NCBI GenBank assembly: GCA_037447605.1
Contig: CM074818.1
Coordinates: 248,001-312,000 of the forward strand
Origin: Zygnema circumcarinatum SAG 698-1b
Taxonomy: Eukaryota; Plantae; Zygnematophyceae
Direction: 5' to 3'
Length of the DNA: 64,000 nt
In this document: piece after piece, positions 1-64,000 of the stretch
How the letters are laid out: each line of letters starts with the position of its first letter
How positions within the stretch are numbered: the first letter of the stretch is position 1
Notes under the pieces: generated by a model
Told to the model about the DNA's origin: nothing
Seen by the model: only the letters and a program-made list of their open reading frames with translations
The model's database searches: none
Translations under genes and position numbers: made by a program

Positions 1-1560
1 CCACCTAATATCTACGCCTAACCCACGGACCAGCCTCCCTTAGCAAAGAAGCCGCTGCAAATCCCCATGGTTAAGATGTCCAAGTTCACGATGCCGAGAT
101 TTATGGCGCTTTCAAATACGTACCATCACATCTTCATCCTTCACCCTTCTATAATGAAGATAATACAGCCTCCCTTTCATAAGCACCCTCAAATGCCGCT
201 TCCTTCGCCACCGGCAGGAGTAGCTACGCTAGCGCGACTTCCTTGAACGTGATCTCGTACCCCTCTTACACACCTCGCCAATGTATTACGAAGTTCTCGT
301 TTCAAATGGGTGTGGAGTACATCAATGCATACACAACGCCTCCCTCTCCTCTTCGTAGATGACGAGCCGCCCGGTGAATCATCTTGATCACTCCACCTTC
401 ATGATCAGCCACTCCTCCGTTGCCGAAAGTGAACAGATCGAGTCTTCCAACTGCGGTCCAACGTGGAGAACATCCGCTGTCGCCACACATGTGGAAGTAC
501 CGAAGTCGATTAACCAGGGCCGCTTAAGATCCTGAACCAGGATCTTCCCAACAAAGTCAGAACCTTCGGGCCTTTCAGCCCTCAACAGATTGGTCTCATT
601 CGACCCTCTCGTGATTCGGTGCTCTTTTGTGACCTCGCTTTTGCACTTGAAGCAGATCCTTGAAGCCTTTCTTCTCCTTTCTGCCGTAATGCCGCGCGCC
701 CTCCTCCCTCATCTTGGGGACTCTTTGTTCTGTAGCAACCGGCCGAGTAGTGGGCCAGCCTTGCCACACGTGTAGCACGCTCCCGCGGGGCGTTCACCTC
801 GGTCTGTCTTCAACGCGCCTCCTCTTCGGTCTTGACGCGAGTGCAGCGCCAGCACCTCTCCTCGTGTTCCCGTGTCTTGACGGTGTCCTCCTTGATCCTC
901 CGGCCACTTGCTCAAGGGTCATTTTCGAAAGTTCGCAGACAGCTTCCTAAGCTACGCGATCGCTACATCAAATCTAGAGGTCAACTCTAAGAATCCGCTG
1001 ATCTTATGGTCACTTCTTAACGGGCTTCGAGCTATGAACCTCTCCATCAAGGTATCAAACCTGACCATATATCTACTCAAGCCATCCTAAGTCATCTTCT
1101 ATCTTCCCAAGTCGCTGTAAAGACTCACTATCGTGACGTTAACCTTTACATCATACATCTCTTCTAAGCACCTCCACATAGCATGTGAGGTCTTGAGATC
1201 ATACAGCATGGACGAAGGACTTCCCCTCACACTCATGACGACCTCGCGGTGAGGAGCTTTGTTGCCTGGCACTCCATCTCGCAGCCACTTCGTTCGACTG
1301 CCGCCCGCCGTGGCTCTCCTAAAGACCGTGCCTTGATGGTGCCGCTGACGTACTCCTGCCCCTTGCCCACGAGCAGCGGGGAACCGTACCGCCATCTCCA
1401 CCCCCTTGTAGCCCCGGGACCGCCGCACGCGGAATGCCGAACTTCACGCGGGTCCTTCGCCGCCACCATCGCCTGATACCACTTGTTGGAGTCCGATCTG
1501 CTCGCCGCTTCCCGGCGCCACCTCGCTGTCGCCTCCATCGAACTCCGTTCCCACCGATGA
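1..1560 (-). mobile_element. Degenerate Ty1/copia LTR retrotransposon fragment (gag, zinc knuckle, protease; runs off the window start)
   Basis: Minus-strand frames give gag-like LKTSHAMWRCLEEMY, a CCHC-like knuckle ACYTCGKAG, and the copia protease motif WLIDFGTS(T/H)MCGD split by a frameshift near 490. Multiple stops and frameshifts. Confidence 0.8.
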
Positions 1561-2424
1561 AGACATTCCTACTCTCTCTCACTCTATCTCACTTCACTCA
1601 TAAAATTTCCATAACTCATGCACGAACGCAGAGACGAAAGCACGCTGAAATCACACACGAGAGAGTATAGAGAAAGCTCACTACTTCTAAAACCTTTTTT
1701 ATAATAAGAATGTCACCCACATGAAGTTTCTCCCTCTCTCACTAGCTACTTTACTACTACTCATGCATACGCGGTACCAAAGAACACGGTGCAGTACGTA
1801 TCAAGTCACTTGACTACAAGAGAGGTTCATCGTGGTTCTCCTTCATACAAAGCTAAACCCTATATACCGCCATGGCCGCAGTTACGGACATCTTCCTTGC
1901 TGACCGATGTCACGTCACGGCCGCCTCATGTTCAAGAGCCAGTACGCTGCTCAACATCCAAATTTTATGGGTTCTTCAGAACCTACGCCAAAGACACCTA
2001 GCCAGTCGTCCGCATACCGGGCCGCCTATCTGAACTTGTCGCCCGCTCGAAGCGCCAGAATCTCCGCCGCCGCCCGGTATTGCTCACGCCGGGCGCTGCG
2101 ATGTTCGCTTCAAGGCCAAGACCGCACATTTGCGCCGCCCGCCGCATTTAAATCTCCGGTTGCCGCATTTCCGCTGCCACACTTTGTCCGGGCTGGGGTC
2201 ACGACTCGTCTCCTCCGTGAAGCTGACTCGCCACAGCCCGCCGACCGCACTAAGGGTTCGATCGCCAAGTTCCGCCGTATCACCGCATTGAGTCCCCGCG
2301 TCCGGCAAGCGTAATGGGCTACCGACATTTGGGTCTCGACCGTGATTTCCTAGGAACACTACTAGCAGATCTCATGTTTCCCAACTGAGGACCACAACAA
2401 TGTTAGTGTGAACCCGTACAATGT

Positions 2425-5400
2425 CTAACTATAGCACACTAACACTAACAGGATGGGTTCAGGAACGGCCGGATCGTGACAGAGGAGGGGAGCCGAGGGA
2501 TTGCGACTGAGGCCGTCAGCATTGCCGTGACTACGGCCGGGACGGTGAGTGACCTTAAGTACATTATACTCCTCCAACTTCATCACCCATCGTGCAAACT
2601 TAGGGCGTAGGGTAGCCATGATGTGCAGCCAGGTGAGGGGCATGTGGTCAGTCCGGATGATAACGGGCTGGTAGGCCGTGAAGAGCTTGAACTTTCGAGT
2701 ACCCGTGAGGATAGCCAGCGCCTCACCCCTCAAAGAGGTCAGAGATTGGTCTCGCTTCGAACAAACTCCCTAGCATAACCGATCGGGTGTTCCCATCCGA
2801 GAATGCTTGATCACACGCCTGCTCACCACTCCAAATAAAATTGCCAATAATGGTAAGGTGGGGTCAAAATTGATGCGCATAAGGAGCTCCCAAGGGAGGG
2901 CACTCTTGAAAGGCCCGAAGCCGTGACCTCAAGCGCTTCTGCCCCATTTGTAGTGGACTCGCTTCCAAGGCATGGGACGCTACGGAGCAAGGGTATAGCC
3001 CTCTTAATGAACCAAGGCGATAAGGAGGTGAGTCCCAAGAAAGACTTGAGCTGAGTGAGATTCTGTGGAATGGGCATAAGGTCAATTGCTTCAATTTTGT
3101 CGAGTGATGGTTTCAGGCCATTGATGCCGAGGCGGTGCCCGAGATGAGTGATCTCCTGGTGGCCCCATTTGCACTTCTTGGGTGCAATCTTCAGACGCGC
3201 ACTGATGAGCTGTTGAAGGACTTGGTCAATGTGTTGCAGGTGGGAGGACCAGTCCTTGCTGTGGAGGGAAGCATCATCCACGTAAGGTTCGCAGAAGGCA
3301 CGACAGGGGCCGAACACCTGGTTGGCCAGGCGCTGGTGAGTCTGGCTGGAATTCTTGAGCCCAAAGGGAAGCACCGTCCACTGCACGAAGCGCGTGGCTG
3401 TGCGAAGCCCTGTCTTGCAGCGATCGGCCTGTCGCAGGGGGATCTGCCAGAAGGACTTCTGCATGTCCAGGGCCGAGAACCATCGGTCCTCAGGGGAGAC
3501 GCCGTGGAGAATCAGTCTTTCACATCCTAACGATAAGGATCCCACTTCGCTATGGCATTCACTTCCTATAGTCACCACGTAAGCGAGTGTGCTATCCGCT
3601 TTTGGGGCGAACGCCGGAGTTGGGCCTGCTGCCCTTCTCCGGTTCCATCAAGCCGGCCGCCACGCTTCATCGATCCGTTGCTCGACATCGCCCGCCGAGC
3701 GGCGGAAAGCCGGTAGGAAGTCAGTGGTCATCACGGAGAGGTGCATCCTCTCGCATTTATATGGTGCTCAATCGTGGGCTCCTGCCATGTCGCAGGAATG
3801 TCAGGCGTAAAACTAGGTGATTTCGCCAGCATTTGGCGAAGTTGAGATGCTGACGCACCGAGTACCGCTGGCTCCACCGTATTCCCTCGACTTCTATCTC
3901 CCCAGCTATCACCGGCGGTCTTCGTGGGCTGGGAAGTTGGAAAATAGCAATCGCAAGGGTAAAAGTTCTCCGCCGGGCTATCGCAGGGCTGGATTTGGGG
4001 AGCAGAGGGGAAGTTCGCCATCGGTAATGTAATTGGCCGTATCCATGAAGAATGGGGCCGCCACGTACGGTACATGGTATCTCTTCGGTAAGAGACCGCG
4101 CCGGCGCGGGCGCTTGGGCGGAGGTGGCAAGGGACTCGAGGATGATGGGGAAGGAGCAGTCTGTCCCGCCAGCAGATAAGTGCAGCTGACACGTAGCAAA
4201 GTCGATTCGTGCTCCCATCGCAATGAGCCAATCTGAGCCCAGCAGGATAGAATAGTGCTCAGCGGCCGTGATGACCGCATTCACCGTGGCTCCCATCTCG
4301 CCAAGGCTGATGATCACTTGGGCACTGCCCAATCCTTCATGTAGGCTCCCCTCAACCCCCACATATCGGGGGATGGGCTCAAGCGTCTTGTCCAACTTAA
4401 CCCCTGCAGCCTTCATCACCGCTTGGACAGAACTGTGCGCATAGCTCCTGTGTCGATCATGGCCTTGCTGGGATGACCGTTTAGCCATACATTGACAATG
4501 ATTTGCACGCTAAGTGTTGGGATCGCAGGGAAGAACGAATCAAGTAGGAGGATGCATGGGAGAGCTTTTAATCGGGTCTCGAGGAGGCGCCAGCGCCGGC
4601 GTGGTGGATATCCGCTAGCGGGAATGTCCGAGGAGTGCCATGGGAACCGCGGGTAGCCGCAGGTGGCCTCTCGCGATCACCGCCAGCTTAATAACTACGC
4701 TGCAAAGACTCCGTACCGTACCGTGATCAATCGTGACAAGGTACGCCGCATCTTAGCCTTTGTCTCTATGAGCCGATGAACCATGCTCAATCAGTGATAG
4801 CCGCTCGTCGGGGTGGTCAATTTCCATCGCTGCTTGGGGGTGAAACGGCCGCCCGGTATGGCGGGGGCGGGTTGACATGCATTTCCTCACGCCGGGTGCC
4901 GCCGGCTCTGGCTCGCCGCTCCTCCTCATCGGACTGCCGCTTCTCCTCGTGCATGGATCCCAAGGCGACATGTGGGAAGGGAGGGAGGATCAGTTCTCCT
5001 ATATGGGTGGCGCACGGGAGCGTGCTGCAGGAGCTGGCGCTGCTGGATATTGGCAGGAGGAAGGGCAGGGGATGAGCATGAGGATCGCTTTGGTTGACAG
5101 GGAGCCTGCGCAAGGCAGTTGCAATCTCGGCGATCCTGGCTTGAGCACCCTCTTCAGAATTGATGGGTGATTCAGACCAAGCCGGCTGTAATGCCGCGGC
5201 AATCTGTGCAGTGCGGGCGCGGGCAGCCAGATCGGGCTCGGCCCCTAATGCGTTTGTCAAGGAAGGGGACTCCATGGGGTGCAGATGTATCGGCGGACGC
5301 TGCAGGATGGTATAAGCGGGTGAAGGAGGTGGAGGCAAGCGAAAGGGAGCCGGAGTTCTCGGTGGTGTGTGAATAGCCGGGAGCATGTCCATGAAGGTGA

Positions 5401-5568
5401 TCTCTGCAGGTGAGGTCCCTGCAGCTGCCTCTTTCCCCTTTCGGGCCTTCTCACTTGAAAGTCTCCGCATGCACACACGGGCNNNNNNNNNNCTCGGCGG
5501 TAGAGTACATGGCCATCTGGGTTAGAGCGGTGGTGTTGGTACGTTGCCAGGCTGGGTGTACTATGCAT
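2425..5568 (-). mobile_element. Degenerate Ty3/gypsy retrotransposon: gag, aspartic protease, RT, RNase H; no integrase seen
   Basis: Protease IDTGA (~4450) and ILLGSDWL (ORF 3757-4488); RT LDMQKSFWQIP, LPFGLKNS, YVDD, LKSFLGL (2823-3578); RNase H RTDHMPLTWL...RW...HRPGRSHGNADGLSR (2425-2733). Frameshifted. Confidence 0.9.
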
Positions 5569-5836
5569 AGCAAGACACGAAGTAGTTTATTTAGGTTGTT
5601 TGAATAAGGTTGTTGCATGCATGGTCCCGGCGCGTGTGACGTGACATGGTCACGTCACAGCCTCATACTATATATTGAGGAGTAGGTGTGTAAGATACTA
5701 ACCTTCTTGATGAGCATTGCAAAGCTATGGTAGTTTCTACAGCAGTTAGAGGCAAGGCTTTGGCAACAGGAGGTGGACCTTTGTGAGGAGTCTCCGTGTG
5801 TGGAGAGCTGTCTCACGTTAAGGTGGAGTTATCATG

Positions 5837-6075
5837 TGTTGAAAGCTGGGCTAGGCTTATGGGGGCTTGAGGTGGAAAGCTTGTCATGATAAAGGAGTTT
5901 TAGGCTGGGAGCTTTCTCCTTCGTTTTTCTATTCCGCCTCTTGTGTGTTGAGTATGCACTTGAGTGAAAAATGAATGAGAGTGCTGTGGGCACAGGGAGA
6001 GAAGCTTCCATGGATAGTGAAGTGGGGGAAAGGGTTGGAGATGAATTTGCTTCTCATCCCTCTGCCCCACTCACA
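5837..6075. mobile_element. Possible LTR remnant (TGTTG...CA)
   Basis: Starts tgttgaaag, ends ctcaca, and is preceded by purine-rich aaggtggag. No target-site duplication (TSD) and no partner LTR found. Confidence 0.25.
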
Positions 6076-6234
6076 TGGATGGTGTGATGTTCCGTGGGCC
6101 GCCAACACCTGGCGCCGCCTTCTCGCATTTTCCGTCGGCAACTCCTGGATTATGCCGGTCCGTGACACTGAATACGAATATGTCAAGTACAACTGAACGG
6201 ACGCGGATCCGTCGAGTGCAGCTCCGTTACGCTA

Positions 6235-6826
6235 CAGGGTCCTCATATTTTCCACCCTGGTTCCGGCCAATATGAGGCGAAAATATTAATTTTGCATATG
6301 TAAGGTTCGTGTTACGAATAGACGGGCGGTATTATGTTAGAGTTCATGTTGGACCGTACCTATCGTACCGTATGATATCGTACCGTATCGTACTGTCTCG
6401 TTTAGTATCGTATCGTATCGTCCCATATCGTGACGCATAGACGATAATTAATTTTCCGCTCTGTTGTTCGTCTCAGCTCGTACGGCTCGTACGGACAATA
6501 CCCTATCAGGGCGTTTCGTATCGTATCGCCTTGTATCGTATAGTATCGTACCGATCGTTTCGTATCGTATCGTATCGAAGCCAGGAAGAAGGGAAGAAGA
6601 GCGAGCGCCTCTTACGGCGGCACGAGCGGGGAGATTAGGTGAGTTTTGCGTAAGCCCGTAACGGCTAGTACAGATAGTACGAACAGTACGGAAAGTATGG
6701 AAAGTACGGAAAGTACGAATGGTACGGCTAACACAAGGTACCGTACAAAAAGGTGGTTCCGGCAAAATCGGGGCGAAAATATCGAGGACGCACTCCTTAG
6801 GGTGGTAAATACTAGGCCCCCCACTG
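6235..6826. mobile_element. Tc1/mariner-type MITE, copy A (diverged TIRs)
   Basis: TA flanks, imperfect CAG...CTG termini, internal gtatc/gtacg microrepeats. Alignable along its length with 62837-63423. Confidence 0.7.
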
Positions 6827-7460
6827 TATAAATACCGTACAGTAGTACTATTTGTGCAAGGACCTACGGTAATTACCAAAGGTCAAATCAAAGGACGAGC
6901 AGCAAGCAGGGTAGGGAACTCAACGGCAATAACTTCCTCCGACAATGTGAGTTGAACACATGAAATGGACTCTATTACCACAAGGGAAACGAAAGGCTGA
7001 ACATGAACATTAGCACTAGAGAGAAGCAAATAAATCATGAACATGAACATGAACATGAACATCATGCAAAGCAACTTGGATCAACAACGTGGGCAACAAC
7101 AGACTGGAACATAGAACGGTCATCCACAAGAAAACGCGAAGCCAACAAGAGGAGCCTCAACAGCCCAAGAACATGTTGGTCCATGTACATTTGATGGCAT
7201 CGTCATCGTGAGGTCAATGCCACATCCTTCGCCCAAGCCCTCATACCCTCCATCCATCCTTCCATCTATGTGTACTATATATCCAATATTGTCCAATGGG
7301 AAATTGCCACGTAGACAATTTCGCACACGTGGCAGATCGCCATTTGTCAACCATGACGCTGCCCTACATTACGGAGGGCCCTGAAGGAGGCGCTGTGGAA
7401 GAGAGAGAGAGGGCAAGGTGGGCTTCCAGCGAGAGGGCAAGGAGGGCTTCGAGCGGAGCC

Positions 7461-10057
7461 ATGGCGGCCTCCCCTCCGCAGGAGGAGCCGCTGGTCATCG
7501 CCTACTACGTGACCGGCCATGGCCTCGGCCATGCGACACGTGTTGCTGAAGTGATACGCCATCTTCTCCTGCGCGGCCACACTGTCCACGTGGCGACGGC
7601 CGCCCCGGCCTTCGTGTTCTGGGAGGAGGCAGAGGCCGCGGAGCAGCGCGGAAGGCTGCACGTCCGGGCGGCGGTGCTGGACTGCGGAGCTGTACAGGCG
7701 GATGCCCTCACCGTGGACCGCCGCGCCACGCTCCAGCGCTACTGCGAGACGGCCGGTGCGTTGTTAGGGTTATCTCTCGCCCTCGCCCCCTCCAATTCTC
7801 CCGCAGTGACAGGAGACAGCTCTCAATTTGCTGTGCTGACGTGGCTATGACTGCGGGTAAGGGTGTTGGAGGCAGTGGCGCCGCGGGAGGCTCTCCTTGA
7901 AACGGAAGCCACTTGGATCCGTTCCATTTCCGCCAATCTTGTCGTTTCAGATATAGTTCCCATTGCCTGCGCTGCTGCTACCAAGGTGCTTTTTTCTCTT
8001 CACAATGTTTTAAGGAAGGAGAGGATGTTGCCGAGCTTCTGAGCCCCAACCCAGTACTTTCTTTAACCCTCACGATAATCTCAACTTTTAATCATTTGCA
8101 TCCTTGAAAATACGCAATAATCTCCTTCTCCCCCCCAAACACTCTTTCATCTTTCTAAACCAACGCGTTCTCAAGCCAACCAAGATTTCACATTCTATTC
8201 TCTTGCGTGGTGTGTTAGGCAGCGATTCCATCAATCTGTGTGAGCAACTTCAGTTGGGATTTCATATATTCCGAATATGTTCATGAAGCCGGGCACCAAT
8301 TTGCCAACATTGTATTTCAAATTGCTGAAGATTATGCGCAGTCTCTCGCAATCATTAGATTGCCTGGCTTTTGTCCTATGCCGGCATTCAGGGATGTCAT
8401 TGACGTCCCCCTTGTTGTCCGACCCCTACGACGAACACGAGAAGAGGTGCCCTCCTCCCTCCTCTCCTAACTTTACTCTCCTTCCGGTACCCTCTTGAGG
8501 CATTACCCCCTCCCTCTCCTCTTTTCCACACTCTTTCCTCGCCCCCCTTCCCCCCTCCTCTGCAGCCCCAAGCACCTCGTTTCATTTTCTTCATATCTCT
8601 CCTCTCACTCCCTCCCCCCATCCTCTTCCGCTCCTCTTCCTCCTCCTCCGCTCTCCTCTCCTCACCCTTCATTCTCCCTCCTTCCCCCGTATGTTGACAA
8701 CCTCAATCAGGATTTGGATAAAGCAAAGTAAGTTTTAAAAATCGACTGTTTGGAAGGCACCACTTTTTGACACACGTGAGCTGACTGCAGGTGAGAGCAG
8801 AGCTTGGAATTGGATCGGGAACTCGACTTTTGCTATTTAATTTTGGAGGTCAGCATGCGGACTGGTCTTTGAAATCCGTTTTTTTGCCCCCTGGATGGAA
8901 GTGTGTGGTTTGCACAACTCGGGCCGTTGGAACTTTGCCTCCCAACTTTCTGCTTCCGAAGAGGTAACTTCAACAAGATGCAGTAACTCCGTAAAGTGAA
9001 GTTTGAAACCGTTAAAGGTGTGATTTTTTTTACAATCTCTTTGGGAAACTCTTGAATACTCCAACTCCTACCTTTCTCATGCCTTCAAATCTGAAAAAAG
9101 ACGATCTGGACCTTCAATAGGTTGTCCAATTCTTCATTTGTTTTTTGTACAAATATTAATATAGTTCCATATTGTTCTTGCCTGTTTAACCTTCGTACGA
9201 AAGTAAATGTTTTTTGCTCTTTTGGTGTTTTGTGAATTTCCCCAGAGAAGTATATACTCCAGATCTTATAGCTGCATGCGATGCAATGCTTGGAAAAATT
9301 GGTTATGGAACAGTTAGCGAAGCTTTAGCTTATCGGATTCCATTCATATTTGTCCGCCGAGATTTTTTTAACGAGGAGCCATTTCTCCGTAAGATGCTCG
9401 AGTTTTACCGAAGCGGAGTCGAAATGAATAGGAGAGATTTTTTGAGTGGGAGGTGGACTCCATATCTCGATCGAGCGTTGGTAATCCGCCCGTGTTACAA
9501 AGGACCGTTGGATGGAGGCCGGGCAGTGGCAAAACTTTTGGAGGAGGCCGCCCGCGGGCAGCTGAAAATTTCACAGAGCTCAAAATTTGGTGTTGGCCGG
9601 CTTCGTGACGCTATTGTTTTTGGATATCACATGCAACGGTCCCCAGGGAGAACTGATATTGATGTTCCAGATTGGTATACAACAGAGCAATTCTCAGAAG
9701 AAATTTCAACTTCAGTTGCAGCTTCAGTTCAGGTCAGTAGCGTAGAGACGTCGTTTTGTACAGGTTTCAATGCACTTTCATAATACTTTACGATACTTTA
9801 CTTTACTTTACTTTACTTTTCTTTTTTTTTTTCCATTTTTTTTCCTGTAATTGTTCACATTTGTCTATCTGTCCATACACGTGCAGGAGTCTTCTTCAAA
9901 GGAACTTAGCCTCGCAGAAGAAGTTTCGAAGGACTGGGAAATTCTTCATGGAGACTTTCGGAACCTTCCGGACACTATCGAGTTTTTGGTGACTTTGGCT
10001 CGCCTAGACATTGATGGTGACATCAATGCTAGCGATAATGCAGCAAAGCCCCAGGTC

Positions 10058-10098
<41 letters not shown>

Positions 10099-13000
10099 CC
10101 CTCTCCCTCTCTCTCTCTCTTTCCCTTTTCCTTCTCTGGCTTGTTTTCTCATAGCAATGTCAACCTCATCTCATCTTGGCTCAGCTTCTTTCATTGTTAG
10201 GTTAGTGTTTCGCTTGACTGAATTTTCATATTCTGCTTATTTCTGGAGCTAAACTTTCCAATATGTTGACCTTTTAGAGTGTTTCCTTTGGTTTTTTGCA
10301 GATTCGCGAGAGATTAGCTGCATGTGGACTCTTTAATCCGAAGAGGGAAATTTTTGTGGCGAGAGCACCCGGGCGGCTGGATGTGATGGGAGGCATTGCG
10401 GACTACTCCGGTAGCCTCGTACTGCAGGTGAATCAGTCGACCTCCCTCTCCCCCCCTCTCTCTCTCTCTCCTCCCCCCCTCGGCTCCCTTCTCTTTCTTC
10501 TCTCCCTGAGCCCTTCCGCCCTCCCCCCCTCTCTCTCACCCTCCGTCCCTCTCGTCCTCCGCTCTCTCTTCATTCCCTCCCTCTACCTTCGCCTTCGTCC
10601 CTCTCTCCCCATTCCCTCCCTCCACTCTCCTCCTTTCTAAACTGTTCCAAGACGGCTACTAAAAAACCACGAAATGTCTAAAAACTTGTAAAATAGGGTG
10701 CATGTGGGACTTAAAATGGGACAGATGCCAATCAGAGAAGCCTGCCACGTGGCAGTTCAGAAGGTCCCCGTAGAAGAGCAAAAGCTATGGAAACATTCAC
10801 AAGCTCGGCAATCACAAAAAGCGAAAAGCGAAAGTAATAATGGGTCATCTAAAGAAGCAGCTCTTCGGATAGTCTCGTTTGGGTCTGAAAACAGCAACCG
10901 GTCTCCCACTTTTGATATGGACCTTTCGGACTTTCTGGATGAACATAGAAAGCCCATTTCATATGAAGCTGCGAGAAGTTATTTCAGTCAAGATCCGTCT
11001 CAAAACTGGGCCGCATATATTGCTGGAACTTTGCTCGTTCTTATGAGAGAAAAAGGGTCGACATTTGAAGATGGGATAAGTGTTTTAGTTTCTTCCGCTG
11101 TTCCTGAAGGGAAAGGAGTTTCTTCGTCTGCAGCCGTTGAAGTTGGGACTATGGCAGCCATTGCAGCCACTCACAATATCGAATTAAATCCTCGAGAACT
11201 CGCAATATTATGTCAAAAGGTAAAGTAAAGCCCATTTGTACCCTTTTCCACAATGTTCCAAAGCATTTGAAAACCTTGCACGCTCGAATGAGTCAGAAAA
11301 ACAGTTCTTTTTTTAGGGTTCTTCTTTGGGTTCTTTAGGGCTTGTAGGGTTTCCTTTTAGGCGGTTTCTTTATGTTCCTTTAGGGCTGATTGCGAATAAA
11401 GAATGAATGGGGCTCGGCAGGTCGAAAATTTTGTCGTGGGTGCTCCATGCGGGGTAATGGACCAAATGGCCTCAGCCTGCGGGCAGGAGCGAAAACTTTT
11501 GGCTATGGTCTGCCAGCCGGCCGAAGTGAAGGGCCATGTAAACATTCCTCCCAATATCTCATTTTGGGGTCTGGATTCCGGAATTCGCCATAGTGTGGGG
11601 GGGGCTGACTACGGCTCTGTCAGAGCTGCAGCCTTTATGGGTCGCCGCATGATTCAGGTCCTTCCCTCCCTCCCTCCCTCCCTCCCTCCTCCCTCCCTCC
11701 CTCCCTCCCTCCTCCCACTCCTCCCTCCCTCCCTCCTCCCTCCCTCCCTCCCTCCCTCCCTCCCTCCCTCCCTCCCTCCCTCCCTCCCTCCCTCCCTCCC
11801 TCCCTCCCTCCCTCCCTCCCTCCCTCCCTCCCTCCCTCCCTCCCTCCCTCCTCCCTCCCTCCCTCCTCCTCCCTCCCTCCCTCCCTCCCTCCTCCCTCCC
11901 TCCCTCCTCCCTCCCTCCCTCCTCCCTCCCTCCCTCCCTCCCTCCCTCCCTCCCTCCCTCCCTCCCTCCCTCCTCCCTCCCTCCCTCCCTCCTCCCTCCT
12001 CCCTCCCTCCCTCCCTCCCCTCCCTTCCTCCCTCCCTCCCTCCCTCCCTCCCTCCCTCCCTCCTCCCTCCCTCCCTCCCTCCCTCCCTCCCTCCTTCCTC
12101 CCTCCCTCCCTCCCTCCCTCCTCCCTCCCTCCCTCCTCCCACTCCCTCCCTCCCTCCCTCCCTCCCTCCCTCCCTCCCTCCCTCTCTCTCTGTTGCCTTT
12201 TTTTCTCCCTTTGCCTCATACTGTTGGTCTCCCTATTGTAACTAACTGCCCATCCTTCATCCCGTCCCTCACAATTTCCTCTCCTTCTCTCCCTCGCTCT
12301 CCCCTCTTCCCTGCCCTCCATCCGTCCCTCTTCACTTTCCCTATCCGTCCCACACTCCCTCTCCCCCCACTATCCTTCTCCCTTGCACGCTTCCCATACT
12401 GCCCCCTCCCATTTCTTTCCCCCCTCTTCTGCATTTTTAACACTCATGTAAACAAAAAGTGGGGGGGGGTTGAGTTGTGCATCTCCAGAATGCAGGCGAG
12501 ATAGAACTGAGGAAGGTATTTCCATGCTCCGGAATCACGGAAGAAAAATACGCAGAAGAAATTGATGAAAGTTTTCGAGAAGAGGCTGCCGAGGGTGCGC
12601 AGTTGGAATATCTGTGCAAGCTTTCGCCTTACCAGTGAGTTGCATCTGAATCCTTTTATGGGCCAAAGGAACAAGAAACTAAATTCGAAGTTCTACTACA
12701 AGCGGTAACTTGAATATTCGCTTTAAGGCTGCTCTTTATGGGGTTCGACTGTACAGTAACAATGGATCGCTATTTTTCAAGGGGTCTTTCTGGCGTTTAT
12801 TATACAGTGAGACAGAGAGAGTGAGAGAGAGAGAGGGGGGGAGAGTGAAGAGAGAGAGAGAGAGAAAAAGTGAGAGATTGAGAGAGGGGGTGGGGGAGGG
12901 GGGAAACTTGGCTGTACAGTAAAGGTGACACACGCAGATAGAGAAGAGATATTTTGGAGCCTAAGATTTCTTTCCGCTGTACGCATTTTTTATTGCCCAG

Positions 13001-14277
13001 GTTTGAAACGAAGTATGCAAGAGAGCTTCCAGCGGAAATGAACGGAGCAGATTTTTTGGAGAAGTTTGGAGGCCACGCGGACTCAGCCACCACCGTCGAT
13101 CCCGAGGCAAAATATTTTGTTCGGGCAGCAGCTTCCCATCCGGTGCACGAAAATTTTCGGGTCGAAACTTTTGCCAATGTTCTGACCGCTGAGAAAGGAC
13201 GAGGACAGCTGGCAGTGCTGGGGGAGCTCATGCTTCAGGTCAGTCAGAAAAAAAACTATGGGTCTAAACTAGGAAATGAAGCAAATGAATTTAATAAATA
13301 AAAAAATGGTAATCGGCGGCTTTCGGTACGCATTCCGCTGCTTGCTATTTGTTCAAGCTACTGTTTTTTGGTCTTTTATGTTTTCAGGGTTTTTGAATGA
13401 CACCCATTACTGACTCTCTCATTTCCCACTCGTTTTCTTCTTGCTAACTCCTGACTTTGCTTCTTTCTTTCCGAGCAGTCCCACAGCAGCTACTCGAGGT
13501 GTGGGTTGGGCTCCACCGGGACAGACCTCCTCGTTGCACTCACTCGCCAAATGGGTCGCCAGGTACTCTCTCTCTCTCACTCTCTTCTTCCCTTTCCGCC
13601 CTCCCCTCTCCCCTCTCGCCTCTCCCCTCTCTCCCCTCTTCCGTCTCCCCATTCTCCCCCATCCTCTCTGCCCTCTCCCCTCTCCCCCTCCCGCACTCTC
13701 TCCTTCCCTCCCGCTCTCCCGCTTTCCTCTCTTCTCTCTCCTCTCTACCGACCTATGTTCCCTTGTCCATGCCGCTCTCTCGCTCTCTCTCCCACTCTAT
13801 CCTCCCTTCCTCGCCTCAAACAAATCCTCTCCGCCTCCTTCCCCTTCCCCTTCCCTTCTCCGTCCCTTCTCTCAATGACGAACCTCAGTTGTTCTGACAC
13901 TCACCTCTCCCCCTTTTCTCTCTTTCTCCCTCCTCCCTTCCCCTCTCGCAACATCTCCCTATCTCTCGCCCCCACCCTCCCCCTTCTCTCCCCCTCTCCC
14001 CTCCCCCTTCTCCCTTCCCCCCTCCCCCTCCCCCTCCCCCCCTCCCCCCCCACCTTTCCCTCAGAGAGAAGAACTATTCGGAGGCAAGATCACCGGCGGA
14101 GGATGTGGAGGAACTGTGTGTGTGCTGGGAAGGAGAGGCCCCGGCAGTGAAGAGGACATAGCGGAGATTCTGAGGAGGTACAAAGCGGCTACAGGCTACC
14201 ACCCATACGTCTTCGAGGGCTCCTCCCCCGGGGCAGCTGAATTCGGGCACTTAAAAATTCGTCGAAGGGATGTATAA
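7461..14277 (+). CDS. ARA1: L-arabinokinase (GT-like N-terminal domain plus GHMP kinase), ~13 exons
   Basis: [106 protein letters not shown]. Approximate exons: 7461-7755, 7876-7985, 8219-8446, 8791-8962, 9247-9732, 9888-10053, 10302-10428, 10726-11220, 11421-11658, 12489-12634, 13001-13238, 13479-13562, 14064-14277 (TAA). GT-AG introns. Confidence 0.95.
11660..12188. repeat. (CCCT/CCT)n polypyrimidine microsatellite in an ARA1 intron
   Basis: About 530 bp of almost pure C/T. Confidence 0.95.
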
Positions 14278-14840
14278 AAAGGAATCTGATGAAGACTTTT
14301 TTTTTTCTTTTCTTTCTATACGGAGGTTTGAAATTCTCCAGTCTGAAAAGTTTTCATGTACTGGTGGAATGTGGACGGCTAGTTTCAATTATGGGCCTTG
14401 GAGAAGGGGGGGGAGACGAGCATTATGGTTGCAACACGTGCCTATCCAACGGCCACAAATGTTTAGATTTCACACTTGCCAATCTAACGGACCCATTGTG
14501 TCTCACAACTTGGCCATCCGACGGCCAACGGTTCACCACAGCACTCCCAAGGTCCAACGGTTGCAAGGTTATGAGGTTGCAACTCGAACGGTCATACGCC
14601 CGCAAAAACAAAAACAAAAAAAAAAAAATCAAACACGTCAATCGGAGAATACAGGCCGGTAAAAACTACCGCCGAAAACCCCTATCCATGCATAAATCCG
14701 TTCAACGGCCAGTTATAATTTATGGATAAAGCTGTTCTGTCTATAACTCCGTTCAACTATGGCCTATATGGAACCTTAGGGCTACCCTCTCCGGTACGTC
14801 CCCACACGTGTAAAGCTCCACCCAGAAAGAGGCTCCTTCT

Positions 14841-14850
14841 GCCACGTGGC
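14841..14850. promoter_or_regulatory. Palindromic G-box GCCACGTGGC upstream of the putative ORF at 14953
   Basis: Perfect G-box with further ACGTG cores nearby (cacacgtgt ~14804, ctacgtggc ~14890). Function inferred only. Confidence 0.3.
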
Positions 14851-14952
14851 GGCCGCTCGGCGCTGCCACTTGGCAGGCACTCGACGCGGCTACGTGGCTG
14901 GTCTACGGTGAAGATAATTAGGGTTTCCTCTTGTTAGGGCTTTCAAGAAGCC

Positions 14953-16996
14953 ATGGCGGGCCTTCTTCTCAGCACTCCACCTTCCCTTGCCCTAAAATCC
15001 GGAAATTTGCAGAACCCAAAAAGGGCTTGGAACTCCTCAGAATGTATAGAAACCCTAAAGAGCGTGAACCCCTCCAAAGAACTGAAGAACGGAATACGGA
15101 GACATAGAACGGGGGTCGCCATGGCCGCAGTTTACCGTCATGGGCGAGAGGGGAGGGTGGAGGATGTCGGCATTCGGAGGACTTTTGAGGAGGAGGCCAC
15201 GTGGCAGGAAGACACGTGGCAGGATGAGAGATGGATGGGGAGGCGGAGAATGCAGGGAGAGAGGGAGGGAGGGAAAGAGGGGGAGAGGGAGTGGGAGAGG
15301 GAGCGGTGGAGGGGGATGGAGGGGGAGAGGGAAGCAGAGCCAGCGAGGGAGAGGGGGAGAGAGAGGGAGAGTGAAAGGGAGAGAGAGGAGGAGGGAGACG
15401 CAGAATGGTGGGACACCTGGCAGTCGTTTGATGGAGGGAGAGGAGCTGGGGGTCCTTGGTGGAGGGAGAGGGAGAGAGCGGAGGTGAGAAGTACAGTAAC
15501 TCTTTGCTTTGATTTAACAAGGGGTTTGTCTTTTTTTGGTTCTTAAATTTGGAGTTTAGGGGCTTCAGTTTCAAGGTTGAATGGTTAGGGTTTGAGGACG
15601 GAAGAAGTTTTAGAAGCAGCATTAGCGACCATAAGGGAGAGAGGGAGAGAGAGGAGAGAGATTGGAGAGAGGGAAAGGGAGAGAGAGTGCGAGAGGAGAT
15701 TGGGAAGGGGAGAAAAAGGGAAGAGAGGGAGGAAGGAAGAGTGGGAGAGGCGCCGCCTATGAGCGCTTCACATCACATGTAGTTCACCAAATGTATTCTG
15801 AGTTGGGCTTGTACTCGCAGCCAAACTAAGTTAAACTCGTTTAGGGCGGGTGGATTATGTTAAATTTAAAGGTGAACTTATTGAAACAACACTAGTGGTA
15901 CAAAAGAAAAAAATGAGATAATCCTTTGAAGCATTCGCGATCAAACTGTGAATGGAATGGTGGAATTTGCAGGCTGAAGGAGAAAAGTTTCCAGCAAATA
16001 GCAGCTGGAGCTTGTTGCTGAGTCAGCTCTTTTTACTATTAAGAAAGGCCATGGCTGCCGTCACGACTACGGTGCAAGAGAACGCGCCTACTGCTGTGCC
16101 CCCAGAGCTGGTGAGTCTCTCTTGGAGTGAGTGCGTGGGAGAGAAAGTGGGAGGTGGGGAGAGGGAGAGGGTGGGGACTGAGAGAACGGGGGGAGAGGGA
16201 GAGGAAGCGTATGGGAGAGAGGAGGCAACGGATGGGAGAATGGGGGGTGATAGCAAGAGGAGATGGTGGAGAGAGTGTGGATGAGGAAATTGATTAGGGA
16301 AGGGCGGGCTGGAGGAGAAAGCAGAAAGGGATGGGAAAGGAGAGGGAGGGAAGGAGGGAGCAAGAGGGGCAAGAGAGACAGGGAGGGAGGGATTCAGGGA
16401 AAGGGAGGTAGAGAGTTCAATGACTTGTTCTCCCGTTGCTTTTTCATTCAGAGGGAGATGATGGGTTGGACAGGTGAGAGTGGGAGTGAATGGAGTCTTC
16501 TTATTGACCGGGCTGTGGCTGCTGAAGGCGGTACTTGAAGTGAGTTATGTCCTACCCCTCTTCCTTCCTTCCCTTCTCTCTGTTCCCTTTCCATAAAGTT
16601 GAAAGTATCAACATTTTTCAACACATGTTCGCTTCTACAAAGGCGTGTCTTTTCATGTGTCGAAGGACTATGTCGATGTGGACATCAAGTTCCCTACAAA
16701 CCCTACCTGTAAACCTTGAACACTCTACAGTGTAGAACTTGAAAAACAGAAAGAAAATCAAGAAACTAAACGTTTTTAATGATTTTGCTCCACAGATTCT
16801 CCTTAAAGTCGGGCGAATCGTCCTTTTTGTTCTTCTCTTCATTTGGAGCATACGTGGATTGATATTGTGGCTGAGGAGACCTCCCGATGATGATGACATT
16901 CGATGGAGGGGAGGAAGAGACTCTCAAAGGCGGACCGGTTGGCCTACTTCTGAAAATGAATTTGGTCGATTTTATGATAATTTTAACTTCAGGTGA
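14953..16996 (+). CDS. Hypothetical multi-exon single-pass membrane protein, possibly plastid-targeted
   Basis: Transit-peptide-like start MAGLLLSTPPSLALKS. Exon-like segments with canonical splice sites at ~15973-16110 (...AVPPEL|gtgagt) and ~16796-16992 (ILLKVGRIVLFVLLFIWSIRGLILWL, hydrophobic). No family recognised; exon structure uncertain. Confidence 0.35.
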
Positions 16997-17604
16997 CAGC
17001 GAGGGAGAGCAGTTTCTTTCCCGCCCCTCTTCCCCCCCCCCCCCCCTTGTCTGTCACCCCCCTTATTTTTTTTTTTGTCCTTTATAGACGTTAGGGCTGT
17101 GTGTCAGTTGGGGAGTTCCTCACATGACTTCTGTAAATAGCATTGATAGTACAGTATTGGCACAACTTTGTTCCAGGAAATGAACTGAGAATCGACACCT
17201 TCCTCTATCAAACAGCAGCGCATTGTTCTCTTAAACGAAGCTGTCCTTGCCTTGTACCCGCCCCAAAGATGAAGCTGATCCAACCACCATGTGCCAGTCA
17301 AACGAGAACAGACCAAACCAGATCTGATGGGTTGAACCCATCTCACCCGTTTCTATCGTTCGTTGCAAAAAGGACCTCCTGGTGAAGATGAGTTTCTATT
17401 ATGTAACATTCCTCACCAACAGGATCCTTCTTCAAAACCTTCCTTTTTTTTTTTAATAAATAAATAAAACTCGGTTTACGATAGCTGTGATTCCTAACAC
17501 GCTCAAAGCAAGACGCTTCGCTTTTGGACTAGAAACAAATTACCATACATACTCTACTAAGCCTAGAATTCCTAGCACTCCAAAAAATAGCTCGTCCCAA
17601 TCTT

Positions 17605-18214
17605 CTACTGGGAGCACCCATCCGCCATTTTGATGGGCTCCTCCTCGTTGCTGCGCAGTACTTCGTAGGAGAAGGCCCCAAGAATAGCGCCGATGATCGG
17701 GCCCAAAATGTACACCCAAATGTCGTCAAATTGAGCCGCCACAAATGCGGGCCCAAGAGATCGAGCGGGATTCATGGATGCTCCGGAAATTGGCCTACAA
17801 AATATTTCAGAGATAGCCCCCACCCCCCGCTCCCCCGGTCCCTTGCGACTTTCCATGAGTATGATGATGATCATGCCACCATACACATGGCCATGCATGA
17901 CCGGCGATCACATGCGTTACATGCATGCGTAGATAAGTGAAGATCTTGGGATATATATCAACGAATACCGATTGTTTTAGGGTTAGGCTTCATGTACCAT
18001 TATTTTATTTGATGTAGGACATAAACCAGCAGATTGTAATGAGCCTGCAACCCTAAAAGGGCTAAAAACGGATGGAATGAAGTTCAAGGATTGAAAAAAT
18101 GCTCACCCTCCAAACATGGCGTCAAGCAAGACGGTGCCTCCAATAGCAATCCCCGCCATAGTCCCCTCCTGCATGACATGCCAAAAGGGAGATGTTATGT
18201 CATCGATGCACCTC

Positions 18215-18273
<59 letters not shown>

Positions 18274-19820
18274 CTCTCGCTCTCTCTCCAACCCTCACTT
18301 CCTATATACATACTTGGCAAAATGATTGGAAATTGCCAACAGAAGCCTAAGCTAAGTTTACATACAGCACTGTTAAACAGAGAAGGAAAAGTGGGCAAGT
18401 CTGCATTTCAAAAAACTAAAAAAAATGAAAAAATGAAATGAAAAAAAAAAAATCCAGAAATGTGTAAGACCTGGAAACCATAAAACCAAGTAGTCCTTAA
18501 AGCATCCTATCAAACCTTCCCTTCATGCCTATGACAAAACATCAGTGAAAGAGTACAACTTATAAACTTGGATGCATTATAAAAACTGTGTCCCTTTTTT
18601 TTTTCTTTTTTCCTCGGTCAGTACTCACCGCTCGGCTGTCGGTTGCAACTGCCGTGATCACAAACATAAGAAAAAAAGTGAGTACAATTTCCATAGCCAG
18701 CGATTGGGCCGCACTTCCTGACGGAACTGTAGCGCCAAGTTCCCCTTCCAAGCCCAAAATGGCTCTCAGTAGCGCTGCCGCGGCTGTAGCGCCGCCGACT
18801 TGCGCTACAACATAGCTCGGAACCTGGAAACAAAACACCACTGCTTAAGTCTGGAATTCAATCGGCCCAAGAAAGGAAAATAAAAAGCTCGACTATATTA
18901 CATCTGCCAAAACTAGAGCCTTAAGTTCAGTATTCATAAGAGTTTCCCTCCAATTCAATGATCCTTCAGGAGTTCCCTGACGACAGTAGCTATAACAACC
19001 CTCCAAAAAAAAAACGTCAAAGCAAAAGGACTAAATTCCAACCCTTAAACACCATAAACAAACTCCGAAAAAATGCGTCGCTTACCTCTTTCAAGGGAAA
19101 CCTTCCAACAGCAGTAAAGCTGATAGTGACAGCAGGATTAAGATGTGCTCCTGAAACGTGACCCACTGCATAGATCATGGCCATCAGCATGAGACCGAAG
19201 ACAATGGCAATGCCGACATGAGTGATGGCTCCATCGCTCAATCGGTTCACAACGATCGCTCCGCAGCCTGCAAATGTAAGCGCAAATGTTCCGACGGCCT
19301 CCGCAAACGCCTATCACGCAACACCAGCAGTTGCGGAATTCAAGTGAGCCGATGATTGCAAAAAGGAAAGCATGAGTTGTATGCAAATGAAAAATCAAAA
19401 GGATACGGGAAGAATTAAAGCGAAAAATCGTGTGAAATGAAACAGACCGCCCTGTCCCTCCCCTTTTCTCCCTCCACTCTTTCCTCCCCTCCCTCCCCCT
19501 CCCCCTCCCGCCTTCCCCCCCTCCCCTCCACCCCCTCTCCCCACCACCCACCCTCTCCCCTCCCTCTCTCCTTCCACCCCTGTCCTTCTCCCCTTCCCCC
19601 CTCCCACCCTCTCTTCCCCCCCTCCCCCCCTCCAACCCCCTCCCCCTCCCCTNNNNNNNNNNCCCTCCCCCCTCACCTTCTTCCAGATGGTTGGCGTTCG
19701 AAGCATTTTCACAAACCCCGCCATGGGGCTGTCCCCGCTCTGCGACAAGCGCCTCCCGCCCTGCACCTCCTTCGTCTTCTCCGTCGCATCGACCGCCACG
19801 GCTTTAGCTTCTGGGGCCAT
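17605..19820 (-). CDS. NIP: NIP-subfamily aquaporin (major intrinsic protein), 5 exons
   Basis: Exons 19820-19677, 19310-19086, 18823-18629, 18168-18107, 17794-17605 splice in frame. Motifs AEAVGTF, SGAHLNPAVT, SGASMNPARSLGP (two NPA boxes). Confidence 0.95.
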
Positions 19821-20470
19821 CTTGAGAACAAGGGTTCAGGGAATTCAGGACGTAGGGCCTAAGAGTGGTTCAGGGATTGCAAGGTTTCAGGTTTTTTTCC
19901 TAAGCCCTTATCGAAATCTGCTTATCTGATGAGTTCCTTTTGAGAGAAAAGAAGAGAAGTTAGAAGCGGTCGACTGATCGGGGAGTTTTGGGGCCTTAAA
20001 TATGCGCGCGGAAGGGGTCCTTACTTTATCGAGGGTACTTATTGTACGATACTTTCCAGTTGTCTTCCTGAAAATGTGACTTTATTGAAAATATAATGAC
20101 GGTACCCGGTGACCCCGCGCCGTACGGTATTGTACTTTCTGCTTGGATTGAGTACGGTCACTAAAATGTTATATAATTCTGCCCGATTATTCGGGCAGAA
20201 GAAAAGTGTATTTCCGCCAATCAGCATTGCAGTTCGTACATTTTTTCTCTCTCGAGGTGTGTAGGCGCCACATTCGGGCATGTCTAAAAAAACAAACAGA
20301 GATCAAGTTTTTCAAACTGAGTACAGTCTCTTATTGGGATTTGCAGATATCGAAGTACTTGTTTCAAACTTGTGGGTCTTTTTTTCCTAAGTTTGTCGGC
20401 GATTTTTATTTTATTTTATTTTTGACTTATTCGTCTCTATTATTTGGGAGGTCCTAATCTGCACTTGTAC

Positions 20471-20591
20471 GGACATAGAATTGTCGCGATAATAAACGAC
20501 ACGACCGCCGCGGCCATATAATTGTCGCTATGCTAAACGACACGACCGCCGCGGACATATAATTGTCGCGATACTAAACGACACAACTGCC
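20471..20591. repeat. 41-bp tandem repeat x3
   Basis: Unit ggacata(g/t)aattgtcgcgata(a/c)taaacgacacgaccgccgc, no spacers. Confidence 0.85.
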
Positions 20592-21495
20592 GCCACCGCG
20601 GTCGCCGCCGCAATACTTCATTACGGGGCCCCTACAGTTCACTGCAACTGCCGGAAGATTTTCATACGGACGACACATGATCAGTCGCTGCAGTTACAGT
20701 ATAGCTAAAACGACATGAACCATAGTTTGAGTTCCAGTTTAATCGCAGTTCTGCCATTGTTCTGTTTTTGGTTACAGTTCCAGTCAGTTTCTAAGTTATA
20801 GTTCTATGTACATCCCAGTTACTGTTCCAATTCCAGTTGTCGGCCAGTTTTAACTAACAGTGTAGTTTTAGTTCTGACTGTAGTTCCAGTACCAATTACT
20901 GTTAACATACATTTTCAGTTTCTATGTTTAACGCGAATTCTTGCATGGAACCACATCTCTAATAATCACGGGATTGAACCATCAACTGGAACATAGAACG
21001 ATACCGTACATATAATTCCTTCACCATAGAAAGGTGAAGGTTCCTCTCTTTTCGATTTCACACTCGGTGCCTGCAGCCTACTGACTACCACCTCTCAAAA
21101 AACTTGGGTGTCCTCCCAAGTTAAGTGGAAATGGAAGGCCCAAAAAAGAAGAGTAAAACGAAAAGAGAAAAACGAAAGGAGAAAGAAAACGCACATCATT
21201 ATGAAATTGTTTTTAAGACAAGGGGTCCGGAGGCCTTCCCTCCAAACAGGGGCCTACCCTCCCTCTCCCCCATTTCAGTGCAGAGGTCAAAAAGCACTTG
21301 TATACAGCTTCACTATGAACTCCCTATATAAAAGCCAACCACTCACAACACTCCCTCAAGGGGCCCTTCACTCCCTTCCGTCTTACAAGCGTATGTACAA
21401 ATTACTATCTATCCTCCTGCAGAGTATCCTTGAAGGCGTAGCAGACGCTTTTACTGCTATTTCATGCGGCTATGCACTTCATCAAGGGTTCAAAC

Positions 21496-23218
21496 TCATG
21501 CTGCAAAGGACTTTCCACAGCCGCAGGTTGAGGATGCATTAGGGTTGCTGAAAGAGAATCCACCGCCGATCAAGGCATCACTGTAGTCGAGCTGCATTCC
21601 GTAAAGGAACAAAAGGCTCTTTGGATCGCAGACTGCAAGACAAACCCCGCAAACAATCCATCAGAAAAAAGGGCGGAAATAACACTCAATTTATACCTTT
21701 ACATAATCATCATCACACTAACATAGATGACACTGGACGGAAATAGGATATCAGGTGCTCGTCCTTCTAGGGTTTCAATCAAGAGCGTGACATATCCTTA
21801 TCATTCATTGCACTTACTGTGCACGAAAACTTTTCACAATATCTGTACGACTGGCTGCCTCTCTCGCTGTCTCCATCTGTCTTTCTCTGCCTCTCTCTCT
21901 GTCTGCCCCTCTCACTCTCTCTCTCTCTTTAAGATCTAAATCTCTCTCTCTCCGTCTGGACCCGTCCTGTACCGTATGTCTACTCCTCTCCATCCCTATC
22001 CGCCCTTCTCATTCTCTCTGTCTGTCTCTCGCAGTTTGCACCTCTCTTCCTTCCTCTCGCTCTGTCTGCCCCCTTCGCTCCTCTCTCCTGGGATCCCTTA
22101 CCACGAAATGCACAACCGTAGAAGGTTTCTCCAGAGCATCACGAATGCATCATCAGTCAGAAATAACTTACCCATAGAAAAGCCTTCATGATCAATAATC
22201 GAATCCTCTGCACGTACATTGGACTTATCCTCAAAATCCATCACATAGGAATACCCGGAACAGCCGCCCTGTCGAACGCCTATCCGCAAAAGGAGATCCT
22301 TTGAGAGGTCTCGCCGCATCCGAGTCAAATGTACGAGAGCCTTCTCTGAGAGAGTGATGGCTGGAGCGAGTTCTGTCGACTCCTCCACAGCTGTAAAGAA
22401 CATCACCATGAACGTCACCATCCCTTATTAGAACACAGATTCTTTGGTTCCCACAGGACAAGCAAGGCAAGCATGTTACATTTGCATTCATTAGTTTCAT
22501 TTGCATTCTGAGATTACAAGAAAGAACACTGATAACACGCATACAGAAAGAAACACCTAAATTAAGGTTAGTGAGGTTTGAGTCCAAACGGCTTACAAGC
22601 GGTTGACCTAAAATTTCTAAAGGCATATATAGACATATATGAAAACGTCACAGCAAGAAATTCAGCAACCCCATACGAACGATTCAAGTCCTATATTTCT
22701 AAAAGCACAGCTGCTTCATCATGACTTCTTCATCTCTCAGATACCAGCCCATACGCCGCGTCAAGCTTTGACATTCCCCCAAAATGTAATATTTGCAAGT
22801 ACATGCTTAAAGTAGTAGTACATGCTTAAGAAGTTTAAGTCGAATCCGAAAATGCTTTTGTGGAATAAGTCCCAAAACGTAATGTCAAGATTTGACGCGC
22901 TTCAGGACAGCATTGCTATGCAAGAAAAGCTTCCAACAACCCATCCATCCATTCATCTAAGAAATAATCCAAGAGGACAAAAAAAAAGTAGAAAAAACAT
23001 ACATACATACACAAGTTCATACCAGTAGTCTCAGAGCACTGCACTTTCGTCCACCTGCTGTGCCTGAAAGAAGGGGTTCGCCTCCTGTAAGCACTCAAAG
23101 TGAAGGGCTGAGCCCCCTTTCCTGGCACACTGACTGCCATAGATTTCTGAGCTCCGCAGCTCTGAATCCTGAGAACGAGTGGCGCGCCTGTCGCCGCCAT
23201 GGAACTCATCGCAGCCAT
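21496..23218 (-). CDS. ISCA: Plastid iron-sulfur cluster assembly protein IscA/SufA, 3 exons
   Basis: Transit peptide in exon 1 (MAAMSSMAA...). Motifs [19 protein letters not shown] and [41 protein letters not shown]. Confidence 0.93.
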
Positions 23219-24965
23219 TGCAATCTCTTCTTCCAACGACTGCAGACCTTTAACGAAACCCTAACCAAAGACTAACAGACCTTTAACAAGGAATCTAACC
23301 ACCAGAACCTAATCGATATGAAGCCAAATCTGACCTCCAATTCCTCCTTTGAATGATTCCTTTTCCACAGGGTTCCTCTCACAGCGAAACAAAGACCTAT
23401 TGTAGGGAATCAATGGACTTCAAAGTTCAGAAAGGAGGGAGAGGGCGCTTCGGAAACCCTAACGACTTCCAAGAAATTTTCGGGCTCCAATACTTTACAA
23501 AAGCAACGTTCAAAAACAGTACATGTCTATATTTAATTATAATATTAAAAAGGGAGTTCAAAGTATTGGTTTTGAAAAACGTTTCAGGAGCGAACCCAGA
23601 AGTTGACAAGGAAATATCTGATTTCTGGATGGCAACATTTCGAGCCGGATCCATTGAACCTGTCGTTCCAGGATTATGGAGAAATGTCTTTCCTGTCCCG
23701 TGAAACAGCGAAATTTCGAATTTCGTTTCCGTGTGCTGAATGAATTCATCATAGAAACGATCGCCCTCAGTTGAGAAAGGTCAAAACGGCCAGGCTCTAT
23801 GCACATAACGCTGTTCTTGTCACCGTTACAGTCGAGTAAAACTGCCGTTCCATGCACTTAACTCAGACGTGCCACCGTGGGACAAATCACAACCCACCAG
23901 CATGTCGATCTGTCACCATGAGATTTTGATTATTGAAACTGTTGGATCCGTCAGAAACAACTTTACAAGTGGAAAAAACATGCGAATAACAAGCCGCCAC
24001 GTGGCGCCCGTACATTGATCAAGATAGTTACTGTAGCCTCGCCTCTGGAAGGAGGTTGAACTCCCGGTCGTTGGGACGTGGTTGCCACGTCGCACCACAA
24101 CACACGCCAGGTTGGAGGATTGCCGAAAGGCGGTATCGTAACATTCAGCGAAAGGTTGAAGGCATCAAATTAAACTTCCAATTGCAACCTCCGATGTTTG
24201 ACAAAGCACACACCAAGTAAATCCATACGCGGCCGGCCTTACCGTGTCCATAGAGAGTTGAACTGTTAGATATCAGTTTCCGATTAAAACATGTAACGTT
24301 CTGCAAAGAAATGGGTCACGAGAGTTCTGAGAAGACCTAGCATTCATGAGGTGAAGCATTCCATCTCCTGACTCGCACCCCCTCCCTCACTGTGAGGGGC
24401 TTCATTTCTGGACAAGAAATGCCAATTTATGTCTTCATTGTCTGTGAGACAGGATGAGGGAGGAGCGGAGGAGAGAGGAGGGAAAAGGGAGGAGCAGAGG
24501 AGAGAGGAGGAAGGAGGAGAGGGGAGGGAGGAGCGCAGGCGAGAGCAGGGAGGGAGGAGGAGCAGAGGAGAGACGAGGAAGTAATAGTGAAAGAGAGAGG
24601 AGGGAGAAGAGCAGGGGGAGGGAAGAGGAGGAGGATAGATCCGAGGGGGGAAGGGGGGAAGAGGAAAGGATTGAAAAGAGAGGTGGGAAGAGGAGAAGCA
24701 GAGAAGAGACGTGGGAAGAGCGCAGGGAAAGGGGATGGGTGGAGGAGAGGAAAGGAGAGAGAAGGGAGATACATTGGGTGAAGGAAGATTTCGAGCAGAA
24801 CGAGTACAACAAGACTGCACCCAATAAGAGAACTGATTGTGCATGGAGACACTGCACCGGTGTCAACATTCACATCATGAGACACTGCTGCTAGACCACT
24901 ATTGAAACCGCTGGTATTAACTTGATGGACTCCATTGACTTTATTTCCAAAGGGAAACGTCAGCC

Positions 24966-34030
<9,065 letters not shown>

Positions 34031-35640
34031 TACTTTGCCAAGTGAAAGCCTCCTGCAATTCTCCTATGCGCTTCCAAAAGCAACTCCAAGAGCACGAGCC
34101 TTGCTTCTACAAATTGCTGGAGCAGAACTCAAGCTGAGATACTCTCGAAATTTCACTATGAAAGAACTCCAAACATCACCATCAAGCGAAACCTAAAAAT
34201 TCACTATCTGGAAATCCTGAAAAGTTTAACGAAGTGCTTGCAAAATTGCTCCGAGAAAGTGAGAAGCCCTAAACAATCACATTCCCTCCAAAGTACGGTT
34301 TGTAGGTCCAAACTTTGAAGCTGAGAGCAGAAGGGCCTGCCCTTGGGCAGCCAAACTCAGTTTGCAGTTTTTTGTGGCGGTAATAACGGTACAAAGCGAT
34401 ATCTAGGTGTACAGTATCATATCGTATCATTAATATCGATTCAAATTGTATCGTATTGTATCGTGTTGTGTCGTATCGTATCGTGTATTATCGTACTGGA
34501 TCGGCTTATTGGACTGTACGGATGATCCAGCAGGGTCACGTAGAACTAAACGATCGATTCCATGCTAATTCCCGTAAGGAGTCAGTTACGTACTGGAGTC
34601 ACTGAATGGAGAATGGAGAATGAATAAGGCTTTCTTTGAGGAAAAAAAGACAGCATGGGATCACAAGCTTGGCAATTGTTGGCCACATGGGAATTTTGTT
34701 TTTGAACTTGGACAAAGAATAGTACAATTGTGTGTGCGTTAGACCAATGCAAACATGGACATGTTTGTAAGTCACGTTTGTGCTCGATGGTGTGTTTCTT
34801 CTAGCGCTTGTGCCAACTTCTGTTAAAAAAGTTGGAGATGTTTCAGTTTGGACCAACCTACATTCCGTCGTCTGTCAACCATTGGCTTGCATGCCAACCA
34901 TTGAATCCACAACGTGGGTGCAACCACATACCATATCCAAAGTGCCACCTGGTGACACGACCCATGCATCTGTCACAGTTGTAGTTCTGTGACCCGCAAC
35001 ACTCGTCCAACTGGCCACACTTGTACTGTACTTGTATTCTTGTCGGCGACCGTCTGTCTCGAGCCCGTGACCTCTTATTACTCCTCCTCCTCTCCTCTTA
35101 CTGTACTCGTTCGGAAACCGGAAAGGGGTTGAAATCCGTACGATACTCTTATTTGGCGGATTCCGTACCGTATTTGTTTATGTTGTTGGACGATTGATGG
35201 TCACATGAGAATGCTGTTTTGAACTTCGTATAAAGAATAGTACAATCGCGTGTGCGTTAGACCGACGCAAACATGGACATTTTTTGTGGAGGATTGTATT
35301 TGACATAAATGGTGTCTTTGTGCTTGCGTTTATTCCAAGCAAGTGATGGCCCACGTTTACTGATTCAACGTCAACATTCCACAGTCGAATGTTACTTTGT
35401 GTGCAGCACATGCTTCATCCCGTCTACATCTCACGAGCGGAAATAAGACCAGGAAACAAAAGTGAATACGCGACAGTTTTTCGAAGAGGTCATGTGCAAT
35501 CCCAGGTTATGCCCTAGGCCGCCCGTTGACCGCGTTGACCATCCCCATCTTCAACTACAACCTCTGCATTCGCGATCGGATGCATTGAGCTGCCAGAAGA
35601 CATGGGATAACATCGCTGCCCATACAATATCATATTATAC

Positions 35641-35735
35641 CATACCATACCATACCATACCATACCATACCATACCATACCATACCATACCATACCATAC
35701 CATACCATACCATACCATACCATACCATACCATAC
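35641..35735. repeat. (CATAC)19 microsatellite
   Basis: Perfect pentanucleotide array. Confidence 0.95.
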
Positions 35736-36885
35736 GCGGCTAATCGGCTTGTTTTATTGCCGGCTTGTCGGCCGCCAGCTGCCGGCCGAGAGCAAAATGT
35801 GAACAGACAAAAGACCTGATCCGGAAGCAGCCCCTACCGTAGGGGCCCTACGGTACTGTACAGCTACTGGTCAACCGTCCGTGGTCAACGATGAGGGTCC
35901 TGTGAGTGACGTGGACTGGGTACGTGGCAAGTTTTTCTAGCGTGGTGAGCTGTGATTGGACCGATTGCCTTCAGAAGACCTCGACGGACTTTCGCCGAGA
36001 CATTTATCAGAACCGACAAAGCCCTTTCCACAAACCACTCACCACGCGCCACATATCAAATGATCGACGCCGTTCCGTGTGCGCCGGGCCCGGAGCTACC
36101 GAATCCAACCAGTCGCGACACAGAACCGTACGACAAGGGCCATTCGTCAAGATTATTGCAATGAATATTTACCAATGATGGCTCGCCACGTATGCAAAAA
36201 GGTAATGTGGCAAGTTCTTATTGGATTTTGGGCGAAGGGCGACAGTACATCCAACGGGATAGTCAGTCGCCGCACAGAGCTCCAGTCCGCCGGTTGGTCG
36301 CAATGGAAACCGTTTGGCTGCAGGTCAGGCGGAGGGAGAGGTGGCGTAGGGGGAGGGGGAGGGGGAGGGGGAGAGGGAGGGGGAGAGGGAGGGAGAGGGA
36401 GAGACGAAGTGGGAGGGGAAGAGGCTTGCCGGCGGAGAGGGAGCAGCCCGGCGGAGCAGGGCGAGAGAGAGAGAGGGAGAGAGAGGGAGAGAGAGAGAGG
36501 GGATATCGAGGGAGAGAGGGAGAGGGAGAGAGGGGAAAAGAGGAGGGAGAACGAGAGGAGGGAGAAAGAGAGGGGTGAGAGAGGAGGGAGACAAAGAGAG
36601 GAAGAGAGCGAGAGGATATCGAGGGAGAGAGCGAGAGAGGAGGGAGAGAGAGGGGAAAGAAGAGGGAGAAAGAGAGGAGGGAGAAAGAGGGGAGGCAGAT
36701 AGAGAGGGGGGAGAGAGGAGGGAGAGAGAGAAAGGGAGAGACACGGGAGGAAGAGAAAGGGTAGGACAGAGAAAGGAGGGGGCGAGGGAGAGAGGAGGGA
36801 GATAGACAGGGGAGGGTGAGCGAGAGGAGGGAGGGGTGCGGGAGAGAGAGAGAAGGGCGAGAGACGGGGGGTGGAGGAGGGCGGA

Positions 36886-39800
36886 ATGGCGGCGCTGCTG
36901 CTGCCGCTCCTTGTGCTGCTCTGCGGCGCCGCCATGGCGGCCGGCACGTGCCAGAAAGCAGTGGACCCTGCGGACGCGCAGGCGCTCCTTGACGTCAAAG
37001 CGGAGCTGGACGACCCTGATGGCGCCCTGGACACGTGGACGGCTGCCGATGCCTCCAACGCATGCTGCTGGACATTTGTCACGTGCAACTCCACACGTGT
37101 GTCTGACCTATATTTGGCGAATTTGGATCTCGGGGGCGCCCTCCCACAGGCTCTGGGAAACCTGACCAAGCTGAAGTACCTTCAACTTGACGGCAACGCC
37201 TTGGAGGGTCCCATACCCGCCACGTGGTCCGCCATGGCTAACCTCACCGACCTCCTCCTTTCGAACAACTTCCTGAACGGCTCCCTGAACATAGTGAGCA
37301 GCTTTCCCCTACTGAACTCTCTCCGAGTGAGAAACAACTCTTTCACTGGAGAGATAGGGAAGGTGCCCCTAGCGAACTTGACAGCCCTACAATACGTCGA
37401 CCTTGCCAGCAACGCCTTCACCGGCACGTTTCCGACATGGCTGGGAAACCTCCAGGCCCTCGGTTTTGTGGATATAAGCAACAATGATCTCTCCCCTTCG
37501 ACGCTTCCTTCTGCTGATTCATTCTGGCCCCCACTTCTCTATAATGTTTTATTTTCTGCCGTGAATTTGGTGGGCCCTATACCTGCCACTCTGTGCTCGA
37601 GACGAATTTACACTCTTGACCTAAGTTCGAACAATCTCAACGGCAGCATCCCTCAATGGACGGGAAACCAGTCGGAAGTAATTCTAAACTTCAGCAGAAA
37701 CAGTCTCACAGGCGTCTTACCAACTGCTGAAAAAGACTTTTCCTCCATAGACTTTTCGCACAACAAACTGAGCGGTAACATCACTGCATTCAGCGAGACG
37801 CTCTGCCGAAAGTACAGCATATCCAACGATAGTGGGCTGTACAACTTTGTGTTTTTTTTTCTGGACCTCAGCAACAACAAATTCAACGGGCCAATCCCCG
37901 GTGCGCTTGGCTCGTGCATGTATTTGGCAAATATTTTCTTGGGAAACAACAGCTTCAATGGCAGCGTTCCTGAAAGTCTTTTCAACAGTTCGCCTTCATT
38001 CGGCCGTGATCTTATCACATTGTGGGTGGCACTGCAACTTCCCTATTTGAGCTGCAGACTTTCCAATATCATTTTCGTCCGGAAGGCATTCAAAATATCC
38101 CTCGGCACTGCCTTGTTTTCGTGTGGGTCCTGAAGTAAATTTTCCCTCTCACTTGTTTGCAGGGACCTGAGCAACAATTCGATCACCAGTCTGCCTGAGC
38201 TTACGTTTGAATTCTCAGGTCTTACGAAATTGTAAGCCGGCCATCTACTTCATGACTTAGTTTATGTATAGTCGAAAATTACATTGTTGCGCATTCCAGT
38301 AATTAGCACACTCTATGTGTGAGAGGGAACATGGAAAGAGCGCATGATAGCTTTGTTACCTCTCGTCGTCATCTTGCATCCATCCATGTTTCGCAAGTGA
38401 GCCGGTTATTGAGGATGGCAGGAATCTGGAGGGAAATCAACTGACGAACGTACCTGTCTCGCTGTTCAATTTCACGGCTCTGGAGATCTTGTAAGGAACA
38501 TTCCGCCAAACTGACCCCTTCAGCGGGTGTGAAGTGAGACTCTGGTTTTTTTCTTCTGAAGTCTGTGTTAAGGCTGATGTTTCAGAAACTGAAAATCCAA
38601 AACTGACCAATGCTGTGACGCGCAACTCTATGTAGGAACCTTGCGAGGAACCGGCTGAGCAGCGTACCAGCTGTGATCGAGGAGTTGACTGTGCTCGAGG
38701 AACTGTGAGTGACTTGTGTAATGGCATAGAATGACATCTGGTCACATGAGGACATGAGGATTTGTGCATGCATGTGCATGCATGCGCTGTTCAGATCGAC
38801 TTGAACATGATCATCGGCGATGGGGCCTGATGGGGGTCATGCCGGGCCGCAGCTATCTGCAGGGCAACAACATCAGCGGCAGCGTGCCGGCCTTCGTGGG
38901 CAACATGTCGACCTTGACGACCATGTGAGCGCGAACCACAACCCTCCGACCCTCCAACTTCGGACCGTATCGGAATATATCGCTATACCGACTAGGCCCG
39001 TACTGACAGCAACTCTCACACCGTGACATGGCATGACATGGCAGTCCTGCTGGCAGGCTCTGACGTGGACATTTGTCGCTAGTGGTCGAGTCCAATAGCT
39101 AGTCACCCGACTGGCTAACACGTGACGTGACCCGTCCCAAATTTGCTCCATACTGTTCGTACTGTCCAAATAAAATGAAATAATGAGATGGGCTGTAAGA
39201 CGATTCGGGCCTCAATGGCGAGTTCGGCCAATGGGGATGTGCCACGTAAGCATCTGCTGAGTTGTTTCCGTACGAGGTCTTTAACATTGTTGACCGTGAA
39301 ATTTTTCATGCTCAGGAAAAATAATTTCCACTTGTGGAAACTAATAAAATCCAAGCTTTACCAATGAGGACTGGCCGCGTGGCATATTGTGCACGTGGTC
39401 TAACGGCATTGGTTAGCTTTGAATCGAGTTCGAAATGGAGAAAGTGAAACGATTATTGGCGTTGAACCAACGACGCCATTTTGATTGTAATTTTATTTTT
39501 CGTTAATTTCGTTTGATGGAATGACAACCGCACGTGTGAGTGCGGGGCACGTGTCAGTTAAATGGCGGCGGCAGTTCCATGTGACAAATGTGAGAAATTT
39601 TTTCTTGTGTCGTCGGATCGGACGGTCGCAGGGACTTCAGCGACAACTCCATCGACGGTCTGCCGGACTTCACCGAGTTCATGACTTCCGCGACAATACT
39701 GTGAGCGCCATCGCCTCCGCATGAACCACATCGCGTGCATGCCATGAACCACATGTTGTTCAACCACACATTGAACCATATCTCATGCGCAGTTCATGCA

Positions 39801-42791
39801 TGTCTGTGCATGTTTTCGCATTCATAGAGAACAGTGATCTTGAAATAACTTGCTTGCTGCTCTCATTGCAGGAAGGTGCGTGGAAATGAGCTCAGCAGCC
39901 TCCCTGCCTCCTTGTGCAACTTAACCCAACTTGAAATTTTGTGAGTTCTCTCAACCGCAGCATTGTTTTGGTATTCAATCTTGTTTAACTTCTTTGATTG
40001 TTTACCATCCAAGTTACATGTCAAGTTTGAAGTTGAAGTTGGAACGGACCGCACTTTGTCTCGCAGGGATGTGGGAGAGAACCAGCTCACAGCCGCAGCG
40101 ACTGCAATCGGAGAACTGACTTGGCTTCAAGAACTGTCAGTGCAGACCTCCTTCAAGTTTGACTTTTATTTCGTTTGAAGCAAATGGCTATGTTCTGATT
40201 TGGAGACATTCCATACGAGGCCATCCTCATAGGGTTCCCATTAAACTTATTGCAAAGTCTTCCTCGTTCAGAATTTGGAAAATGAGTTGCAGTTACTCAA
40301 CATTGCCGGACAACGTCAATGTATTGTTGCAGTAGGCATCTAAGTTGACACTTCGGTTTGAATGACTGCAGATATTTGGACAGTAATGCCATCAATGGGA
40401 GCATTCCGGCCTTCATCGGCAACATATCTTTCCTCCAAGTTTTGTAAGCTCAAAAATATCACTTCTTCATGTGAATGAACTGAATCCTCCGCTTTAAGTT
40501 CAGTGCAGAGTAAGGACTAAGTACACTTAACTTTTCATTTCGTCGGTGGATGTATAACAAATAGCCCTCCTCCTTTCTTAACCTTTGTACATTGAAGCCA
40601 CTTGCTATTCTTTTGCAGATATGCATCAGCTGACACGTTTGAAGTTTTTTTTTCTTTCGAATTTTGTATGTTATCTGCAGAGATCTCTCCAACAACTTCT
40701 TCACTGCAGAAATTCCGGACACGTTTGCTTCGAAAGAGTTCGGCTATGATGAAAGTCTGCAATTTTACAAATTCATCAGCTTCGTTGCTTTGAGATACAT
40801 GTAAGTCAATAGAAACCCCTTAGCACTTTGATTGATGTCCCTATTTGCGATACGCATATGGACAGCATCTTGAATTTTGAATCTCTCATAGTTTTGGCAT
40901 GTTTCTGTTTCTGTCAAACCAGGAACTTGAGCCGATGCAACCTCACAGGAAGCATTCCAGCGAATCTTGGAAACCTACAACGGCTTCTCACGCTGTATGG
41001 AGTCAGGCCTTAACGTCATCTGTAACTTTGTTCTTCATAACAAGCATGACTTGTCTATGAACTGCATGCAACAATATGATTTTGACGATATTGAAGGTCC
41101 TTACAAGGACTTAGAGCTGCTTTCTGCTTGTCAGGGACCTTTCAAGCAACCAACTGAGCGGAGAGATCCCTGACTTTCAGTACACCAGTCTTGCACACCT
41201 GTAAGTGTTAGAAGAAAATCTGTTTGCAGATCTGTATGCTGCAACTCATATGCGTAAAAACCATCAAACTTTTGCTTGATTATACGCATATTTAACATAT
41301 ACATATAATAATAAACAGTATTTTGTTTGTTTCCTTATCAAATTATGTCGCTTATATCGTTCAAGAAATGAGTTTTTAAATCGCAGGGACCTGTCTGCGA
41401 ACGCGCTGAATGGCTCTGTGCCCACTTCTCTGGCCAACCTCTCTCTCTCGCAGCTGTGAGTTCNNNNNNNNNNCTATTGCAGCTATCAGCCGGGCAATTC
41501 GGATCTCCAAATATCCTGCGTTAATGGTAACGTGATAAAATTTTATCAAAATGCGCTTAAAAAATCGAGCTGCATTTAAAACCAAAGTTTTTACATCATT
41601 TCATACCTGCTATTTTTGCGGTTGATTTTTTATCCGGACCTAACTTGCTGGACATGTTTTTGCTGTCTGTTTAGGTTATGCTGTGAATGACATTCCACCT
41701 CCACCTCCGTCTCCTTCTCCTCCCCCGCCTTCGAAAAGTGGTGGGCATTCTTTAACCTTTGGGCCTGCCGGATATTCGTTTGAGTTCATGATGAGGGTGA
41801 TCACGCTGTCCAAGAGCCATTGCAAGCAAGCCTTTCTCTGCTTACAGATTTATTTTTTCTCCCTCCCTCGTTTTCCTTCGGCAGGCCTTCCTGTGTACGT
41901 GATCGTTTGTATCACACTTGGAATCGTACTACTTGTTAGCATCGCCATTGTCTTGGCCTACCTTTACTTTCGCCCAAGTAATCAACTTCATTTTCTTCAA
42001 TGCTCTTCTTCTGTTCCTTACAAATCTGTTCAAAATCTGCATGAAGTTAAAGCAAAGAGAGCTAGGAAATACTTAATATACACCCTCGGAACCACATTCT
42101 CTCTTCGTCTTAATATTGGGATGCTTTTCCAGGAAAATCGGAGTTTGCGGTGAAGTTGAAGGACCATTTTGTAAAGCAAATTCGACTTCAGAACATCCGT
42201 GAAGCCACCGACAACTTCAGCGAGAAAAATCTTCTTGGAGTGGGCGGCTATGGAAGTGTCTACAAAGGCGTTACCAAAAGTGGAGAAATTTGGGCTGTAA
42301 AGAGAGCTAAAACTGTGTCAGTTGAAGGGCTACAGGTCTTTCAGAATGAGGTTTGTGCCAACTCATCCACTCATGATGTCAATAAATGTACCGTTTCTTC
42401 AGAGGAGTGTTCATCCCTTCATAGGAAAAACTGTTTGAAAAGCTTTTCTATTGGTCTCTTTAGAGATGTGTTCTAAGCAAAAAATGTTGTACAGATTGCG
42501 GAATCTGGACATTTATCATTTGCCAGATTCGGACCGGTTGCTAGTACTTAAGATTTTAAGTATTTTGGGGGTTCTCCGATGGTCTGTCATTTCAGCTCAC
42601 GTTGTTTCGAGCAAGTGATGAGATGGCAATGACCTGCTGACGTGCTTTTGTGCAGGTTGACGTCATTTCTCGAATGAACCACAAACATCTCGTGAAGCTT
42701 CTTGGCTTCTGTGACGAAGACAATGAGCAAATTTTGATTTATGAATTTGTTGAAAATGGCACATTGAAGTCGGCCCTTCAATTGAAAGATG
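36886..42791 (+). CDS. LRR receptor-like kinase 1 (partial; kinase C-lobe lost at the 100-N gap 42942-43041)
   Basis: Signal peptide, LRR N-cap (CCWTFVTC) and many plant LRRs in one 1136-nt exon (36886-38021). Then ~13 small phase-2 LRR exons, a Pro-rich stalk, a TM exon (~41885) and kinase exons ([30 protein letters not shown]). Confidence 0.9.
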
Positions 42792-43539
42792 GTAGGGCCT
42801 CCATCTTGGCAGATGCATCCCAGAAAGCTATTTTTTGGTTCCATGCTAGCTTGTGAAATTTCTTGAGGCCGACAAAACACGCACACTTGATCGTTTTAGT
42901 CTCTATGGGTCGTCGATGCGCATATTTGAATTTAGCACCTTNNNNNNNNNNNNNNNNNNNNNNNNNNNNNNNNNNNNNNNNNNNNNNNNNNNNNNNNNNN
43001 NNNNNNNNNNNNNNNNNNNNNNNNNNNNNNNNNNNNNNNNNTCCGCCTCAAAGGGCCGATTTTTTCGAAGGAAAGCTGCTGCTGGCTTTGTGGAAATGTA
43101 CACCGAAGGCTTGCTCTCTCACTACTTCCCATCAGTCATGTCCCTTGCCATGGCGGACAGAGCTACCTATACACCTACTGCTGTCTACTCCATAAGTCTG
43201 CCGCCAAAATGGTAGTAATGGTCAAATAATTTACTGTCCAATGTTCTGCACACATCCCAAACCACATTCTCACTGTTAAGACGGACCAATACTGATGCTT
43301 AATCAAACATAAGGAGGGCAGGCGAAAAAAGACCGTATCCAAAGGCACCAGAACGCAGAACACATACAACTCTGAGGTAAATATAAGACAGATGGAGACT
43401 ATCAAATATGACGTGGAAGATGGTCTGGTGACCGGGGTCAGACAGTGGGCGAAGAGGTTATCGAGGTTTCGAAGGAGGGCCCGCGGGAGGGGTACGCCCG
43501 CCAACGCGTGAGGCCCTCTCAGAGAGAGAGGGAGAGAGA

Positions 43540-43697
<158 letters not shown>

Positions 43698-43846
43698 CCG
43701 TGTGTGCTTGATGGCAAATAGATCAGTTTGAACTTTGACGTGAGCATTGCCATATTTTGGTTTATTCTCTCGTCCTCTTTTCTTCCCCCAATCTCTCACC
43801 TCTCACACACACACACTCACTTTAACCTCCCTTTGTCTTTTGCAGA

Positions 43847-46790
43847 ATCGTGGCAGGAAGTATGGCGGGGCTGTCCATCTTATCTCTGGATGATGAAAGG
43901 AAACGTAGATCCCTTGCTCTTTACATTCTTGCCGGACTGGGGCAGGTGTGCTTCTCCTCTCCTTCCTCCTCTCCTCTCTCCGGCTTCCCCTCTCCCTCCT
44001 TCCTCCTTCCTCCCTCCTCCCCCTCCTTCCCCTGTCCCTTCTCCCCCCTCCGCCTCCCCCCTTCCCTTCTCCCTTCCCTTCACTCTCCTTCCACTCGTCT
44101 CCTCCCCCCTCTCCCGCTCCTGCCTCTCCCATTACCGTTCTCTCTCTCTTACCCCTCAAACACAACTCCCGCCATCGACCTTAAACCCTAACCCCCCTAT
44201 GAACTTTCCTAAATAAACCTCCACCCCCCTCTCAAATTCCCCTCAACCATGGCGCCCGTTCCATGTCCTCAGTGCGCCTACAACTCCGGCGAGGCCCACG
44301 GCAAACTGAAACTGTGGCGCGGCACTTTGCGGCATGGAGCCGCCGTCCTGTTCGCGCTGGCCTCGGCCCAAATCATGTGCGCGTGCAAACGCTGCCGGAC
44401 TCGTACTTGAACTTCGCCGTCAAACGTCGACGCTGTTTGGTTCATTCATGTTTGGTTCAGTTTGCAGCTTTAACTGCGCGCACATGGCAACTCGGAAGTC
44501 CCGAAGACTTAAATGTTTCTGACGGCGGTTATAACTGTCCTCTGGCTGCCTGGCTGGACTTGACCCAAACGACAAGATCAATGTACGGAAGGGGCCCAGG
44601 CCCGCCCGTGCTGCTGCAGGGGCGGGGCAAAGGGGGGGGGGGGGCTAGGGTTTAGGGAGTGCAGGAGTTAGGGTTCAAGGGGTAGGGTTTAGGGGTAGGG
44701 TTTAGGGGTTGGGGTCTAGGGAGGTAGGGTTTAGGGGTTGGGGTCTAGGGGGGTATTAGGGTTAAGGGGTTAGGGTCTAGGGGAATAGGGTTTGGGGTTT
44801 AGGGGTTGGGGTCTAGGGGGTTAGGGTTTAGGGTTTAGGGTTTAGGGGTTGGAGTCTACAGGGGTTAGGGTTTAGGGTCTAGGGGTTGTGGTCTAGGGGG
44901 TTAGGGTTTAGGGTGTCGGGTGTAGGGTGTAGGATTTCGGGTTTAGAGGGGTAGGATTTAAGGGGTTTAGGGTTTGGGTTTGAAAGCGTAAGCATTTTAG
45001 GGTTGAGGGTTGAGGGTTGAGGGTTGAGCATTTGAGCCTTCAGGTCTAGAGCATAAGCGTTTTAAGGTTGGCGGAACTAGGGTTTAGGGTGAAGTTTGTT
45101 AGGGTTGAGGCATTTTAGGGTTGGAGGGTTGAGGTTTAGGCTTTTGAAGGTTTAGGGTTTAGGGTTGATGGTTTGAAGTTCAGGGTTGCAGCGTTTTAGG
45201 GTTGAGGATTGCGGGATATCTCAAATGGAAACCTTCCCATGCTCATGCCTTCAGATTCTGCTTTTTTTCTTTCCTCATTTTGCCCTCCTCTGCAGGCGGT
45301 GCGAGAAAGCTGCAGAGAGCAAAAAATCGACGTGACAAATCTTTAAACGGCGCGGAAATATTGGGGGAACATGCTCACATCATTCCGTGCTCCGCCGTGC
45401 ATCCGCAAAGCGCCACGTGTCTCGCCAGAATGGTGGAGCCATGACCGAGACCTTCAAAAAGACCTTCCCCCCCTACATAACATGTCGCTCACACTCGTTC
45501 CGTACGTCGTCCTTAACCTTCAAAAGGTCAGCGACTCCGCCAAAATTAGGGTTTTGGTTTTGGTTTTGATTTGGTTTTGCACTTTGTTAGGGTTTGAGGA
45601 GTTTCGGGAGTTCTGAAGTCCTTGTGAGCTTTAGAGTTCGATGGTGTTTTAGGTTACCCTGGTGGTTACTATTTTTCATCGGAAACGCCCGAAAACGTCA
45701 GAAAAAATTTGCAACACTTCTGCAAGAACGCTCACATCATGTCGCTCGCTTTGCTTGTTTCCATGTGTTCAAAAGTCATACTGCCCATACTTACATGCAT
45801 GCATGTATGCATGGCGGCATGGGGTCATGTGCAGCAGTTCATGCAAGCGCCGCTGCTGACCATCTGGACGGCCATAAGAAGCGCCCTTCGCTCCACCTCC
45901 TTTATCTCCGCGTTCGTTAGAATCTACCAGGTGCTGCCTCACCTCTCTCAGAGGGTGTCCATGCTGGTCCCATTCCGTTCTATCACACTCAGTTCCGATC
46001 ACCCTATTGAAAACCTCTCCTCCCTCCGTCCCTCCCTCCCTCCCTCCCTCCCTCTCTCCCAGGCGGCAATCTGCCTGCACCGCAAGACCGCGCGGGGGCG
46101 CGACCACAAGGGCGTGTACTGGGTGACGGGCCTTCTGGCGGGCGGCGCGGCGCACGGAACTGGCGCTCTATGTGGCGCCAAGGGCGGGCGACTAGCTGTG
46201 GACCATCCTCACCAGCCGCAACCTGCTGCCGCCCTGCAGGCACGCCGAGGTGGGAGACGGGGGGGAGGGAGGAGGAGGGAGAGGGAGGGAGAGGAAGGGG
46301 GGGCAGAGAGAGAGAGGGGAAGGGAAAAGAAGGGTGAGGGAGGGAGAAGTGGAGAGAGGAAGGGGGGGCAGAGAGAGAGAGGGGAAGGGAAACGGGGGGA
46401 GGGGAGGGAAAGGGAGGGAGTAGGGGCTAGAGGAAATGGGGGCAGGGGCGAGAAGGGAGAAGGGAAGGGGAAGGGGGGAGACAAGGGAGATAGGGGAGAG
46501 AAGGATGGAGAGAGAGAGAGGGCGGAAGTGGAATTGGGTGCAGAGCGGGGCGAGGGCGGTGGAGAATGCGAGGGTGAGGGGCGGGAGAGAGAGAGGGGCA
46601 AGAGAACGAGGGGCAGAGAGGGGAGAGAAGAGGGGAAGGAGGGGTGGGAAAGAGTGAAGAGAAAGGGTGGACGGAGAGGCTTTTACCCTCACCCTCGTCC
46701 TTGCCCTCGACCCTAACCCTAACCCTAACCCTAACCCTGACAGGTGGCTCTCGTCTTCGCGTCCATGGGCGGCTTTATGTACCCTCCGTG
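43847..46790 (+). pseudogene. TMEM135-family membrane-protein pseudogene with introns retained
   Basis: Exon remnants AGSMAGLSILSLDDERKRRSLALYILAGLGQ, CAYNS...LWRG..RHG..VLFALASAQIM, IIPCSAVHP, TFKKTFP, LVPYVVLNLQK, RSTSFISAFV, RTELALYVAPRAGD*LW. Several frameshifts and an in-frame TAG. Family recognised from memory of plant TMEM135-like proteins. Confidence 0.72.
44644..45205 (+). repeat. Interstitial degenerate telomere-like (TTTAGGG/TTAGGG) tract, copy A
   Basis: Includes ttagggtttagggtttagggtttaggg (~44821) among variant units. Confidence 0.8.
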
Positions 46791-46923
46791 CGCCGTTCCT
46801 GTTCAGTTGGTCGCCCTCCATGTGAATCATTTTTCATGACGCTGTGTCGTTCCAGTTTGTTTGGAGCGCAAGTGGAAACTCGGAAGTCCCGAAAACTGAA
46901 ATGGCCCTGACGGCGGTTATAAC

Positions 46924-47469
46924 TATAGATCCGTATGTATCAAACGCGTGTATTAGGGCTAGGGCTGCGTTGTTGTGCCTAGGCGTAGTTTTCCGCTCCT
47001 AGCTTCGTTTTATTGTGTTTCGGTCCTTTGTGACCAGTCCTTCGTGGTTCCACATTTTGCCTTTATCCATGTAAATTTGATGGCCTCGCCATCGCGAGTT
47101 CAATGAAAGTTTGCATTTGTGTATTAATACACTGTATAATACATGCGTATTATACAACATTTTAAAAATACAGTGTATTTTTAATGTATTTAACGTATTT
47201 TTTTTATTTTCGTGTTTAGTTGAACAAAATCTGATTATAATATTGAAATTCCAGCACTTGCCAAGTCACGTCACTTGCCAAACACTCAACACGTGTGACT
47301 TGGTCCGTACATGTTCGTACACCTCTTTCGTACATAATTTTCGTACGGATCTATGTTCCGATCGTACGGCTGTTAACAGTTGCGTTAAGGTATTATACAG
47401 TGTATAATACAGTATTAATACTGTATTATACATTGTATCGAACCTCAAACTGTATAATACGGATCTATA
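46924..47469. mobile_element. 546-bp non-autonomous TIR element (hAT-like, 8-bp TSD)
   Basis: 13-bp TIR TATAGATCCGTAT / ATACGGATCTATA; TSD GTTATAAC at 46916-46923 and 47470-47477; homologous empty site at ~44520-44560. Confidence 0.8.
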
Positions 47470-47734
47470 GTTATAACAGTCCTCTGGCTGCCAGGCTGGT
47501 CTTGATGCAAACGAAAAATTAATGGTACGGACATTGGGCTTTTCGTTCGACAGGAACCAAAAGCATAACATGATGTTTAACATGAACTATACGATCAAAG
47601 GGTCTAGGGATTCACGCCACTTGCTAGACACTCAACAAGTGTGACTCCATTCGTACAGTTCCGTACACTGTTTCCGTAGACAAGTTCTGTACGACTGAAT
47701 GTCCGATTCCATGTCTGATTGTACGGATCTCAAC

Positions 47735-48050
47735 AGGGGTTAGGGTTCAAAGACTGGGTTTAGGGAGTTTAAGGGCTGGGGGTTAAGGTTCAATGTTTAG
47801 GGTTTCTCGTTTAGGTTTAGGGTGTCGGGTATAGGGTGCAGGATTCAGGGTTAGGGGGGTAGGATTTAAGGGGTTTCGGGTTTAGGGTGTCGGATAAAAG
47901 GTATTATGTTTAGGGTTTGGGGTTCAGAGTGTCAGCATTTTAGGGTTGAAGGTTGAGGGATGAGCGTTTAGGCCTTTAGGTCTAGAGCATGAGCGCTTTA
48001 AGGTTGGCGAAACTAGGGTTTAAGGTGAACTTTGTTAGGGTTAAGGGTAG
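47735..48050 (+). repeat. Degenerate telomere-like tract, copy B
   Basis: Alignable with 44910-45110, including the non-telomeric parts (gggtgtcggg..., tctagagcat..gcg.tttaaggttggcg). Confidence 0.75.
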
Positions 48051-48070
48051 GGCTCGCGGCCTCCTCCTGT

Positions 48071-48170
48071 CATGTCGGTGGAAACATCCTGATCGTACAT
48101 CATGTCGGTGGGAGCATCCTGATCGTACATCATGTCGGTGGAAGCATCCTGATCGTACATCGTGTCGGTG
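48071..48170. repeat. 30-bp tandem repeat x3.3
   Basis: Unit catgtcggtgg(a/g)a(a/g)catcctgatcgtacat. Confidence 0.9.
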
Positions 48171-48328
48171 CATCGAGACCGCCGTCCGTACAAATCCGGG
48201 AGAACTTCGGACGGTCTCGCATACCATCAGCGTCGAGTCGCCGCCAGCCGCCACCTCTGTTCGCGACGGCCCAAACGGTTTGTCCAACGCTTCGCAATTG
48301 AAAGTTTCCTCCCTTCGAGATTTATTTA

Positions 48329-49276
48329 GGGTAGTGATATTTCCACCCCTTTTTTGGATCCAAACACCCCTTTCCGGCCGGGCAGCTTTCAAAAAGGATT
48401 AAAAACGGAAGATGCTTTTTTCACACCTTTTTGGAATCGATACCCACCTTCCGTCGGCTGATTTTATTTTTGCTAACTAAGGAAAATGATACCCCGTCAC
48501 TGCATTTTGAATACTGTATCCCGCCTCCCTGAATTTTTTTTTAGAGGGAAAGAAATATCTGCCTGCCCGAATCCGCTCGGGGCGGAAGATCCGTCCGCCA
48601 TGAGATCGTTCGCGGTTGTCCGTCCTTCACACGTGTGTGTCAATCGCAGCTGTCGATTCCCTCGCAGATCGCACCACGGCAGATCACCGTTCGATCTGCA
48701 GCCGGGCTCGATCTCAGCGAATGGAAAGCGCCCACGAGTCCCGTCAAAGCCGGATCGCACGTGCGAGTGCGCGCGTCCCTCGGCCCGAGATCTCGTCATT
48801 GCCAGCTTCTAGCCATTCAACATTTGCCACGTGTTACATATCGACGTGGAAAATTTTTGATTGGTTCAAGCTCTCAATGTATGAAATTTTGGGTTCCTCA
48901 GAGTTGCGACCGTACGCAATTTGTACGGACAAACTTTTGAGACGAGTTTGGCGGGATACGTGGGAAAGTGCCATTCGCTGTGACCGAGCCCGGCTGCAGA
49001 TCGAATAGTGATCTGCCGTGTTGCGATCTGCGAGGGAATCGACGGCTGCGATTGACCGCACGCGTGAAAAAAAATTCAGATAGGCGGGATATTCAAAATG
49101 GGGTGACGGGTTGTCATTTTCCTTGTTTCGCAAAAATATGATCTGCCGATGGAGGGTAGGTATCGATTCCAAAAAGGTGTGAAAAAAGCATTTTCCGTTT
49201 TTTAATCCTTTTTGAAATCTGCCCGGCCGGGAAGGGGTGTTTTGATCCAAAAAAGGGGTGGGAATAACACTACCCC
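48329..49276. mobile_element. Foldback / long-TIR non-autonomous DNA element (PIF/Harbinger- or Mutator-like)
   Basis: 48329-48540 is the imperfect reverse complement of ~49068-49276. A further inner inverted pair lies at ~48620-48760 and ~48950-49055. GGG(G)TAGTG termini flanked by TTA. Confidence 0.7.
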
Positions 49277-49991
49277 TTATTACCCCTGCCACTACCCCTT
49301 ATTTAGGGGTAGTGTCGATTTCCTAGCAGATCGCACCTCGGGCAGGTCACAGTTTCGGTCCCAGCGAATGGCTCGTGCCCACGTATCCCGCCAAAGCCAT
49401 CTCAAAAGTGGTCCGTACAAACGTCGTACGGCCACAACTTCGAGGAAACCCAAAATCTCGTAAACATTGAGAGCTTGGACCAATCAAAATATATAACGTC
49501 ATAAGTATAATACGTGGCAGATGTTGATTGGTTGACAGCTGACAATGTGCGAGCCGCCGCAAGCAGGCTGGTCCAGATCATAATTTTGCGAAGATCTCGG
49601 GCCGAGGGAGCGCGCATTCGCACGGGCGATCCGGCTTTGGTGGGACACGTGGGCGCGTGCCATTCCCTGGGACCGAGCCCATCTGCAGATCGAACGGTGA
49701 TCTGCCATGGTGCGATCTGCAGGGGAATCGACGCCTGCGATTCACCGCAAGTGTGAAGGATGGACACCCGTGAACGATCTCGCGGCGGACGGATCTTCCG
49801 CTCAGAGCGGAATCGGGCAGGACGATATTTTTTGGAGGCGACTATTTACAGTGTCCTTGTTCTGAATGTAGTGTACTTTTTCGTCGGGCAGCTTGTGCAA
49901 AGGATTCTTTTTGCGAAAAATGCTGTTTCATACTTTTCAGAATAGATACAGACCTTTTTTCGTCGGATGTACGGATGGTGATTTGAATGTA

Positions 49992-50376
49992 CGAAGCGCG
50001 CGCGTCTACAAGGTATAAGGGCGCAACACGTGGGGCGACATGATTGGTCGCGGCAACATATGACGTGGCAAGTATGTTTGGGACCGTGACGTGACGAAAC
50101 GAGACGCGAAAAAAGTGGAGTCCGCGGACGGCAGTCGGAAATGGCGGGAATTAAAACTGACAGAAAAAGATAGGGCACATAACGTAGCGTGTTTCAGGAA
50201 AAATCTGTCAGTTTTAATTCCCGCCATTTCCGACTGCCGTCCGCGGACTCCACTTTTGTCGCGTCTCGTTTCGTCACGTCACGGTCCCAAACATAGTTGC
50301 CACGTCATATGTTGCCGTCACCAATCATGTCGCTCCACGTGTTGCGCCCTTATACCTTGTAGACGCGCGCGCTTCG
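49992..50376. repeat. Near-perfect ~385-bp hairpin (arms ~170 bp), MITE-like
   Basis: cgaagcgcgcgcgtctacaagg...aaaactgacaga is mirrored by tctgtcagtttt...ccttgtagacgcgcgcgcttcg. Confidence 0.9.
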
Positions 50377-50477
50377 CTTCGCTTCGCTTTCTCCTCCCCT
50401 CCCCTCCCTCGCCTCTGGCCGCCCTCGCACCCTTCAAACCCTAAACCCTCACTCCGGGAGGCGGGCGCTTGGTCGCG

Positions 50478-53400
50478 ATGGCGCGAGCGCCGTCTCTCTC
50501 TCTCGTGGTGGCGGTCCTCCTCTTTGCCGGCGCCGCCGCCCCGTGCGAAGCCGCCGCTGCGGACATCCACCCAGGAGACAGTGAGCCGCCGCGGCCCGCC
50601 CGCCCGCCCTCTATGGAAGGGGAGATGCGGACGTGGCATCTGTTGTGCTTTTTGAAGCGGACCGTGGCCTCAATCCAATCCTGCATCTGCTTGCGCTTGG
50701 GCGCAGGGAACACACTTCTCGCTGCCAAAGCGGCATTCAACAACGCACAAAATCTCACCTCCTGGACAGCGAGAAACCACAACTGCAGCAACTGGAGTGG
50801 GATCACATGCGACGCAAGCGGGCGCGTTTCTGAGCTGTGAGCTCCACTTTGACTGAACACAGCTTGAGATTTCTGAACTGCAGCCCGAGATGATGACCAT
50901 GATGATGCCAGTGATAGAAATGCTAGTCGAGGCAGCATGTTTATTCAGTTCCTATTTTTTTTTTTTTTTTGGCAGAAACTTGCATGATAATTCCCTCTCG
51001 GGGTCGATCCCTGATTCTATCGGCAACCTTTCGAATCTGAACTACTTGTAAGTATTTTTCCCCTTAAACCTGAAATGAGAGGGATAGAAATGTCAGACAG
51101 AGGAATGCCAGTGATAGAAATGCTAGTCGTGGCAGCATGTTTATTCAGTGGCCTTTTTTTTATTTTTGGCAGAGACTTGTCTCAGAATTTCCTAACAGGG
51201 TCTATCCCGGATTCTATCGGCAACCTTACGAATCTGCAGTCATTGTAAGCAGTTTTCCCCATAAATCTGAAATAAAAATGATAGAGATGCCAGACAGAGG
51301 AATGTCAGTGATAGAAATGCTAGTCTTTGCGGCATGTCTATTTAGTCCTATTTTCATTATTTTTGGCAGATGGTTGGCTCAAAATTCCTTATCTGGGTCT
51401 ATCCCGGATTCAATTGGCAACCTTAAGAATCTACAATCATTGTAAGTATTTTCCCCCATAAATTTATAATGAAAGTGAAATAAATATCACACAGAGGAAT
51501 GACAGTGATAGAAATTCTAGTCGTCGCAAAATGTTTATTTAGTTTTGATGTTTTTATTTTTGGCAGAGACTTGGATTATAATTCCCTAACGGGGTCTATC
51601 CCAGATTCTATTGGCAACCTTACAAATCTGCAAACATTGTAAGTATTTTTCATTGCAATCTGAACTGAAAGAGATAGAGATGCCAGATAGAAGACTGCCG
51701 GTGATAAATGTTAGTCGTGGCAGCATTTTTGTTTAGTGCCTATTTTTTTCTATTTTTGGCAGAGACTTGTCTCAGAATTCTTTAACAGGGTCGATCCCGG
51801 ATTCTATCGGCAACCTTTCGAATCTGCGAACATTGTAAGTATTATTCTCCATAAATGTGACCTGTAAGAGATAGAAATGCCAGATAGAGAAATGCCAGTG
51901 ATTGAAATGTTAATCGTGGCAGCATGTTTATTAAATGCCTACGTTTTTTATTTTTGGCAGATGGTTGTATTCTAATTCCCTAACGGGGTCTATCCCGGAT
52001 TCTATCGGCAACCTTACAAATCTGCTCTCATTGTAAGTAATTTCCCCCATAAATATGACCTGTAAGAGACAGAAATTCCAGACAGAAAAACGAAAGTGAT
52101 AAAAATGCTAGTCGTGGCAGCATGTTTATTAAGTGCCTATGTTTTGCTATTTTTGGCAGATGGTTGTATTCTAATTCCCTAACGGGGTCTATCCCGGATT
52201 CCATCGGTAACCTTTCGAATCTGTACGCATTGTAAGTAGTTTTCCTCAAAGATCCGAAATGTAAAAGACAGAAATGTCAGACAGAGGAATGCCAGTGATA
52301 GAAATACTAGTCGTGGCAGCATGTTTATGCAGTGCCTTTTTTTTAATTTTTGGCAGATCCCTGTATTCAGTCCTATTTTCTTTATTTTTGGCAGATGGTT
52401 GTCTCAAAATTCCCTAACGGGGTCCATCCCGCATTCTATCGGCAACCTTGCGAATCTACTAAGACTGTAAGTATTTTTCATCATGAATCTGGAATGTAAG
52501 AGATAGAAATGCCAGAGAGGGGAATGGCAGTGATAGAAATGCTAGTCGTGGCAGCATGTTTACTTAATGCCTTCTTTTTTATTTTTGGCAGAGACTTGTC
52601 TACTAATTTCCTAACGGGGTCTATCCCGGTTTCTATCGGTAACCTTGCAAGTCTATATTACTTGTAAGTAGTTTTCCCCATAAATCTGAAATGAAAGAGA
52701 TAGAAATGCCAGACCGAGAAATGCCAGTGATAGAAATGCTAGTCGTGGCAGCATGTTTAATGAGAGCTTATTTTTTATAATTTTGACAGATCTCTGTATT
52801 CTAATTTCCTAACGGGGTCTATTCCGGATTCTATCGGCAACCTTGCGAATCTGCAATACTTGTAAGTATTTTTCGCATACATTTGAAATGAGAGGGATAA
52901 AAATGGCAGACAAAGGAATGCAAGCGATAGAAATGCTAGTCGTGGCAGCATGTTTAATGAGTGCCTATTCTTTTATTTTTGTCAGAGGCTTGACAGGTAA
53001 TTCCCTAACGGGGTCTATCCCGGATTCTATCGGCAACCTTGCGAATCTGCAAGAATTGTAAGTATTTTTCCCCATAAATCTGAAATGAAAGAGATAGAAA
53101 TGTCAGACAGAGGAATGCCAGTGATAGAAATGCTAGTCGTGGCAGCATGTTCATTCACTGTCTTTACTAAGTCTATTTTTTGTATTTTTGGCAGATACTT
53201 GTCTAGTAATTCCCTAACGGGGTCTGTCCCGGATTCTATCGGCAATCTTACGAATCTGGTGTACTTGTAAGTATTTTCCCCCATACTTCTGAATTGAAAG
53301 AGATAGAAATGCCAGACAGAGAAATGCAAGTGATAGAAGTGCTAGTCGTGACAGCATGCTCATGTGTTGCCTTTTTTTTATTTTTGGCAGAGACTGGTCT

Positions 53401-56400
53401 TCTAATTCTCTAAGGGGGTCTATCCCGGATTCTTTTGGCAACCTTACGAATCTGCAAACATTGTGAGTATTTTTCCCCATAAATTTATAGTGTAAAAGAT
53501 AGAAATGCCAGACAAAAGAATGCCAGTGATAGAAATGCTAGTCGTGGCCGCATGTTATGGCAGCATTTCGTGGCAGCATGTCAATTCAGTGCCTTTTTTT
53601 ATTTACTTGTTTGTAGGGACCTGAGCAACAATTCGATGACAAGTATGCCTGAGNNNNNNNNNNGAAAATTTTGTAAGGAACATTCCGCCAAGCTGACCCC
53701 TTCAGCGGGTGTGAAGTGAGACTCTGGTTTTTTTCTTCTGAAGTCTGTGTGTTAAGGCTGATGTTCCAGAAACTGAAAATCCAAAACTGACCAATGCTGT
53801 GACGCGCAATTCTATGTAGGAACCTTGCGAGGAACCGGTTGAGCAGCGTACCAGCTGTGATCGAGGAGTTGACTGTGCTCGAGGAACTGTGAGTGACTTG
53901 TGTAATGGCATAGAATGACATCTGGTCACATGAGGACATGAGGATTTGTGCATGCATGTGCATTCATGCGTTGTTCACATCGACTTGAACATCACCATCA
54001 GCGATGGGGCCTGATGGGGGTCATGCCGGGCCGCAGCTATCTGCAGAGCAACAACATCAGCGGCAGCGTGCCGGCCTTCGTGGGCAACATGTCGACCTTA
54101 ACGACCATGTGAGCTCCAACCCGACCACTCCAAGCCTCCGACATTGGACCGTATCGGAACGAGTTGGCGTTGACCTAACGACGCAATCAAATTATTATTT
54201 TTTTTTCAATCGATTTCGTTTGATGAAGAGATACCGCACGTGTGATTGTGCTGCACGTGTCAGTAAACGGCGGCGACAATTCTGTGTAACAAATGTGAGA
54301 AATTCTTCTTGTGTCGTCGGATCGGACGGTCGCAGGGACTTCAGCGACAACTCTATCGACGGTCTGCCGGACTTCACCAAGTTCATGACGTCCGTGACAA
54401 TACTGTAAGCGCCATCCCCTCCGCATGAGCCACATCGCGGGGATGCCATGAACCACATGTTGTTCAACAACACATTGAGCCATATCTCATGCACAATTCA
54501 TGCGTGTCTGTGCATGTATTGGCATTCTTAGAGAACAGTGATCTTGAAATAACTTGCTTGCTGCTCTCATTGCAGGAAGGTGCGTGGAAATGAGCTCAGC
54601 AGCCTCCCTGCTTCCTTGTGCAACTTAACCCAACTTGAAATTTTGTGAGTTCTCTCAACCGCAGCATTGTTTTGGTATTCAATCTTGTTTAACTTGTTAG
54701 TTTGTTTACCATCCAAGTTACATGTCAAGTTTGAAGTTGAAGTTAGAACGGACCGCACTTTGTCTCGCAGGGATGTGGGAGAGAACCAGCTCACAGCCGC
54801 AGCGACTGCAATCGGAGAACTGACCTGGCTTCGAGAAATGTTAGTGCAAGCCACCTACAAGTTTACCTTTTATTTCGTTTGCNNNNNNNNNNATTTTTTG
54901 TATTTTTGGCAGATACTTGTCTAGTAATTCCCTAACGGGGTCTGTCCCGGATTCTATCGGCAATCTTACGAATCTGGTGTACTTGTAAGTATTTTCCCCC
55001 ATACTTCTGAATTGAAAGAGATAGAAATGCCAGACAGAGAAATGCAAGTGATAGAAGTGCTAGTCGTGACAGCATGCTCATGTGTTGCCTTTTTTTTATT
55101 TTTGGCAGAGACTGGTCTTCTAATTCTCTAAGGGGGTCTATCCCGGATTCTTTTGGCAACCTTACGAATCTGCAAACATTGTGAGTATTTTTCCCCATAA
55201 ATTTATAGTGTAAAAGATAGAAATGCCAGACAAAAGAATGCCAGTGATAGAAATGCTAGTCGTGGCCGCATGTTATGGCAGCATTTCGTGGCAGCATGTC
55301 AATTCAGTGCCTTTTTTTATTTACTTGTTTGTAGGGACCTGAGCAACAATTCGATCACGAGTTTGCCTGAGCTCACGATTGAATTCTCACATCTTACGAC
55401 AATGTAAGTCGGCCATCCACTTCATGACGTAGTTTTATGAATAGTCGAAAATATCATTGTTGCGCATTCCAGTAATTAGCACACTCTATGTGTGAGAGGG
55501 AACATGGAAAGAGCGCATGATAGCTTTGTTACCTCTCGTCGTCATCTTGCATCCATCCATGTTTCGCAAGTGAGACGGTTATTAAGGATGGCAGGAATTT
55601 GGAGGGAAATCAACTGACGAACGTACCTGTCTCGCTGTTCAATTTCACGGCTCTGGAGATCTTGTAAGGAACATTCCGCCAAACTGACCCCTTCAGCGGG
55701 TGTGAAGTGAGACTCTGGTTTTTTTCTTCTGAAGTCTGTGTGTTAAGGCTGATGTTCCAGAAACTGAAAATCCAAAACTGACCAATGCTGTGACGCGCAA
55801 TTCTATGTAGGAACCTTGCGAGGAACCGGTTGAGCAGCGTACCAGCTGTGATCGAGGAGTTGACTGTGCTCGAGGAACTGTGAGTGACTTGTGTAATGGC
55901 ATAGAATGACATCTGGTCACATGAGGACATGAGGATTTGTGCATGCATGTGCATTCATGCGTTGTTCACATCGACTTGAACATCACCATCAGCGATGGGG
56001 CCTGATGGGGGGTCATGCCGGGCCGCAGCTATCTGCAGAGCAACAACATCAGCGGCAGCGTGCCGGCCTTCGTGGGCAACATGTCGACCTTAACGACCAT
56101 GTGAGCTCCAACCCGACCACTCCAAGCCTCCGACATTGGACCGTATCGGAACGAGTTGGCGTTGACCTAACGACGCAATCAAATTATTATTTTTTTTTCA
56201 ATCGATTTCGTTTGATGAAGAGATACCGCACGTGTGATTGTGCTGCACGTGTCAGTAAACGGCGGCGACAATTCTGTGTAACAAATGTGAGAAATTCTTC
56301 TTGTGTCGTCGGATCGGACGGTCGCAGGGACTTCAGCGACAACTCTATCGACGGTCTGCCGGACTTCACCAAGTTCATGACGTCCGTGACAATACTGTAA

Positions 56401-59400
56401 GCGCCATCCCCTCCGCATGAGCCACATCGCGGGGATGCCATGAACCACATGTTGTTCAACAACACATTGAGCCATATCTCATGCACAATTCATGCGTGTC
56501 TGTGCATGTATTGGCATTCTTAGAGAACAGTGATCTTGAAATAACTTGCTTGCTGCTCTCATTGCAGGAAGGTGCGTGGAAATGAGCTCAGCAGCCTCCC
56601 TGCTTCCTTGTGCAACTTAACCCAACTTGAAATTTTGTGAGTTCTCTCAACCGCAGCATTGTTTTGGTATTCAATCTTGTTTAACTTGTTAGTTTGTTTA
56701 CCATCCAAGTTACATGTCAAGTTTGAAGTTGAAGTTAGAACGGACCGCACTTTGTCTCGCAGGGATGTGGGAGAGAACCAGCTCACAGCCGCAGCGACTG
56801 CAATCGGAGAACTGACCTGGCTTCGAGAAATGTTAGTGCAAGCCACCTACAAGTTTACCTTTTATTTCGTTTGCAGCAAATGGCTATGTCTTGCCTTGGA
56901 TTCATTCCATACGAGGCCATCCTCATAGTGTTAGCATTAAACTTATTGAAAAGTATTCCTCGTTTAGAAAGGGAAAATTGAGTTGCAGTTACTCAATATT
57001 GGCGGAAAACGACAATGTCTTGTTACAGTAGGTGTAACAAGCCTTGAGCACAACACCCAAAGCCTGCTAGAGACTAAGTCACTTAAATGTAATGCTGGTT
57101 TCTGGAACGATTGCAAGTGCCCCCTTCCGGACCCCCTCTTGCATTCATCCCACGCCCCTTATACGCTCCCCCCGTCGAACCCTTTACCAGCGTAAGGGAC
57201 CGACAGGGCTAGCCAATGGCGCTTATGCCACGTACAATCGCTGGTCCAATGCCGCTGTGGCGAGGGCCGGTCACGCGTCACCAACATTCCCACGTGTGAC
57301 GCGGACATCGCCACTCCGTGATAGCGACCGGCGGTCGTGGTCGCGCTCATCCTCGAACGCGACGCCGCCGACGCCAAGAGAATCGCCGCTGTCCGTACTG
57401 TCCGTACGGGCGGTACGGATCCGTACGGCTACACCGTACGACTGTACGGATGGCCCGTACGGCCAAACCGTACGGAGATCCTCAGGATGCCGGCGGCACC
57501 GTGGTGTCTGTAGCGTTCAGTTCGCTACAGTAGGCGTCTAAGTTGACACTTTGGTTTGAATGACTGCAGATATTTGGACAGCAATGCCATTACTGGGAGC
57601 ATTCCGGCCTTCATTGGCAACATATCTTTCCTCCAAGTTTTGTAAGCTCAAAAAATATCTCTACTTCATGTGAATAAACTGAATCCTCCGCTTTAAGTTC
57701 AGTGCAGCGTAAGGACTAAGTACATTTTACTTTTCATTTCGTCGTTGCATGTATAACAAGTAGCCCTCCTTTTCTAGCCCTTGGACATTGAAGCCACTTG
57801 CTATTCTTTTGCAGATATGCATCTGCTCACACGTTTGAAGTCTTTTTTTCTTTCTTTTTTGCATGCTATCTGTAGAGATCTGTAACAAACCCGCCTCCAG
57901 CAGGGTTCGAACTCAAGACCTCCCGGTATTCACCTAAGTGCTTTACCATTAAAAGGCAACCGCGGATGTAAGTACTAGGTCATACACTCAATGTATACCG
58001 TTCGTTACATTCCTCCCCACCTAAACCGTGCTCGTCCTCGAGCACCATGCTCAAGGGTTTTCACGAGCGCGTTCAAGCTCCTTCATCACATGGACCTACA
58101 GACTTGGCTGCTCCAGCTCAACCAATCTGTACCATGCTCAGAGATCACGGTGTTTTTAGGGTGGATTGCAAATACTAGTCCTTAGGCTCTGATACCAATG
58201 TAACAAACCCGCCTCCAGCAAGGTTCGAACTCAGGACCTCCCGGTATTCACCTAAGTGCTTTACCATTAAAGGGCAACCGCGGATGTAAGTACTAGGTCA
58301 TACACTCAATGTATACCGTTCGTTACAGATCTCTCCAACAACTTCTTCACTGCAGAAATTCCGGACACGTTTGCTTCGAAAGAGTTCGGTTATGATGAAA
58401 GTCTGCAATTTTACAAATTCATCAGCTTCCTTGCTCTGAGTTACATGTAAGTCACTAGAAACCGCTTAGCACTTCAATGTCTCTATTTGCGACACGCATA
58501 TGGACGGCATCTTGAATTTTGAATCTCATATAGTTTTGGCATGTTTCTATTTCTGTCAAACCAGGAACTTGAGCCGATGCAACCTCACAGGAAGCATTCC
58601 ATCGAATCTTGGAAACTTACAACGTCTTCTCACGTTGTATGGACACAGGCCTTAACGTCTTCTGTAACTTTGTTCGTCATAACAAGCATGACTTGTCTAT
58701 TAAGTTCATGCAACAATATGATTTTCACTATATTGAAGGTCCTCACAAGGACTTGGAGCTGTTTGTGCATCGCAGGGACCTTTCAAGCAACCAACTGAGC
58801 GGAGAGATCCCAGACTTTCAGTACACCAGTCTTGCACACCTGTAAGTGTTAGAAGGAATCTGCTGCAATTCATATGTATAAAAACCATCAAACTGCTTGA
58901 ATATACGCATATTTAACACATACACATAGAAATAAACAGTATTTTATAACTTCTTCATCAAACCCTGTCGCTTATACTGTTTAAGAAACGAGTTTTTAAA
59001 TCGCAGGGACCTGTCTGCGAACGCGCTGAATGGCTCTGTGCCCACTTCTCTGGCCAACCTCTCTCTCTCGCAACTGTGAATTCGGAACAGATACGCCGCA
59101 ATTCACAGTTCCATGCTCTCTCATCATCCGTGGGATGAGCGACGTTATTCTTTCCAGCCTTGACTAATTTTCTCATTTTCCCGCCTCATGGTTGGGACCT
59201 CTCACTCTCTCTCTCTGTCACTCTTCCTCGCTTTTTCTCTGTCTCTCTCGCCCTTCTTTCAATTGCAGCGACTTGAGAGGCAATAAACTTTCAGGTTTTC
59301 TTCCAGCTTTCAACAAAACGCTATTACTGTGTGAAAAGTACGTGTTCCATCCTGGGCGATTCTTCTGCTCTTAGGCGCTTTCCTTGTCAACGTGTGCTGC

Positions 59401-62184
59401 TTTCATGTTCCTTTCTGACAGCATCATGCACTTTTCTATTGCAGCTATCGGCCGAGCAATTCGGATCTCCAAATATCCTGCGTTAATGGTAACCTAAAAA
59501 AACCGAGTTGCGTCTAGAACCAATGTTCTTACATCATTTAAGACTGCTATTTTTATTTAAGAGAAATTTTATGTATTCATTTTATTCTGACCCTACTTAT
59601 TGGACATCATTTTTCTGCCTGTTTAGGTTATGCTGTGAATGACGTTCCACCTCCTCCTCCGTCTCCTCCTCCGTCTCCTTCTCCTCCCCCGCCTTTGAAA
59701 AATGGTGGGAATTCTTTAAGCTTTGGGCCAGCCGGATATTCGTTTGAGTTCATGATGAGGGTGATCAGGCTGTCCAAGAACCATTGCTAGCGTGCCTTTC
59801 TCTGCTTTCAAATTCATTTTTTCTCTCTCCCTCTTTTTCCTTCTGCACGCCTTCCTGTATACGCTATCGTTTGTATCACACTTGGAATCGTACTACTTAT
59901 TGGCATCGCCATTGTCTTGGCCTACCTTTACTTTCGCCCAAGTAATCAACTTATTTTTCTTAAATTTTCTTCTTCCGTTCCTTACAAATCTGTTCAAAAT
60001 CTGCATGTTTACAGCAAAGGGCAAGGAAATACTTAATGTATACCCTCGAAACCAGAGGGTTTGCTTTATATGGAAAATGTGAAGGTATGGTAACATGAAG
60101 TTGCTGACGGATGGAGCCACCAATTTGCTCACCAATATCACCCTCGTCACTAAATTCTCTCTTCGTCTTAATGAAGACTTCGTCTTGGGATGCTTTTGCA
60201 GAAAAATCAGAGTTTGCGGTGAAGTTGAAGGACCATTTTGTAAAGCAAATTCGACTTCAGAACATCCGTGAAGCTACCGACAACTTCAGCGAGAAAAATC
60301 TTCTTGGAGAGGGTGGCTATGGAAGTGTCTACAAAGGTGTTACCAAAAGTGGAGAAATTTGGGCTGTAAAGAGAGCTAAAACTGTGTCAGTTGAAGGGCT
60401 ACAGGTCTTTCAGAATGATGTTTGTGCCAACTCATCCACTCATGATGTCGATAAATGTACCGTTTCTTCACAGGGGTGTTCATTCCTTCATAGTACAAAC
60501 AGTCTGAAAAGATTTTCTATTGTTCTCTTTAGAGAAGTGGGCTAAGCAGAAAATGTTGTACGGATTGCGGAATCTGGATATTTATCATTTGCCAGATTCA
60601 GACGTGTTGCTGGTACTTAAGACTTTAAGGGGTTTTAGGGTCCTCCGATGGTGTGTCATTTCAGCTCACGTGGTTTCGAGCAAGTGATAAGATGGCAATG
60701 ACCTGCTGACGTGCTTTTGTGCAGGTTGACGTCATTTCTCGAATGAACCACAAACATCTAGTGAAGCTTCTTGGCTTCTGTGACGAAGACAATGAGCAAA
60801 TTCTGATTTATGAATTTGTGGAAAATGGCACATTAAATTCGGCCCTTCGATTGAATGGTGGTAGGGCCTCCATCTTGGCAGATGCATCCCAGAAAGCTAT
60901 TTTTTGGTCCTATGCTAGCATGTGAAATTTCATGAGGGCTATAAAACACACACACACTTGACTGTTTTAGGTTCTATTGGTCGTAGATGCGCATATTTGA
61001 ATTTTGCACCTTCAGCGTAGTCACATTTTTTCGTGGGTTTTGTGTCCTTATAGGAGGACGAACCCCGCTAACATTCAAGCAGCGTCTGGAGATTGCGTTG
61101 GGTTTGGCCGAAGGCTTGGCTTATCTCCACACGCAGGCGAAGCCCACAATTATCCATCGCGACGTTAAGTCGGACAACATTCTTTTGGATGCCCGATTGC
61201 AAGTATGAGATGGCATTGATTTGGGTTAGGGGGAAGGAGGAGGTCAAGGGGGGAGGGAGGGGGGGAAAGGCAGGGAGGGAAGGAGGGAGAGGGAGTGAAG
61301 GCGGGCGGGGAGAGGACTGGATTGGGAGAAAGGAGGTGGAGATACCATCCGAGCGTTTCCCATTTTTACGTCTTGAACTGTTCGTTTGCTTCTTCTGCAG
61401 GCGAAAGTTTCTGATTTTGGCCTTCTGAAAGATAACGAGGAGGAGAGCGCTTCGTCTTCTAGGACGCGAGTTGCAGGAACGCATGGATACATGGATCCCG
61501 AGTACTACACCACTTTCAAAGTCACTCCAAAGAGCGACGTCTATAGGTAAAAGCAATGCTTACCCATAAAGTGAAGTTCTTGCAAAAACCGAGAATTTTT
61601 TTTCAAAAGTGATTTCCTCGTTCTTGACTTAATTAGGCCTAGGATCACATTGCAATAAGATAATCGGATAATCTTGGATCTTCCATGCATAGCGACAAGG
61701 TGGCTATTCCCCATTGGTTGTTGAATGTGAGATGTAAGCGATGCAAGTCTTTGTGTCTCATCATGTGAGCTCACTGAAGAATTCCCATTGCACCCAAACA
61801 AGACGAACTATGTCTTTAAACTGATGCACACGTGGTGGAAAACTTGCGCAGCTTTGGGGTCGTCATTCTTGAGCTCATCACTGGCCAGCCAGCGGTGATC
61901 ACTCAAACTGACGGGGAGGCCGGACCGACCTCATTAGCAGGCTGGGTATGGGCTCCATACTGCACATCCCTTACAGTCATGAAAACTATGATGATGGCAT
62001 GAAGAGGTTATGTTCATGATCTAGTCATGATGCGGTTTTACAAAAACGCTAAACCGGTATTCTTGATTTTAAAGTTGCTATACTAAGCCAATTGGCACAT
62101 AATGATGTTCAGTATACACTTGTTCAAAGATGAGATTGTTTGGAGCTTACGATGATAAAATCATGCTGTTGACAGTTATTTGAG

Positions 62185-62218
<34 letters not shown>

Positions 62219-62554
62219 CAGGCCCTGCAGCGCATCCGAAGCCTGGGCATCCTGGGCCTCGCTGCAATCACTGACCGCAACCTGGACGGAAACTTCTCGC
62301 TAGACGACATGCAGACCTTTGCGAGCATTGCCGCTTCCTGCCTTCAAAAGGTTTCCGCGTATCGACCGGAAATGGCCGACGTTGCGAGTCAGCTGCGAAT
62401 GCTCAAGGCAAAGGTGGACGGCATTCAAGTTCCCGTTCAACCACCCATTCAGCCTGAGGAGCACGTAGAAGTCACCATACCATCCGATTATTTCAGAAAC
62501 CAGAGCAATACTACATCAATGGTGCAGGAGCAAAGTGTTGTGATTGCAAGGTAG
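50478..62554 (+). CDS. LRR receptor-like kinase 2 (RD kinase) with a tandem LRR-exon array; carries lesions and may be a pseudogene
   Basis: Signal peptide exon 50478-50580; N-cap exon 50707-50836 (CSNWSGITC); 13 x 72-nt LRR exons; module shared with RLK1; TM exon 59849-59941; kinase [39 protein letters not shown]; stop at 62554. Confidence 0.88.
50976..53462 (+). repeat. Tandem array of 13 LRR exon-intron units (~197-bp period)
   Basis: 72-nt exons start at 50976, 51173, 51370, 51567, 51763, 51961, 52160, 52395, 52592, 52790, 52986, 53195 and 53391. Consensus [24 protein letters not shown]; introns alignable. Confidence 0.95.
54893..56874 (+). repeat. Near-identical duplicate of ~53172-54882 next to assembly gaps
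   Basis: Repeats the last two array exons and the following shared LRR exons with only a few differences; bounded by a 10-N gap at 54883-54892. Confidence 0.85.
57033..57529. mobile_element. Solo LTR (497 bp) in an RLK2 intron
   Basis: TGTAACA...GCTACA termini, 5-bp TSD GTAGG (57028-57032 and 57530-57534), absent from the paralogous RLK1 intron (~40330). Confidence 0.85.
57881..58327 (-). mobile_element. TRIM (447 bp) with tRNA-like Pol III promoter in its LTRs (Helenus/TRIMp3-like)
   Basis: 129-bp LTRs at 57881-58009 and 58199-58327 (3 mismatches), TGT...ACA ends. On the minus strand, PBS TGGTATCAGAGC (tRNA-iMet type) and PPT GGTGGGGAGGAA. GATC duplicated at the flanks; empty site in RLK1 at 40681. 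Confidence 0.92.
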
Positions 62555-62836
62555 AAATTCACATTCTTGTTGTAGGATCAAACGTAGCTTCTCGGGGACC
62601 CCTTGTCTCCCAGTGATTGTCACCATTTGTGTAGAGCCTCCCCAATTGCCTCTAATTTGGTGGATTAAGATTTTATTTCGTAACCATTATGGCCTTTGGC
62701 CTTCAGAAGATACCATTTGGATTAGCGCTTGAAAATGGCGAAAAGGAAGTTGTTTACATATATATAGAAATTGTCAATGTGCAATAGTGGATGCTTGGAC
62801 ACTAGGATCGTACTTTGTTGGTGGAATGTGCTCCTA

Positions 62837-63423
62837 CAGTAGGACCCCGTCATATTTTCCACCTACATTTGGCAAAAATCGGGCGAAAATATTGTATTTG
62901 GCAAATATAAGGTCCGTGTTACCAATAGGCGAGCGGAATTATGTTAGAGTTCATGTGTGTCCGTACGTATCGTATCTCATCATATCGTATCGTTTTCTGT
63001 CATATCGCACCGCATCGTACCGTATCGTATCGTGGCTAACCGCATACAGTACATGAAGCACGCCTTAGCGTTTACTGAGGCAGCAAACCAAAAAGCTTCG
63101 ACCCCGTAACGGCTACTACAACTCGTACGGCTAGTACGGGTAGTACCGTATCGTGCCGTATCGTGTCGTATCGAAGCCAAAAAGAAGTGGAGAAGAGCGA
63201 GCGCCTCTTACGGCGGCACGTGCGGGGAGAATAGGTGAGTTTTGCGTAAGCCCGTGACGGCTAGTACAGCTAGTACGGTAAGTACGGTAAGTACGGTTGG
63301 TACGGTTAGTACAAATAGTACGAATAACACAAGTTACCGTACAAAAAGGTGGTTTCGGCAAAATCGGGGCGAATTTCTTGGGGACGCACTTTTGATGGTG
63401 GAAAATATGACGGGGTCCTACTG
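62837..63423. mobile_element. Tc1/mariner-type MITE, copy B
   Basis: Perfect 27-bp TIR CAGTAGGACCCCGTCATATTTTCCACC, TA TSD on both sides, no ORF. Confidence 0.88.
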
Positions 63424-64000
63424 TAGTGGTATGGTCATAGGATTGCGACCTACGGTAGGTTGGCACGCGCGGAGTCGTACGGACAATGCGCGAATATGTT
63501 CAAGGCACGCGGAACGATTGGTCGCGCTGTGACGTGATGCTCGACGGACGAATTTGTTGGAGTCCTTCCCTCCCTCCCTCTTTCGTCCACTAAGCAATAA
63601 GCAATACAAAGCTGACCGCGCAGCCTATCGCTGCGCGCCACGTGACCAAAGTACACTTATCAGTTGTGAGTATTCTCCAGTGTTGGCGCGGCCTATCGCC
63701 ACACTCCACGTTTCCTACTCAGACGTCCCGCGTTCCCACTATGTTCGACGGAATCTGTCTGTCAGTTCAGGTAGCGACCGAATCTACTTAAGGACCGTCG
63801 ACAACGGCTAGCGACCGTACAGTGTACTACTGTACGCACGTCGAGCGGGCGTACGGACACGCTGGCGTACAAACAACGCGCGGGCGTACGGACGTCCAAC
63901 AACATTTTTTTCGGTCATAGAAAATCAATTTTGGGCCTCTTCTTTCGAAATCTTGTTATTCATTTTGGCGTTACTGTCCGCCATGCATTTTGGGTCGTCA

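Follow-up and report, generated by a model that had tools for sequence, protein, structure and literature searches.

The LRR receptor kinases of land plants typified by ERECTA and SERK belong to the same family as the algal gene described here and share its LRR consensus; in ERECTA-type genes each LRR is encoded by one 72-nt exon, and the introns between these exons are old and unrelated to one another. The tomato Cf-2 gene carries near-identical LRR blocks, with internal LRR duplication and a variable solvent-exposed face, and no introns interrupt the LRR region of the Cf genes.

Outside the plants, the ROCO (LRR-ROC-COR) genes of Ectocarpus and brown algae place one LRR in each 72-nt, phase-2 symmetric exon (Zambounis et al., 2012, PMC3341825; Teng et al., 2024, PMC11378527). 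These exons have been amplified in tandem, the concave face is under positive selection, inactivated LRR exon remnants lie in the introns, and the products are candidate recognition receptors (PMC3341825; PMC11378527). In Tetrahymena, uniform exon-intron LRR units with phase-2 introns have undergone a massive, lineage-specific expansion by unequal crossing-over, giving a rapidly evolving family that is partly fused to kinases. Fungal NLRs with high internal conservation (het-e/het-d WD40, ANK and TPR repeats) contain tandem repeats that are ~80–100% identical within a gene, in which a few hypervariable binding-surface positions are under diversifying selection and repeats are gained, lost and shuffled by unequal recombination (PMC12222747; PMC4986451). 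The lamprey VLRs, too, owe their diversity to LRR modules in which the framework is constant and the concave-face residues vary.

Likenesses to each of these systems are seen in an array of LRR exons from the streptophyte alga Zygnema circumcarinatum SAG 698-1b, which lies in a window of 64,000 nucleotides (assembly GCA_037447605.1, contig CM074818.1, positions 248,001 to 312,000; coordinates below are those of the window). The array exemplifies a form of receptor diversification over evolutionary time that has precedents in brown algae, ciliates and fungi, and it involves no new principle. Our literature search, incomplete in its coverage, found no description of exon-plus-intron LRR arrays in streptophyte algae or land-plant RLKs, in agreement with the original prediction from this DNA, which knew of no precedent in a streptophyte RLK.

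That prediction had also drawn a parallel with LRR exon shuffling in Ectocarpus, and the parallel has been borne out both in the 72-nt phase-2 exons and in the excess of change on the concave face. The gene is nevertheless not a ROCO and only works alike: it has no ROC-COR GTPase output domain, its output being a transmembrane kinase. One thus compares an intracellular GTPase-coupled protein of a stramenopile, with another class of LRR and no LRRNT cap, with an extracellular RLK of a streptophyte. Alternative splicing of LRR exons has been reported in the brown alga (PMC11378527), whereas none is seen here among the joints listed, and the introns of the Zygnema array are still ~80% alike. The Tetrahymena exons measure 90 bp, so that exon and repeat boundaries do not correspond as they do here, and they belong to another LRR type in a ciliate with a germline and a somatic nucleus. 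High internal conservation of the fungal kind is found in Zygnema, with exons 79% and introns 81% identical and variability confined to six of 24 positions; the fungal repeats, however, are intronless, adopt the WD40, ANK or TPR fold and serve intracellular receptors, and their number has been demonstrated to vary between strains (PMC12222747; PMC4986451), whereas the Zygnema array comes from one assembly. The lamprey germline gene is incomplete and is completed somatically by copying flanking cassettes, while the Zygnema gene is complete in the germline, is interrupted by ordinary introns and has its exons joined in genomic order; the earlier comparison with VLR cassettes accordingly survives as a functional analogy and no further.

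Architecture of the receptor kinase gene

In our gene model the gene runs on the forward strand from an ATG at 50478 to a stop codon at 62551. Its first exon (50478–50580) supplies the start codon and a hydrophobic signal peptide, recognized by eye, and its second (50707–50836), which ends in phase 2, an LRRNT_2 cap, the plant LRR N-terminal domain (Pfam PF08263, E=6.8e-08). Downstream of the array, the modelled proximal ectodomain (55335–59337) comprises ~13 further LRRs, one per phase-2 exon; these exons are of 66–72 nt, with one of 120 nt, their introns are unrelated, and many of the LRRs have 23 residues and are without GxIP. A transmembrane helix is predicted, by eye, at approximately 59857–59934, and is followed by a protein kinase domain in six exons, with C-terminal tail and stop (60204–62551), in which the GxGxxG, VAxK, HRD and DFG (SDFG) motifs are found and four exon pieces give Pkinase or PK_Tyr_Ser-Thr matches in Pfam. 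A signal peptide with LRRNT_2 cap, 24-residue LRRs and a single transmembrane helix joined to a Ser/Thr kinase are the marks of a plant-type LRR-RLK, and all 13 repeats of the array fit the plant-specific consensus LxxLxxLxLxxNxLxGxIPxxLGx. In an expressed receptor kinase of this type, the array would then probably make up the distal half of the ectodomain. Searched against protein representatives, the last kinase exon (110 aa) gave weak matches only, at no more than 38% identity, and the gene product is therefore absent from the set searched.

A TRIM-like element (57881–58327, forward strand), missing in the tandem paralog described below, is inserted 6 nt into exon 22, where it destroys both acceptor and frame; dropping this 120-nt exon would keep the frame. 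Because exon 22 is broken in this way, the gene may be losing function.

The array of single-LRR exons

Tandem Repeats Finder delimits the array at 50905–53556 (forward strand), as 13.2 copies of a 197-bp unit, in which a 72-nt LRR exon stands between the 3' portion of the preceding intron and the 5' portion of the following one. Motif counts within it reached 14 for the intron core and 15 for the exon framework, where shuffled sequence leads one to expect 0. The 13 exons (50976–53462) start at 50976, 51173, 51370, 51567, 51763, 51961, 52160, 52395, 52592, 52790, 52986, 53195 and 53391; all are open, and each has an AG acceptor, a GT donor and phase-2 boundaries, and the codon split at these boundaries is that of the Leu at LRR position 7. 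This is the set of 13 exons that had been predicted, and independent translation reproduced the residues listed for their starts and ends exactly; the claim that the intron interrupts the β-strand is likewise upheld by the position of the split codon. The description of the introns as "near-identical", on the other hand, was an overstatement, since pairwise identity is ~80–81% for introns (range 70–93%) and 79% for exons.

Introns 7 (163 nt) and 11 (137 nt) are longer than the others of the array. Behind a spare acceptor in intron 7 one reads a short stretch, ATCCCTGTATTC (52357–52368, forward strand), that matches the start of exon 10 at 11 of 12 bases, and which we take to be a vestigial exon stub, the remnant of a deleted 14th unit. 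Intron 13 (53463–53616, forward strand), whose removal is seen in the RNA junction 53462>53617, is array-type almost throughout, contains a 13-mer in triplicate and has roughly its last 12 nt before the acceptor in common with the paralog. An RNA gene in the array introns was also considered; there was no Rfam match, the consensus intron fold was weak (-9 kcal/mol) with almost no covariation, and an RNA function of the intron core was rejected on these grounds.

The count of 13 needs to be read with the state of the assembly in mind. A block at 53176–54882 is 99.4–99.75% identical to 54894–56874, with one 10-N gap inside it (53654–53663) and another directly after it (54883–54892), and units 12–13 recur at 54894–55272 within this 1.7-kb, gap-flanked duplication. 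The block duplicated at the 3' end of the array is single copy in the paralog, and the redundancy is probably an assembly artefact, for which reason the copy number is valid for this assembly only. One might go further and suppose that the array itself, or its copy number, is a product of misassembly in a repeat-rich region, given that the 10-N gaps and the redundant block start inside the array and that the window contains six gaps. We regard this as extremely improbable. The units differ by ~20%, and each is hence uniquely assemblable; contigs of DNA run X7 show 0 differences over exon-intron-exon stretches at 51219–51605, 51798–51976 and 53231–53527; and the adjacencies 6>7, 8>9, 12>13 and 13>14 are confirmed by RNA contigs.

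Selection within the array

The introns provide a neutral clock inside the gene, against which the selection acting on the ligand-face residues can be gauged directly at this one locus. The intron distance between units (Jukes-Cantor) is 0.235, and the third positions of the framework codons, at 0.20, do not differ from it (Mann-Whitney p=0.67). The framework codons as a whole have a dN of 0.049 and a dS of 0.32, and the framework xLxxNxLxGSIPxSIGNLxxL is held constant by strong purifying selection. Variation is concentrated at LRR positions 5, 6, 8, 10 and 11, the x of LxxLxLxxN, and at position 2. At these x codons the distance for codon positions 1 and 2 is 1.06, which is 4.5 times that of the introns (bootstrap 3.1–6.5; Mann-Whitney p=4e-7), and the ligand-face codons are near saturation. 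Their dN is 1.05, as compared with the intron distance and the framework dS given above, in an excess measured from pairwise distances between the 13 repeats of one gene; their dS of 0.59 is imprecise, because there are only six x codons in 13 repeats. Diversifying selection has driven these six positions, five of them on the concave face and the sixth position 2, apart, and it has built in the array a new, non-repetitive predicted binding surface. The array shows a predicted receptor binding surface in the course of its construction. A conserved framework with a hypervariable ligand face is what had been foreseen, as was a non-synonymous excess at the x positions, here found pairwise; the five positions named in the original prediction are indeed variable, and position 2, which it did not list, must be added to them.

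Origin and turnover of the units

The array is best read as the product, first, of unequal recombination that amplified the exon in the germline and, then, of diversifying selection, and to this explanation as a whole, including the place of the array in an expressed receptor kinase, we assign a probability of about 0.75. One exon-plus-intron unit would have been amplified in tandem in the germline, most likely by unequal crossing-over or replication slippage between the 197-bp units. Every unit being a 72-nt exon between phase-2 introns, the reading frame survives the addition or removal of any of them, so that the frame neutrality of gain, loss and exchange claimed for these symmetric exons is confirmed. 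Diversifying selection on the ligand-face codons and purifying selection on the framework would then have followed, and the diversification would be evolutionary, arising between repeats, between paralogs and probably between strains, and not within an individual. Evidence of turnover is seen in the exon stub with its spare acceptor (52357–52368), in the triplicated 13-mer of intron 13, and in the incompatibility of 51% of informative site pairs, for which a PHI-like test is marginal (p=0.04).

These incompatible sites, and the PHI result, may also be read as the trace of concerted evolution, in which 13 ancient LRRs have had their introns and framework homogenized by gene conversion or unequal exchange, while selection rejected the conversion tracts that would erase ligand-face differences. 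The x codons would then record a true, old divergence, and the rest of the array would merely look young. The intron distances fit such a history in being star-like, every intron lying nearest to intron 11 with no trend with separation along the array, as does the want of correlation between intron and x-codon distances (Spearman -0.2; Mantel-type intron-exon correlations nil), and the same mechanism has been proposed for the high-internal-conservation repeats of fungal NLRs (PMC12222747). The x blocks, however, sit between the conserved splice-proximal ends of the introns and the framework, and conversion tracts would have had to avoid 6–12 nt repeatedly; a max-chi-square scan of the array for mosaics was significant for unit 8 only, an alignment effect of the vestigial-exon rearrangement; and the third positions of the framework are no more homogenized than the introns. 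We therefore consider concerted evolution of an ancient array unlikely. The star-like intron distances, the absent intron/x correlation and the weak PHI signal do not by themselves separate amplification from an old, homogenized array.

Paralog A and a probable exchange of heads

A tandem LRR receptor kinase paralog, paralog A, lies at 36886–42941 on the forward strand. Its intronless head exon (36886–38021) encodes a signal peptide, an LRRNT_2 cap and ~11 LRRs, and in homology searches found land-plant RLP and RLK proteins at 25–34% identity, with no close relative. From 38151 on, it contains the same proximal LRR-TM-kinase module as the array gene, at ~90–95% nucleotide identity, and the introns common to the two genes are 92.7% identical, as against ~80% between array units. 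Homology between the genes starts at 55323, 12 nt before exon 14; upstream of this point paralog A has its intronless LRR head instead. Because paralog A shares the proximal module only, the array appears to be a swapped-in head, and the shift within intron 13 from array-type sequence to sequence shared with paralog A would mark the breakpoint. On this comparison of the two genes, recombination within the intron, ~12 nt before the exon 14 acceptor, would have fused the whole array to an older proximal LRR-TM-kinase module. Two tandem paralogs that differ by an exchange of heads at a single intron would offer a concrete instance of exon shuffling as a source of new receptor architectures.

Expression and splicing

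The locus is transcribed and canonically spliced, as the original prediction required. The GT..AG joints in RNA contigs are 50580>50707, which is present in the RNA-like runs X1–X3, 52032>52160, 53266>53391 and 53462>53617, and exons 8 and 9 are joined in one further contig. In runs X1–X3 the depth of the intron bins is zero, and depth in run X2 is flat, at ~19–35, across unique exons. All 13 exons are spliced constitutively and in order, as shown for five junctions. Non-canonical "joints" in the RNA contigs carry replacement letters, and represent paralogous transcripts. Exon-skipping isoforms had been envisaged; among the joints listed from the three RNA-like runs none is seen, each GT..AG joint linking neighbour to neighbour. 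These are Logan contigs, which drop rare variants, and rare skipping isoforms could be hidden for that reason.

On the model of the Ectocarpus ROCO proposal and of the lamprey VLR reality, one may also think of such a locus as an active combinatorial system, in which symmetric exons would be alternatively spliced, or somatically recombined with a genome-wide cassette pool, to yield many receptor surfaces per individual or clone. Every exon is frame-neutral, the genome seems to contain hundreds of related cassettes, Ectocarpus ROCOs are reported to splice LRR exons of this sort alternatively (PMC11378527), and a full-length protein could be produced only by leaving out the broken exon 22. Yet the joints listed all connect adjacent exons, and the depth across unique exons is even. 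Dscam-like mutual exclusion is contradicted by the joining of consecutive array exons (6>7, 8>9, 12>13>14), and VLR-like somatic cassette assembly by a germline gene that is complete from ATG to kinase and spliceable as it stands, unlike the VLR locus. We accordingly find an active system of this kind quite improbable, and the "diversification system" of the original prediction is retained in its evolutionary sense only, there being no sign so far of somatic or splicing-based shuffling.

Related cassettes elsewhere in the genome

Evolutionary amplification, our preferred reading, appears to extend well beyond this locus. Run X7, from which 582 contigs were placed, shows depth spikes of 22,890 and 27,613 over a base of ~60–80, and RNA contigs are found with the same framework and other x blocks. 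Such word depth in DNA and RNA indicates that there are many related cassettes elsewhere in the genome, and the array would be one member of a genome-wide cassette family; the depth spikes and paralogous transcripts make the phenomenon appear genome-wide in Z. circumcarinatum SAG 698-1b. Should this be so, plant-type receptor kinases would have been able to draw on LRR-exon cassette amplification in the algae related to land plants, with a bearing on the origin of the large LRR-RLK and RLP repertoires of plants. That the alga keeps a genome-wide pool of hundreds of homogenized LRR exon-intron cassettes, and that within clonal lineages its receptor genes swap these among themselves or select from them through splicing or somatic recombination, is a conjecture to which we give little credence; if true, the pool would endow a close algal relative of the land plants with a combinatorial repertoire of surface receptors, and would be a streptophyte counterpart of the brown-algal proposal of Zambounis et al. 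In metagenomes, neither the intron core, sought by exact match, nor a 14-letter protein motif, sought in degenerate form, yielded related loci. The DNA runs X8–X16 contain 8–51% of the sampled words.

The exon array and its host gene

An array of 13 interchangeable LRR exons had been the original prediction, and this is indeed what is found: the interval 50976-53462 contains 13 exons, all precisely 72 nt long, with AG on the 5' side and GT(A/G)AG(T/C) on the 3' side, and an open reading frame is continuous across all of them. Every array intron is in phase 2, such that a Leu codon is assembled from the last two bases of one exon and the first base of the next, and the product of each exon is a plant-specific 24-residue LRR of the form x-L-x-x-N-x-L-x-G-S-I-P-x-S-I-G-N-L-x-N-L-x-x-(L). 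The predicted start and end residues of the exons match the translation exactly. The five x of LxxLxLxxN are variable, as had been claimed, and to these must be added position 2 (T/A/S/K), which was missing from that list. The array introns measure 124–127 nt, apart from introns 7 and 11, which are 163 and 137 nt long, and Tandem Repeats Finder returns a single array at 50905-53556 with a period of 197 and 13.2 copies. A 27-nt intron core motif occurs 14 times and a 30-nt framework motif 15 times, counts that take in a second, probably redundant copy of units 12 and 13, as compared with zero in shuffled sequences.

The gene that houses this array is, by its predicted domain order, an LRR receptor-like kinase. 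The start codon (50478) is followed by a hydrophobic signal peptide, an LRRNT_2 cap in exon 2 (50707-50836; Pfam E=6.8e-08), the 13 array LRRs, ~13 further LRRs, a Pro-rich stretch, a predicted transmembrane helix near 59857-59934, and a kinase domain in six exons with SDFG among its motifs; the stop codon lies at 62551. The ~13 LRRs that follow the array are also encoded one per phase-2 exon, with unrelated introns, and many of them are 23-residue repeats lacking GxIP.

A block of ~1.7 kb at the 3' end of the array, spanning exons 12–20, is present twice, with 10-N gaps (53654-53663 and 54883-54892) at the junctions. The sequence at 53176-53653 equals that at 54894-55371 (99.4%), all three mismatches falling at the contig end beside the gap, and 53668-54882 equals 55659-56874 (99.75%). 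A true in-frame duplication of these exons is possible. Because the block is single in the tandem upstream paralog (36886-42941), and because of the flanking gaps and the near-identity, the first copy was treated as redundant, and it is probably an assembly redundancy; the gene model was accordingly built through the second copy, 54894-56874. Contigs of the DNA run X7, which may derive from the assembled sample, bear out several exon-intron-exon stretches with zero differences.

Rates of change and selection

The array introns themselves served as an internal neutral standard for rates. Compared pairwise, these introns differ by 0.20 on average (JC distance 0.235), and the third codon positions of the LRR framework, with a JC distance of 0.20, are no different (Mann-Whitney p=0.67). 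Framework codons have a dS of 0.32 and a dN of 0.049. For the x codons (LRR positions 2, 5, 6, 8, 10, and 11), the mean pairwise difference at codon positions 1 and 2 is 0.57 (JC distance 1.06) and dN is 1.05, which places their rate at 4.5 times that of the introns (bootstrap 95% interval 3.1–6.5; per-column Mann-Whitney p=4e-7). Since relaxed constraint alone reaches at most the intron rate, selection for difference is needed at the x codons. Positions 5, 6, 8, 10, and 11, the x of LxxLxLxxN, we take from established LRR structures to be solvent-exposed residues of the concave β-sheet.

One part of the intron is itself conserved. A core of ~30 nt, GTGATAGAAATGCTAGTCGTGGCAGCATG, found at 51110-51140 and at the corresponding position of every array intron, shows a per-column diversity of ~0.1, as opposed to 0.25–0.38 in the most variable intron parts, a conservation about as strong as that of the coding framework. 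This core found no match in Rfam, and fold analysis gave no convincing conserved structure for it; it may be a branch point or splicing signal. In intron 13, a 13-mer of the core, GTGGCAGCATGT, is triplicated (53541-53583).

Transcripts and the cassette family

Intron bins are absent from the RNA-like sequencing runs X1–X3, save for two retained-intron contigs. GT..AG joints in these runs mark the removal of the gene's first intron (50580>50707) and of array introns 6, 12, and 13 (52032>52160, 53266>53391, and 53462>53617), exon 8 is joined directly to exon 9 in one RNA contig, and X2 word depth is even across unique exons, at ~19–35. The proposal of a receptor-diversification system holds in its evolutionary sense; as an active system it is unsupported, no exon-skipping GT..AG joint appearing among those listed for X1–X3. 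Many non-canonical RNA "joints" are also seen, with 11–31 replacement letters placed exactly at the x blocks, and these are transcripts of paralogs that have the same framework sequence with other x codons.

Such paralogous transcripts, together with depth spikes in X7, point to a cassette family of perhaps hundreds of members. The 582 X7 contigs placed on the sequence reach depths of 22,890 and 27,613 in bins over intron 1 and the exon 11/intron 11 boundary, as compared with ~60–80 for unique sequence, a ratio that is only a rough guide to number. The array gene probably belongs to a large family of algal receptors. Metagenome scans turned up no related DNA.

History of the array

Distances among the introns are star-like, with intron 11, the copy closest to the consensus, being nearest to every other, and they do not rise with separation along the array. 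Incompatibility affects half of the informative pairs of sites, and the outcome of a PHI-like test is marginal (p=0.04); a pairwise max-chi-square scan gives significant mosaics at unit 8 only, a signal that arises from a rearrangement in intron 7. Here, an entire intron runs up to a spare acceptor (to 52356); next come the 12 nt of an exon stub, ATCCCTGTATTC (52357-52368), joined to the 3' end of another intron. Of these 12 bases, 11 agree with the beginning of exon 10, and the stub is the scar left by a deleted 14th unit. The spare 3' splice site before it is a potential cryptic acceptor.

Exons 6 and 7 are identical over their first 41 nt and differ at 9 of the remaining 31, a pattern suggestive of a hybrid unit, and one that selection on the 3' x block could equally produce. 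Overall, units appear to be gained and lost by unequal recombination. The present similarity of the units may go back to a single amplification burst or to homogenisation that still continues.

A probable head swap between tandem paralogs

The paralog at 38151-42941 and the array gene at 55323-61012 share ~90–95% identity, introns included, the introns common to both being 92.7% identical. Homology starts 12 nt upstream of the exon 14 acceptor of the array gene. Ahead of this point, one 1.1-kb exon uninterrupted by introns (36886-38021) supplies the paralog with its signal peptide, LRRNT_2, and ~11 LRRs, whereas in the array gene exon 1, the cap, and the 13 array exons take that place; the heads are unrelated and the proximal LRR-TM-kinase module is common. 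In a protein search, the paralog head finds its best relatives among the RLP and RLK proteins of land plants, at an identity of only 25–34%, which is in keeping with plant-type receptors in an organism that is not itself a land plant. The pair appears to be a clear example of domains exchanged at an intron.

The array units are approximately three times more diverged from one another than are the paralogs in their shared introns, which suggests that the array had already expanded before joining the proximal module, although this relative dating could be skewed if gene conversion has acted between the paralogs. Intronic recombination would then have joined a pre-expanded array to the LRR-TM-kinase module.

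The principle is already known from other lineages. Brown-algal ROCO genes encode one LRR per 72-nt phase-2 exon and feature exon shuffling, concave-face positive selection, and inactivated LRR exons within introns (PMC3341825, PMC11378527); anatomy and logic are alike here, while lineage and output domain differ. In Tetrahymena, 90-bp LRR exons with phase-2 introns number in the tens of thousands and have spread through unequal crossing-over (PMC6564038), and the high-internal-conservation repeats of fungal NLRs are near-identical, carry hypervariable surface sites, and are shuffled (PMC12222747). The statement that no description of such a system was known for a streptophyte RLK agrees with our search of the literature on streptophyte algae and plant RLKs, which found no description of such LRR exon arrays. 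The present array is a textbook-clean example, with its neutral control built in and its head swap traceable.

Insertions and simple repeats around the two genes

In the array gene, exon 22 (DLSNNFF...) is interrupted after 6 nt by a TRIM-like element (57881-58327) whose terminal repeats are tRNA-like, and the target site AGATC(T) is duplicated; the paralog is empty at the corresponding 40681-40686. If the original acceptor is used, two codons are followed by a stop, the acceptor at the end of the element is off by 2 nt, and the frame is kept only by skipping of the whole 120-nt exon. A long, near-perfect inverted repeat with arms of ~150 nt each (50040-50180 versus 50215-50360) directly precedes the 5' end of the gene; it resembles a MITE or hairpin element placed in the promoter region. 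Short GTACGG/CCGTAC-type repeats (…ccgtacgg…) cluster in an intron at 57380-57470 and downstream of the gene at 62960-63330. Extended purine-rich microsatellites, (GGGAGA)n and (CT/GA)n, occupy 36330-36880, 29480-29650, and 43520-43700, one of them just ahead of the start codon of the paralog.
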